A stretch of DNA of 47,747 bases from Promethearchaeota archaeon (GTDB lineage Archaea > Asgardarchaeota > Thorarchaeia > Thorarchaeales > Thorarchaeaceae), in contig JBHLPF010000029.1 of assembly GCA_048939765.1 (NCBI GenBank), positions 1 to 47,747 on the forward strand, read 5' to 3'. Shown here in pieces: positions 1 through 47,747 of the stretch. The number at the start of each line of letters is the position of its first letter. The stretch's first letter is position 1. The position numbers were made by a program, and so were the translations under genes. Under the pieces are notes generated by a model. That model saw nothing but the letters and a program-made list of their open reading frames with translations. It ran no database searches and was not told the origin of the DNA.

Positions 1-756
1 ACAGAAACCATTCCAGTTGATGTTCCGAACCCAATCAAGGATGTCGTCATTGAACTTGCGAAGCTCGTCCTGAAGCCAAGAGTCTTTGTCAACACGCACG
101 TCATGAGAAACTATGAGAAGGGAAGCATCCTGAAGAATCTCTTTGGCCTTTCCCCCACAAGGAAGAAAGTTCAGTATCATAAGAGCGAGATATTCTTCAA
201 TCTGCTGACTTCCCTCTATGAGGCTATTGGAGGAGTCGACCTTGCAGTCTTGGATGCCACTTACTTCTTGAAGTTCTTCAAGGAAAAAGGAGCGCGAACT
301 AGGACGGATGTTCTCTTTGTTGGACGAGATGCTGTGGCGGTAGAGGCTGTTGGGCTCCATCTCGCTGGTGTCAAACCGCAAAAGGCTCAGGTGATTCAGT
401 CATTTGTTGAGAAAGGGCTAGGGATTGGTGATTTAGATCAAATAGAGGTCGTCGGTGTTCCCATGGAGGAGCTCGAACTCAAGTTTGAAGAGGCTAGGAG
501 GACCCTTGATGCAGAGATAGCTTTGAAACCAGACCCTTGGTCTTCAGCAAAGGCAGTCGATGGTCTCATAGGAAATGGCTTCTTCAAGTTGCCCAACAGA
601 AGAACGATGTCAGAAGTGGTTACAGCGTTAGAAGAAGGAGACTCAAGAGCTAGCGGCAAAGACCGAATGATCTATGCAACTGTGAAGAAACGTTTCGACA
701 AGGGGAAACTCGTTGGTGAGAAAGTAGATAATGAGTGGGTCTTCTGGACCGTCTAG
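1..756 (+). CDS. DUF362-like protein, 5'-truncated by the window edge, with a C-terminal winged-helix-like extension
   Basis: Frame is open from base 1 (TETIPVDVPNP...). Motifs LKNLFG, GRDAVAVEAVG and GLGIGDLDQIEVVG are typical of DUF362. Confidence 0.65.
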   Translation, partial: TETIPVDVPNPIKDVVIELAKLVLKPRVFVNTHVMRNYEKGSILKNLFGLSPTRKKVQYHKSEIFFNLLTSLYEAIGGVDLAVLDATYFLKFFKEKGARTRTDVLFVGRDAVAVEAVGLHLAGVKPQKAQVIQSFVEKGLGIGDLDQIEVVGVPMEELELKFEEARRTLDAEIALKPDPWSSAKAVDGLIGNGFFKLPNRRTMSEVVTALEEGDSRASGKDRMIYATVKKRFDKGKLVGEKVDNEWVFWTV

Positions 757-769
757 TTCTCAAAACGCC

Positions 770-1627
770 CTATGTGATTGACAGGAGCATATTGAAGTCT
801 GCTGATTTGTATGAATGAGTCAGAGCACCCGAGGATATGATGTCCGCTCCACTCTGAGCATAGTCCTTGATATTGTCCTCATTAATTCCGCCAGACGCCT
901 CCAACAACACCTTGTCCCGTATCTCTCGCTGAATAAGAACCTCATGGACACCCCCCACATCTTGAGCAGTGAAGTTGTCGAGGAGTATTATGTCTGCCCC
1001 CGCTTCTATCGCCTCAATGGCCTCTTGAAGAGTACGAACCTCACAGGACACTTTCTTGCTAAACGACACCCTTTCTCTAGCAGCTCTAACAGCGACACCT
1101 ACCCCCCCAACCACGGCGATATGATTGTTCTTGATTAGGACCATGTCATCAAGTGCATAGCGATGTGAGTCTCCGCCGCCCACTTGGACTGCTCTCTTCT
1201 CGAAATATCGGAAGCCCGGAGTTGTCTTTCTCGTAGCAGCCACACGTACCTTTGGGTTCATCTCTTTTGCGGCTTGAACCATGTCGTAGGTCTTTGTTGC
1301 TATTCCGCTCATCCGTTGGATGATGTTGAGGCAGACTCTTTCCACTCCAAGAAGAGTACGCGCTAGCCCTCTCAGACTAATTATGGGTTCTTGAGGTCCC
1401 ACCCAATTGCCCTCAAAAGCAAACACCTCATAATCAAGACCTGTGAGTTCCGCGATAGCAATTGTTTCCTTAATCCCAGCTAGGACCGCCTTGCTCTTTG
1501 CATAGACTGTTGCTGAGCCCAACGCATCATCAGGTATTGTGACATTGGAGGTCAGGTCTCCTGTTCTGATGTCTTCTTTCAAGTATCCCTTGAGAGCTTC
1601 AATCACAGAAGATGGCAAGTCAGTCAT
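770..1627 (-). CDS. nadC: Nicotinate-nucleotide pyrophosphorylase (quinolinate phosphoribosyltransferase)
   Basis: Motifs EDIRTGDLT, TRKTTPG, HRYALDDMVLIKNNH, LLDNF, EASGGI and SSGALTHS. ATG at 1627 follows GAGGAG. Confidence 0.95.
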   Translation of the reverse strand: MTDLPSSVIEALKGYLKEDIRTGDLTSNVTIPDDALGSATVYAKSKAVLAGIKETIAIAELTGLDYEVFAFEGNWVGPQEPIISLRGLARTLLGVERVCLNIIQRMSGIATKTYDMVQAAKEMNPKVRVAATRKTTPGFRYFEKRAVQVGGGDSHRYALDDMVLIKNNHIAVVGGVGVAVRAARERVSFSKKVSCEVRTLQEAIEAIEAGADIILLDNFTAQDVGGVHEVLIQREIRDKVLLEASGGINEDNIKDYAQSGADIISSGALTHSYKSADFNMLLSIT

Positions 1628-1641
1628 GGTAACGTACTCCT

Positions 1642-2298
1642 CTAACATCTAGGATGCTCTGGGTTTCTCACAATCTCCTCTCTGGGTTCTGTTTCACCAA
1701 AGATCTCAGCCTGAAATGACATGAACTCCACTTCAGGTGCTTTCCATAAGTCACTAGGAAGCCCTGCTTTCTGGCAAGTGTGTTCCAGAAATGTCTTTGT
1801 GTCCCATCCATACTGTACAGGAACTTGCGGAAGTAAAAGCCCGCGCATCATGCCTCTACTGACTATGAGTCCATCTCTTCCGACCTGTACAAGACTAACG
1901 AGTTCATCTGGACTGGCATATTCCAATTTACTCGGAGGCGTGAGGACACTTAGGTCCACGATGATGTGATCAAGTTCATCCGGACCTACTGGTCTGAAGC
2001 GAGGATCATTTACTGCTGAATCTACAGCCGAATCAATCGTAGCTTCGATCAATGGTTGTGTTGGATATGGACGACCAATGCATCCTCTAAGTCTAGGGCG
2101 TCCCTTTTCCAGAAGATTGAGAGTGACAAAAACACCCGACTTCTCCCATAGCTTGGGAGGGGCATCATCTGGAGGGCTTGGCTTAGTCTTGTCTGCCACG
2201 TATTTATCAACGGTCTTTCTTGCAAGCTTCACAAGAAGTATTCCTTCATTATCAGAATATGCATGGTCCAATCCATGTCCACCAACATTTCTCAGCAC
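1642..2298 (-). CDS. AMMECR1-domain protein (AmmeMemoRadiSam system protein A-like)
   Basis: Motifs GVFVTL, LRGCIG, DPRF, GRDGL, GLLLPQV and CQKAGL. Confidence 0.92.
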   Translation of the reverse strand: MLRNVGGHGLDHAYSDNEGILLVKLARKTVDKYVADKTKPSPPDDAPPKLWEKSGVFVTLNLLEKGRPRLRGCIGRPYPTQPLIEATIDSAVDSAVNDPRFRPVGPDELDHIIVDLSVLTPPSKLEYASPDELVSLVQVGRDGLIVSRGMMRGLLLPQVPVQYGWDTKTFLEHTCQKAGLPSDLWKAPEVEFMSFQAEIFGETEPREEIVRNPEHPRC

Positions 2299-2326
2299 AT
2301 GTTACCGGTTATGCTTTTCGCAGCTA

Positions 2327-3643
2327 TCATAGGCGCCGTAACGGCACTCGACCAACCACTCCAGGGTCGGTAAAGAATCCACCATAGCTGTAGACCACCT
2401 CGCCCCCGATGATGGTCATGACAGGACGCGCTCGGACAGTTCTCCCCTCGAAAGGAGTGATTTTTGCTTTAGAATGAAAATCTCTGCCACGAATCTCCCA
2501 GTTCTCCTTTGATACTACAGTTATGTCTGCATCATAACCTTTGGCAATGACCCCCTTGCCTGTAATACCAAGAATTCGAGCGGGTCCTGAACCACAGACT
2601 CTGAGATAGTCCAGCCAGGACACCTTGTCCTCAAAGACAGCTGTGAGCATTAGAGGCACCAATGTTTCAAGTCCAGGTATGCCCGATTCTGCATCTCTGA
2701 ATGGAAGTCTCTTCTCAAAGGTTTCGTGAGGTGCATGATCTGAAACAACACAATCAATACCCCAGGTAGCACTGAGTCCTTGTAGAAGCGCCTCATTGTC
2801 ATAGGGGGACCGCAAAGGAGGAAGCATCTTAGCTCTGCCGTCCTCGTGAGAGAACTCTCCTCCCGTCAGAAAGAGATGATGCGGTGTGACCTCCGCCGTC
2901 AATGTGTCTTCGGCGCGATGCTCCAATAGTACTCTGGCAGTCGTACCGCAACTGACATGGCAGACATGCAGTCTGCAGTCATAGAATTCTCTCTTGACTT
3001 CCAGAAATTGCTTCAGGGACTCAACCTCGTTTTCGCAGCTATGGAGCTGAAAGAATTCATCATGCGTTCTTGGTTTCTCTCCTACCTCGGCAGAGGCCGG
3101 GTGAAACAGCAGAGGTCTGCCACTTTTGGCTGATAGTTCCATACACTCCTTTAGACGTTCTTTGGTATAGCGTGTGCCTTCTGTCAAAGGAGCATGTGGG
3201 TATATCTTGAATCCGAGAATCTGGGGAATTAAAGCCTTCTCCACATCGCTGACTCTTTTTGGGATTCCGGCGTAAAATCCCACGTTGACATATCTTTTCT
3301 CTGTAGCTAAGGCTATTTTCTCTTCAAGGTCTTCAAGGGTCATGGTCGGTGGGACAGAGTTTGGCATATCGACTACTGTGGTCACACCACCTGCAGCAGC
3401 AGCCATAGTCCCCGTGGAGTACTCTTCCTTGTCCTCTTGCTCTAAATCCCTCATATGAACGTGAATATCGATTACTCCAGGAAGAATGTATAGCCCCTCG
3501 CAATTGATTCTTTCAGATGCAGGGGGTTCAGCACCAGGTTCGTATAGGCCTTCAATAATGCCTGCGTCTATTGCAACCGAACGGACAACTTCCATGCCGT
3601 CCAGTACCACAATCCCGCTTTCTAAGATGCGTTCTACAGGCAT
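2327..3643 (-). CDS. pyrC: Dihydroorotase (amidohydrolase family)
   Basis: Motifs PGVIDIHVHMRD, AAAAGGVTTVVDMPN, EVTPHHL, PPLR, SDHAPH and GYDAD. Start is 3643 (ATG) or 3685. Confidence 0.85.
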   Translation of the reverse strand: MPVERILESGIVVLDGMEVVRSVAIDAGIIEGLYEPGAEPPASERINCEGLYILPGVIDIHVHMRDLEQEDKEEYSTGTMAAAAGGVTTVVDMPNSVPPTMTLEDLEEKIALATEKRYVNVGFYAGIPKRVSDVEKALIPQILGFKIYPHAPLTEGTRYTKERLKECMELSAKSGRPLLFHPASAEVGEKPRTHDEFFQLHSCENEVESLKQFLEVKREFYDCRLHVCHVSCGTTARVLLEHRAEDTLTAEVTPHHLFLTGGEFSHEDGRAKMLPPLRSPYDNEALLQGLSATWGIDCVVSDHAPHETFEKRLPFRDAESGIPGLETLVPLMLTAVFEDKVSWLDYLRVCGSGPARILGITGKGVIAKGYDADITVVSKENWEIRGRDFHSKAKITPFEGRTVRARPVMTIIGGEVVYSYGGFFTDPGVVGRVPLRRL

Positions 3644-3688
3644 ACCTACTTTCTGTGTCACGGCACGATATGATTTTGTCGCCAAGGG

Positions 3689-4510
3689 CTATTCTTCAGG
3701 TTCTGGGACCTTGAACTTGTTTGCCACGAAACGAGTCAGATCGGTTGCGCTGATTATGCCTATGAGCTTGTGACCATCACCCACCACAGGAAGTGTGTTT
3801 AGATTCGTCTTCCTCATCGTTTCAACAACAGCGGCAAGGGACTCGTCCGAAGATACCAGTGGTGGCTCCCTTATCATGGCATCTACAACTCGTATTTGTC
3901 TGACTTGATTTCTGCGGTGCTTGTCAGGAACTTCTACACTGAACCTTGCCATCGCCTCGGCGACGGCTCTTTCAGTAAGCAATCCTAGCACTCTCGGCCC
4001 ATCTGTGACTGGAAGTCCTGAGTATCCCTTATCGAGCATTTCACTCCTTGCCTTCACAAGACGTTCCACTGGATTGACAACAAGAATGTCTTTTGTCGTC
4101 ATCAAGTCTTTCACCTTGACATCCTCAAACTTGGTTACAAGAGAACAGATTTCCGTCTTTGAAATAACACCAACAAGTTTGTCATCTGCATCAACAACGG
4201 GGCATCCACTCATTCCCCTATCCATCATGAGTTGAGCAACTTCTGTGACATCGTCGTCAGGTGAAACGGTAATTACGGTGTCAGTCATCGCACTTGAAAC
4301 ATGCAGTCTACCTATTGAAACAGCGACTACCTTACTTACACTAAGCCTGTCTGCGACATCTGCATACGTGAGAATACCCGTTACTGTGCCATTCTGAGTA
4401 ACGATTAGCCTGTCTACCCGCTTCTTATCGAGTAGTTCTAGAGCGAAGGATAGCCTCTGATCCTTGTCGATTGTGACTGGTTCTACCATGATTTGATTTA
4501 CTTCCAACAT
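3689..4510 (-). CDS. Tandem CBS-domain protein (4 CBS repeats)
   Basis: Repeated CBS motifs (GILTYAD, GCPVVD..LVGVIS, GLPV..LGLLTE, LPVV..LIGIISATD). GGAGG precedes ATG 4510. Confidence 0.9.
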   Translation of the reverse strand: MLEVNQIMVEPVTIDKDQRLSFALELLDKKRVDRLIVTQNGTVTGILTYADVADRLSVSKVVAVSIGRLHVSSAMTDTVITVSPDDDVTEVAQLMMDRGMSGCPVVDADDKLVGVISKTEICSLVTKFEDVKVKDLMTTKDILVVNPVERLVKARSEMLDKGYSGLPVTDGPRVLGLLTERAVAEAMARFSVEVPDKHRRNQVRQIRVVDAMIREPPLVSSDESLAAVVETMRKTNLNTLPVVGDGHKLIGIISATDLTRFVANKFKVPEPEE

Positions 4511-4566
4511 ACAATCCTCCATTTACCGTGCTTACCGAACTGAATACACTCCGTTAGTCCAGCCTA

Positions 4567-5130
4567 CTAGCTCCGACATACGTCACAGAGATATCTCCCA
4601 TCTTCAAGTGCCAAATCAGTAGAGTACTCCCCACAGCTGTCACAAACACCACCATATGCGATTAGCTCGTCTTCATCCTCCTCATCCCTGTTCGCGGCTT
4701 CAGACCGGAGCTTCAATGACTCCATAAGCACATCAATGAGCTCAGGTGACCAGCGTAGAATATCTCTTGAAGTGATTATTCCTGCCAAGCTGTCGTTCTT
4801 CAGCACCGCCACTCTTCGAATATTGCCATGAGCCATTATTCTCATGGCTTCCGTCAGTGGGGTGTTTGGTGTTACATGAACAAGAGGAGAACTCATCACA
4901 TCTTTGGCTTTGGTTTCTTTTGGGTCCTTGTCCTCTGATACCACACGTCTAACGATATCAGACTCTGTTATGATACCCAGCGGCCGACCCTTATCGCTAA
5001 CTATTATCGACCCAATGTCCATCTCATTCATCGAGCGTGCCACCTCGTGTACACTGGCATCTGGCGGCATTGTCACTACATTGACAGACATGATTTCTCT
5101 CACAGGCATTGAATGCGAAGGGTCAGACAT
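4567..5130 (-). CDS. CBS-pair protein with C-terminal Zn ribbon
   Basis: Motifs GIITESD and GIITSRD; C-terminal CDSC...CDVC. GAGGT precedes ATG 5130. Confidence 0.9.
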   Translation of the reverse strand: MSDPSHSMPVREIMSVNVVTMPPDASVHEVARSMNEMDIGSIIVSDKGRPLGIITESDIVRRVVSEDKDPKETKAKDVMSSPLVHVTPNTPLTEAMRIMAHGNIRRVAVLKNDSLAGIITSRDILRWSPELIDVLMESLKLRSEAANRDEEDEDELIAYGGVCDSCGEYSTDLALEDGRYLCDVCRS

Positions 5131-5269
5131 CAGATAATACCTCGGCGTATCAGAAAGTTGGTTATCGATCACCCAGAGCACCCGGGCTTCAGGGTGCATT
5201 CTTGACTGACTCAACGCCGTTGGAATTTAAACGTGTCTGTATTGTCCAGTATGTTTCAGTGAATCATAT

Positions 5270-7291
5270 TTAGCGTCCTGCATCACTAATGACCAATTCG
5301 CCTCCGCCTGGAGGCAAGACGCGCATCATGTCTTCTTGTGGGATCTCATCTATCAAATGCTTCTTGTCCTGAGGGACTAACTTCTTCAGCTGACTGAGAA
5401 TCTCCTTCACAAGCTGACCTTTCTTCCCTTTACTTGGAGCAACCTTTACTGTGTATTCCGTATGAGCAGACAATGCTGAAGGTGGGCCTGATACTGGAAT
5501 TGCCTCATTATCCTCAATCAACACCCCAACAGCGAGATCCAACGGCACTCTTCGAATGTAGTTTTTAGAGCCATAGATCATGACAGCACCAGATGGTAGA
5601 TACTCCCCGGAGGGTGGAGTGAAACTTACCTGCTCTGGATTGACCCAATAGGCATCACCAGATGACAGGCCGTCTTGCCATGCTCGAGAAAACGTGACCG
5701 CGAACTGTGCGGCTTCAGTGAGAGTCTGTTCTCCGGGTCGGTCTCCAGAAGTCTTGACGACTACATAGGGTGCACCGTGCAGTGCAGCATGGACAAAGAC
5801 ATCGTTTGATTCCATCTGCCGTTTTGCAAGTCTTTCATTGGTCTTTGCGTCACGACCTCCAATGATAAGGAGGCCTTCTGAGGATAGAAACCATCGAAAC
5901 TTCTCATACCATCGCTTCTTCCTGATACGAACAGTGACTTTCCTCTTTGTTTCAGGTTCGACTTTCTTAGCTTCAAGTTCTTTCAGCTTTGTCAGTGTCT
6001 TCTCGATTTGCTTTTGTGCCCCCTTAGTCTTCGCTTCCGACTTCTTTGCCTGTTCATATGCCAATGATGCATTCTCTTGAGCACTCTTCCTAATGTCCAG
6101 ACTCACATCGATATCCGCAAGCTTCACAACAATCTTGCCTTGAGAGGGTATTATCCTTTCAATTATGGCTGCAGATGCTATACCTCTCTCTCTCCCTTCT
6201 TCGATCCTGCTTGTTATCTCAGCCCAAGATAGGCCACTCGTTCTTGCGCTGGTGACTGTTTCCAGCACCTCTTGCACCATCTGAAAGCTGTTGTAAATAG
6301 TCTCTCCTGCCAGTCTTAAGGTGCTGGCTCTATCTTCTAATCGAGCGATGCTTTCCTTCTGCTTCTCGATAATCGTTTCCAACCGCTTGCGCTCCTTGAC
6401 GTGAGCATCCAGAACTGCCTCATCCTCAAGTTCCATGTCAGACACGCCATAGAAGTTGTCAATTGCTTGGCTGAATGTGGAGAAGGAAGCTGTTGGTAAG
6501 CCATTATACACCTCAAACATGAATGGTACGAATGCAACCTTTTCCTCCTCCTCCTCGTCATCAATGATAATACGTGGTTCACTGATTCCGGTTCTGAGCT
6601 TCTCAATAAAGCGCGAGAGTCCATCTGCTAGGTCCTTCACCGCCTGTTCATCTAGGTCTGGAACATTTGCCTGAGGATCAACTCCTCCGAGTGCACATAT
6701 CTCCTCACAACTCTGAGAGTCAAGGTTCAATCTACTAGCCAGCGTTCGTACTACATTCGCATTCGATTCAGAAAGGGCCTCTTCAAGAGCATCTGACTCT
6801 AAACTCATGACGTCCATTCCACGAGGAGGCGGGAATTCGTACTTTGCCTTAGGGATGACATTTCGGTCTTTCATTCTCCTGTAGCGCATTGCAACAAATA
6901 TCGTGTCTTCTGGGTCGAGAAGGAGCACGTTTCCATTTCCAAATAGCTCAACCACCAATTTATGCGAACTCACCTCATCACCGACTTCAATCACCACAAT
7001 TCTATCCAAGTCGTGTTGATAGACTGACATGACTTTCCGGTCCCGGAGATATTTCCTGAGTGCTGTACAGAACTTGGGTGGAACCCTTGGAGCAACTCGA
7101 CGGTACTCAGTGAGATGAATTCGACGACCAACCTCGAAGAGAAGATGTGACGTCCCTCCTGCAGGTCGATAGAGCTTGAGCACAAAGACATCCCCATATT
7201 GGTATACATTCTTAATGAACGAACCTTCTGCCGACTCCTTTAGCTCTGGCAGAATTAGCCGAATGTCAATATTGCTCATGGTCTCTTTCAT
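5270..7291 (-). CDS. rqcH: Ribosome rescue/quality-control protein RqcH (NFACT/NEMF family)
   Basis: N-terminal MSNID, F..LRKYL, DRIV and ELFGNGN; coiled coil; WYEKFRWF, GGRDA..NE, HA..HGAP and GEYL..GA. GGAGGAG precedes ATG 7291. Confidence 0.92.
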   Translation of the reverse strand: MKETMSNIDIRLILPELKESAEGSFIKNVYQYGDVFVLKLYRPAGGTSHLLFEVGRRIHLTEYRRVAPRVPPKFCTALRKYLRDRKVMSVYQHDLDRIVVIEVGDEVSSHKLVVELFGNGNVLLLDPEDTIFVAMRYRRMKDRNVIPKAKYEFPPPRGMDVMSLESDALEEALSESNANVVRTLASRLNLDSQSCEEICALGGVDPQANVPDLDEQAVKDLADGLSRFIEKLRTGISEPRIIIDDEEEEEKVAFVPFMFEVYNGLPTASFSTFSQAIDNFYGVSDMELEDEAVLDAHVKERKRLETIIEKQKESIARLEDRASTLRLAGETIYNSFQMVQEVLETVTSARTSGLSWAEITSRIEEGRERGIASAAIIERIIPSQGKIVVKLADIDVSLDIRKSAQENASLAYEQAKKSEAKTKGAQKQIEKTLTKLKELEAKKVEPETKRKVTVRIRKKRWYEKFRWFLSSEGLLIIGGRDAKTNERLAKRQMESNDVFVHAALHGAPYVVVKTSGDRPGEQTLTEAAQFAVTFSRAWQDGLSSGDAYWVNPEQVSFTPPSGEYLPSGAVMIYGSKNYIRRVPLDLAVGVLIEDNEAIPVSGPPSALSAHTEYTVKVAPSKGKKGQLVKEILSQLKKLVPQDKKHLIDEIPQEDMMRVLPPGGGELVISDAGR

Positions 7292-7368
7292 TGTCAATCG
7301 CTCCTCCAGTCCGATATTGTTATAACCTAGTCGATTGACAGACGCATAACTCCGACAGGTGTCACACG

Positions 7369-7716
7369 ATGTCATCAGTGATAGGCCCTCTTCAGAGCAT
7401 CTTCAAACGCCTTTTCAGTAGATGGGCTGACTCGGCAGACGAACAGCAGACCTATGTCAAGATAGTCTTCGCTTTGATTACAGCGTTAATCTGTGGACTT
7501 GCTGGACCTGCATTTCGTGGTTCAAGAGGTCTGATATTTGGCCTGCTCATGTACGGACTGACACTCTACGTTGTTGTTTATCTACTAGAAATCGATCCCA
7601 AAGAGATTGGAGGTCGACAAAAACTCGTAACAGCAGGCTTACCCACATTTCTACTATTATGGGTGCTTTTCTGGACGCTAATCTATACGTTCTCCCTTCC
7701 TCCAGCATTGCTCTAG
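7369..7716 (+). CDS. EMC6/Rab5ip-like 3-TM membrane protein
   Basis: Three hydrophobic helices. The C-terminal GL.TF...WVLFWTLIY resembles EMC6 GLFTYVLFWTFLY (recalled). Confidence 0.65.
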   Translation: MSSVIGPLQSIFKRLFSRWADSADEQQTYVKIVFALITALICGLAGPAFRGSRGLIFGLLMYGLTLYVVVYLLEIDPKEIGGRQKLVTAGLPTFLLLWVLFWTLIYTFSLPPALL

Positions 7717-8198
7717 AGCAGAGCCAGTAGTTGGATAAGGACATAGGCCGCACTCAGAAATGGAATCAATGGCGTACCCCTTTCACTAGTTCCCATTGAC
7801 CAATTTGAATACACATAGCCTGCGATCAACATAATGAGCATCGTCAAGCCGCCTCCTATGATTGCCTCAAGTACTGGATCACCCCACAGCGCTAGCTCTA
7901 TACCTGGACTACTGATGCTCAAGATGACCAATGTTTTCAAGTCAGCTCCGCCAATTGCTCCCATTTGAAAGAGTGCACAGGAGAGGACGGAAACGAAAAG
8001 AAATGCTGCAAGGTGCAGTATAGGATTTTGACCTAGATGACCAGTAAGTATCGTGATGATTAATCCACTTGCACCTCCAATCAGTACAAAATGATTGGCT
8101 ATCCTTCTATCACGAGTATCCAGTATAGCGAAGAAGATGAGAATCGTGAGGGTTGTGCAGAAGGCTACCAGAGATGTGAGTGAAAGGTCTAATGTCAT
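7713..8198 (-). CDS. A24-family prepilin/prearchaellin peptidase-like aspartic protease
   Basis: Catalytic-Asp motifs D.RDRRI.N and GGADLK, C-terminal PLIPFL, multiple TM helices. Confidence 0.8.
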   Translation of the reverse strand: MTLDLSLTSLVAFCTTLTILIFFAILDTRDRRIANHFVLIGGASGLIITILTGHLGQNPILHLAAFLFVSVLSCALFQMGAIGGADLKTLVILSISSPGIELALWGDPVLEAIIGGGLTMLIMLIAGYVYSNWSMGTSERGTPLIPFLSAAYVLIQLLALL

Positions 8199-8351
8199 AG
8201 GGATATCATCTCTCGTAATAATATGGTGTTCTAAAGTATATAGTCCTCTCATGTAACCAGATAGCAAGAAAGATTAGGTAGCAGATGGGCTGCGAGTCCG
8301 TGCAAGGGGCTGACGCTGCCCCTTCAACAGCAATTCTCAGAAGCTGATGTA

Positions 8352-9239
8352 ATGAAGGATCCTATGCAAGTCATTGAAGACACAACTTTTCGCCTTCTCA
8401 AAATGGCTGTAACGAAGCTACCCAAAGATGTTGAAGCCGCATTGAGAGTGGCGCGTGACCGTGAGGACAATGAAACCGCCAAGACTCAGCTCTCAGCAAT
8501 CCTCCAGAATATGGACATTGCTGACACAGGAGTTCCAATGTGCCAGGATACAGGCATTATAATCTTCTATGTCAAGGTCGGCAGTAAGTTCCCATATATG
8601 GATGAGATTAAGGAAGCCCTTACCAAAGCCACAAGAAAGGCTACCAAAGAGGTGCCAATTCGACCAAATGCAGTGAATCCGATTATAGGTGGCAATTCAG
8701 GTGACAATACCGGTGTCAAAATTCCTTGGATTAACTGGGAGGTTGTGCCCGGCGATTCATTGGAGATAATAGCGTTTCCCAAGGGTGGAGGGAGTGAGAA
8801 TGTGTCCATTGTTGGCATGCTCAAACCAGGGGTTGGACTGACAGGTGTCAAGAAACTGGTGGTAGATAATGCTATGAGCTACATGGGCAAAGCCTGTGCT
8901 CCAAACATTATTGGTGTGGGAATTGGCGGGGGTGCAGATATTTCCATTAAGATTGCTAAGCAGCAGCTGTTGCGTCCACTTGATGATAGACATCCTGAGC
9001 CTGAAGTGGCTAAAATCGAACAGGAACTCATGGAGGCCATCAATGCCACAGAAATTGGTCCCATGGGTCTTGGAGGCAAGACGACCGTACTGGCAGTGAA
9101 AGTCGACTATGCCATGCGCCATCCTGCAAGTCTACCCGTAGGAGTTGCCGTTCAGTGCTGGGCTGCAAGGCACAGCAAGGCAGTGATATCCAAGGATCTA
9201 AGAGTCACTTATGTGACACATCCATTGGAGGGTGAGTGA
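8352..9239 (+). CDS. fumA: Fe-S fumarate hydratase (class I, two-subunit), alpha subunit
   Basis: Motifs PMCQDTG, PKGGGSEN, ACAP, GIGGG, GPMGLGG, HPASLPV and QCWA. Confidence 0.9.
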   Translation: MKDPMQVIEDTTFRLLKMAVTKLPKDVEAALRVARDREDNETAKTQLSAILQNMDIADTGVPMCQDTGIIIFYVKVGSKFPYMDEIKEALTKATRKATKEVPIRPNAVNPIIGGNSGDNTGVKIPWINWEVVPGDSLEIIAFPKGGGSENVSIVGMLKPGVGLTGVKKLVVDNAMSYMGKACAPNIIGVGIGGGADISIKIAKQQLLRPLDDRHPEPEVAKIEQELMEAINATEIGPMGLGGKTTVLAVKVDYAMRHPASLPVGVAVQCWAARHSKAVISKDLRVTYVTHPLEGE

Positions 9240-9240
9240 A

Positions 9241-9849
9241 ATGGCTGAATATCACTTTACGACACCTATCTCTGAAGAAGACGCTCGCAAACTAAAGGTG
9301 GGCGATGTGGTGTACGTCAGCGGTGAGCATGTCTATACTGCACGTGACGAGGCTCATGAACGTGCCCTACATATGTTCGATAAGGGCGAAAAACCACCTG
9401 TGGACTTCGAAGGCAGTGTTGTCTATCATGTAGGCCCTGTGGCATGGCAGAAAGAAGGAAAGTGGCAAATAGTTTCAGCTGGCCCCACCACCAGTATTAG
9501 AATGGAGCTCTTTGAGGACGAATTCCTCCGAAAATACAAGGCTCGCATCATCATTGGGAAGGGAGGTATGGGTGAGAAGACACTTGAAGCCCTCAGGGAG
9601 GTTGGTGCGGTCTATTGTAGCTTCACTGGTGGGTGCGGCGCTCTTGCTGCGAAGGGCCTGAAAGAAGTGCGCGCTTACGAGTGGAGCGATCTAGGCATGC
9701 CGGAGGCTCTTTGGGTCATCACCGCTGATGAGTTTGGACCACTATTGGTGACGATGGACTCTCATGGCGAAAGCCTGCACAAGGTGATGGATGAAAGAGT
9801 GGCAGCACGCAAGGCAGAGGTCTACGCCAAGATTGGCATAAAGGACTAG
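9241..9849 (+). CDS. fumB: Fe-S fumarate hydratase (class I, two-subunit), beta subunit
   Basis: Motifs TARDEAH, GPTTS.RM, IIGKGGM and LGMPEA; directly follows the alpha subunit. Confidence 0.9.
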   Translation: MAEYHFTTPISEEDARKLKVGDVVYVSGEHVYTARDEAHERALHMFDKGEKPPVDFEGSVVYHVGPVAWQKEGKWQIVSAGPTTSIRMELFEDEFLRKYKARIIIGKGGMGEKTLEALREVGAVYCSFTGGCGALAAKGLKEVRAYEWSDLGMPEALWVITADEFGPLLVTMDSHGESLHKVMDERVAARKAEVYAKIGIKD

Positions 9850-9917
9850 ATATCTGTCCGCTGACAGAGACTATACACTGGAAACACATATCCCCCAAAA
9901 TGTTGATGCCAGCGTAA

Positions 9918-10235
9918 GTGCGATTCAGCGAGGTATCATCCTTGAGGAAAATCGTCCAGATCGTGTATACTGAAAACCCCAATCTCAAACTTGATGTTGC
10001 AGTCTACTACCCTGATAGCACTGAATATCGAATCCGGTATATCCACCCCACTCATCACGCAGAGGTGGAAAACATATCGAAGCTGTTGAAGGATGTCGAG
10101 TTTGATGAACCAAGAATGATCACTGACTGGCATAGGTTCATGAACGCACTCAGGATGTTACCTGATCAATACATTCGTTCACTTGATGTCATCTATTTGA
10201 CACGGTCAGGAGAAGTAATCGAGGACTCAGAATAG
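9918..10235 (+). CDS. Hypothetical protein (105 aa)
   Basis: GTG-start ORF with globular composition in otherwise unoccupied space; no family recognised. Confidence 0.5.
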   Translation: MRFSEVSSLRKIVQIVYTENPNLKLDVAVYYPDSTEYRIRYIHPTHHAEVENISKLLKDVEFDEPRMITDWHRFMNALRMLPDQYIRSLDVIYLTRSGEVIEDSE

Positions 10236-10329
10236 GTTTGGTTACTTTGTGACTCTGTTAGTGGCACCTTCAGACGGAAACTGGCATTCTCTACGAATCC
10301 TCTGCCTTCATCCCTTTATCCAGCCTAAG

Positions 10330-10437
10330 TTAAGTTCCCAATGCTGTCAGTATCGGCACTGAAATTCCATAGAGTGCCACCACTAGTATCACCAGCATCG
10401 CGATGACCAGAAGGAGCTTCTCCCATTCTATTCTCAT
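10330..10437 (-). CDS. Putative 35-aa single-TM microprotein
   Basis: Hand translation MRIEWEKLLLVIAMLVILVVALYGISVPILTALGT*; GGGGGTG just upstream; below the ORF-track size cutoff. Confidence 0.55.
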   Translation of the reverse strand: MRIEWEKLLLVIAMLVILVVALYGISVPILTALGT

Positions 10438-10674
10438 GCACCCCCGATGGCTGCCAGTAGTGCGTACAATGCTACATATAGCCGTTCCCTATCAAGTAGC
10501 TTGTCTGTCTATTAACATAGATAACTAGCGCCTTTCGTCCTAATTAGGGTGCTCATTCCTCAATCATGCCACTAAGATGCATGTTTTCTCATGCGACCCC
10601 AACAGTAAGTCTTAAACGGTGGCCCAGTGCCGACGGGTCAAGCTCTTAGAGAGCTCTCCATCGGAGGACTGTAG

Positions 10675-12363
10675 TTGAACTACAAGACGATAATGTGCGA
10701 TGTTCTCGTTGTTGGCGCTGGCGGTGCTGGATGCCGTGCAGCCATTGAGGCAGCAAAGCACAATCTGGATGTTATCATGCTTAGTAAGGAGCTCCTTGGC
10801 AAGGCTCACACAGCCATGGCCGAAGGTGGTTACAATGTGTCGCTTGGGAACGTTGACCCTGATGATAACCCTGAAACACACTTCAAGGATACGATAGTCG
10901 GCGGGAACTATCTCAACAATCAGAAGCTCGCTGAGATTCTCGTGCGTGATGCCTCTGAGAGGATATTCGACCTCGAGGAGTTTGGGGCTGTTTTTGACCG
11001 AACGCCTGAGGGCAAGATTGCTCAGAGACCCTTCGGGAAGCAGTCTTGGAGGCGCACCGCATATGCCTCAGACAGGACCGGCTCTGAGATCATGGTCACT
11101 CTAATCGAAGCCATCAGAAAGAGCTCTGTACGGGTTTTCGACGAGATATTTGCCACTAAGATTCTCGTTGAGGAAGGCAGAGTCACAGGCGTCACTGCCA
11201 TCGATCTGAAGTACGGTGACTACCTCGTGTTCCGTGCCAAGTCTGTGGTCATGGCAACTGGTGGTGCGGGTCGTATCTATGAGGTGACCAGCAATGCTCA
11301 GCTGGATGTCGGTGATGGTTATGGGATGGCCTATGAGGCAGGATGTGAACTCATCGACATGGAGATGGTGCAGTTCCATCCCACGGGCATGGTCAAGCCC
11401 GAGTCCGCGCGCGGTAGGCTGGTCACAGAGGCTGTGCGTGGTGAGGGCGGCATTCTCCTGAACAGTGAGGGTGAGCGCTTCATGAACAGATACTATCCAG
11501 AGGTTATGGAGCTGGCAGGGCGAGACCAAGTGGCTCGGTCCATTATGACTGAGGTCTTGGAGGGAAGAGGCTCTCCAGACGGAGGTGTGTATCTGAGCAT
11601 AGCGCATCTGCCAAAGTCAATCGTCGAGTTTCGACTTGAGAGCATGATTGAACAGTTCGAGGACGCTGGAGTGGACATTCGTGAAGAGCCTATGCAGGTG
11701 TCCCCTACAGCGCACCACTTTATGGGCGGTATCAAGATAGATGAAGAGTCTGGCACCAACATTCCCGGGCTCTATGCGGCAGGTGAGTGTACTGGAGGAG
11801 TGCACGGAGGTAACAGGCTGGGCGGTAACGCCCTAGCAGACACCCAGGTCTACGGCGCGCTATCAGGCGAGAGTGCAGCCAACTTCGCTAAGGACAACGC
11901 CCACACAGGCATCAACCGTGAAGTCATCATTAAGGAGTTCGAAAAGCTTGAGGCCATGTTAGAACGCAAGGAGGGCATTTCCCCTGCCGATGCAAGGGAT
12001 GAACTCAGGAAACTGATGTGGGAGAAAGTCCAGATATTCAGAAAAGAAGATGAAATGCAACATGCGGTCAAGGAGCTACGCAGAATCGAGAAAGAAGTGG
12101 TTCCCAATATCAAGGTTGACGTGCCAGTCAAACGGTTCAACCCTGGTTGGCATCAGGCCATTGAGTTCGAGCACATGGTGATGACGGCCAGAATGGTTGC
12201 TGAAGCCGCGCTGATGCGAAAAGGGAGCAGGGGTGCACACTATCGTGTTGACGCTGACCCCAATGATAAGGGCTATTACAACATCATCATCCGGAAGGGC
12301 GAAGACGGCAAGATGGAGCTTCGAAAGGAAGACCTCGTCATCATAAAGATAACACCCCCATAG
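10675..12363 (+). CDS. tfrA: Fumarate reductase flavoprotein subunit, thiol:fumarate reductase (TfrA) type
   Basis: Motifs GAGGAG, AHTAMAEGG, QFHPTG, TEAVRGEGG, HHFMGG, HGGNRLGGNAL and SRGAH; TTG start after GGAGG; paired with a CCG-domain B subunit. Confidence 0.88.
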   Translation: MNYKTIMCDVLVVGAGGAGCRAAIEAAKHNLDVIMLSKELLGKAHTAMAEGGYNVSLGNVDPDDNPETHFKDTIVGGNYLNNQKLAEILVRDASERIFDLEEFGAVFDRTPEGKIAQRPFGKQSWRRTAYASDRTGSEIMVTLIEAIRKSSVRVFDEIFATKILVEEGRVTGVTAIDLKYGDYLVFRAKSVVMATGGAGRIYEVTSNAQLDVGDGYGMAYEAGCELIDMEMVQFHPTGMVKPESARGRLVTEAVRGEGGILLNSEGERFMNRYYPEVMELAGRDQVARSIMTEVLEGRGSPDGGVYLSIAHLPKSIVEFRLESMIEQFEDAGVDIREEPMQVSPTAHHFMGGIKIDEESGTNIPGLYAAGECTGGVHGGNRLGGNALADTQVYGALSGESAANFAKDNAHTGINREVIIKEFEKLEAMLERKEGISPADARDELRKLMWEKVQIFRKEDEMQHAVKELRRIEKEVVPNIKVDVPVKRFNPGWHQAIEFEHMVMTARMVAEAALMRKGSRGAHYRVDADPNDKGYYNIIIRKGEDGKMELRKEDLVIIKITPP

Positions 12364-12375
12364 GAGGTACCGAGA

Positions 12376-13941
12376 ATGGCAACGACAATCAAGGCAAAGA
12401 TCCTAAGATACAACCCCGACTCTGACAATGAGCCATACTTCCAGAACTTCGATGTCGAATATGAGCCTGGGATGACAGTTTTGGATGCCCTGCTCTACGT
12501 TCAAGACAGGTTTGACTCCAGCCTGGCCTTCCGATGGGAGTGCAGAGGAGGGCAGTGTGGTTCCTGTGCCGTCAAGGTAAATGGTACTGCTAGAATCGCG
12601 TGCAGAACAAAAGTGGAATCTGATGAGAATCTGGTCCTGGAGCCATTAGAGAAGATGCCAGTCATCAAGGATCTTGTCGTTGATATGGCTCAGACTACTT
12701 ATCGGCTCAGACGAATCAGACCCTATGTTTCACGTGACAAGAAGCCGACGAGGCCAGAGATAATCCATGCAGAAGAGATCGAGAAAGTAAGGGAGATTCG
12801 CAAGTGTATCGAATGTAGCGCTTGCATATCCAACTGTCCAATTGTCCACGAGACCTGGGACTATCCGGGACCAATGATCATCCGACAGATAGCGCGACTT
12901 GAACTTGATCCACGTGACGTAGAGGACCGTATAGCTATGGCCATGAATGAGATGGTATATAGCTGTACAACCTGTAAGATGTGTACTGATATCTGTCCGA
13001 AGAAGATCAACATCCCCTCTCTTGCCGTTGAACTGCTTCGAGCGAAAGCTGTTGAGGCAGGATATCCACTCGCAGAGGGCCAACAGGCCTTCATCGACGC
13101 CATCAATGAAACAGGACGGTCTGTGCCAGTCAAGGACGTGCCACTTCTCAAGGAGGTGAAGGATGCAGAATTCTTTGTGGAGAGTCCACGTGGAAGAGTC
13201 GCATTCTTCACAGGCTGCCTCATAGACTACCGGATGCAGACCACTGGGAAGGCATTGATTGAAGTCCTTAACCGGAATAACATCGATGTCGTTGTTCCGA
13301 AGGAACAGTGGTGCTGTGCAAGTCCGGCCTTCAGAACTGGAGACCTCAACACAGCTCATGCCGCTGCTCGAAGGGTCACTGAGATATTTGAAGAGGCCTG
13401 CAGAAAGTATGATTGTGATACTGTAGTGGTCGCATGTGCAGGCTGCGGTAAGACACTTCGTGAGGACCATCGTCCTTTCATCGAGGAAGATCGTGGTGAG
13501 CCGCCGCTATACAGAGTCTATGACATGGCTGAGTATATGATTCGGGTGATTGGCAAGGAGAATATTGTCCCACCGAAAGGTGAGATCAAGATGAAAGTCA
13601 CCTATCATGAACCATGCCACCTTGGACGAGGCCAACACGTCTATGATGAGCCAGTTGAACTTCTGAAGATGATTCCTGGCGTGGAATACATCGAGGATCC
13701 GTACAGGAACCGTTGTTGTGGTGCCGGTGGCGGCGTTCGTGCAGGACAGCGAGAGCTCTCCCAGAAGATAGCCAATACAAAGAAAGAATACCTCGAAGCC
13801 ACAGGGGCCGACATGGTCACCACCGAGTGTCCATTTTGTACTATTCAGATCAACGACATGATGAAAGAAAGCTCAACCGGAATGAAGGTTCGTTACATCC
13901 CTGACCTTCTGGCTGAGTCCTACAGAAAGGGCAATGCATAA
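12376..13941 (+). CDS. tfrB: TfrB-type subunit: 2Fe-2S + 2x4Fe-4S + two CCG (HdrD-like) domains
   Basis: CRGGQCGSC, CIECSAC..CP and CTTCKMC...CP; CCG-type motifs FTGC/WCCA/CAGC and HEPCH/CCGAGGG/ECPFC. Confidence 0.88.
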   Translation: MATTIKAKILRYNPDSDNEPYFQNFDVEYEPGMTVLDALLYVQDRFDSSLAFRWECRGGQCGSCAVKVNGTARIACRTKVESDENLVLEPLEKMPVIKDLVVDMAQTTYRLRRIRPYVSRDKKPTRPEIIHAEEIEKVREIRKCIECSACISNCPIVHETWDYPGPMIIRQIARLELDPRDVEDRIAMAMNEMVYSCTTCKMCTDICPKKINIPSLAVELLRAKAVEAGYPLAEGQQAFIDAINETGRSVPVKDVPLLKEVKDAEFFVESPRGRVAFFTGCLIDYRMQTTGKALIEVLNRNNIDVVVPKEQWCCASPAFRTGDLNTAHAAARRVTEIFEEACRKYDCDTVVVACAGCGKTLREDHRPFIEEDRGEPPLYRVYDMAEYMIRVIGKENIVPPKGEIKMKVTYHEPCHLGRGQHVYDEPVELLKMIPGVEYIEDPYRNRCCGAGGGVRAGQRELSQKIANTKKEYLEATGADMVTTECPFCTIQINDMMKESSTGMKVRYIPDLLAESYRKGNA

Positions 13942-13952
13942 CCGCATCAAAT

Positions 13953-13979
13953 GAGGAGAGGCCGACGCTTTCTCCTTCC
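13953..13979 (+). terminator. Possible terminator hairpin after tfrB
   Basis: GAGGAGAGGC-CGAC-GCTTTCTCCTT imperfect stem 12 nt after the stop, followed by pyrimidine-rich sequence. Confidence 0.35.
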
Positions 13980-13999
13980 CAACTTTCATTACTTCACTC

Positions 14000-14041
14000 T
14001 TGGGAAGTGACTTCCCAACTTTACACTTTGAAGTTTAAATA
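14000..14041 (+). promoter_or_regulatory. Palindromic operator-like site plus TATA box of the methyltransferase gene
   Basis: TTGGGAAGT-G-ACTTCCCAA at 14000-14018; TTTAAATA at 14034-14041, about 25 nt before the start at 14066. Confidence 0.5.
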
Positions 14042-14065
14042 CTTTAGATAATGAAGTAATACCTA

Positions 14066-14617
14066 GTGAAAATTATGAGTACTACTGCTAATCAAGCACA
14101 CATGTCAAACACAAGCTTCCGGGTAATGGCCTGGTATCTCAAGTTCCGTGAACGATTCAGAAAACCCGCAGAATTTGTGAGCACACTTGGAATTGGTGAG
14201 GGACACAAAGTTCTGGATTACGGATGTGGGGTAGGAAGCTATACAATTCCTGCCGCAAGACTAGTTGGAGAGTCCGGAAAAGTCTATGCACTTGATGTAC
14301 ATCCAATAGCGATTGAACGGGTTGAGAAGCGTGCTAGAAAGGACGGTCTCTCAAACATCGTAACAATCCAGTCAGATTTAGCTACTGGTCTTCCGGAAGA
14401 ACACATCGACTTTGCACTTCTAATTGATGTGTTTAAATCGATAAATGATAGGATGGCTCTCCTGAAGGAGATTCATAGAATATTGAGGCCTTTAGGGAAG
14501 CTTGTATTCCTTATCGATCATGCTTCTCCAGAGGAATGTAAGGAAATAGTTGATGAGTCAGGTCTGTTCAAGCTTATTCTTCAAGAGGAGAATGTGCTTC
14601 GATACGAGAAGATCTGA
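14066..14617 (+). CDS. Class I SAM-dependent methyltransferase
   Basis: Motifs VLDYGCGVG, VYALD and EIHRILRP.G. Confidence 0.9.
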   Translation: MKIMSTTANQAHMSNTSFRVMAWYLKFRERFRKPAEFVSTLGIGEGHKVLDYGCGVGSYTIPAARLVGESGKVYALDVHPIAIERVEKRARKDGLSNIVTIQSDLATGLPEEHIDFALLIDVFKSINDRMALLKEIHRILRPLGKLVFLIDHASPEECKEIVDESGLFKLILQEENVLRYEKI

Positions 14618-14620
14618 GGA

Positions 14621-15898
14621 CTACCGCCCGTTGAGATACTGCTTGAGCATCCTGTGAACTTGAAGGGCAGCCAAAGAGGCGTCAATCAGTCCCTGCTCAG
14701 CCAACGACCAGGCTGCTTGAGTAAAGATGATGACATGTGACGCTCTTGGCGCTCCGTTCAAAGCAGACATGGCATACTGCGCTGCTTTCACAATAGACCA
14801 GTCTTTCCTTGATATGTCTGGGATTACCCCCTCAAAGGCACCTGCCTTCAAATCCATCATCTTGTCCCAGTAGTCTGCAGCATTCTTCACGAGCCATAAT
14901 CTGACTTTTCCTGAGTTTGGTAGGTCTATGCCACTTGGCAATTGGTCCCAGTTGGTCCCCGGTTTCATCTTAATGAGCTTCTCAACCGACAACTTCTGTG
15001 TTGTCAGAGGCTTTGTTCCGATATTCTGGTGCAATCTATCCAGCAACCAATCAACCGTATAGCTATGCACCAGTCCACTTTTGGCTGCAGACGCTATTCT
15101 CTGTGCAAGGATTCCATTATGACCCAAGATGCCAAATTCTACAATGGATGTGGCAATGAGGGTCTTGTGTTTCGACAGACTTGTCGGTGGAGCCATCCTG
15201 TCCATTTGATCATCTATTTTGAAACCATCCGGTTGCTTTTGGGGCACCTTTCTAACAAGATATTCCGTTAGATGCCAAAGCACGGCCTGATACGGAAGTT
15301 TGTAGTCAGAGGATGGGAGTTCGGTCATGAGCGACATCGGCATGATAAAGGCATGTCCCAGGTTGTCAGGGTTCTCTGCGGCTAGAGATGCAGTCATACG
15401 GCGAAGTCGAACAGGATCCTCACGGCTTCCAAGTCGCAGTGCAAAACTTAGTGCACTCATCTGTGCCTGTTTCCTTATCGACTGGGTGTAGTTTCGCATC
15501 GTCATATCCAAGGAATCAAGTCTAGTGTCAACATTGTACCTGGGTCCACGTTCGCTGATCCAGTGGTCGACTGCTGCCAAGTGTAGTCCCAAACGTTCAA
15601 GGAGTGCCTTTTGAAGGGGTTCACCGAGATCCTCTGGCGTCTTGAGCTTGGGAGAAGGAGGCTTGGTCGCCAATATATCGGGATTGGGCCCAAGCTCCTG
15701 TATCATCCGATGGATTGAGTGAGTTATAATCGTAGAATGAGGCGTGTCAAAATCTCGCTGTTCATTCCATGCTGCGGCGTGCATTAGAATCGCCCAGATA
15801 GCAGATGGCTGGCTCTTCGACACCATCTCGTTAACAAGGGATGCTGCACCGGGCTCATCACCAGTCAAGCACGCCTTGAAGAGAGTCATTGAGAACAC
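14621..15898 (-). CDS. Hypothetical helical protein with four His-x-x-Ile repeats
   Basis: 425-aa ORF containing PHSTI, GHAFI, GHNGI and SHVII. Confidence 0.75.
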   Translation of the reverse strand: MFSMTLFKACLTGDEPGAASLVNEMVSKSQPSAIWAILMHAAAWNEQRDFDTPHSTIITHSIHRMIQELGPNPDILATKPPSPKLKTPEDLGEPLQKALLERLGLHLAAVDHWISERGPRYNVDTRLDSLDMTMRNYTQSIRKQAQMSALSFALRLGSREDPVRLRRMTASLAAENPDNLGHAFIMPMSLMTELPSSDYKLPYQAVLWHLTEYLVRKVPQKQPDGFKIDDQMDRMAPPTSLSKHKTLIATSIVEFGILGHNGILAQRIASAAKSGLVHSYTVDWLLDRLHQNIGTKPLTTQKLSVEKLIKMKPGTNWDQLPSGIDLPNSGKVRLWLVKNAADYWDKMMDLKAGAFEGVIPDISRKDWSIVKAAQYAMSALNGAPRASHVIIFTQAAWSLAEQGLIDASLAALQVHRMLKQYLNGR

Positions 15899-15966
15899 CC
15901 GAACTGGATATAGCTCTAACGTACTTATCTCTTCACAAATCCATTGGTTCCGTTAATGTGTCCCTT

Positions 15967-16482
15967 CTAGGACACGATAAATGATTCTCGACACATCGGG
16001 CAGGTGATAGTTTCTCCCCTTACTGCAATTCGTTCCAAATCGCCCTTGCAGTACGGACAAGCACCAATCGTCTTGGGAGGCGGACCAGTACCTGTTCCCA
16101 GAATGAAGTCTCCTGCGTCATGGTCGATTCTGCCTGACAGTTCTCGGCCATCTAGGAGGTCATTCAGAATACGTGTGACGTTCATGGCGCTGACTCCAGA
16201 GTCCTGAGCGATTCGTTCTATTGAGATACGCCGCATCGATTGCACCGTCTTCTTAACTGCAGTCACAGGATCAGTCATGACGGGTTTTGTAGCGGGGGTC
16301 GGAGTGAGAGATTCGCGAGCTTCTGAGAGTCCTGTTGGAACTCCTCCTGCATCCCTCAGCTGCCCTCTCAATTCACCAGTCTTTCGGTTGTACTCCTCCT
16401 CAGACATCAATCCACGCATATAATCCAGGTCCAAGTCTTTGATTGCAGTTTCAATCCTCTTGATTTCATTGGGGTCGCTCAT
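15967..16482 (-). CDS. SHOCT-like + PCI-like winged helix + Zn-ribbon protein
   Basis: GLMSEEEYNRK; RISIERIA...VS...V..IL..LL....LSGRID...G; CPYC...CPMC. Confidence 0.7.
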   Translation of the reverse strand: MSDPNEIKRIETAIKDLDLDYMRGLMSEEEYNRKTGELRGQLRDAGGVPTGLSEARESLTPTPATKPVMTDPVTAVKKTVQSMRRISIERIAQDSGVSAMNVTRILNDLLDGRELSGRIDHDAGDFILGTGTGPPPKTIGACPYCKGDLERIAVRGETITCPMCRESFIVS

Positions 16483-16563
16483 TTCCGAAATCGCTCCTTA
16501 TTATGCGCATCTCTCCAGAAGTGACTATCCAATATAAGCGCAATTGGCTCAAATCCCACATCA

Positions 16564-17142
16564 CTATAGACGAATACCTTCTGGCAATTCATCTAGTAGC
16601 ATCCCTTTCGACTCAGCCATCCTAACGGCATTAGTAGCTTTCTTCCCACCTATGTTCTCCAGGGCTCCAGCCACAGTCTGTCTCACAAATAATGACTCGT
16701 CATCAAGTGCTTCAATTAATGAACCAACTGAAGTCTTGTCCTTACGCTCTCCAAGTTGTGCAGCCACGTGTATCCGAATCATATACCTCGGATCGTTGAG
16801 TGCCTGCACAAGAATTCCAGTGGCACGTTTGTCCTTCATAGATCCTAGACGGTCTATGGCACCCATTACTATTTGCTCATCATCACTTTGTAGTTCCTTT
16901 GCCAGTTCGTCTACTATCGAGTGTTCTTTCTCTTTGGTCTTCTTTTCCTTCTTCTTAGTAGGTTTGGCTGCTGCCTTCTTCCTTGCTGCTTTGGTCTTTG
17001 CGGGTGCCTTCTTGGGCGCAGGCTTCTTTTTCGCTGTAGTCTTCTTCTCAGTCTTCCCTTTGTTTGTACTCTTCTCTTTCTTTTCACTAGTCTTTGTTGT
17101 TTTCTTCTTAGTTGTCTTCTTGGACTTAGAAGTCTTGGACAC
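16564..17142 (-). CDS. HEAT/PBS-lyase repeat protein with Lys-rich N-terminal tail
   Basis: About 70-aa K/T/A-rich tail, then repeats AIDRLG, VAAQLG and VAGALE. Probable GTG start at 17142 after GGAGA. Confidence 0.85.
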   Translation of the reverse strand: MSKTSKSKKTTKKKTTKTSEKKEKSTNKGKTEKKTTAKKKPAPKKAPAKTKAARKKAAAKPTKKKEKKTKEKEHSIVDELAKELQSDDEQIVMGAIDRLGSMKDKRATGILVQALNDPRYMIRIHVAAQLGERKDKTSVGSLIEALDDESLFVRQTVAGALENIGGKKATNAVRMAESKGMLLDELPEGIRL

Positions 17143-17268
17143 TCTCTCCAATCCCCTGAGATGCTGATTCTTGGTGTGGAACATCCTACTTGACTGTTTT
17201 GACTGGGTCTGCCACATCAAAAACGCCTTAACATATGACAAGCAGTCCTAGGCCAGAGGTATCAAAGC

Positions 17269-17655
17269 ATGCATGAGTTCTCAGCCGCGTGTTCAATCGT
17301 AGATGCCGCAGTCCAAGCAGCTGAAACTCATAATGTGAAGAGGGTCACTACTGTAAATGTCGAGGTGGGTGAGTTCACCTTTCTAATTCCTGAACAGCTC
17401 GAGTTCAATTTTGAGATAGCCAGCAAGAGGACAATACTTGAGGGTGCGAAGCTGAACATCAAGAAAGTGAGGGGACGAATCAGGTGTCAACAATGCGCTC
17501 ATGAGGGCGAGGCCCAGATGGAAGATGAAGTACCCTCCCAGGTTGCAATGTTTGCTCCCATGAAATGTCCGAAATGCCAAAGCAGTGCAACTGTGATCAT
17601 AGGCGGCAAGGACTTTGTCATCACGGACATTGAGGCAGAGGTCGCAGCTCCATAG
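17269..17655 (+). CDS. hypA: Hydrogenase maturation nickel metallochaperone
   Basis: N-terminal MHE, VGEFT, CQQC and CPKC, GGKDF. Confidence 0.95.
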   Translation: MHEFSAACSIVDAAVQAAETHNVKRVTTVNVEVGEFTFLIPEQLEFNFEIASKRTILEGAKLNIKKVRGRIRCQQCAHEGEAQMEDEVPSQVAMFAPMKCPKCQSSATVIIGGKDFVITDIEAEVAAP

Positions 17656-17734
17656 ATTTTAGAAGTGTTCGTCTACAATTACAGGAATCATTCTAAAGGC
17701 AAAGTGCTGTCAATCGCAATACCGAGGGAGCGAC

Positions 17735-18505
17735 ATGAGTGAAGATCAGAGCGAAACGATTGAGCTTGAGACCATCCAATCCACTAGTTCGTCCAAAATC
17801 ATCGCAGTTGGTGCAATTCTTTCAGCAGTTTACGCGATTGCCGTTGCTCTGCCGATGAGCCAATTCATTGGTCCTGCAGGCTCTGGAAGCATCTTGAGCT
17901 TTGCAATATGCATTGCGCCTCTCTTCGGTCTGGTACTTGGTCCACGGTATGGCTTTGTCTTTGGACTAATTGCAGGGCTGCTGGCAACGATAGTGTCTAT
18001 CCAGTTTACAGGTCTATATCTTACTCTCCCGACCATAATCATTGGTCCCGCCATTTCAGGTCTATTGACTGGACTATGCCTCCAGCCCATCACGGAGTTT
18101 CGAGGCATCAAAATTCCTGGGCCTATCTTGACATCTGGATATCTCTTGGTTGTCATTTTGCTATACTTGCTGCCCTTGTATGATGCGTGGTGGTTCATCC
18201 TACCATATGCATTGGCTACACTAGTAGCATTCGCTCTTCAAGCCTTCAAGTTCCATTTTGATTCAACAGCCTCATTTTCGCGAATTCCGCTGCAGATACT
18301 GCCCTTGACTCTGATAGGATCATTGACAGACTTCTCAATGATGACACTCGGGTCTGTGTACATCCTTGGACTTGATGCGGCTATCTTCGGGGCTGTCATT
18401 TTCCCTGTCATGCTTCTTGAACGGACGGCATCAGTAATCATCAGTGCCATAATTGCAGGCGTGCTCTTCACGGCTTTCAGGAATGAGCTGTTTGTAGAAG
18501 CCTAG
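17735..18505 (+). CDS. Multi-TM membrane protein, possibly an ECF-transporter S component
   Basis: A.LSA.YA...P and APLFGLVLGP..G pattern; about 7-8 hydrophobic segments. Confidence 0.55.
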   Translation: MSEDQSETIELETIQSTSSSKIIAVGAILSAVYAIAVALPMSQFIGPAGSGSILSFAICIAPLFGLVLGPRYGFVFGLIAGLLATIVSIQFTGLYLTLPTIIIGPAISGLLTGLCLQPITEFRGIKIPGPILTSGYLLVVILLYLLPLYDAWWFILPYALATLVAFALQAFKFHFDSTASFSRIPLQILPLTLIGSLTDFSMMTLGSVYILGLDAAIFGAVIFPVMLLERTASVIISAIIAGVLFTAFRNELFVEA

Positions 18506-18545
18506 CTTCCATTTGGATTCAAAATCCGCAAATGAGAGATGAGAA

Positions 18546-18923
18546 TTAAATCAGAATCGCGTTAAGGATTCCATCCTGTCCAGGTCTGCTTGTGACTTTC
18601 GCTCGGCCTTTCTCTGTCTTGATTATGGTCCCTCTTGTGATGACCTTGCGGCGTTGGTAGTCCATGCTGGCTGGATTCATCTCTACGTCCTGAATCTCTA
18701 CACGATAGGTTTCTTTCTTCTTTGGGTCTGTGACATTCACCATTTTGACTCTAAGAGCTGGGCTCTTTGTCTTCAAGCCTTTACTCTCTATGAGCTTCCT
18801 CTTGGTATCTCCTATTACTGTTTCAGTAGGAGTGCGGCCCATCTGATGCTTTCTCTTACCTCTGAATCGCTTGAGCCTTGCACCTGTCTTCGTGCGACCT
18901 GATCGTCTATGCCAGACACCCAT
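18546..18923 (-). CDS. rps8e: 30S ribosomal protein S8e
   Basis: Motifs RTKTG, KRKHQMGR, VITRGTII and VTSRPGQDG. Confidence 0.97.
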   Translation of the reverse strand: MGVWHRRSGRTKTGARLKRFRGKRKHQMGRTPTETVIGDTKRKLIESKGLKTKSPALRVKMVNVTDPKKKETYRVEIQDVEMNPASMDYQRRKVITRGTIIKTEKGRAKVTSRPGQDGILNAILI

Positions 18924-19074
18924 TTCTGACTACCTCTTGGTTGGGTCACTGTCGCTCACTGCAGAGTGGTTTTAAGTCTTGCTTACTGGTCAAGATGCTG
19001 TGGATACTGACCCGTGCGAATAGTCCGGTTCAAATATCACAAGCAGCCTTGATAATCTCAGCGGAGGCAGAATA

Positions 19075-20088
19075 ATGACTCGAATCGAAACCGCACACGG
19101 TGCCGGTGGAAAGGTGATGCAACGCCTACTAGAGGTTGTGATAATTCCTTCATTCAGTCATAGAAGACTCGGACCAATAGGTCTGGACGAGATGGATGAT
19201 GGCGCTACGTTCCAAATCGATGACACTAGGTTCATTGTGTGTACCGATGCTCATACCGTTCATCCATTGTTTTTTCCAGGGGGTAATATTGGAACACTTA
19301 CTGCCTGCGGCACAGTGAACGACCTTGCAGTCATGGGTGCGCAACCAGTGGCTATGACCAACACAGTCATCGTGGAGGAGGGGTTTGAGATTGACAGCCT
19401 GCAACGCATCCTCAAGTCGTTGAATGAAGTGATTGAACCGATTGGTGTAGCGATGATTGCCGGCGATACAAAGGTCATGCCCAGAGGCACGCTTGACGGC
19501 CTTGTGATGACTACAACTGGCATTGGAATTATCTACGGAAATGGACCGGTGGCAGATACTGGAGCCCAACCAGGTGACGACATCATTGTGACGGGGCCAA
19601 TTGGCGACCATGGGACATCGCTTCTTGCTCATAGAGAGGGGCTTGATTTCGACACCGACCTCACAAGTGATGTTGCACCATTATGGGACCCGATTCGGTC
19701 CTGCTTGGATGTGGGTGGAGTACATTCAATGAAGGATCCTACACGCGGGGGCACGGCAGTTGCATTGAATGAGATAGCATCCAAGTCTGGGGTGGAATTC
19801 GAGATACAAGAGAGTTTGATCCCTGTTCGACCAGCAGTGGTTTCTTTGTGCGGGATTCTTGGGTTGGATGTACTACACATGAGTTGCGAAGGCACCGCGG
19901 TCATGACGGTTGATTCTTCAAAGACAGATGAAATCTTACGGGCTTTGAGAACGCACGAGACAACTGCAGAATGTCGTTTAATTGGAAAGGTGAATGAGGG
20001 CAGTCCTCGAGTTGTCATGAAGACAGAGATTGGTGGGAGGAAGATAGTGCAAGTCCCATATGGAGAGCCAATCCCACGTGTCTGTTAG
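19075..20088 (+). CDS. hypE: Hydrogenase maturation carbamoyl dehydratase
   Basis: Motifs HGAGG, GTVNDLAVMGA, GDTKV, DPTRGG and C-terminal PRVC. Confidence 0.96.
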   Translation: MTRIETAHGAGGKVMQRLLEVVIIPSFSHRRLGPIGLDEMDDGATFQIDDTRFIVCTDAHTVHPLFFPGGNIGTLTACGTVNDLAVMGAQPVAMTNTVIVEEGFEIDSLQRILKSLNEVIEPIGVAMIAGDTKVMPRGTLDGLVMTTTGIGIIYGNGPVADTGAQPGDDIIVTGPIGDHGTSLLAHREGLDFDTDLTSDVAPLWDPIRSCLDVGGVHSMKDPTRGGTAVALNEIASKSGVEFEIQESLIPVRPAVVSLCGILGLDVLHMSCEGTAVMTVDSSKTDEILRALRTHETTAECRLIGKVNEGSPRVVMKTEIGGRKIVQVPYGEPIPRVC

Positions 20089-20100
20089 ATGTTTTCCACA

Positions 20101-20661
20101 CTAGAGTCCCAGGTCTGCTCTTGCTTCGATTTCCTGCTGATCCTGTAGTATCTTCTTCATTTGATGGCGAAGCTGAGCCTTGAGCTTAATCATATCATGG
20201 TCGAGACCAAAATAATCAGCAAAGAGGGGCGTAGTCTTCAGCGACTTACTCCTTCCTTCAGGAATCGCCTCAATGAACTTCTTCTCAATCAGTTCTTTGA
20301 TATGGTCATAGCAGTGAGTCCCTCTCTCAGCCACAAGCTCCGATTGTAGGATGGGCTGTTTCAAGGCCACATAAACTAGTGTCTGAAGCGTGGCGAATGA
20401 TAGAAGTCCACCCGGGATAAGTTTCGCGACATGAGGAGTCAATTCAGGCCTGAGTTGCATCACCCATCGCTCTCGGGGAAGCTCCACAACTTCAAGTGCT
20501 CCCTTTCGTTTATTGTACATATGACCAATCTCTTCCAACACTCGTTTTGTAGAGGACTCAGCTTTTCCCACAACAGCAGCCAGCTCCTCTATCGAAATTG
20601 GCCTTCCAGCCACATAGAGGGCAGCCTCTAGTTTCACCTTGTCATCATCCATAGAACTCAC
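20101..20661 (-). CDS. scpB: SMC-Scp complex KITE subunit
   Basis: Motifs LEAALY, TL..VA.KQPI, RG and TT..F.DYFGL; overlaps the scpA stop. Confidence 0.92.
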   Translation of the reverse strand: MSSMDDDKVKLEAALYVAGRPISIEELAAVVGKAESSTKRVLEEIGHMYNKRKGALEVVELPRERWVMQLRPELTPHVAKLIPGGLLSFATLQTLVYVALKQPILQSELVAERGTHCYDHIKELIEKKFIEAIPEGRSKSLKTTPLFADYFGLDHDMIKLKAQLRHQMKKILQDQQEIEARADLGL

Positions 20662-21374
20662 TTCGTTTCGATAGATGGATGTATCTCATCTTCCTCCTCA
20701 GACGGGGGAGGGGGAGGAAGCATCTTCACCCAGATGACATCATCTTCATCCATCCAGATGTCAATAAACGCTCTTCCATAGAGGTGAAGCAGGGCAAAGA
20801 AGACACGGACAATCTCCCTTCGAGTATTGTTCATAAGAATATCAACAAACTTTGCAGTTTCACCAATTTCCAATATTCTCAAGAGATCGTCATAGACTTC
20901 AGTTATGTTCTCCTCCACATCTGCCCTTGTAGTTTCCATTTTGAAGTCCATTGGCTCTATGCTGGGTCGATATCCTTTCTTCCGCGGAATAGCGTGCTGA
21001 CGAGGACCTTTGCTCAACACTCGGTCCATCGCTATTAGCAGTTCTTGAAGAGTGACTCGTTGATTGCTCACTCTAAATGGAGGTCGAATCAGAGGAATGA
21101 CAAGTTCTTCATCATCTGCATCCTTATCCGGAGGAAGAATCCCAAGCTCAACGAGTTCACGAGTCTTCCTCATGAATATGACAGATGCCGAGTACAGCGC
21201 ACTTCCTGAGATTCTGAAGTCAATGTCCCCTAGGCGTTTCATCTCACGAATGAAACCTGCAACTAGCTTACCGACATCAACATTCCACGGCTTGATCTTA
21301 TCCAGTTGAAGTACATCAGTGAGGAGAATGTAAGGCGGGGATGCCCAGAATGGTGAGTCCTCTTCCTCACTCAT
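20658..21374 (-). CDS. scpA: Kleisin, segregation and condensation protein A
   Basis: Motifs I.PW.VD, VTLQELL.A and C-terminal wHTH V..FFALLHL; lies between smc and scpB. Confidence 0.88.
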   Translation of the reverse strand: MSEEEDSPFWASPPYILLTDVLQLDKIKPWNVDVGKLVAGFIREMKRLGDIDFRISGSALYSASVIFMRKTRELVELGILPPDKDADDEELVIPLIRPPFRVSNQRVTLQELLIAMDRVLSKGPRQHAIPRKKGYRPSIEPMDFKMETTRADVEENITEVYDDLLRILEIGETAKFVDILMNNTRREIVRVFFALLHLYGRAFIDIWMDEDDVIWVKMLPPPPPSEEEDEIHPSIETK

Positions 21375-24300
21375 GCTACTTCTGCCACCTCCTCTAGGTC
21401 GAGCTTGACGATTCTTGAAATACCGTCCTGATTCGAAACGCCAACTAGGAGATCTGCCTTCCTGACTGTTGTCGTTCTCAAGGATACAACGATGAACTGG
21501 GATGATTTTGCCATCTCTGCGATAAGAAGGGCCACATTATGGGCATTGACATCATCTAATGCAGCATCAATCTCATCGAACACATAGAAGCTTGCTGGAT
21601 TATACATCTGGATGGCAAATATGAGCGCAAGACCCGTGATAGTCTTCTCGCCGCCACTCATGGCGTCCAGCGTCACCAGTTCTTTCCCTCTGGGTTTGGA
21701 TCTAACGGTGATACCGCCCATAAGTGGATGCTCTGGATTCTCAAGCATAAGTGTCGCCTCACCACCAGGTGAGAGCTTCGCAAAGACCTTTGCAAAGTTG
21801 TCTGCTATGTCATTGTACACCTGCAGGAATTTCCTAGTCTTCTCCGCTTCAATCTCTTCCATAAAAGCAAGAATCTCTTTATGTTCCTCCTCAAGTCGCG
21901 TCTTCTTGTCAACAATCTCCTCGTATTGGTCCTTCTCGATATCATAATCCGTGAGAGCCTTTAAGTTGACAGGTCCCAACACATCGAGCTCTCTCTCGAA
22001 TTCCTTTATCTTGTCATCGAAGGTATCAATCTCTTTGTAAGTCAGCTCCCGCTCCTTCGCCTTCTTGGCCATTTCCTCACTGGCATCTGCGAGTTCATTC
22101 AATTCGGCTGTAAGTCCAACCAAGTCGCTTTCGAGTCGTGATTGCTCCGTCTGGAGTCTATAGACTGCTTTCTCATTCGCAGTCTGCTCCTCCCGAATCT
22201 CCTCATGACGGAATCTGAGGTTTCGGAGATGTTCTTTCAACTCAAGCTGACGTACTCGTTTGTCCTTCACCGCCTCGTCTATCTTCTCACGTTCGGTCTT
22301 CAGCTTCTCAAAGTCCTGTTCTTTCTCCTTCAAATCAGATTGCAGCGCATCTACTCGTTTCTCCATGTCTGGAATACCCTTTTGCACCGTCTTCAGGCGA
22401 ACATCTAGCTCGGTGAGCTTCGGCTTGAGACGTTCATCCAGTGCTACTTTCAGACCAGTTATTTCGCTTGTCAGAACCTCGCGTTCTTGGTTATGGTGAT
22501 TGAGAACTTCTTTGAGATCCTTTAGATACTGAGTTAGTTTGGCGGTGTCGGATGTAGCCAAGGTTTCATTGGCCTCATCTCTTTGTTCTCTGACCCTCTC
22601 TCTGTGCTCTGACAGCTCAGAGTCCCTCTCCTGAAGCTCCGAAATCTGAGTTTCGAGTTCCTTGATTGTAACTTGAGCCTTGCTGATCTTCTCTTTGAGA
22701 AGGGCAGTCCTATTCTCTTTCTCTTCTAATCGTTCTTCAAGTCCTTCAAGTTCGAGCTTCGCTCTGTAGTTATTCTTCGAGAGGTCTTGAATCTCCAGGT
22801 CCAGCTTGCTCTTTTCCTTTTGAAGGCTATCCCGCTGATTGCGTAACTCTGACAATATCTCACTTAGTCCCTTGAGACGTTCGGCAATCTCTGGACTGGT
22901 GTCTTCCAGTTGAAGAGAGAGACCGGTCGCAGGTTTGTAGTAGTGACCGCCAGTAATCAGACCTGACCGTTCAACCAGATCGCCCTCTAGTGATACTGCT
23001 CTACGCCCCTTGAATCCCATTGCCTTTGCGGTTTCAAAGTCCTCCGTGACTAACGTGTCTTGGAAAACAAACTCGAAGGCTGGTCTCATTTTCTCATCGA
23101 ATTTTACAAGGTCAATCGCCAGGCCTATGACACCACGGTCATGAGGGACTCTCCCTGGCTTTTTGGTACTGATTCTATTGAGTGGGATGAATGAAGCTCT
23201 GCCAACCTTCTCAATCTTAAGTATGTTAACACATTTAGTGGCGACATCGTCATTCTCTACCACTATATGGGTGAGCCTGCTCCCTCCAGCGATTTCCATA
23301 GCTGAGGCATACTCAGAGTCGATTGTACCCAGCTCAGCTACTGTTCCATGGATGCCTTCCACAGTCTTTGAGTCACGGAGTTCGAGAATTCGACGGATTG
23401 CACGTTGTCGCTTTAGGAATGCTTCTTCAGCCTCTTTCAAAGCATCCTGTCGTGCTTGGACGCGAATTAGCTCCTCTTTTGTCTTTTCGACTATCTGGGC
23501 TGATTCTCGAACCTGCGCTTCTACCGTCCTGAGATTGTTCTCAATTCTTGCGACTTCATCTCCCTTGTTCCCTTCATTCTCTTCCGCTTGCTTGAGGGTT
23601 TCACGTCTTTCCGGTATGACTCTGCGAAGGTCTGACAGCTCTTCTTCCGTCTTTTCCAGCATCTCTGTTGAATCACGAAGCTCCTCATAGTTCATTCCAA
23701 GCTCTTTGCCATCGGTCTTTATCGCTGAACGAACCTCAGACACCCCTTCATCAAGCGCTCTCATCTGATTATTGAGATCTTGTAGCCTTAGTGTGATCTC
23801 AAATGATGTTGCTTGTTCCTTCTCTATTCGGTCCTCTAATCCGCTAATCTTGTTTGTACAGCCAAGTATCTCCTCATCCAATCTGGAAAGCTCTTGGTCT
23901 TTCTCCTTAACGAGCGCGTCTGAACCACTCACCTGTTCTTGGATTGACTGAATTTCAACCTCGACAGAAGTTCGCTCATCCATCTTCGTGTTGTATTCGC
24001 CCTGCATGCGTTCAAGATCTGCTCTGGCATGGTCTACAGCTGCTGAAACAACTCCGTATTGCTCTGAGATTCTAGCAGAGTCTCCGCCGGTTATTTGGTC
24101 AATTTCTCCATCAATGCTCTCGATCTCGAGGTCAGTGTCACCAATGCCCTGTTCCACTTCAACAAGTTCCCTGGAGAGGTTCTCCGCCTCTTCTGCTCTC
24201 TCGCCGAGAGTTTCTTGGATAGTTTCAATCCTGCTCTTTCCTTTGATAGCCCGCCAAGCTATGCTGTCGATTCTGACCTGTTTTATCTGCTTGTGAAGAC

Positions 24301-24961
24301 TCTGATGTCTGCGGGCATCAGTCATTTCTTCTTCAAGCTTCTCAAGTTGGCGCCTTCGTTCCTGAAGCTGCATCTCAACCTTTCCGAGATTAGTTTCGCT
24401 CTCTGCGAGTCTCTTGAGCGCACGCTCCTTTTGTTCATCGTATGCAGATATTCCAGCAATCTCTTCTATCAGCTTGCGCCTGTCTGTGGGGCTTACTTTT
24501 ACAATCTGTGCGATCTCTCCTTGTAGAACCAGATTGTATCCATTGGGATCGACACCAATTGCCCCTAGGACCTCTATGACCTGCGTTCTTGTTACAACTT
24601 TGCCATTGATTCGACATGTGGACTTGCCGGAATCATCAAGCTCTCTCTCAATCACAACTTTGTCTGAATCTACCTGCAGCTTTCTATCTCTGTTATCAAA
24701 ATGAAGCTCTACAGTAGCAGACTTGGCTTTGGGAGGCATATCCGGTTTTGGTGGCGAATACAGAAGGTCAGAGAACACGTTTGCACGAAGTGTCTTTGCG
24801 CTGAGCTGCCCAAGTACGAACAATACTGCATCAATGACGTTTGACTTGCCTGATCCATTAGGTCCAACAATACATGTGAAGCCCTCGTTGAGCTTGATGG
24901 TGACCGTGTCTCGTCCAAATGACTTGAAGCCCTTGCATACAAGCTTCTCTATGTGGACCAA
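21371..24961 (-). CDS. smc: Chromosome segregation ATPase SMC
   Basis: Walker A GPNGSGKSN, Q-loop LQG, hinge GIHGTVAEL..GRASFIPL..G.ITGG, signature MSGGEK, Walker B FDEIDAALD; long coiled coils. Confidence 0.98.
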   Translation of the reverse strand: MVHIEKLVCKGFKSFGRDTVTIKLNEGFTCIVGPNGSGKSNVIDAVLFVLGQLSAKTLRANVFSDLLYSPPKPDMPPKAKSATVELHFDNRDRKLQVDSDKVVIERELDDSGKSTCRINGKVVTRTQVIEVLGAIGVDPNGYNLVLQGEIAQIVKVSPTDRRKLIEEIAGISAYDEQKERALKRLAESETNLGKVEMQLQERRRQLEKLEEEMTDARRHQSLHKQIKQVRIDSIAWRAIKGKSRIETIQETLGERAEEAENLSRELVEVEQGIGDTDLEIESIDGEIDQITGGDSARISEQYGVVSAAVDHARADLERMQGEYNTKMDERTSVEVEIQSIQEQVSGSDALVKEKDQELSRLDEEILGCTNKISGLEDRIEKEQATSFEITLRLQDLNNQMRALDEGVSEVRSAIKTDGKELGMNYEELRDSTEMLEKTEEELSDLRRVIPERRETLKQAEENEGNKGDEVARIENNLRTVEAQVRESAQIVEKTKEELIRVQARQDALKEAEEAFLKRQRAIRRILELRDSKTVEGIHGTVAELGTIDSEYASAMEIAGGSRLTHIVVENDDVATKCVNILKIEKVGRASFIPLNRISTKKPGRVPHDRGVIGLAIDLVKFDEKMRPAFEFVFQDTLVTEDFETAKAMGFKGRRAVSLEGDLVERSGLITGGHYYKPATGLSLQLEDTSPEIAERLKGLSEILSELRNQRDSLQKEKSKLDLEIQDLSKNNYRAKLELEGLEERLEEKENRTALLKEKISKAQVTIKELETQISELQERDSELSEHRERVREQRDEANETLATSDTAKLTQYLKDLKEVLNHHNQEREVLTSEITGLKVALDERLKPKLTELDVRLKTVQKGIPDMEKRVDALQSDLKEKEQDFEKLKTEREKIDEAVKDKRVRQLELKEHLRNLRFRHEEIREEQTANEKAVYRLQTEQSRLESDLVGLTAELNELADASEEMAKKAKERELTYKEIDTFDDKIKEFERELDVLGPVNLKALTDYDIEKDQYEEIVDKKTRLEEEHKEILAFMEEIEAEKTRKFLQVYNDIADNFAKVFAKLSPGGEATLMLENPEHPLMGGITVRSKPRGKELVTLDAMSGGEKTITGLALIFAIQMYNPASFYVFDEIDAALDDVNAHNVALLIAEMAKSSQFIVVSLRTTTVRKADLLVGVSNQDGISRIVKLDLEEVAEVA

Positions 24962-25156
24962 GACGCTCCCTTCCCGGCTCTAGACGATTATCATATGATA
25001 GGCGTGTCTGTTGTACAGCCTTGATATTGCACGGCCCTAAATATGATTGGTACTACCTTGGTATTACCCAGACCTTATTCAGGTATGCCTATGCATCTTC
25101 GACTAGCAAAAGAAGTCCAAAAAAAGGTAACTCTGCAGCATTTTGGATTCAGAAAG

Positions 25157-25519
25157 TCAGCTAACCATTGCCACTAAGGCTCGCTTAAGAGCCATTCTTA
25201 GCAGTCCCATGGACTCGCGAGCTCCCTCTCCTGCAATTCCAGCAAGAACTACCTTTACATCGCCTAGAATTACGATGTAGCCATTGTCAGCCGCGACGGA
25301 TACCTCTTTCAATCCTCCCTTGTCTAGTCCACTGGATAGTTGCGAGGAGTTTCCAGCAATCTTGACTGCAAGGTTTGCGACATCAGAATGCTTGATGCCC
25401 CCACTGATAGTATGACCAAAGATCACGTTCCCCTTTGCATCGCATACTACTATGCCCTCTAAGTTCTCATTGGCCGCCATTGTATCGGCAATCACTTGCT
25501 TTACCTTTTCTTCATCCAC
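25157..25519 (-). CDS. Roadblock/LC7 domain protein (divergently transcribed)
   Basis: Roadblock pattern: GIVVCD..G.V, long helix, L.KG.L.EV.V....GYIVI, C-terminal GLLR helix. Confidence 0.8.
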   Translation of the reverse strand: MDEEKVKQVIADTMAANENLEGIVVCDAKGNVIFGHTISGGIKHSDVANLAVKIAGNSSQLSSGLDKGGLKEVSVAADNGYIVILGDVKVVLAGIAGEGARESMGLLRMALKRALVAMVS

Positions 25520-25679
25520 TTTGACATACTCTCCGTGGGCACTGCCTGTCTGAATGGTGCTATTCTTCTAAAAACCGTTTCTCCTATAAATGGGAGTATT
25601 CCTTTCGCGGATGATTTTCGTAGCTTAGGTTAAATACGCAAATGTGAACCTAGGCCCAAGACTTTTGGAGTCGAATTTA

Positions 25680-27305
25680 ATGCCTATGCTGAGAACTACT
25701 TCGGAGGCTTTTCCTTCATCAAAGGATGTACTGAAAGACCTCCCATACGTCTTGCGAGTCGAATTTGGAGACTTGGCACGAGACGTTACTAAGATTGTTG
25801 GTAAGCCAATTGCTTGCCATAAATGCAATGGCTTCCTTCTCAGTGTAGATCAGATACTAGAGGATGACAAAGTCGGAAAGCACTTTGTCTGTCCTTTCTG
25901 TGGTACACTGAATGTTATTGAAGGGGAGATCGTTGTCGCAGGCGACGATACAGACTTCGTTGTGAAACCACCACAAGACATAGAGACCGGTACTGATACA
26001 ATCTCAACAGGCGGCCGGTCTTTCTTGGCGTTGATAGACGTTTCTGGGTCCATGGCTGGCGAAAACTTGGCAGCAGTAAAGCGCAGTCTAAACACATCAA
26101 TTGACAGTCTGGCAGCCAACACTCCAGACGCAATGTTTGGTCTGATTGAGTTTGAAAGCACTGTGGTCTGCAGAAATCTGGAAACCGGGGAGCCCATCGA
26201 ACTCCCGAGAGAGTCCTTCCAAAGTCTGGACTCGATCATGGATTCGACGAAGAGCCTGTTGGACAAAATCAAGATGGTCAAGGTCGGTGACAAGTCATCA
26301 GATCTGAAACGACATGTTGCTGCGCTGAGAGACCAGGGTGGAACTGCACTGGGGCCAGCTGTGGGTATGGCCTACACAATAGCCAAACACCGAGATGTTG
26401 GTCGAATTGTGCTTCTCACCGACGGGCTTGCCAATGAAGGAATTGGCGCCCTTGAGGGATACCAGGTCACTCCTGCCAACAAATACTACGAAGACCTCGG
26501 TGATGAGTTCAGAAAGATTGGAGCCGCCTTCGATGTCGTAGGTATCGCGTCAGGTGGAGCCATGGAACTCAAGACACTGGGTCTGTTGCCGGAGGCTACT
26601 GGAGGCACTATGTACTATGTGACACCTAATGAACTGGATAGAAGCCTCTCAGAGCTTGCAGGAGCAGCCCTTCTGGGGCGTGATGTGGAGGTCAAACTCA
26701 TCACACCTGAGGGAGTCAGGCTCAAGGATGCATCTGGTGCATCCCGTGCAGTTCTTGAGGAGCTCAAGAAGAAGGGCGGCGGAAAGATTGGAGTTGTCGG
26801 TGAGGATCATGAGCTATACTTTGAGGTAGAGCCTGAGAAGAAGATCAAGGATGAGGAAGTCCCGATTCAGGTACAGGTCTCTTACACTGACAATGAGGGT
26901 GCGAGAAGGGTCCGTGCAGTGACAACCAAACTGAAGGTTTCTGAGAAAGAGGATGAGATCATGAAGACTCTCGACCCAACTGTAGGCGCGACCTTTGTCA
27001 CTCAGAAAGCTGGTGAGGATGCAGTAAGGGGCGACCGCAAGAAGGGCAAGGAGAGACTTGCCTTATTCAGGACCGCCATGAAGGCTCGTGCAAAGGCTGC
27101 ACCCAAGCCCGTCAAGGCGATGCTCGATAAGGCCGATGATGTCCTTGAGAGTGAAGAGATGGAGCTTGAGCGTCAGGAGGCACGGTTGATGGAAGCCCCT
27201 GCTGGAGGCGCTGCACCATCTGCAGCCGCTGACATGACTGCGGTCGAAAACCTAGCTCAAATGAAGCGTAGCTCTAAGAGGATGTTTGACGACAACGAAG
27301 AATAA
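25680..27305 (+). CDS. Sec23/Sec24-like Zn finger + vWA + beta-sandwich protein
   Basis: PIACHKC...FVCPFCGTLN; MIDAS DVSGSM, GGTALG and LLTDG; TGG; QVSYTD.EG.RRVR..T. Start placed at ATG 25680/25686 because TTAAATA (25630-36) lies too close to GTG 25644. Confidence 0.8.
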   Translation: MPMLRTTSEAFPSSKDVLKDLPYVLRVEFGDLARDVTKIVGKPIACHKCNGFLLSVDQILEDDKVGKHFVCPFCGTLNVIEGEIVVAGDDTDFVVKPPQDIETGTDTISTGGRSFLALIDVSGSMAGENLAAVKRSLNTSIDSLAANTPDAMFGLIEFESTVVCRNLETGEPIELPRESFQSLDSIMDSTKSLLDKIKMVKVGDKSSDLKRHVAALRDQGGTALGPAVGMAYTIAKHRDVGRIVLLTDGLANEGIGALEGYQVTPANKYYEDLGDEFRKIGAAFDVVGIASGGAMELKTLGLLPEATGGTMYYVTPNELDRSLSELAGAALLGRDVEVKLITPEGVRLKDASGASRAVLEELKKKGGGKIGVVGEDHELYFEVEPEKKIKDEEVPIQVQVSYTDNEGARRVRAVTTKLKVSEKEDEIMKTLDPTVGATFVTQKAGEDAVRGDRKKGKERLALFRTAMKARAKAAPKPVKAMLDKADDVLESEEMELERQEARLMEAPAGGAAPSAAADMTAVENLAQMKRSSKRMFDDNEE

Positions 27306-27314
27306 ACGATAACA

Positions 27315-27357
27315 GAGTGGCGTTGCTGCGAGCAGCGTCGCTCAACCCTCTTTTTCT
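27315..27357 (+). terminator. Hairpin plus T-tract after the Sec23/24-like gene
   Basis: GAGTGGCGTTGCT-GCG-AGCAGCGTCGCTC (13 bp, 3 G-U pairs), then CTCTTTTTCT. Confidence 0.55.
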
Positions 27358-27499
27358 GTCATACAGGCTTCGGTTGGTACAAGTTTCAAAATGCGCAAAC
27401 GGGCTCTCTTACCATAATAATGTCATCATAACTGCTAAATACCCAACTGCGGCGTTAGGATTTGTCAAATGGACAATTGAAAGCAGCGGAGATTCTACT

Positions 27500-27796
27500 T
27501 TGATAAGTCAAGAGCGGCTCAACAGCATCCTCCAACAACTAAAGGCTCAAGACGGCGTCCGTGGGGTCGTGGTCACCACCATGGAAGGTCTTCCTCTGAG
27601 CAGTGACCTGGATGCAGAAACAACCGAGAACGTCGCTGCAATCATAACCTCTCTTGTAGGAAAGGCACTGGACACGGTGCGTCTCCTACGCGAGGGATCA
27701 TTGTCCTTCCTTACCTTGGACACAACACAAGGTCAAATAAACATCGCACCCGATGAAAAAGAGGGCCTGATATTAGTGGTCCTCAAGAAGAACTAG
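27500..27796 (+). CDS. Short roadblock protein resembling dynein light chain roadblock (DYNLRB/LC7)
   Basis: TTG at 27500 after GGAGA; GV.GVVV...EGLP..S, KA..TVR.L, L.FL and I.IAPD; no C-terminal helix. Confidence 0.85.
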   Translation: MISQERLNSILQQLKAQDGVRGVVVTTMEGLPLSSDLDAETTENVAAIITSLVGKALDTVRLLREGSLSFLTLDTTQGQINIAPDEKEGLILVVLKKN

Positions 27797-27815
27797 TATG
27801 TATGGGGCTATATCC

Positions 27816-28286
27816 ATGAGCGATCCGAAAGCGTTCGACAGAATCCTCACGGACATCATCCGTCAAGAAAAGGGAATCCGCAAGGTCATCCTTGTAGATA
27901 AGACAGGTCTGACTATTGCTAACGTGAGCAAGCTGTCATATTATCCAGTGGACGTCGACAGTATCGGCGCAATTGCGTCTGCGGTCTTTTGTGCCTCAGA
28001 GGAACAAGGAAAGAATCTGCAGATCGGCGAGCTCGAGATTGTCACGAGCGAGTTTAGCGAGGGCAAGATATTCGCATCTGCGTGCGGCAAGGGTGTGCTG
28101 TGCGTTGTGTCTGATGCCGATGTTAATATAGGCATGATACGTCTTGTCATGAAGAAGCAGGGTGTTCAGCTCGCAGACGAGCTTGACAAGTTCCTGGCAG
28201 TGGAGCCACTAGCTCCCAGCGGTAAGGACAAGGAGCTGGATGAGGAGGACCTCAAGTCCGCCCTCGCAGAGCTTGAGAGGGTCTGA
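27816..28286 (+). CDS. MglB-like roadblock protein with acidic C-terminal helix
   Basis: LVDKTGL.IA, A.ASA.F, NIGMIRL; tail DEEDLKSALAELERV. Confidence 0.85.
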   Translation: MSDPKAFDRILTDIIRQEKGIRKVILVDKTGLTIANVSKLSYYPVDVDSIGAIASAVFCASEEQGKNLQIGELEIVTSEFSEGKIFASACGKGVLCVVSDADVNIGMIRLVMKKQGVQLADELDKFLAVEPLAPSGKDKELDEEDLKSALAELERV

Positions 28287-28441
28287 CCGCTTCGAGGCGG
28301 TTGACCTTGTACGCTCTACAGCCCCAATTGTGCCACAAACCCTTTTATGAGACCACACTTTTGGGCTTATCAGCCCCCCGAGCAGGGCCTCCATTTGAGG
28401 CCAAGATGAGCACAGGCAGTGACGCAGCGAGGTGAACAGCG

Positions 28442-29005
28442 ATACGTAAAGACGACAAAGGCCGCATACATCTCAAGTTGGTCTTCTACGGACCATCACT
28501 CGGAGGCAAAACAACTGCACTTCGTTGGCTCTACGGAAAAGTTGAAGGTCTCCAGAAGGGAGAGTTCACTGCAATCGAGGATGAAACCAACCGCACTCTG
28601 TTCTTTGACTATGTCCCAATGAGTGCAGGAGGTCGAGTGCTCTTCGATGTGTTCACAGTCGCTGGTCAGAAGCGTCATAGGCACCAGAGAAAAGTAGTGC
28701 TCCAGGGCACTGATGGCATACTGTTTGTTGCTGACTCATCCCCAGATCAGAGGGATGAGAACACAGAGAGCTTCGAAGAACTCAAGCTCTTCCTAGGAGA
28801 TGCTCTGGGCCGTGAGATACCCATAGTGGTCATGCTAAACAAGCGAGATTTACCGAATAGAATGTCGCGTGATGAGATGCTAGACCTTCTCGGTCTTGGG
28901 GGCAATGTTCCAATCTATGAAACGATTGCTGTACAAGGCGTAGGAGTTAAGAGGGCGTTTCAGGCAATAGCGAGGGAAGTCATCCTCAAAAGAATGTACA
29001 AATGA
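28442..29005 (+). CDS. mglA: MglA-family small GTPase (start uncertain, probably ATA 28442)
   Basis: G1 YGPSLGGKTT, RTLFFD, G3 TVAGQ, G.DG..FVADS, G4 NKRD and G5 A..G.GV. Confidence 0.88.
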   Translation: MRKDDKGRIHLKLVFYGPSLGGKTTALRWLYGKVEGLQKGEFTAIEDETNRTLFFDYVPMSAGGRVLFDVFTVAGQKRHRHQRKVVLQGTDGILFVADSSPDQRDENTESFEELKLFLGDALGREIPIVVMLNKRDLPNRMSRDEMLDLLGLGGNVPIYETIAVQGVGVKRAFQAIAREVILKRMYK

Positions 29006-29022
29006 TTGACTAGGTGAGGCGA

Positions 29023-29394
29023 ATGTCAGAGACCCGCGGAGACACTTTGGAAGGCGTTCTTAATGAACTTCAGGGCAGCATACCTGAGATTGAGGCGTGC
29101 GCAATAGTCAGCGTAGAAGGGCTTCCGATTGTGTCAGCTCTGCCCACAGATGTTGATGAGGCAAAGGTAGCTGCTATGACTGCAGCAATGCTTACTCTTG
29201 GAGAAAAGGCTGCAATCGAACTTGGGAAGGGCAATCTGGAGCAGGTCAACATCAAGGGTATAGACGGCTGGCTACTTGTTATTCAGGCCGGAATGAACGC
29301 ATGCCTTACGGTGTCTACCACCGCCAGTGCCAAGCTAGGAATGGTCTTTCTGGAGATGAAACGAGCAGCTGAGAAAGTCTCGGGGATGATCTAG
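29023..29394 (+). CDS. Roadblock/LC7 (MglB-like) protein
   Basis: Motifs AIVSVEGLPI.S, VAAM.AAML.LG, EL.KG.LEQV and KLGMV. Confidence 0.9.
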   Translation: MSETRGDTLEGVLNELQGSIPEIEACAIVSVEGLPIVSALPTDVDEAKVAAMTAAMLTLGEKAAIELGKGNLEQVNIKGIDGWLLVIQAGMNACLTVSTTASAKLGMVFLEMKRAAEKVSGMI

Positions 29395-29474
29395 TCATAG
29401 TACACAATCTATCTGAACATCAAGCCTTTTAGGGGCTGCAAATAGATTCAGAGTGAGATAGGACGTGCAATTGA

Positions 29475-30242
29475 GTGAACCTAACAGGCCCCGTGTATCG
29501 ACTCTATGAATATTTTCTACATAGGCAGTTGCACAAAGAAAAGGCGCCTCGCCATGTTGGAATTATTCTAGACGGAAATCGCCGCTATGCACGTCAACAT
29601 GGACTTGAAGTCCCTTGGTTTGGGCACCAGAAAGGCGCTCAGAAGGTCATGGAGGTCTTGAGAATCCTCTGGGAAGCCGGAGTCAAGGTCTGCACTCTCT
29701 ATGCCTTTTCAATAGAAAACTTCCAGCGAAGTCAGCATGAAGTCGATGAGATAATGGCCATTGCCAAAGACAAGTTCAGTGAGGTTGTGGGCAATCCGGA
29801 TGTCCACAAGCATAGGGTTCGTATCCAAGCCATCGGAAGGGTAGACCTGTTGCCAGATGAGGTCCAACTGGCCATAGCACAGGCCGAAGAGGAAACTCAG
29901 GCCTACAATGATCACATTCTGAATGTCGCCATTGGCTATTCAGGTAGAGCAGAGCTTGTGGATGCGGTACAGGCGATTGGAGAGAAGATTAAGTCAGGCA
30001 GTCTAGACCCCTCCAAAGTCGATGAGGAATTAATTGAGAAGCACCTCTATACCAACGGCGTCCCTGATCCCGACCTGATAATCAGAACATCTGGCGAAGA
30101 ACGCCTCTCAGGCTTCCTTCTTTGGCAATCTGCATATTCAGAGCTATACTTCGCGCAGATGTACTGGCCTGCAGTAAGACGGATTGACATCTGGAGAGCA
30201 CTCCGATCATACGAAAGACGGGCTCGCCGTTTTGGCTCATGA
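29475..30242 (+). CDS. uppS: cis-Prenyltransferase (polyprenyl diphosphate synthase)
   Basis: Motifs HVGIILDGNRRYA, YAFSIENF.R, YSGR.E, PDLIIRTSGE.RLSGFLLWQ and RRFG. Confidence 0.96.
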   Translation: MNLTGPVYRLYEYFLHRQLHKEKAPRHVGIILDGNRRYARQHGLEVPWFGHQKGAQKVMEVLRILWEAGVKVCTLYAFSIENFQRSQHEVDEIMAIAKDKFSEVVGNPDVHKHRVRIQAIGRVDLLPDEVQLAIAQAEEETQAYNDHILNVAIGYSGRAELVDAVQAIGEKIKSGSLDPSKVDEELIEKHLYTNGVPDPDLIIRTSGEERLSGFLLWQSAYSELYFAQMYWPAVRRIDIWRALRSYERRARRFGS

Positions 30243-30248
30243 GCTATC

Positions 30249-30288
30249 CTCCCACCATCTCAAGACAGCTCCCACCATCTCAAGACAG
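30249..30288. repeat. Perfect 20-bp tandem duplication
   Basis: CTCCCACCATCTCAAGACAG at 30249-30268 and 30269-30288. Confidence 0.95.
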
Positions 30289-30335
30289 GCTTGGTGACAC
30301 AGCGCTTTATATTGCTCCGACGACTCTTCGTTTGA

Positions 30336-31550
30336 ATGGAGGAGACTATATCCTTGGCACGCAAGCCAATTGATGTCTACCAAGGTCTGATTACGACAAA
30401 GCTATCGGTAGATAGTGTCTCACAGATCGATTCTCTAATCGGACGTTATGAGGACCAAATGTTAGCCGGTCACAAGCTCTCCTTTCACCTCAAAAAATTC
30501 ATAGAATTCTGGACTAGACACTGCGCATTTCTTGATAACCGTGAAACAACAACCATGTCAGATCTAACCATAGCCATAGATCTGTTAGATTACTTTACCT
30601 CAACCTCAAAATGGTGGACAATGACACGAGAGGATCCCGGACTCATCTTGAAACTTCCATCACGTGACCCCCGTGAATTCATCAAATCGATTCCTCTGGT
30701 TCAGATGGGGGCTGAAACTCTCGGTCGTGTTACTGGTGCAAGGGATCGACTCGTTCGTTTCCTAGAGGAACATGAATTGGGTGACGATAGAACTCGTGCC
30801 ACACTGGCTGAGCATCTAGTATCGATCTGGCTGCTCCTTTGTGGTTTTTCCTGCAAAGGACAAGGACGGAACATCACCACGGAAGAAGATTTTGAAACCG
30901 CATATGATATTGTTCGGATTCTGCTCTTCTACATGTCCCTAAACGATTTCAAGGCACTCACCGCAGTGCGTCAGATTGCCACTGATCCTAATCTTCCCAA
31001 AATTGCGGTGATTGGTTTCTCTCCCGGGTTTGAACGAAGACTAGACTCTTCGCTTGCCGCGAGCCTGGAGCATGTGCATGGTGAATTTCTGACAAATCTG
31101 GCCTCTTCGACTCCCGGTGCATCAAGAAACATCCTCACCAACTCTTTGCGCATCCTAGGGCAGCTACAAGCTATGAAACTTGAGATGACAAGGATTGAGA
31201 AAGAGGACTATGACTCGATTATTGTCGGGGCCATGGGCCTCCTTGAAAGGCTTGATGTGCCTGCGACGCTGCTCCAGAACGAAGATGAAGTTGTAGCACT
31301 GTTCAAGAGTCTACAACCCGGTGAAGGTGTTGAAGAGAAGCTATCTTTTCTAACAAAGAGAATAGAGGGATTGCTGGTAGACTCAGCTGGCAACAGAGAC
31401 TACGTGCTTCAATATTCGAGAATGGTTCCTCGAATTATAGCTCTCCTACTACTGGTCGCTGCGGCAACCAAAACGGAGCCGACAGCGCCTCTTCAAGACC
31501 AAGATTTGAAGAGAGGTCTCATTCTGCTCAACAGACTGTTCAGTGACTAG
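30336..31550 (+). CDS. Hypothetical helical protein with four AAA+-lid-like repeats
   Basis: 404 aa; CTTTATAT TATA-like box upstream; repeats described in findings. Confidence 0.75.
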   Translation: MEETISLARKPIDVYQGLITTKLSVDSVSQIDSLIGRYEDQMLAGHKLSFHLKKFIEFWTRHCAFLDNRETTTMSDLTIAIDLLDYFTSTSKWWTMTREDPGLILKLPSRDPREFIKSIPLVQMGAETLGRVTGARDRLVRFLEEHELGDDRTRATLAEHLVSIWLLLCGFSCKGQGRNITTEEDFETAYDIVRILLFYMSLNDFKALTAVRQIATDPNLPKIAVIGFSPGFERRLDSSLAASLEHVHGEFLTNLASSTPGASRNILTNSLRILGQLQAMKLEMTRIEKEDYDSIIVGAMGLLERLDVPATLLQNEDEVVALFKSLQPGEGVEEKLSFLTKRIEGLLVDSAGNRDYVLQYSRMVPRIIALLLLVAAATKTEPTAPLQDQDLKRGLILLNRLFSD

Positions 31551-32286
31551 TAGACTTTTCCTTACTGGGGTCATCGATGAGGATACGGGCATCCACAACA
31601 AGTGCACCTTTTCCTTTTTCATAAACAAAGGTCGGATTGCAGTCAAGTTCATTGATTTCTTGGTTCTCGTCTATCATCTTTGAAACCCCCATGATAACTT
31701 CGACCAAGGCATCTATATCTCTAGGCGCTTGTCCTCTGATACCCTCTAGTATCTTGGCGGCTTTAATCTCTGATATCATTTCTCGGGCGTCAATTTCTTT
31801 GAGAGGAATGAGTCGAAATGTGACATCCTTAAGGACCTCGACAAAGATTCCTCCAAGACCAAACATGATGGCATGACCGAATTGCGAGTCGCGTGTGACC
31901 CCTACAATGACTTCTGTCCCCATATCTGCGAAGTCTGAGATGAACACTCCTCTACTGAGATCAACCTGTATTCCCTTTTCTTTACCGAAACTCTTGACAT
32001 TCTCCATTATTTCTTCGAATGCTTGACGGACCTCTTCCTCGTTCTTCAGATTGATTTTGACACCGCCTGCATCTGACTTGTGGAGGATGTCCTTAGACAG
32101 TATCTTCAAAACAACCGGAAAGCCGATCTTCTTTGACTTCTCCACTGCTTCGTCAGCCGTAGCAGCTGTGTCATAGGCAGGGATTGGAATCCCATATTCC
32201 TTCATTATGTCCTTGGCCTCATTCTCAAGAACAAAGGTCCTTCCCTCATCTAGAGCCGTTTTGAATATCTTCTTGGCTGCTTTCAT
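31540..32286 (-). CDS. acdB: ADP-forming acyl-CoA synthetase beta subunit (ATP-grasp)
   Basis: Motifs GFPVVLKI.S.DI.HKSDAGGV, FG..IMFGLGGIFVEVLKD, ELDCNP and VDAR. Confidence 0.92.
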   Translation of the reverse strand: MKAAKKIFKTALDEGRTFVLENEAKDIMKEYGIPIPAYDTAATADEAVEKSKKIGFPVVLKILSKDILHKSDAGGVKINLKNEEEVRQAFEEIMENVKSFGKEKGIQVDLSRGVFISDFADMGTEVIVGVTRDSQFGHAIMFGLGGIFVEVLKDVTFRLIPLKEIDAREMISEIKAAKILEGIRGQAPRDIDALVEVIMGVSKMIDENQEINELDCNPTFVYEKGKGALVVDARILIDDPSKEKSTSH

Positions 32287-32432
32287 CCTTTTTCAGACCT
32301 CTCTGCATTTGCTGCCATGTCGGTCTTATTTATCATTTGAGGCAGGAGCTGTCTTTTTGAACTTGCCTCCCACATGGTTCCATAACACAATTCTAATAGC
32401 AGCACGCCATGACCAGACTGTGAGGCACGAAC

Positions 32433-33440
32433 TTGGGATTTGACATACTAGCTGATGGTCAGGCTATCATGGATTCGTCAGGTGCTGATTTTGAAAATCA
32501 AATGAGAGGGGCTTATGAGAGTCGACTTGAAGTATTTGGACCCGATTTAGTGTGCTACAGTCCCACTGCGTATCCCTACAAGATAGATGAACATCAACAG
32601 GTCAGCCGGCACAATTTCATCTCTATTAGTGTCACAGGGACATCCTGTTCTCTTCAGTGTGATCATTGTCAAGGCCGTCTTCTCAAGGGAATGGAGCCTG
32701 CAATGACTCCTGACCAACTCGTTCAGGTATGCAAGGAGGTCAGAATGCGCGGAGCAGAGGGAGTATTGATCAGTGGGGGATCTGATTCAAAGGGCCATGT
32801 TCCGCTCTCTCAGTTTGGAGAGGCAATAAAGACAGCCACCTTGGAACTAGGTCTGAAGGTCGTTGTCCATACCGGTCTTGTCGATGACAAGACCGTTCAA
32901 TTGTTGAAGGAAGCATCAATAGATGCTGCAATGCTGGACATAATCGGAAGCAAAGAGGTCTCAGAGAGAGTCTATCACTTGGAAAATGGCCCCGAGCTCA
33001 TGGAACAATCGCTCGAACTGCTGCACGCAGCAGGCATTCCCACTGTTCCACATGTCTTAGTAGGCCTCGATCATGGTTCGCTTGGAGGCGAGATGGAGGC
33101 TCTAGACATGATATCTAGCACTGACCCAGCCGGAGTGGTGATTATCGCCCTGAGCCCATTGCGGAAGACTCCAATGGCTTCTGCTGCACCACCTTCTGCA
33201 GAATCAATAGGCAAGGTTCTTACTGTCGCTCGCCTGGCGATGAAAGAAACCCCAGTCTTGCTCGGATGTGCAAGACCAATAGGACAACACAAGATAGACA
33301 CAGACAGGTATGCGCTTCAAAGCGGAGTCAACGGCATCGCTTACATTAGCCAAGAAGGTGTCGACTACGCGAAGTCACTCGGTCTAAAGCCGGTGTTTAG
33401 GGATGTATGTTGCAGTCTTGCATATGACATGATTAAGTAG
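32433..33440 (+). CDS. Radical SAM protein, archaeal lipoyl synthase LipS1-like
   Basis: CSLQCDHC, LISGG, HTG, PHV.VGL, LGCARP and C-terminal CC. Confidence 0.75.
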   Translation: MGFDILADGQAIMDSSGADFENQMRGAYESRLEVFGPDLVCYSPTAYPYKIDEHQQVSRHNFISISVTGTSCSLQCDHCQGRLLKGMEPAMTPDQLVQVCKEVRMRGAEGVLISGGSDSKGHVPLSQFGEAIKTATLELGLKVVVHTGLVDDKTVQLLKEASIDAAMLDIIGSKEVSERVYHLENGPELMEQSLELLHAAGIPTVPHVLVGLDHGSLGGEMEALDMISSTDPAGVVIIALSPLRKTPMASAAPPSAESIGKVLTVARLAMKETPVLLGCARPIGQHKIDTDRYALQSGVNGIAYISQEGVDYAKSLGLKPVFRDVCCSLAYDMIK

Positions 33441-33978
33441 TTCCTCTGCTGACACCAAATCCCGCAAGCTCATAGCCTAGGTCAAACAACCAGAGACCCA
33501 CAGCCGCGGCAAAGAAATCTGGCCAGATGAATGAAAGCAGGATTACAGCTACCTTCAGAGTGAATCTGTAATAGAAGAAGTATGATATCCATTGTCTTTC
33601 ACCACTGTCCGCCCAGTCATTCCCGCGTTCATCTACTATCGCTGCTAGAAGTAAGATGATCAGGAGAGCAAACAGCGCAGCTCCGTTAGATATTGCAGGG
33701 ATACCACCCAGCAAGAGCAATGCACCTATCATGATGAAACCAACTAGATACTGGGGCTTGTTTACCTTCCCAGACAAGAGAACTCCAAGGACGATTGCGC
33801 TCAGAAGAACCAGATCCCATTCAGACAGCGTCATGATTTGTCCAAATAGCACTCCTGAAACCGCTAGGGGCACAACTGCCGCATTTGGTCGATTCAGTTC
33901 ATCAAGAAGGTCATCACCTATCTTTAGAGTCAGCCCAGTCAGAAAATATGCAGCATAGTACAGAAGCCACTCCGTCAC
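33433..33978 (-). CDS. Hypothetical multi-TM membrane protein
   Basis: Hydrophobic ORF with K..DD..DE and DE.GND motifs. Confidence 0.75.
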   Translation of the reverse strand: MTEWLLYYAAYFLTGLTLKIGDDLLDELNRPNAAVVPLAVSGVLFGQIMTLSEWDLVLLSAIVLGVLLSGKVNKPQYLVGFIMIGALLLLGGIPAISNGAALFALLIILLLAAIVDERGNDWADSGERQWISYFFYYRFTLKVAVILLSFIWPDFFAAAVGLWLFDLGYELAGFGVSRGTT

Positions 33979-34133
33979 TAGGTTCGCCGTCCAGGAATTC
34001 GCTGTGGTTTAGAATAGTGGCTCCTCAGTCTAACTATGACTCGTCGCTGGGCATCTCTGCCCTCAGATAGCCAATCGCATCATCGGAGCCTCATTTGCAT
34101 TCGATGATTGGTTGATAAAAGTTGGTACGTGTT

Positions 34134-34418
34134 CTACTGAAGAACTACTGGGGTTCCTACAGCCTGTCCAGGGAGGTTTGTACGGAATTTAGCACGAACA
34201 ACGCCGCTATTGCCATGAGGTCCCAAGACCTTCCCCAAGAAATCCCTTCCCGTTTCTGAAGTCCATTTCACATTCCGACCCGCAAGTGCAGCGGCCTCGG
34301 CACGAGTCTTAATGGAGTCGAATAACAACAGCACCTGATTGGGATGTTGAAGGTGCTTGCCTCGTCTGTAGCTTGTGACTACACCATGTAGGCCCTTCTT
34401 GACTTCTTTCTTGGACAA
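34134..34418 (-). CDS. rpl35ae: 50S ribosomal protein L35Ae
   Basis: Motifs SYRRG, HGNSGVVRAKF and NLPGQA; TTG start at 34418 after GGAGG. Confidence 0.95.
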   Translation of the reverse strand: MSKKEVKKGLHGVVTSYRRGKHLQHPNQVLLLFDSIKTRAEAAALAGRNVKWTSETGRDFLGKVLGPHGNSGVVRAKFRTNLPGQAVGTPVVLQ

Positions 34419-34494
34419 TTGAAGTTCCTCCTGAGGAGTTCTCGTTGACGCCCTGGAGATGGAATATAAGAGTTGCGTCATGGGAACAGCTAAA

Positions 34495-35127
34495 TCACAT
34501 TATCCCAGGCCCCTTATCTGAATCTGGTTTTCTGTCAATCTCGGACATCTGTGAATCGATGCGTTCAGCTATGGCTTTGCTCTTTTCCATTAGAACATCA
34601 CGAACCGACCAGCCAGTAACATTCTGTTGTTGAGCGATCTTGAATAGTGCAAACCAGATTTGACCATCTGCATATGCCCCTGCCTGATACAGCTCTTCAA
34701 CCATCTGTCTTATCGTACCAATCTTGTCATCCGAGTCCTCAATCCTCTTGTGAATGACCTTCTCCTTCTTCAGGACATCTCTGACACGCATAATCATCTG
34801 AACCGAGCTGAGAGCAGACAACACAACAACAAAGAGTGTAATGGCCAACAAATCAACGATCAATTGAAAGCCCCCTCTCGGGTAGAGAATTATCACTATT
34901 GACCCAACTAGGATTATTTCAAAGACAATTCCCTCAATAATGGTGTTGAGAAGTCCCTTGACTCTCCAAGCGTAATATCTGGCGAGTGATGATGTCGGCT
35001 TACGGAAGTTCATGATGGAGTTTAGATATGCATTCCTTCCCCCTCGCACGAGATAGATGAGAATCGCCTGCAAGAATAGAGCATTTACTACAATGGTGAA
35101 TGAATAGAGGCTGACAAGGTTCTGCAT
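34495..35127 (-). CDS. Hypothetical 3-TM membrane protein with cytosolic C-terminus
   Basis: 210-aa ORF; TTTTAAAC on the minus strand about 25 nt upstream suggests a leaderless transcript. Confidence 0.75.
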   Translation of the reverse strand: MQNLVSLYSFTIVVNALFLQAILIYLVRGGRNAYLNSIMNFRKPTSSLARYYAWRVKGLLNTIIEGIVFEIILVGSIVIILYPRGGFQLIVDLLAITLFVVVLSALSSVQMIMRVRDVLKKEKVIHKRIEDSDDKIGTIRQMVEELYQAGAYADGQIWFALFKIAQQQNVTGWSVRDVLMEKSKAIAERIDSQMSEIDRKPDSDKGPGIM

Positions 35128-35389
35128 AGCTACACATATTCGTGCCGTTGTTTAAAAGCTATTGAAATGCGCTTGACAAATTACTTTCGGCTCTCTCTCC
35201 AGACCTGACACGTACCCGGAAGCGCATGCCTCCCTGCAGAAAGGGCTAACCCTATTCTACACTGTATAAGTCATACTCGATTCGTTTTGGGTATACGCGG
35301 GTCCGGGTGTGGCCCTCCCGGAATACGACCTGGGCTCGCGTCTTATTATTCATCTTACGAATGACTTATCTCAGGTCCTAAGGCTCTCG

Positions 35390-36322
35390 ATGTCTGTGCC
35401 CGAGATGAAACCCGTACGTCACATAGACCCCGCAGATGACACAACTCTACGTAGCATTCTAGAATCCATGAGAGATGTAGGCGTCCTTGGAGCTGGGCGG
35501 CTTGGAAGAGCCGCGTCAATTGTTGCGCGTATGTTCAAGGAATCGGACTGTTTCAAGTTCCTATCACTCTCTGGCCCAATGGTTCCCGGTGGTCTACGGG
35601 GAATAATCTGCCATCTAGTAAAAGGTGGACATATCGACGCCATAGTCACAAGCGGCGCGAACATAGTCCATGACCTTGTTGAGGCCTACGGCGGAGCACA
35701 TTATCACGTTCCGCCTCAAAAGGATGACCATGAACTAAGAGAGGCAGGGATGGGCAGGATTGCCGATCTCTACGTTGAGGAGAAGGATTTTGAGGTCTTC
35801 GAGAAAGGAATCTACAACTTCTTGGATTCACTTCCTGAGGAGAAAATGACAAGTCTTGCTCCAAGTGAGTTCATATCGGAATTGGGACACACTCTGACAG
35901 ATGACGCATCGATAGTGCGACAGGCCGCTCAACACAATGTTCCAATCTTTTCTCCTGGACTGATGGACTCGATGCTCGGCTTTCATATGTATACGTACAG
36001 TACCACAAAGACATTTGCTCTGGACTTTGTGAAAGACTTACGAATTCTAGGAGAGATTGTGACCAACGCCAAGAAGACGGGTGCAATTATGCTGGGCGGG
36101 GGTCTTACAAAGCACTTCACCATGGGCTCTACAATATTGCGGGGTGGCCTCGATATGGCTGTCCAAATCACGCTCGACCGTCCCGAAGGCGGTAGTCTTG
36201 GAGGCGCCCCTCTGGTCGAAGGGATATCATGGCAAAAGGTTCAGACTGAAGCCCGATTTGAAACAGTCATTGGCGATGCAACAATCATCTTTCCAATCCT
36301 AATTCTAGGTGTACTCGGATAG
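35390..36322 (+). CDS. dys: Deoxyhypusine synthase
   Basis: Motifs SGPMVPGG, TSGAN..HD, GRIAD, LGGG..KH, GGSLGGA and E.ISW.K (active-site Lys), DATI. Confidence 0.93.
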   Translation: MSVPEMKPVRHIDPADDTTLRSILESMRDVGVLGAGRLGRAASIVARMFKESDCFKFLSLSGPMVPGGLRGIICHLVKGGHIDAIVTSGANIVHDLVEAYGGAHYHVPPQKDDHELREAGMGRIADLYVEEKDFEVFEKGIYNFLDSLPEEKMTSLAPSEFISELGHTLTDDASIVRQAAQHNVPIFSPGLMDSMLGFHMYTYSTTKTFALDFVKDLRILGEIVTNAKKTGAIMLGGGLTKHFTMGSTILRGGLDMAVQITLDRPEGGSLGGAPLVEGISWQKVQTEARFETVIGDATIIFPILILGVLG

Positions 36323-36331
36323 TCTTTGGCT

Positions 36332-36553
36332 TTAATAGTCCGATGAACGTGCCATTGCAATAAGTCCAATCAGCATGATTAATGCGCCTATGTACAGATG
36401 CTGTAGATGAAACCCACCTATGATAATGGGGGGAAAATCCGGCATCCAGTGCAGCCACCCTGTGCCTGGTACAAAGTCATGGAGGTCATCTACAAAGATG
36501 GCCAGTCCAATTACAAAGAGTATCGCTCCAGGAATCTTCGAAATCTCTTTCAC
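36332..36553 (-). CDS. Small 2-TM membrane protein
   Basis: GTG after GGAGGAG; DD.HD and H..HLYIG motifs between TM helices. Confidence 0.65.
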   Translation of the reverse strand: MKEISKIPGAILFVIGLAIFVDDLHDFVPGTGWLHWMPDFPPIIIGGFHLQHLYIGALIMLIGLIAMARSSDY

Positions 36554-36675
36554 TCTCCTCCGTCAATTTATGACGGGACTAGGCTTCTGTATGCAGCAGT
36601 TGGATATCAACTATTGCACGCCTTGGAGAAGATTTATCTCGATATACAGTTAACAAATGTTAAGACAATACGGAG

Positions 36676-37092
36676 ATGAATCTAATGACGGACAAATACC
36701 CAATCCCATACAGTAAGGAATCAGTCTATTTCCAGTACGACGTCAAGGACTTCAATCGAGCCAGGAAATTCTATGAAGAGATTCTAGGCTTCGAGAAGAC
36801 CTGGGACGGCGGTGAAGAGGTTGGTTGGATGGAGTTTGCTTTGCCAATCACTGGTGCACGACTGGGTCTGAACTATAAGCCAGAGGGAGAGATTGCACGA
36901 GGATCAGGGACCCTCACACTTGTAGTAGATGACCTTGTGGTCACAAAGGAGTATCTGAAGAGTAAGGGCATTGACTCAGACGAAATTGTGGATATACCCG
37001 ATATGGTCTCTTACTTCAACCTCGAGGATTCTGAGAGCAACCTCATTCAAGTCGTTTCTGATCCCCGTGTAAAATCCGAGGAAGAGAAATGA
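36676..37092 (+). CDS. VOC (glyoxalase/bleomycin resistance) family protein
   Basis: V.D..RA.KFY..ILGF; V.DL; F...D.E.N.IQ. Confidence 0.9.
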   Translation: MNLMTDKYPIPYSKESVYFQYDVKDFNRARKFYEEILGFEKTWDGGEEVGWMEFALPITGARLGLNYKPEGEIARGSGTLTLVVDDLVVTKEYLKSKGIDSDEIVDIPDMVSYFNLEDSESNLIQVVSDPRVKSEEEK

Positions 37093-37580
37093 CTGAGGAA
37101 ATGGAGCCAATCGCGAAGGCTTTGCTAGACCAGTACATGTCAGTATGGAAAATGCTGCAGAACGCTATCACGGAAGCTTCTGATGAGAGATGGCATGACG
37201 GAGTGGGTCAATGGCATTTCTCACAGATTGCTTACCATATCATCGAAACAGCAGAGTTCTATCTTGGCAGTGATCCTGATGTGATGCAATGGGGTGCCCG
37301 TGCTGGTGTAGTCTGGGATGATGTCGATGACATACAGAAGGAATTTCTTCCTAGACTGACCAAGGAACTAGTCAATTCATATCTGCAAGAGATTGGGAAA
37401 AAGTGGGCTGATACTCTGAAATCAACTTCTGATTCCAAGCTTCTTGAAACAGATGGGTTTCATTGGTTCAGTTCCATACTTGACAAACTCATCTACCTCT
37501 TGAGGCATACCAACTACCATGTTGGCGAACTCAACCGGGCTCTCAGGGAGTGGGGTCTAGCACCTGCTAGATGGGAGTAA
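37089..37580 (+). CDS. DinB/YfiT family protein
   Basis: AYH and RH..YH.GE His triad; overlaps the VOC stop. Confidence 0.85.
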   Translation: MTEEMEPIAKALLDQYMSVWKMLQNAITEASDERWHDGVGQWHFSQIAYHIIETAEFYLGSDPDVMQWGARAGVVWDDVDDIQKEFLPRLTKELVNSYLQEIGKKWADTLKSTSDSKLLETDGFHWFSSILDKLIYLLRHTNYHVGELNRALREWGLAPARWE

Positions 37581-37682
37581 GTATATCAATAATCGCCATC
37601 ACCACAATGTTCCTACTCAGTCTTCACCGGTTCAATAGTGTGCGGACTCGGACACGTGTAGGAAGGGCATGTGATCGTTCGA

Positions 37683-37886
37683 TTACTGTACTTGCTCATA
37701 CCTTTTGCTAGAAAGATATGCCAAGAACACAATAAACACATCTCCGACAAGTCCTACTACTAGAGCCGCACCTCCAGTGAGAGTTAAGAAGAAATCTCCG
37801 GACGCCTGAAACAGTACATAGTAGCCTATCACTTGGAGGACCACACAGAAGGCAATTGCTATCAGTAGTTTTTTTCTGAATTCCAA
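37683..37886 (-). CDS. Small 2-TM membrane protein
   Basis: Basic N-terminus and two hydrophobic helices. Confidence 0.55.
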   Translation of the reverse strand: MEFRKKLLIAIAFCVVLQVIGYYVLFQASGDFFLTLTGGAALVVGLVGDVFIVFLAYLSSKRYEQVQ

Positions 37887-37928
37887 CCACAGAACGCCTC
37901 AGATTCACATTGTCGACAATCAGTGTCA

Positions 37929-37968
37929 CCATTGATATGTAATTCTTCCTATAATCATCTTAGGAAAG
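37929..37968 (+). repeat. 40-bp duplicated upstream module, copy 1
   Basis: 36/40 identical to 43601-43640. Confidence 0.9.
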
Positions 37969-37982
37969 AGTGTGATTACGAA

Positions 37983-38219
37983 TTGGAAAGAAGTGGATGG
38001 TCAATAATCTTGATCAGTGCAGTCGGATTCCTGATTTGGATTACATTAGCCTTCTTTCTTATGCTATCTGTGCCAGATGCTCATGGAGATCCAGTATGGG
38101 CGTTCTTCCCGTTTATGCTTCCGCTGGTTGGCATAATCACACTGATATTCTTCATAGGATTCATGTTACTGATAGCAGCTCATTTTGAAAAGGGAAAAGT
38201 AGAGCTAATTTACTACTAA
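37983..38219 (+). CDS. Small 2-TM membrane protein
   Basis: Probable TTG start at 37983 downstream of the duplicated promoter module. Confidence 0.55.
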   Translation: MERSGWSIILISAVGFLIWITLAFFLMLSVPDAHGDPVWAFFPFMLPLVGIITLIFFIGFMLLIAAHFEKGKVELIYY

Positions 38220-38239
38220 GGCATGTTTTCTTGCAATCG

Positions 38240-38261
38240 CCCATTCCTAGGCCATAATCCT
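38240..38261 (+). repeat. 22-bp direct repeat, copy 1
   Basis: CCCATTCCTAGGCCATAATCCT; 21/22 identical to 38979-39000. Confidence 0.9.
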
Positions 38262-38422
38262 TTTGCTCATGAATGGCATCGCAGAAGCGCTCTAAGTCAA
38301 GAGAGGGCTCTCCCTTCCCGTTTCTTCAGTCATTGTCACAGTACAATACGCTCACCATGGAATTGGTTATAGCAAACCGCATCACTATGAACACGGCTAA
38401 CTCATCAAATGGAGTAATGCGA

Positions 38423-39070
38423 ATGCAAGACAATTCGGAAACAATAGCTCCGAGTTCAGAGAGAACTACCATCGTTGCGGCGACAATCGCACTGATGCTG
38501 CTTGCTCTATTTGCCCCATACATAGTTGCTTACCAAGAGTTGTCAGAGTCGGTTCGATACTTGGTTGCTGCAGTTTCTTGGTCAATCATCGACCTATCTG
38601 GTGAAACCGCATTGATTCTGCCCCATCCTTATTCGATCCCATTCATCTTTCTGTTTGCATCTCCACGCCTTTTGTTTGTTTTAGCCATTAACAGATTCAT
38701 GCGAAAAAGGAATCAACCCGGAGAATTCCTTCTTGCCTCAGCAATACTCGTCTTTCAACTATTAGCACCATGTCTATTCTTCTACTTCAATCCATTCTAC
38801 ATTGAATTGCCCGGAGGGCCACTTGTAACACGACCTGCACCGCCTGTAGGTTCGCTCATTTGTATTCCAGCTCCGATTCTGCTGTGTGTTGGTCTAATGG
38901 TCCTTGGCTTGTGGAAAACTCAATGGCCCGCCCTGGAACCCGAATCCTCCAACGAGCAGGCAATTCAACCCACAACCTCCCATTCCAAGGCCATAATCCT
39001 CTTTTTCGAACTTCCTACTGTAATGGCAGTCAAATTGAGTTTCACTGCGGATTTGGGGTGTTCGATATAG
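38423..39070 (+). CDS. 4-TM membrane protein, paralog 1
   Basis: ALFAP, PRLLF...I.RF and IPAP motifs shared with the ORFs at 43649 and 46637. Confidence 0.7.
   Translation: MQDNSETIAPSSERTTIVAATIALMLLALFAPYIVAYQELSESVRYLVAAVSWSIIDLSGETALILPHPYSIPFIFLFASPRLLFVLAINRFMRKRNQPGEFLLASAILVFQLLAPCLFFYFNPFYIELPGGPLVTRPAPPVGSLICIPAPILLCVGLMVLGLWKTQWPALEPESSNEQAIQPTTSHSKAIILFFELPTVMAVKLSFTADLGCSI
38979..39000 (+). repeat. 22-bp direct repeat, copy 2
   Basis: CCCATTCCAAGGCCATAATCCT. Confidence 0.9.
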
Positions 39071-39136
39071 ATGGATTCCATTGAAATCCATGAATGTAGG
39101 CTCGACCGAAACGATGCTAAGCCAATCATTGGTGAG

Positions 39137-40321
39137 TCATGCAATTCTGTGTCGTGTGTACTTGCGTAGAATGAGGAAGACAATAGCTGACAGGGTAATA
39201 GCCAAGATTGGAACAGCTATGATATCCATATGACTCTGATAAGTAGCATCATAGATAATATGGGGGTCGACTATTGGTCTATCTCCACTGTATGCATCTC
39301 GATGAACCTCAAATAGCCAACCATCTTCATCTTTGAATTGAAATGCCCAGACAAGCTGAAGTCTGATCAGGTAATGTGTACTCGTAATTAGTCGAAGGCG
39401 TAAGAAGGACCCGAGGCATTCTGATGATGTAACAGAAGAACCTGCAGATGCGTCTCTCAAGATCATAGCATAGACATAATCCGGATTGATTAATCCCTCT
39501 ACTGATATCTGAGGAATCTCAAGCTGTCTATAAGTGAAATCCATAATCTCCCCGGTGATGGCATCAACACGCGCCTCAAGTCCCTGAATCGCCTCATCAG
39601 GCAAGACCTGCCCGGTCGGCGTTCCTACCTTGAACCTGTACCACTCTCCCATTGTTTCATTTGGCCATGTTTCTACCTCAAGAAGCCTCGTGCTTCTTGG
39701 CAGCGTGTACTCATTATCAGCTAGGAACTGAACTAGTCTTGCTTCCACAATAGAACGATTCACTGGACTGCCGTCTGGTTCGATAGGCTCCGGTAGGATT
39801 TCCGAATCGACTTTGCTGTCCCAATGTACATGATACCAGGTTATCCGACCTGTAATCGCGTTCACGCCGGTCACTACCACAAGCCCATCGTAGCCGCCAG
39901 TATCGTCTCGATGGCTTGTGAATCGAAATGTCCACTCAGGAAGATTCGGATTAAACTCAGTCCAGTGAGTATAATTCAAATAATCCCAGTAATGGACTGG
40001 GATGAAATCTCGAGATATGTTGAGGGCTTCGTCTTCGCTTATTACATTGGATGTTTGAGGTATGAAGTTTAAGACATAAGGTCTAAAGCTTTCGAGTACA
40101 TAGCTCCCAGTAAAAACCACTGAATCTGAAACCTCGCTCACCAGCACAGCAAAGGCGGTTTCATTGATGGGCGTTCCTGGTAGCTGGATTTGCAGAGGAG
40201 TCGCACGTGAGGTAAGAAAGATGTAAGTTGGACCAGAGAGCCCAGCTAAAACTGCGAGCAACAAGAGAGATGCAGTCACAACTTTCGAGCGAGCGCTCCT
40301 TGATAAAGCCATATTGAACAC
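39137..40321 (-). CDS. Membrane-anchored extracellular protein with PepSY-like repeats
   Basis: N- and C-terminal TM helices; ISEDEAL.I; VNAITGRI, VDAITGEI and RDAYSGD. Confidence 0.7.
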   Translation of the reverse strand: MFNMALSRSARSKVVTASLLLLAVLAGLSGPTYIFLTSRATPLQIQLPGTPINETAFAVLVSEVSDSVVFTGSYVLESFRPYVLNFIPQTSNVISEDEALNISRDFIPVHYWDYLNYTHWTEFNPNLPEWTFRFTSHRDDTGGYDGLVVVTGVNAITGRITWYHVHWDSKVDSEILPEPIEPDGSPVNRSIVEARLVQFLADNEYTLPRSTRLLEVETWPNETMGEWYRFKVGTPTGQVLPDEAIQGLEARVDAITGEIMDFTYRQLEIPQISVEGLINPDYVYAMILRDASAGSSVTSSECLGSFLRLRLITSTHYLIRLQLVWAFQFKDEDGWLFEVHRDAYSGDRPIVDPHIIYDATYQSHMDIIAVPILAITLSAIVFLILRKYTRHRIA

Positions 40322-40422
40322 TAGTAGAGTCTTGACCTAGGAGAATATGATTCTACGTTTTGAGCTATCAGTCTTCTTTCCGGCTAGCAAAGCCTGAGTG
40401 TAGCTCTATGATTAGAGCTGGT

Positions 40423-40878
40423 CTATCTAAAACCAATGGGCTCAACACGCCACATCATCACCGTTTCAGTCAAGGTGAAGATACAACCTGCGAGCAATGT
40501 CACCAATAGCAGTGTATCAGAAGGATTTAGTCCAAAGCCAAAGAACAACTGATATGCAACAAGTTCTGTAAGAAAGAAGAATAAGTAGAAAACATAACGA
40601 GGGACTACTATCTTTCCTCGCCCAATGAAGAATCTAAGTACACCCACTTTGACACTTCTGGCTACTTCATACCCTCCATCCGGATGCATGAACACAAGTT
40701 CAAGGTCCTTGAGCTTGTTCAGGTGGTATAAAGCTAGGCTTGGACTCGAAAGGTGTGACTTTCGCTGAACTTCTCTGAGGCTCATCTCTCGCCGTTCTTT
40801 GAGCATAGCGTAATACACCTTCAAGGTCGTTTCCCCGAGCTCCGATCCCAAATCTTCCTTTCGTTCAAGGTTTGACAT
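40423..40878 (-). CDS. Winged-helix transcription regulator with two C-terminal TM helices
   Basis: TLKVY..ML, REVQR...LSSPSLA.YHL.KL..LELV and G.Y; PRY followed by two hydrophobic helices. Confidence 0.85.
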   Translation of the reverse strand: MSNLERKEDLGSELGETTLKVYYAMLKERREMSLREVQRKSHLSSPSLALYHLNKLKDLELVFMHPDGGYEVARSVKVGVLRFFIGRGKIVVPRYVFYLFFFLTELVAYQLFFGFGLNPSDTLLLVTLLAGCIFTLTETVMMWRVEPIGFR

Positions 40879-41292
40879 GAAAACTCCACACGCCTATCTA
40901 TTAATAGAGGTGAAGTTGGTTAAGTATTTGCCAATCCTGCAGCCTTCCTCAGCTGTCCAATAGCACTTTTCATCGTATATAGTAGTAGAAAAATGTCAGC
41001 CAGGCAATCCCAAGAGAGATCAGCGAGAACGCATTCATCTATGCAGGAACGACGTCCAATCCACTAGTCCCACTTGGATAGGTCGCGCTCACAATTCCAC
41101 CTGACGAGGCGTTTTATTCTCGTACAAGAAAGAGAGGCATGATATAGACTATGAATATGATGGACTGTAGAATTCGCCCTAGTCTGATATTCATTATTCG
41201 ACTAATCCTAGACAAAGAAGAGTAGCACAGCTCAGGGAAGTCCAGATAAGGGATAAAGTCAATATTGAAGCTGGAATTGGATAGCTTCTCTG

Positions 41293-42966
41293 TTGGAGGT
41301 GGGATATCTGACTCGCCATTGGCTGGCCATAGCAAAAGCCGAGTTCCTCGTATGGAGCTCTAGAGGCAAAGGCAAGAGAGCCATAATTATGTCTTTCATT
41401 CTTCTCTTCGGCATCTTCTGGGCATTTTATCTTGTACCCGAGATATGGCGGCTTGTCATTGGAGAGAATCTCTTTGTCTACTCATTTCTAATGGTAGCAC
41501 TTCCTGGGCTCATGCGGATGGCGATGCTGCTTTTGTGGATGCTCATATTTGTATACCCAATCCTCTATGCTCTCCAGGAGATTAGAATAGGTCAATGGGA
41601 GATAATCCTTAGCTGCAATGTGTCCACGAAATCTTTGCTTGTGGGAACATTCGTTGGCAAGATTCCCAGTTATGGCCTCATGGTGCTGTTCCTGGCGCCT
41701 GTGCTGTTGTCACCATTTGTCTTGGCCTATGAAGTGACTCTTCTTGGACAACTGATAATGCTTGGAGCAATGCTTCTGACTGTACTGTCAACCCTGTGGA
41801 TATCCAATCTTGTATCCCTGGCTATTCAGGCGAAGATTGGTGAATCGCCGCGCGGAGCTGATTTGGCAAAAGCACTATCAATGGTCATCGGACTGATTGT
41901 TGGCTTGCCGCTCTATGGAATGATGTTCTACGCGGAGCCTGTTTCAGAGTTGTTAGGTATGAGCGTGTTCCAATTGTTCCCATTCACATGGGGTGCTGAC
42001 ATGACATCCTGGGGCGCCCTTCTGTTCAGTCCTGTTGTGACATCTGAGATGCTGGACCTTTTCGTTTCAGTGCTCGGCCTTGACATTATAGCTGACACGG
42101 TCTTGCTGTTTCTTTTCGCACTAATCACTGTGGTTGTCGCATTCCGAGCTGCAGATAGGGTGTTTACATTCCAACTTGGAGAACGTACTGAGGTCATTAC
42201 TACAGTCATCCGAGAGAATACAGTTCTCAGGGGAATACGAAGATTGAGCCCTGGACCTTTTGGTGTCCTTGTCATCACTAGTCTCAAAGATTTCTTCAGA
42301 AAAGCCGAGAATCTGTCAAGGCTTGCCTACGGTGTCATGATGGCAGTGCTCATGCCGCTCATCATCACTATGAATCCCTCAGGTTATCCCGGGGATGACC
42401 CATTCTTCCAAGTCTTCATGCCAATGTTCATGATGTCCTATATGCTCATGATCATTGTGGCCTTGACCTTTGGTGGAACAGGTTTCATTGAGAGCAAGGA
42501 TCATCTCTGGGTGATAAAAAGCGCTCCCTATGGATCAAAGAAGTTCATAATGGGACGACTCGTCAGCTACCTTATCTCAGGAATTCCAATGGCGCTGATA
42601 CCTTCGATTGTAGTTGTCTTGATCATCAGGGTCGAACCGATATTCGTCTTGGGATTGTTCCTCTACAGCTATGTTCTACTCACGTGTACGGTGATGGTTT
42701 CTGTTGGTGTCATGGCAATCAATCCAAATTATGAAACTACAAGGTCTCGTGCCTTCGCCCTGAACGCAGCCATTATTGGAATCATTGTCTTTGGCACGAC
42801 GTTCCTTTCGATCATTGTTGGAGTTGTCTACCTAGGGGAACAGCTATTGTCTAGTCCATTCGGTTTGGTGGGAGGCATTGTATTGTTGACAGTCTTCCCT
42901 CTTGTTTTGATGGGACTCACAATGACATTGATTGGTATCAAAGTCTTGGCACGGCCCGAACGATAG
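41293..42966 (+). CDS. ABC-exporter permease-like membrane protein (duplicated halves)
   Basis: About 14 TM helices; E.ILS..V....L..G and E....LW.IKSAP......I.G motifs. Confidence 0.7.
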   Translation: MEVGYLTRHWLAIAKAEFLVWSSRGKGKRAIIMSFILLFGIFWAFYLVPEIWRLVIGENLFVYSFLMVALPGLMRMAMLLLWMLIFVYPILYALQEIRIGQWEIILSCNVSTKSLLVGTFVGKIPSYGLMVLFLAPVLLSPFVLAYEVTLLGQLIMLGAMLLTVLSTLWISNLVSLAIQAKIGESPRGADLAKALSMVIGLIVGLPLYGMMFYAEPVSELLGMSVFQLFPFTWGADMTSWGALLFSPVVTSEMLDLFVSVLGLDIIADTVLLFLFALITVVVAFRAADRVFTFQLGERTEVITTVIRENTVLRGIRRLSPGPFGVLVITSLKDFFRKAENLSRLAYGVMMAVLMPLIITMNPSGYPGDDPFFQVFMPMFMMSYMLMIIVALTFGGTGFIESKDHLWVIKSAPYGSKKFIMGRLVSYLISGIPMALIPSIVVVLIIRVEPIFVLGLFLYSYVLLTCTVMVSVGVMAINPNYETTRSRAFALNAAIIGIIVFGTTFLSIIVGVVYLGEQLLSSPFGLVGGIVLLTVFPLVLMGLTMTLIGIKVLARPER

Positions 42967-43104
42967 GACCAATCTCATCTCACCCGTTGACGATGCTTGA
43001 AACAATGAGTCTGCAGTTTGAGAATCCTTCATGGAATTTGACGAGGAGAGGCATCCCATCCTATCCAGAGAACAGACCGCAACTGACAAGAATCTTCAGA
43101 CCTA

Positions 43105-43470
43105 GTGTTATTGGGTACAGAAGTGTTAGAGAGAATTAAGGCGAGATTTCAAGACCTCCTCCACTACATTCGAACCAGAGATAAGCAGTACTGGCTCTAT
43201 AGAATTGCTGGACCTACACGCTTCGCGTTCGCTGGAAATTTTATATTGCTCCTCATAATCGCCAACATCGATATAATTCCTCCAGAGATGGGGCCTCCCT
43301 TCGTAATTGCTTGGTTTGTGGTTCAGGTGATCCTTGCTGCCATTTCTATGGGGGCACAACTAATGACTTTCAACAAGACCGGTAGGGTAGTTTTTGGAGT
43401 CTTGATGACTCTTCTCCTCCTAGCAAGCGTTGTAGTAATCGTGTATCTTCTACTCAGCTCAATCTTCTAG
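43105..43470 (+). CDS. Small 3-TM membrane protein
   Basis: Hydrophobic ORF of 121 aa. Confidence 0.6.
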   Translation: MLLGTEVLERIKARFQDLLHYIRTRDKQYWLYRIAGPTRFAFAGNFILLLIIANIDIIPPEMGPPFVIAWFVVQVILAAISMGAQLMTFNKTGRVVFGVLMTLLLLASVVVIVYLLLSSIF

Positions 43471-43541
43471 ATGTCTTTGGGTTTATTCCCGCACAATCTC
43501 TGCAATTCTCGGTGTGTCATCAGATGTAGAAGGTATGCGCT

Positions 43542-43586
43542 GCGCGAGCGCGTGACAGATCCAAGAGCGGCCACATTCTTCATTTT
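43542..43586. repeat. ~45-bp intergenic repeat, copy 1
   Basis: GCGCGAGCGCGTGACAGATCCAAGAGCGGCCACATTCTTCATTTT. Confidence 0.85.
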
Positions 43587-43600
43587 ATAGAAAACCTGCG

Positions 43601-43640
43601 CCATTGATATGCAATTCTTCCCATAATCAACTTAGTAAAG
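43601..43640 (+). repeat. 40-bp duplicated upstream module, copy 2
   Basis: CCATTGATATGCAATTCTTCCCATAATCAACTTAGTAAAG. Confidence 0.9.
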
Positions 43641-43648
43641 GTCGATCA

Positions 43649-44164
43649 ATGATGAAAAAGGCTACTGGTGCTAAGAGGATCTCGCCTCTGACTGTAGCTG
43701 CTATCACAGGAATAGTCGCCCTCTTCGGACCTGTTTTTATTGTGTTCTATTCAGCTGAGAATTTCACAGTTGCCGCTATGGCTTGGATATTTTTCTCCGG
43801 CTCCATGGGTGTGTTTGGAAACTTCATATTCGACATCAATAGCCTAATTGCCTCCCTGCCTTTCACATTCCTCCGTATTGTGTTTGTATGGATGATCTAT
43901 CGCCTTTACCGTGGTAAGACCTCCATCAGGAGAGTAGCAGTCACTGCAATTGCCACTGAGCTACAGGTTCCTGCAATCTTCCTAGTTCAATTCTTGGCTA
44001 TATCTCCAATCTATGGGGGATGGCCTTCATTGCCTCTACCTATTCCAATACCCCTTCTTGCTCTCGTGGGACTCTTACTAATAAAAATCGCCCCGCCTCC
44101 CGAAGATGAGCTCTGGATTGAAAAAGAGCAGACGGAGTATTGGTGGGAAGAAGCGAGTGAATGA
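43649..44164 (+). CDS. 4-TM membrane protein, paralog 2
   Basis: ALFGP, LRIVF..MIYRLY.GKT, ATEL, IPIP and a Trp/acidic tail. Confidence 0.75.
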   Translation: MMKKATGAKRISPLTVAAITGIVALFGPVFIVFYSAENFTVAAMAWIFFSGSMGVFGNFIFDINSLIASLPFTFLRIVFVWMIYRLYRGKTSIRRVAVTAIATELQVPAIFLVQFLAISPIYGGWPSLPLPIPIPLLALVGLLLIKIAPPPEDELWIEKEQTEYWWEEASE

Positions 44165-44277
44165 ACAACAGTGATGCCTATGAGGATAGCCCTGCTATCT
44201 TGGACAGTCTGCTAATTTGAAACGTTGACCATCGAGAAAGCCAACCCAGATAAACTGGACGAATAACTCGTCAAATA

Positions 44278-44316
44278 GCATACTATGTAACACGATATAG
44301 TATGCAAAACGATATA
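44278..44316 (+). promoter_or_regulatory. Putative PadR operator overlapping the promoter
   Basis: Inverted repeat GCATACTAT-N10-ATAGTATGC (44278-44305) and direct repeat TATGYAAMACGATATA (44284, 44301). Confidence 0.6.
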
Positions 44317-44374
44317 TAGGTTTTAGCCTTCTTCTCATTGGACCGAGGGATGTAATCACTCTGGAGGCAATGTC

Positions 44375-44749
44375 ATGTCAGAAGACTCAACAATTGGAAG
44401 CCCAGAAATGGAGTACGAGAAATGGTCCGTACAGATTAGGCGCGGCGCTCTCTCACTGGCTATCCTGGCAATCATCCTAGATGGCGAGTCTTATGGCTAT
44501 GACATAATGAAGAAGCTTGGACAGGAGGAATATGCAGCGCTTCAGGTTGAACCAAGCACAACCTATCCCCTTCTTCGAAGACTAGAAGCAAGAGGGATTC
44601 TTGAGGGCAAATGGTCAGACGCATCAGGCAAGAGGCGGCGACTTTACTATGTCACAAGAGAAGGCCGAATGATTCTGCGCCAGATGGTCAATTCGTGGCG
44701 AAGCCTGAATGATCAACTCATGCATCTAGTAAAGGAGGCTGGTCTTTAA
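44375..44749 (+). CDS. PadR family transcription regulator
   Basis: RRG.L.LAIL, YGYDI, T.YPLL.RLE..G and RR.YY.T..G. Confidence 0.93.
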   Translation: MSEDSTIGSPEMEYEKWSVQIRRGALSLAILAIILDGESYGYDIMKKLGQEEYAALQVEPSTTYPLLRRLEARGILEGKWSDASGKRRRLYYVTREGRMILRQMVNSWRSLNDQLMHLVKEAGL

Positions 44750-46491
44750 TGAGCGATGATCCTCTCATGACTATCGAGGCATATTTAGGCCATGTGAGAG
44801 AGCATCTGCCTGAGTCGATGGCAGAGGAGGTAATCACGGAACTCCGTGGTTATATGATTGAGATGGCCGAAGACCTTGGAGATGGCGCCGTTACTAGCGT
44901 ATCAGCCAAGAAAGTCGTAGCACGATTTGGAGCCCCATCAGAGGTAGCACGAGAATATGCTCTATCTACCTCTGACTTGACAGAGAGTGTCATTGCAGTG
45001 CACCGTGATCAGCAGCTAGCGGATGATATGCAGCAACAACGAAGAGAGCTTTCTCCAGCCAGCTATGCGGCGACATTCTTCAAATTCATCGTAATCGCTG
45101 TTCTTTGGCTTGTCATAAGCTGGACTGTTATTACTCCTTTTGCGTATTGGTGGGCATCTACAGTTTCAATCATTACACCAGTTGTCCAGCTTGGAGTTTT
45201 GGCGACTGTCTTTGCAGTTATTCTGCTAGCACCAAAGCTGAGAGGAGTGAAGCTAAGAACTGCGATGTTTTCAAACTGGTCCAGTTTCCAGAAGATTGTC
45301 ACGTTCCCCGAGAATCTTGCAATTGAGGTCTATAGTACCAAAGTCCTAGTAGACATTGGTCTAACAATACTGGCAGTATTTGCTTTTGTTGTACAAAGCG
45401 GTTTTAGCTTTCCATTCTTTGCGATTTTCTTCTCAGCTCCTACAATACTATTCCTAATCTTACATTTGGCTTACGCAGTCCGCAGGTTTGGGAATTCTGA
45501 CCCAATCTCATTCATCAGGCGCGAATATGCCGTGAATATCGCCCTCTTGTTATTGCTCAATGTAGTGATTGCATGGGGCACATATCCATGGGGTGTTTCC
45601 CCAATGAATCCATTCCTCGTTTTGTATTCATTTTGGTATAGCACGCTCATTCTATATCAAATTGTTATACGAGCGCAGGACCTTTGGTGGGAGCGTGTAA
45701 GGGGTCCCGATGATTCTTCCACAAAAGCACCACAACTATCTCCAGATGAAAAGCAGAATGTATTGAGCGAGGTAAAATGGGCATCTTTGAGGACTGTTGG
45801 TGGCATATCAGCTACATTCATTGGAATCTTACTTGGGGGGTTCTCAATTCTTGTTCTTGCCAATAGTGGAATTCCAAGCAGTTTCTGGTATACTCATTGG
45901 ATGATTATTGTGATTATGGTTTCATTCTTCGGAGTAGTTTCGGTGACATTAGCATCAGTCTATTTTGCAACTAGGTATTTTCTAGTCAAGTCAGGAAGGC
46001 GTACAGAAGTCTTTGGAAAACGATCAAGGACTGAGGCTGCCATCGATTCGATTATCACAGTGACAGGATTCTTCCTAGTTGTCTTGAGCTGGCCGCTCTT
46101 AGCGGGAGATCTAATTGATGGTGTGCTTGACCTAATTCCTAGCCTTTGGGCTTATCCTCTGCCCTTGTTGGTGACCGCTGGAGCAATTTCAACATGGCCT
46201 TTATGCTTGCTCATTGCAATAGTCGCCCGCATAGCTGCAGATTTTAGAGATTTGAAGGAAGAAGATAGTGACTTCGCCTTAGAATCCATGGATTTCTCTG
46301 GCAATTTATTTGCAGTCCAAGCAGCTTTCATGACAGGAATCTTCCTTTCTCTATTGGGCTCCTTGGAACCATATGCGATAATCTTGAACGAGATGTTCGT
46401 GATCATTGTGTTTTCTTATGCAGCCATGGTCCTCTTTGCATTTCAGAAATCTACATCCCGAACCAAACTGAAATGGAGGAGGGGATTATAG
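44749..46491 (+). CDS. HAAS-like N-terminal domain + multi-TM membrane protein
   Basis: IE.YL..V...LP, E...EL and FG.P.EVA.EY; translationally coupled to padR (TAATG). Confidence 0.8.
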   Translation: MSDDPLMTIEAYLGHVREHLPESMAEEVITELRGYMIEMAEDLGDGAVTSVSAKKVVARFGAPSEVAREYALSTSDLTESVIAVHRDQQLADDMQQQRRELSPASYAATFFKFIVIAVLWLVISWTVITPFAYWWASTVSIITPVVQLGVLATVFAVILLAPKLRGVKLRTAMFSNWSSFQKIVTFPENLAIEVYSTKVLVDIGLTILAVFAFVVQSGFSFPFFAIFFSAPTILFLILHLAYAVRRFGNSDPISFIRREYAVNIALLLLLNVVIAWGTYPWGVSPMNPFLVLYSFWYSTLILYQIVIRAQDLWWERVRGPDDSSTKAPQLSPDEKQNVLSEVKWASLRTVGGISATFIGILLGGFSILVLANSGIPSSFWYTHWMIIVIMVSFFGVVSVTLASVYFATRYFLVKSGRRTEVFGKRSRTEAAIDSIITVTGFFLVVLSWPLLAGDLIDGVLDLIPSLWAYPLPLLVTAGAISTWPLCLLIAIVARIAADFRDLKEEDSDFALESMDFSGNLFAVQAAFMTGIFLSLLGSLEPYAIILNEMFVIIVFSYAAMVLFAFQKSTSRTKLKWRRGL

Positions 46492-46494
46492 CAT

Positions 46495-46538
46495 CGCGAG
46501 AGTGTGACAGGCCCGTAAGCCGGCACATTCATCATCTT
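46495..46538. repeat. ~45-bp intergenic repeat, copy 2
   Basis: CGCGAGAGTGTGACAGGCCCGTAAGCCGGCACATTCATCATCTT. Confidence 0.85.
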
Positions 46539-46636
46539 AATTGGATCACTCTCATTGAGAATCAAGCCACACAATTGGCGGCTTCCAGCAGGTCATCCAA
46601 TATGCTTACTGCATGGAAAAAGGAGAAGTGCTCAAG

Positions 46637-47104
46637 ATGAGCGAGCCAGACACCGCAGAAACGCAGCGATTGGGAAGTCCTGTTGACGCAAGAATAATAG
46701 CGATTGCCGCTGGAGTCATTGCGTTGTTTGCCCCAATCATAGTCACCCTTACGCTGACTTCATCTACCCTGTCTATTCGTGCCATGTCATGGTGGATAGA
46801 GTTTGAATCTCATCGGATAGTCATTGATTATAGTCTTACTCTTTGGGGCTCGACATTTCCCTTAACAGCTCCACGATTGATTTTTGCATATCAGATGTTC
46901 CGCTACTATGAACATAGAAGCACACGCCTCTTGACACTATTAGTTAGCCTTTTGACAGAGCTCCCAATGTGGATAGTAGCTTCAATGCTTATTGCCATCG
47001 GTGCTTGGAGTCCTTCAATTACAGCTCCAACACCCTTCATGGTAATATTTGCTATCGTCATGTTATGGAAATGGCCATACCTTGAATCACAGACACCTTG
47101 GTGA
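46637..47104 (+). CDS. 4-TM membrane protein, paralog 3
   Basis: ALFAP, PRLIFAYQMFRYY, LTEL, APTP and C-terminal PW. Confidence 0.75.
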   Translation: MSEPDTAETQRLGSPVDARIIAIAAGVIALFAPIIVTLTLTSSTLSIRAMSWWIEFESHRIVIDYSLTLWGSTFPLTAPRLIFAYQMFRYYEHRSTRLLTLLVSLLTELPMWIVASMLIAIGAWSPSITAPTPFMVIFAIVMLWKWPYLESQTPW

Positions 47105-47159
47105 TTTTCTCTCTAGGTACGGAGTCCACTGATGCAGCTATGTAGAATCATAGGAAACG

Positions 47160-47205
47160 TGCACGAGCGCGTGACAGGCCCACAAGCAGCCACGTTTTCC
47201 CTTTT
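47160..47205. repeat. ~45-bp intergenic repeat, copy 3
   Basis: TGCACGAGCGCGTGACAGGCCCACAAGCAGCCACGTTTTCCCTTTT. Confidence 0.85.
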
Positions 47206-47311
47206 CTGAAATCCTAGCCGCGGTTTGTTTCTCCCCAAGGTTTGTCTATATAGCCATCATATCGTGTCAAAACAAGAGCAACTCTCATTGACCTCATATA
47301 CCTCGGACACT

Positions 47312-47620
47312 CTACTGGGATTTTGAGTAGGTCATGAAGCCTATGAATATGATAGAAATAGCAATAAGGAAGGCAGCAGCAATGATGGAGATTTCAATAA
47401 TCCCCAGTACCAATCTATTGGCTAGCACTAAGTATCCGTACCAAGCTATTACGGAAACGGGGATCATAATGCCTATGATGATGATGCCTAGGCCCATTAG
47501 GTGCTGGTGTCTTGTAAAATCAGTCTGCTCTCTGTAGCCAAGCACTATTAGGATAATACCGATTAGAAACCCGAGTATTAGAAGTGGCGGGAATGGTATT
47601 GTAAACATCAATTGCTGCAT
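47312..47620 (-). CDS. Small 3-TM membrane protein
   Basis: Hydrophobic 102-aa ORF; GGAGT upstream. Confidence 0.7.
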   Translation of the reverse strand: MQQLMFTIPFPPLLILGFLIGIILIVLGYREQTDFTRHQHLMGLGIIIIGIMIPVSVIAWYGYLVLANRLVLGIIEISIIAAAFLIAISIIFIGFMTYSKSQ

Positions 47621-47747
47621 CTTTCAGACTCCATCGAATATCAGTTTCAATCATTTGGTAGGTAGAAATAAGCAGTTAAACGCTTGCATAAATTATTAGA
47701 GATTGATTTGAAATAAAGGCTGGTTTCGTAGGAAAATGCGGGTGCTG

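Follow-up and report, generated by a model that had tools for sequence, protein, structure and literature searches.

The polarity switch MglA/MglB, found in Myxococcus xanthus and in Thermus thermophilus (PDB 3t12, 3t1q and 6izw), is a close known system for the GTPase and roadblock genes described here; MglB is a homodimer, and an accessory roadblock paralogue, MglC, is also known. The Ragulator-Rag system, with its LAMTOR2/3 and LAMTOR4/5 heterodimers, likewise combines a small GTPase with several roadblock subunits, both long and short (LC7-type). The counterparts of the remaining gene are the Sec23/Sec24 inner coat of COPII (PDB 1m2v, 1m2o and 3eh1) and ArnB of Sulfolobus acidocaldarius (PDB 8s05), which is found with ArnA and has been called an archaeal counterpart of the Sec23/24 core (PMC12852372). 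Asgard Sec23-like proteins have already been described and catalogued, and three of them did not show nucleotide-dependent binding to an Asgard Arf in yeast (PMC11914678).

An MglA-type GTPase with four roadblock proteins

In the window, by which we mean the whole stretch of 47,747 nucleotides that was analysed (contig JBHLPF010000029.1 of a Promethearchaeota archaeon), six contiguous genes lie at 25157-29394, in the order and orientation described in an earlier note on this DNA. They are flanked by the genes for SMC (smc) and a cis-prenyltransferase, UppS (uppS), as that note had reported. All six open reading frames are real genes, and orthologues of each were found in dozens of genomes. Start codons of four of them were reconsidered by orthologue alignments, and the genes are listed below.

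25157..25519, minus strand: RblA, divergent roadblock paralogue, 120 aa (PDB 9jq8)
25680..27305, plus strand: Sec23/24-like protein (Pfam, alignment, AF2 model, Foldseek, PDB profile)
27500..27796, plus strand: RblB, short LC7-type roadblock without C-terminal helix, 98 aa (PDB 7F8F)
27798..28286, plus strand: RblC, MglB-type roadblock (Pfam, PDB)
28442..29005, plus strand: MglA-type small GTPase, 187 aa (PDB MglA, E 3e-38)
29014..29394, plus strand: RblD, full-length roadblock, 126 aa, directly 3' of the GTPase gene (Pfam Robl_LC7, E 7.5e-16)

The assignment of the GTPase to the MglA type was confirmed by the PDB comparison, in which MglA was matched at E 3e-38 and the best Arf protein at 6.5e-12. 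Like MglA, the protein has a Thr instead of Asp in G3 (TVAGQ), an Arg-Thr pair in switch I (RTLFFD) and NKRD, and the motifs GPSLxGKT, R51-T52, T72-x-A-G-Q76 and NKxD were invariant in the alignment. The non-canonical codon ATA at 28442 was taken as its start, since strand beta-1 already contains the first NTG (28478). A Shine-Dalgarno-like GAGGTGA is located at 28429-28435 with a gap of 6 nt, and 5 of 13 Thorarchaeota sequences have ATA or ATT at the equivalent position.

RblB, RblC and RblD exceeded the Pfam cut-off for Robl_LC7, and RblA matched it weakly (19.4 bits against a cut-off of 23, E 9e-4), with a PDB match to the 'Roadblock/LC7 domain protein' 9jq8 at E 2e-7. RblB had been called LC7-like, which agrees with its matches to Odin RBLC7 (7F8F, E 4e-25) and DYNLRB1 (E 1.5e-12). 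Its start is TTG 27500, which is conserved in Thorarchaeota genomes and gives 98 aa, not 159; the orthologues have 96-99 aa. RblC, whose start is possibly ATG 27816 from the orthologue alignments, matched Robl_LC7 (E 7e-10) and MAPKK1_Int (E 5e-7) in Pfam and MglB (E 6e-4) and LAMTOR2 (E 3e-3) in the PDB, and the C-terminal tail claimed for this MglB-like protein is present as a conserved acidic helix (...DEEDLKSALAELERV). A tail motif of the form [DE]n-LKAALxELEK was also found in other families, in reading frames just 5' of the GTPase. RblD matched the Asgard Robl_LC7 protein 7F8M at E 3e-22.

The GTPase was matched in 369 of 400 genomes of the phylum. When 20 loci around the best GTPase match were fetched from 11 other Asgard families and one Thorarchaeota genome (G315), the arrangement RblA|RblB-RblC-GTPase-RblD(-uppS) recurred in the other families. 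RblD was present in 19 of the 20 loci, RblC and RblB in 16 each and RblA, divergent to RblB, in 10. The Hermod, Frey and f2 families likewise have smc-scpA and uppS as flanks of the module. Among Thorarchaeota, the identities were 91-100% for the GTPase, 81-99% for RblC, 77-98% for RblD and 75-91% for RblB, and RblA is the fastest-evolving member of the module. The GTPase is 100% identical in several Thorarchaeota genera and 57-67% identical across Asgard families. The GTPase and the four roadblock proteins are thus an old module across Asgard archaea.

The module resembles MglA/MglB in that roadblock genes adjoin the GTPase gene and RblC has an MglB-like C-terminal helix. Unlike the MglB homodimer, it has four distinct roadblock paralogues, one of them similar to LC7/dynein light chain; unlike the bacterial systems, no RomR/RomX or motility genes are located near it, and it is an archaeal module, found almost throughout the phylum and conserved to an extreme degree. 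The resemblance to Ragulator extends to weak LAMTOR2/MP1-type matches of RblC. However, the GTPase does not have the C-terminal roadblock domain of the Rag GTPases, a single short (LC7-type) subunit can be recognized, an anchor similar to LAMTOR1 was not found, and the heterodimers are putative.

The Sec23/24-like protein and the position of its gene

The Sec23/24-like gene most likely starts at ATG 25680, as judged from the orthologue alignments. The Zn-finger-vWA protein of the earlier note was recognized in its 553-aa reading frame by Pfam Sec23_trunk (42.6 bits, cut-off 27) together with VWA; Sec23_BS gave 32.8 bits (cut-off 33.5) and zf-Sec23_Sec24 E 0.003. As in Sec23 and Sec24, the domain order is Zn ribbon, vWA/trunk, beta-sandwich and helical C-terminal region. 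Four Cys residues are invariant in the alignment, as are D132-x-S134-G-S136, T234 and D260, which form a complete MIDAS (DxSxS, T, D), whereas yeast Sec24 has DVSQS and Thr, with Gly for the last Asp. The AF2 model (pLDDT 87.8) matched Sec24/Sec23 best in Foldseek (E 1e-29, TMq 0.7), and in the profile comparison with the PDB the protein was nearer to Sec24 (E 4e-19, the match beginning at the zinc finger and reaching the helical region) than it was to Sec23 (E 8e-7). The gelsolin/GAP domain was absent by all three comparisons (AF2 model, Foldseek and PDB profile). The Sec23 catalytic arginine sits in the gelsolin domain (PMC11914678), and therefore a Sec23-type GAP arginine is also absent. 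Unlike Sec23/24, the protein is encoded by one copy in the genome, so that there is no Sec23/Sec24 pair. With ArnB it shares the vWA with MIDAS, the beta-sandwich and a helical domain at the C-terminus (Foldseek E 9e-16). ArnAB receives its zinc finger in trans from ArnA, a protein that has an FHA domain too, whereas here the zinc finger is fused in cis, like that of Sec23/24. ArnAB is a regulator of the archaellum under the control of phosphorylation, and no kinase or FHA gene was noted beside the Sec23/24-like gene.

The gene is found between RblA and RblB in the Thorarchaeota family only, in virtually all genomes whose contig is long enough (about 35 loci), and it is retained there down to 53% protein identity. 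The sole exception seen in the family is G315; the site is also without the gene in the sister family. In G315 and G311 the Sec23/24-like gene and the GTPase gene are on different contigs, and in the closed Freyarchaeota genome G117 they are 860 kb apart (2.83 Mb and 1.97 Mb). The Sec23/24-like gene was present in 0 of the 20 GTPase loci from the 11 other families and G315. In the sampled genomes of Hermod, Frey, Heimdall and Loki type, the orthologues sit amid unrelated housekeeping genes, with neighbours outside the Thorarchaeota family such as Fe-ADH, methyltransferase, threonine synthase, enoyl-CoA hydratase, PhoU_div and Nre. The tree of the protein agrees with taxonomy, with the Thorarchaeota copies as one clade (100/99 support), which means a single relocation.

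The earlier note had proposed the six genes as one system. The part concerning an MglA-type GTPase with several roadblock proteins is supported, being conserved in 11 further families. The part in which the Sec23/24-like protein is its effector is not supported: the note had itself named linkage of the vWA gene to the GTPase and roadblock genes of related genomes as the test, and this linkage is limited to the Thorarchaeota family and is nonspecific there.

Candidate control elements of the genes

The following elements were located on the plus strand.

25630..25636, plus strand: TTAAATA, TATA-like box read directly from the sequence, candidate own promoter of the Sec23/24-like gene
27351..27355, plus strand: T5 run, terminator-like signal 46 nt past the Sec23/24-like stop codon
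27391..27441, plus strand: RblB control region, conserved in Thorarchaeota genomes
28333..28348, plus strand: CCACAAACCCTTTTAT, promoter-like element in the RblC-GTPase spacer, with similar elements in Thorarchaeota genomes

The TTAAATA box lies about 45 nt upstream of the Sec23/24-like ATG, and most Thorarchaeota orthologues have a (C)TTAAWA box, often as cgattcaCTTAAWA, some 45-60 nt upstream of their start. A run of at least five T is located 36-54 nt past the stop in 6 of 13 Thorarchaeota genomes. The box may act as promoter and the T5 run as terminator. The RblB control region contains the near-palindromic ATGCGCAA at 27391-27398 (about -109) and the TATA-like CTAAATA at 27435-27441 (about -65). 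Among 13 Thorarchaeota genomes, [AT]TGCGCAA was found at -103 to -123 in 12, and a regular-expression search located CTAAAATA-type boxes in 11, between -60 and -68; the window and its nearest relative (L072) have the shorter variant CTAAATA at this position, as seen by eye. Both RblB elements are kept at similar distances in G315, where the Sec23/24-like gene is not at the site. The box upstream of the Sec23/24-like gene differs from the RblB elements, and the two genes are probably separate transcription units. Upstream of the GTPase, ccacaaaGGCTTTTAT elements similar to CCACAAACCCTTTTAT were found in several Thorarchaeota genomes. The CCACAAACCCTTTTAT pattern had one match in the window and matches in 19 of 100 shuffles, and therefore is not significant by itself.

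A probable composite of a GTPase switch and a relocated gene

We consider it likely that the locus is a composite of an Asgard-wide MglA-roadblock switch and a relocated Sec23/24-like gene, which probably work independently. What the genes are, how they are distributed, their synteny and the conserved motifs upstream were observed, and the biochemistry that follows is inferred. By analogy with the homologous MglA/MglB, the GTPase would be bound at its switch face by dimers of roadblock proteins; these are probably heterodimers, because there are four distinct paralogues. The dimers would set the GTP/GDP state, helped by the GTPase's own Arg51 and Gln76, and the RblC tail helix may act like the C-terminal helix of MglB. 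The Sec23/24-like gene probably moved a single time, in the Thorarchaeota stem, into the spacer between the divergent RblA and RblB. A promoter-like box of its own precedes it there, and a T-run follows the stop in about half of the genomes. Within Thorarchaeota, the identities of the Sec23/24-like protein (53-92%) resemble those of SMC (59-91%), and the cluster tolerates unrelated insertions: a Zn-ribbon gene, a gene for a ClC channel that carries CBS domains and one for a 293-aa protein without Pfam match. Since the MIDAS and Zn ribbon are invariant and the gelsolin/GAP domain is absent, its product is most likely a metal-dependent protein-binding scaffold of the ArnB/Sec24 type, and not a GAP or effector of the neighbouring GTPase.

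A lineage-specific recruitment, in which the Thorarchaeota protein became a working partner of the module and its position reflects co-regulation, is in our judgement unlikely. The MIDAS might, for example, dock on the acidic roadblock helix, or the protein might bind GTP-loaded MglA. The gene is stably kept between RblA and RblB across the sampled genera, and the invariant complete MIDAS implies an acidic protein ligand, for which the acidic helix of RblC could be suitable; LC7-type roadblocks such as RblB can also accept a partner's helix (PMC10933270). However, smc-scpA and uppS-orf404 are kept equally well within Thorarchaeota, and the conservation of the linkage is therefore inherited synteny. 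The linkage goes back to a single relocation, the module proteins of G315 are as conserved as those of its sister genome despite the lost linkage, lineages with unlinked genes conserve the MIDAS as well as the RblC tail, and the promoter-like elements are separate and different. No fusion of the Sec23/24-like protein with a GTPase or roadblock was found among longer homologues, which is weak evidence.

Sporadic neighbours were also weighed in favour of recruitment. In 3 of about 20 distinct neighbourhoods outside the Thorarchaeota family, a roadblock or small GTPase gene is near the Sec23/24-like gene: a roadblock immediately upstream in f19, an Arf/Ras-like GTPase immediately upstream in f22g64 and a Rab-like GTPase two genes upstream in f22g70. 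As an immediate flank, such genes occur in 3 of about 20 contexts including Thorarchaeota, against a rough gene-density expectation of 0.5-1 (the 3.4 Mb of this genome contain roughly 13 roadblock genes, and 23 GTPase candidates at first look); this post hoc enrichment is a weak hint.

A proto-COPII ancestral to eukaryotic vesicle budding, with the MglA-type GTPase as Sar1 and the Sec23/24-like protein as coat adaptor or GAP, would fit the fold, the domain order and the nearby small GTPase in the Thorarchaeota family, but it is highly improbable and already largely refuted by the distribution, the linkage being missing in all sampled Asgard lineages outside that family, Heimdall-labelled genomes included, and the GTPase type (MglA and not Arf/Sar), missing gelsolin domain (PMC11914678), single copy and Sec24-like profile also stand against it.

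With the composite locus as the preferred reading, the module is Asgard-wide and the Sec23/24-like gene lies inside it only in the Thorarchaeota family, and therefore its position does not demonstrate a primitive vesicle coat. Of more interest in this locus is the four-roadblock MglA module, whose GTPase is 100% identical between genera.

The gene cluster between smc and uppS

ORF listing and Pfam searches bore out the gene content described in the earlier note, with six genes lying between smc and uppS in the order listed below. The four roadblock proteins were designated RblA to RblD, and the gene for a Sec23/24-like Zn-ribbon/vWA protein is called the Sec23-like gene. The starts of the Sec23-like gene, RblB and the GTPase were shifted according to orthologue alignments.

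Features of the cluster and its flanks
21371-24961, minus strand: smc, the flank on the smc side (Pfam)
25157-25519, minus strand: RblA, divergent roadblock gene (weak Robl_LC7 match; PDB 9jq8, E 2e-7)
25680 (start ATG) to 27305: Sec23-like gene, 553 aa (Sec23_trunk over the cut-off, VWA, Sec23_BS, Sec23/24 zinc finger)
27500 (start TTG): RblB, LC7-type roadblock, 98 aa (PDB 7F8F, Odin RBLC7, E 4e-25; human dynein light chain roadblock, E 1.5e-12)
after RblB: RblC, MglB-type roadblock with an acidic tail (weak PDB matches to MglB and LAMTOR2)
28442-29005, plus strand: MglA-type GTPase (start codon ATA at 28442)
after the GTPase: RblD, roadblock (PDB 7F8M, E 3e-22)
29475-30242: uppS, cis-prenyltransferase, the downstream flank (Pfam)

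The Robl_LC7 domain was found in all four small proteins. RblB, RblC and RblD, the latter two being the neighbours of the GTPase gene, scored above the Pfam cut-off; RblA remained below it (19.4 bits versus 23), yet it matched the PDB roadblock 9jq8 and was recovered by a custom profile made from the four roadblock families. The acidic tail helix of RblC ([DE]n-LKAALxELEK) was present in families with and without linkage to the Sec23-like gene. By this distribution, the tail is a feature of the module (RblA, divergent, and RblB-RblC-GTPase-RblD), comparable to the C-terminal helix of MglB, rather than a MIDAS ligand specific to the Thorarchaeota family of the window (Thor).

The GTPase was compared with 27 orthologues. 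The P-loop GxxxxGK[ST] is present as GPSLGGKT, in which G17, P18, G22, K23 and T24 are invariant, and NKxD is invariant as well. The Asp of the G3 motif DxxG is replaced by Thr (T72-V-A74-G75-Q76, invariant as TxAGQ), and this motif aligns with TVPGQ of Myxococcus xanthus MglA; Thr78 in place of the G3 Asp is named as an MglA feature in PMC3000849. The switch-I pair R51-T52 is also invariant, and etnRTLFFD of the GTPase aligns with etdRTLFFD of MglA, whose intrinsic arginine finger is Arg53 in the T. thermophilus protein. Against the PDB, MglA chains gave E values of 3e-38 to 1e-37, while the best Arf gave 6.5e-12, Rab7 about 6e-8 and Sar1 about 2e-7. By sequence, the GTPase is thus of the MglA type and nearer to MglA than to other branches of the Ras superfamily. 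In the Ragulator-Rag system, the Rag-type GTPase carries a C-terminal roadblock domain, and two roadblock heterodimers act with a LAMTOR1-like anchor, whereas the GTPase described here is a single-domain protein of 187 aa and is accompanied by four distinct roadblock genes.

A canonical start codon of the GTPase is absent from the window (28429-28480), where the start-equivalent codon is ATA; in other genera it is ATG, GTG or TTG, and it is ATA or ATT in five of 13 Thor sequences. A conserved GGTG-type Shine-Dalgarno-like sequence (GAGGTGA in the window) lies a few nucleotides 5' of this codon in Thor. In the ATA/ATT genomes the open frame is only 189–193 aa, and the proteins are 100% identical from their first residue onwards. 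The GTPase looks like a case of genuine non-canonical initiation.

Downstream of uppS, a 404-aa protein (30336-31550) is syntenic in Thorarchaeota and fast-evolving (38–83% identity), and a Pfam search with it gave zero matches. An Rfam scan of the whole window also gave zero matches.

Distribution of the module and of the Sec23-like gene

Of 400 phylum genomes, 369 contain a GTPase match (E <= 1e-25). Several Thor genera have a GTPase of 100% identity together with a Sec23-like protein of only about 75% identity. The GTPase retains 91–97% identity in the most divergent Thor genera, 84% in the sister family and 57–67% in other Asgard families. Within Thor, the identities were 91–100% for the GTPase, 81–99% for RblC, 77–98% for RblD and 75–91% for RblB, with 59–91% for SMC and 53–92% for the Sec23-like protein. 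The conservation of the GTPase far exceeds that of SMC or UppS at the same loci.

A Sec23-like match was found in 148 of 400 phylum genomes, including 78 of 85 in Thor, and copies of 26–40% identity occur in about ten other families, among them Hermod-, Frey/Jord-, Heimdall- and Promethearchaeota (Loki). We fetched 40 Sec23-like loci and then analysed 48 more. The order scpA-smc, RblA, Sec23-like gene, RblB-RblC, GTPase-RblD, uppS and the 404-aa reading frame was kept at all Thor loci with enough contig. Because the housekeeping flanks were retained as well as the six genes, this order represents inherited synteny. Outside Thor, the Sec23-like gene was found beside unrelated genes, such as those for Fe-alcohol dehydrogenase, DNA methyltransferase, threonine synthase, enoyl-CoA hydratase, PhoU_div or Nre. 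There were three exceptions: a roadblock gene immediately 5' of it in a single f19-family genome, an Arf/Ras-like GTPase gene immediately 5' in one Loki-type genus, and a Rab-like GTPase gene two genes 5' in another Loki-type genus. The roadblock and GTPase profiles were made from the loci themselves, so that highly diverged roadblocks beside Sec23-like genes outside Thor might escape them. In Loki-type genomes, a short reading frame separates the Rab-like GTPase gene from the Sec23-like gene; it was rejected as a hidden roadblock, being an AhpC/redoxin fragment. Two 5' neighbours of similar length, in Hermod and in the Asgard family f13, were likewise rejected as a hidden conserved partner; the former (c32) is the Fe-alcohol dehydrogenase and the latter (c60) has no Pfam match.

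The decisive test of linkage was the comparison of GTPase loci. Around the best GTPase match, 20 loci were examined from 11 other families and from G315, a Thor genome without the Sec23-like gene at this site. RblD was present at 19 of them, RblC and RblB at 16 each, the divergent RblA at 10 and the Sec23-like gene at none. The earlier note had proposed that the vWA gene forms one system with the GTPase and roadblock genes; its linkage to them is absent from these related genomes, while the cluster of an MglA-type GTPase with roadblock genes recurs as a unit in all 11 families. The uppS gene frequently follows the module, directly 3' of RblD in most families, and the module has smc-scpA ahead of it in Hermod, Frey and the sister family f2. 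The order smc-scpA, module, uppS (window 20658-30242; L153, L157, L158, L165, L166, L171) is common to Thor, the sister family, Hermod- and Freyarchaeota.

In G315, three congeners of which have the six-gene form, the gap between RblA and RblB is 261 bp and the Sec23-like gene is on another contig. The same was observed in G311 of the sister family, with a gap of about 140 bp, and in a closed Freyarchaeota genome the Sec23-like gene and the GTPase gene are 860 kb apart. A maximum-likelihood tree of the Sec23-like proteins matches taxonomy, and the Thor copies, including the long-branched, unlinked copy of G315, group in a single clade (100/99 support). The linkage is thereby traced to one relocation in the Thor stem, followed by one loss.

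As for published work, structures of Asgard roadblock and RBLC7 proteins have been solved by Tran et al., according to whom small GTPase genes of MK-D1 do not generally share operons with roadblock genes (PMC10933270). Liu et al. (bioRxiv 10.1101/2020.10.19.343400) count three families of roadblock/longin proteins and two of small GTPases among the Asgard-specific core genes, and their paper describes a different operon, in which the gene for a LAMTOR1-like protein is joined by those for a Rab-like GTPase and a DENN-domain protein. Neither the four-roadblock MglA cluster nor the Thor-specific Sec23-like insert was found described as a unit in the literature searched.

Fold and relatives of the Sec23-like protein

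Across 39 aligned orthologues, which represent about ten Asgard families, four Cys residues and a complete MIDAS (D132-x-S134-G-S136, T234 and D260) are invariant. The protein has the Sec23/24 domain order of Zn finger, vWA-like trunk, beta-sandwich and helical domain, and its confident AlphaFold2 model (pLDDT 87.8, pTM 0.88) shows helices alone after residue 436, the chain ending at 553. The leading Foldseek hits were Sec24 and Sec23 (E 1e-29, TMq about 0.7), followed by the bacterial vWA protein 4fx5 and archaeal ArnB (8s05_A, E 9e-16). In Pfam, Sec23_trunk passed its cut-off, and Sec23_BS and the zinc finger scored slightly below theirs. Against the PDB, the family profile matched Sec24 at E 4e-19, over profile positions 44-474, and Sec23 at E 8e-7. 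In this profile comparison the cargo adaptor Sec24 is a far closer match for the Asgard protein than the GAP Sec23, despite the literature name.

In the profile alignment, DVSQS and the MIDAS Thr are still present in yeast Sec24, with the last Asp changed to Gly, whereas the MIDAS is complete in the Sec23-like protein. The C-terminal gelsolin-like domain of Sec23 and Sec24, which carries the GAP arginine in Sec23, is missing, as it is from all Asgard Sec23-like proteins (PMC11914678). The protein is thus the gelsolin-free Asgard Sec23-like protein already known from the literature. PMC11914678, where such proteins are described, reports that three of them did not bind an Asgard Arf in a nucleotide-dependent manner in yeast; it makes no mention of a gene neighbourhood, operon or gene cluster. 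PF04811 had one match in the window's genome (88.5% complete), so that a paralogous pair of the Sec23 and Sec24 heterodimer kind was not found there.

In ArnB, whose MIDAS has been described (PMC12852372), a vWA domain bearing a complete MIDAS likewise precedes a beta-sandwich and a helical domain, but ArnB receives its zinc finger in trans from the FHA-domain partner ArnA, while the zinc ribbon of the Sec23-like protein is in cis (residues ~55-92). Bacterial vWA proteins from Chloroflexota, Planctomycetota and Bacteroidota (L120-L151) align with the vWA part at 23–28% identity, and a few of them also align over the beta-sandwich and helical part (residues 124-515). Such proteins are possible relatives of the ArnB/Sec24-type architecture. 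A search for longer fused homologues yielded no GTPase or roadblock fusion, a blank that is weak evidence, and one 1089-aa Kelch/ankyrin/vWA protein.

Spacers of the Thor cluster and readings of the locus

The spacer between the Sec23-like gene and RblB, 129–231 nt in 13 Thor genomes, was searched by pattern. A near-palindromic element, [AT]TGCGCAA (TTGCGCAA/ATGCGCAA; window 27391-27398), lies about 109 nt 5' of the RblB start in 12 of the 13 genomes, about 43 nt 5' of a TATA-like box, and two of them carry it twice; it is a candidate site for binding by a regulator. The TATA-like box, of the CTAAAATA type, was found in 11 of 13 genomes, about 66 nt before RblB starts; at this position a shorter variant, CTAAATA, was seen by eye in the window and in its nearest relative. 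Both the TGCGCAA and TATA-like elements are kept 5' of RblB in G315 (L152), and TTTAAA/TTTATA boxes occur at similar distances in other families. The box of the Sec23-like gene itself differs, being (C)TTAAWA 45–60 nt before the ATG, and a T run (at least 5) follows its stop by 36–54 nt in six of 13 Thor genomes. At the motif level, these observations suggest separate promoter-like elements for the Sec23-like gene and RblB. As a shared promoter motif, CCACAARNNYTWWWAT was dropped, with one match in the window and at least one in 19 of 100 shuffles.

The spacer between RblC and the GTPase, 23–80 nt in other families, is widened in Thor (window 28287-28441). In different genomes it has received a ClC chloride channel gene with CBS domains and a gene for a 293-aa protein without a Pfam match, and in one further Thor genome a Zn-ribbon gene separates the GTPase from RblD (inserts at L036 2107-6033, L071 4108-5991 and L068 10480-11265). 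In Thor, this RblC-GTPase spacer is a hot spot for insertions. With foreign genes inserted repeatedly into the Thor cluster, the Sec23-like gene may just be the earliest arrival among them.

Most likely, then, the Sec23-like gene is a lineage-specific neighbour of the module. Of the earlier interpretation, the conserved GTPase-roadblock module stood, and the comparative data spoke against the Sec23-like protein as its member. A lineage-specific recruitment of this protein by the module in Thor is unlikely, even with its near-complete retention at the site. Counting Thor, three of about 20 flanking contexts have a roadblock or GTPase gene as the immediate neighbour against a rough expectation of 0.5–1, the 3.4 Mb of the window's genome holding about 13 roadblock genes and, at first look, 23 GTPase candidates; such enrichment is a weak, post hoc hint. 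It is rather improbable that an ancient MglA/four-roadblock switch captured the Sec23/24-like MIDAS protein in Thor as a GTPase- or roadblock-controlled adaptor. If captured, it would be a lineage-specific, experimentally tractable case of a small-GTPase module gaining a coat-adaptor-like effector, parallel to Sar1-Sec23/24. One predicted complex in which the Sec23-like protein was combined with the GTPase plus GTP and Mg gave a score of 0.00 (mark, 0.32), a result that speaks neither for nor against binding. Cooperation of the two proteins would provide a prokaryotic model for a GTPase switch gaining a coat adaptor, which the comparative data make unlikely. A proto-COPII reading of the locus is highly improbable, and the comparative data are a warning against it.

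The main object is the Asgard-wide MglA/four-roadblock module, which is near-universal, extremely conserved and often flanked by smc-scpA and uppS. Structurally, it stands between the bacterial MglA/MglB pair and the eukaryotic multi-roadblock GTPase platforms, and it is a good target for reconstitution.

Follow-up and report, generated by a model that had tools for sequence, protein, structure and literature searches.

The window, that is, the whole 47,747-nucleotide stretch of DNA analyzed here, carries a gene for a Sec23/24-like protein that lies between Roadblock genes and is followed by the gene of a small GTPase. The features of this locus are as follows:

25157 to 25519, minus strand: RB0, a Roadblock/LC7-like gene divergent from the Sec24-like gene (Pfam Robl_LC7 8.7e-4, LAMTOR5; orthologues kept in the cluster).
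25680 to 27305, plus strand: Sec23/24-like protein of 541 aa with zinc finger, vWA (MIDAS), beta-sandwich and helical domains (Pfam, AlphaFold2 model, Foldseek, VIA-align).
25815 to 25901, plus strand: C4 zinc finger with C46, C49, C71 and C74, CHKC...CPFC (translation; Pfam zf-Sec23_Sec24, E 0.003).
26019 to 26669, plus strand: vWA "trunk" domain, about residues 114-330 (Pfam Sec23_trunk, VWA_2 and VWA; secondary structure of the model).
26037 to 26051, plus strand: MIDAS motif D120-x-S122-x-S124, DVSGS (translation; alignment).
26343 to 26345, plus strand: MIDAS Thr222, in GGTALGPA (translation; invariant in 139 sequences).
26421 to 26423, plus strand: MIDAS Asp248, in LLTDGLAN (translation; invariant in 139 sequences).
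26670 to 26942, plus strand: beta-sandwich domain, about residues 331-421 (Pfam Sec23_BS, 1e-7; model strands 331-421).
26949 to 27287, plus strand: helical domain, about residues 424-536 (model helices 424-536; VIA-align alignment up to Sec23A residue 624).
27317 to 27796, plus strand: RB1, a Roadblock/LC7 gene (reading frame from 27317; probable start TTG 27500).
27798 to 28286, plus strand: RB2, a Roadblock/LC7 gene, MAPKK1_Int/LAMTOR3-like (Pfam).
28442 to 29005, plus strand: MglA-family small GTPase gene (first canonical start TTG 28478; conserved homology from 28442).
29014 to 29394, plus strand: RB3, a Roadblock/LC7 gene (Pfam).

The reading frame of the Sec24-like gene is open from 25644 to 27305 on the plus strand, with a GTG start at 25644, and the database form of the protein begins at ATG 25680. 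Direct translation placed IDVSGSM at 26034-26054 and GGTALGPA...LLTDGLA at 26337-26432. Searching the protein against Pfam recovered Sec23_trunk (7e-11), VWA_2 (1.7e-8), VWA, Sec23_BS (1e-7, which falls just below the curated cut-off) and zf-Sec23_Sec24 (0.003). No helical, gelsolin, VIT or Ras match was obtained for the 541 residues, and the protein carries no GTPase motifs. All four cysteines of the zinc finger are invariant or at least 90% conserved in the alignment of Asgard orthologues. The protein has no gelsolin domain: the chain ends at residue 541, after the helical domain, with KRSSKRMF and then an acidic tail. The C4 finger, complete MIDAS and beta-sandwich of the preliminary description, which had been made from the letters alone, were borne out by translation, Pfam and the model, as was its argument that about 540 residues leave no room for a gelsolin domain.

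To compare folds, we used an AlphaFold2 model built on an alignment of 139 sequences (pLDDT 94.7, pTM 0.93). Foldseek against the PDB ranked Sec24 and Sec23 chains on top (E about 1e-29, TM 0.70-0.74), followed after a gap by the generic vWA protein 4fx5 at 1e-16 and ArnB (8s05) at 1e-15. Similarly, VIA-align aligned 492 of the 541 model residues to chain residues 13-624 of Sec23A with a Z of 30.0, ahead of Sec24A (29.8), ArnB 8s05 (25.7, 366 residues), 5a8j (23.4) and 4fx5 (22.4). Generic prokaryotic vWA proteins of the YfbK/VIT type, raised at the outset as the matches that would speak against a Sec23/24 affinity, are thus not the best ones; generic vWA/VIT proteins reached just 27-44 bits with the family profile and lay well below Sec23/24 in Foldseek. 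The C-terminal helices (424-536) align up to the gelsolin boundary of Sec23/24, and the alignment ends at residue 624 of the 765 of Sec23A, so only the gelsolin domain is missing. What had been described as a short helical tail is therefore helical indeed, but it spans the region of Sec23/24 that precedes the gelsolin domain. Single-sequence searches of the PDB were too weak to rank families, with 21 bits to Sec24D for the Thorarchaeota protein and no match for an Entamoeba member.

Overall, the architecture opens with N-terminal strands. The zinc finger is followed by the vWA trunk, then the beta-sandwich and lastly the helical domain, the same order as in COPII Sec23 and Sec24, with about 490 residues aligned. 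The Asgard protein differs from these in lacking the gelsolin domain and its arginine finger, and apparently in being encoded by a single gene in this genome as opposed to a Sec23/Sec24 pair. In Sec23, the gelsolin-like domain carries the arginine finger for GAP activity on Sar1. Crenarchaeal ArnB/ArnE (8s05, 5a8j) share the vWA domain with MIDAS, the beta-sandwich and the helical bundle, but have no fused zinc finger or N-terminal strands. In that system the zinc finger and strands are supplied in trans by ArnA, and the MIDAS of ArnB is metal-occupied (PMC12852372).

The protein belongs to an Asgard-wide family of usually single-copy proteins with the Sec23/24 fold. More than 100 orthologues are of near-identical length and 72-88% identical, and the named ones are all from Thorarchaeota or Promethearchaeota metagenome-assembled genomes. 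One of them, labeled "SEC24 family transport protein [Thorarchaeota SMTZ1-45]", has the same length and the same Pfam set, with no structural difference. The gene was found in 148 of 400 Asgard genomes, including 78 of the 85 in the Thorarchaeota family; it was not found in families f4, f6, f9, f10 and f11 and was present in 1 of 31 genomes in f8. The source genome, which is 88.5% complete, contains one Sec23_trunk match, and the same profile search gave no such match in the control genomes. Many orthologues outside the Thorarchaeota family end in polybasic tails, and a C-terminal motif, [KR]x[ST][KR]x[LM]F, is conserved.

The family and its absent gelsolin domain were already known. The part of a recent study drawn on here (PMC11914678, Nat Commun 2025) describes this fold for Asgard Sec23-like proteins together with their lack of a gelsolin domain, notes that Sar1-contact residues are missing in them, and calls them coat precursors. 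In co-immunoprecipitations described there, other Asgard Sec23-like proteins bound an Asgard Arf weakly and independently of nucleotide. That part of the study makes no mention of a conserved MIDAS, of CPRas-type relatives or of an MglA/Roadblock context, and our literature search found no paper tying Asgard Sec23/24-like proteins to CPRas.

CPRas1 consists of an N-terminal circularly permuted Ras domain (cpRAS) followed by a C-terminal half with four conserved cysteines and a vWA/Sec23-trunk domain, and relatives without cpRAS exist in several eukaryotes (Elias and Novotny 2008, PMC2430557). The preliminary description had likened the protein to this non-GTPase half. An exhaustive phmmer search with the Thorarchaeota protein against 1.84 billion representative proteins returned about 40 Asgard-type orthologues and, directly below them, eukaryotic proteins of about 580-940 aa that matched query residues from about 129 to 470 at 90-125 bits. 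In 18 of these eukaryotic matches, the GTPase motifs DxxG, NKxD and GxxxxGK[ST] occur in permuted order (G3-G4-G1) upstream of a C4 finger and DxSxS. Source names included "circularly permutated Ras protein 1-like", for Diadema, Acanthaster and Tubulanus, and matches without cpRAS came from Entamoeba invadens, Anaeramoeba, Diphylleia, a choanoflagellate and Pyxidicula. Pfam annotated the CPRas proteins with Ras (in two stretches), zf-Sec23_Sec24, Sec23_trunk and Sec23_BS, without gelsolin. Aligning 31 Asgard with 18 CPRas proteins by hhalign gave a probability of 100 and an E-value of 5.4e-70 over 469 columns, spanning from the strand before the finger through the helical region, and the ESM Atlas neighbors concurred with a CPRas-type affinity.

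The CPRas motifs that the preliminary description had pointed to all recur in the consensus of the 139-sequence alignment of Asgard and eukaryotic proteins, as TALGPA, TDGLAN.G.G, FY..G, TGG and Q.QI.YT...G.K..RV.T, and on the proposed likeness the phmmer search, source names, Pfam architecture and hhalign agree. The Asgard protein and the C-terminal half of CPRas1 are colinear from the C4 finger through the MIDAS-bearing vWA trunk and beta-sandwich to the helical region, with an identical MIDAS and no gelsolin domain in either. They differ in that the Asgard protein has no cpRAS domain, with its permuted G3-G4-G5-G1-G2 motif order, or other N-terminal extension, and in an insert after DxSGSM carried by the CPRas-type proteins and not by the Asgard ones. 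Many eukaryotic members likewise have no cpRAS domain. Judged by sequence, the closest relatives outside Asgard are the C-terminal half of eukaryotic CPRas1 and the zinc-finger/vWA proteins without cpRAS. The Asgard family resembles them far more closely than it does Sec24 or Sec23 and has the same architecture, which might reflect either orthology or retained ancestral similarity.

To place these families relative to Sec24 and Sec23, we compared profiles of equal size. The Asgard profile scored a median of 219 bits against CPRas cores, 89 against Sec24 (E about 3e-24, from the zinc finger to the helical domain), 48 against ArnB (a local match at profile positions 108-171), 34 against Sec23 (E about 1e-7) and 31 against the vWA domain of ITIH. 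From the eukaryotic side, the profile of the proteins without cpRAS, which was used against the PDB because Ras chains dominate the list of the CPRas profile, gave 69 bits to Sec24A and 28 to Sec23. On these scores, the Asgard family would sit between the CPRas-type family and Sec24/Sec23. Trees were computed for Asgard and eukaryotic CPRas-type proteins, leaving out Sec23/24, with FastTree on 139 sequences and IQ-TREE (LG+C20+F+G4) on 68. In both, a branch with full support (FastTree support 100, SH-aLRT 100) separated all Asgard sequences from the eukaryotic ones, which places the Asgard protein outside the eukaryotic CPRas-type clade. In the FastTree topology, the proteins that carry cpRAS group together with good support, inside the diversity of eukaryotic proteins that lack it; the fusion is thus derived if the root lies towards Asgard.

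Examining the MIDAS across the 139-sequence alignment revealed that D120, S122, S124, T222 and D248 are all kept in every full-length row, Asgard and eukaryotic. The intact MIDAS noted from this one sequence is therefore conserved family-wide. That the same five residues are kept in archaea and eukaryotes alike speaks for a functional metal site. In contrast, the profile alignment shows human Sec24A with DVSHN at the first motif, S in place of the Thr and Q in place of the Asp, so that the third Ser and the Asp of the MIDAS are replaced (N, Q).

We next consider the gene neighborhood. The GTPase encoded downstream scored 134 bits to Myxococcus and Thermus MglA, 48 to Arf and 33 to KRas, and the cpRAS of the CPRas proteins scored 276 bits to KRas; by these similarities, the neighbor is classed as MglA-type and cpRAS as true Ras. 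Orthologues of RB1 are about 99 aa long. The spacer from the Sec24-like gene to the probable start of RB1 measures about 195 nt, so the two need not be co-transcribed. Within the Thorarchaeota family, gene order was identical in 29 loci as far as the sequence reaches, and complete in three further genera. Comparing the coordinates of Sec24-like and MglA matches placed the two genes within 5 kb on one contig in about 57 of the 78 genomes of this family that carry the Sec24-like gene, the rest being mostly contig breaks. The source genome has just 13 matches to Roadblock and 12 to small GTPases across its 3.37 Mb, and against this background the adjacency is not due to chance.

Beyond this family, the two genes part company. 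The MglA gene occurs almost throughout the phylum, with matches in 244 of 400 genomes at 1e-45, and many families that have it lack the Sec24-like gene. Family f22 presents the reverse case, the Sec24-like gene without the MglA gene (23/135 versus 5/135), which argues against an obligate partnership. The complete arrangement of RB0 divergent from RB1-RB2-MglA-RB3 was found without the Sec24-like gene in f2, f14, f16 and one genome of the Thorarchaeota family; RB1-RB2-MglA-RB3, with RB0 not detected, was likewise found without it in f4 and f15. In at least three of these five families, the Sec24-like gene was found elsewhere in the same genome, and in one genome (G117) the Sec24-like and MglA genes are 860 kb apart on a single contig. 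Neighbors of the orthologue outside the Thorarchaeota family include a beta-lactamase-family gene, PhoU_div, Fe-ADH and MFS. Since the module is present without the gene in other families, it was only in the Thorarchaeota family that the Sec24-like gene entered it, between RB0 and RB1, and the adjacency is an acquisition of that family, not an inherited state.

Considering all of these data, we regard it as likely that the protein is an Asgard Sec23/24-fold MIDAS adaptor of CPRas-type affinity, with no Sec23-type GAP activity, whose gene entered the MglA/Roadblock locus in Thorarchaeota alone. Its MIDAS would mediate metal (Mg2+/Mn2+)-dependent protein-protein binding, where a partner presumably completes the coordination with a residue that is acidic or phosphorylated. 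With its gene placed inside an older module that spans the phylum, between the divergent RB0 and RB1, the Thorarchaeota protein could plausibly act as an effector or scaffold of the MglA/Roadblock switch, which may involve physical contact with MglA or a Roadblock protein. A Thorarchaeota-specific insertion in so ancient a module offers a concrete, testable set of partners. A GAP role in the manner of Sec23 is unlikely, because the gelsolin domain with the arginine finger is absent according to both Pfam and VIA-align, in line with the initial suggestion of an effector or adaptor.

Asgard Sec23/24-like proteins have been cited as evidence of proto-COPII trafficking before eukaryotes, and the protein could accordingly be read as a subunit of a proto-COPII inner coat, a direct functional ancestor of Sec23/24 that, bound to an Arf/Sar-like GTPase at the membrane, deforms the membrane or selects cargo. 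Such a role would fit the Sec23/24 fold over the whole length, the match of the Asgard profile to Sec24 and the polybasic tails of many orthologues outside Thorarchaeota, which could bind acidic membranes, as well as the label of coat precursor in the part of PMC11914678 cited above. We nevertheless consider it unlikely: there is no gelsolin domain and hence no Sec23 arginine finger, all five MIDAS residues are in place, two of which Sec24A has lost, the apparent single copy per genome provides no Sec23/Sec24-like pair, the sequence is far nearer to the non-coat CPRas-type family, and the neighboring GTPase is of the MglA type and not Arf/Sar. The missing Sar1-contact residues and the co-immunoprecipitations without GTP-dependent Arf binding (PMC11914678, in the same part) weigh against it as well. 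A phosphorylation-regulated vWA switch resembling ArnB, with the zinc finger of ArnA fused on, would instead place the protein in a kinase- or phosphatase-controlled complex unrelated to GTPases. The structural alignment to 8s05 over vWA, beta-sandwich and helical bundle, the metal-occupied MIDAS of ArnB and its zinc finger in trans (PMC12852372), and the C-terminal [KR]x[ST][KR]x[LM]F, which could be a phosphorylation site, are compatible with such a switch. However, the similarity is local and weak (48 bits, against 89 bits over the full length to Sec24), FHA, kinase, PP2A and MoxR genes were looked for in the window around the locus without a match, and the neighbors of the orthologues in other families are unrelated housekeeping genes, all of which makes this reading improbable.

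The preliminary description had also proposed that the fusion in eukaryotes and the adjacency to a GTPase here amount to Rosetta-stone evidence for an ancient GTPase-vWA partnership, inherited and later fixed as the cpRAS-vWA fusion. Sec23 partners with Sar1, and the fold is thus tied to small GTPases three times, counting the cpRAS fusion and the MglA adjacency in Thorarchaeota; a Rab-like gene in f22 and a Roadblock gene in f19, both upstream of the orthologue, could be added in its favor. Yet the three GTPases come from different families (Sar1, Ras, MglA), which suggests recurrent association and not one inherited partnership, and the cpRAS fusion appears derived within the eukaryotic clade. 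With the RB/MglA module present without the gene in five other families sampled, the gene elsewhere in at least three of them, and unrelated neighbors outside the Thorarchaeota family, synteny largely refutes the inherited partnership, which we now regard as very improbable. That two genes lie side by side in a single Asgard lineage should therefore not be mistaken for an ancestral partnership.

For the MIDAS adaptor that we favor, a broader history is conceivable, which we put forward tentatively, as something that may well be true but to which we do not commit. Two eukaryotic families would be co-orthologous to the Asgard Sec23/24-like proteins: the CPRas1-type proteins with their MIDAS, which would evolve slowly and keep the ancestral function, and COPII Sec23/24, a fast offshoot that would have lost the MIDAS and gained the gelsolin domain. 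A metal-dependent adaptor fold would then have become connected with small GTPases on at least three separate occasions, to Sar1, to cpRAS and to MglA in Thorarchaeota. If the nearest counterparts in eukaryotes are indeed a family that bears the MIDAS and forms no coat, the ancestral protein probably served as a metal-dependent adaptor and not in coat formation. The CPRas1-type zinc-finger/vWA proteins have been little studied, and in that case those of tractable eukaryotes such as Dictyostelium would be the best model for the ancestral function.

Two loci outside the Thorarchaeota family deserve a separate description. In f22, a Rab-like GTPase gene lies 0.8 kb upstream of the Sec24-like orthologues, after a gene for an Rce1-like protease; a CAAX box on this GTPase was ruled out by its C-terminus, ...TLFEDY. 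In f19, a Roadblock gene lies directly upstream of the Sec24-like orthologue.

The order in which RB0 stands divergently to RB1-RB2-MglA-RB3, four Roadblock/LC7-type genes (RB0-RB3) and a small GTPase gene (MglA), is kept in f2, f14 and f16 among the Asgard families, as well as in the Thorarchaeota family holding the window (window 25157-29394; loci L052, L053, L055, L057, L058 and L059). In f4 and f15, RB1-RB2-MglA-RB3 is present, and RB0 was not detected. The arrangement RB0/RB1-RB2-MglA-RB3 appears to be an MglA/Roadblock system in its own right, ancient and present across the phylum. The genes discussed below are:

25157-25519, minus strand: RB0, Roadblock/LC7-like gene
25680-27305, plus strand: Sec24-like gene, Zn-finger/vWA (MIDAS) protein of 541 aa
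28442-29005, plus strand: MglA-type GTPase gene

Conservation of the MglA-type GTPase is unusually strong. Among genera of the Thorarchaeota family, its protein identity is 97-100%, compared with ~76% for the Sec24-like protein, and identity of the GTPase is still 58-67% in distant Asgard families. The first canonical start of its open reading frame, TTG 28478, falls within the conserved N-terminus (window 28442-28480). Homologues from other genomes have open frames of 189-193 aa, and their alignment, at 100% identity, already begins at 28442; the true start therefore lies upstream of TTG 28478 and is either non-canonical or misread.

A [KR]x[ST][KR]x[LM]F-like motif recurs at the C-terminus of many Asgard orthologues of the Sec24-like protein (P0007, P0127-P0165; window about 27240-27302). 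In the Thorarchaeota family, the motif is followed by an acidic tail, whereas many other Asgard families carry a polybasic C-terminal tail (KKKK, RKKK) instead. This pattern suggests that the C-terminus serves as a peptide subject to regulation or anchors the protein to a membrane.

Several further observations concern neighboring genes and gene copies. About 2 kb upstream of the f22 orthologue (L039-L041, L050), a gene for an Rce1-like CAAX prenyl protease precedes one for a Rab-like GTPase, and a truncated peroxiredoxin ORF comes next; a CAAX box was absent from this f22 Rab-like GTPase, which ends in ...TLFEDY. In the window, a complete SMC-ScpA-ScpB operon (20101-24961, minus strand) is located directly upstream of RB0, and an ORF of 404 aa (30336-31550), which lies downstream of the gene for UPP synthase, returned nothing at E 0.01 in a Pfam search. 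Far from its full-length Sec24-like gene, one complete Thorarchaeota-family genome contains a second, partial copy (G369:C1:931703-932242) that spans residues 1-179, with 86% identity.
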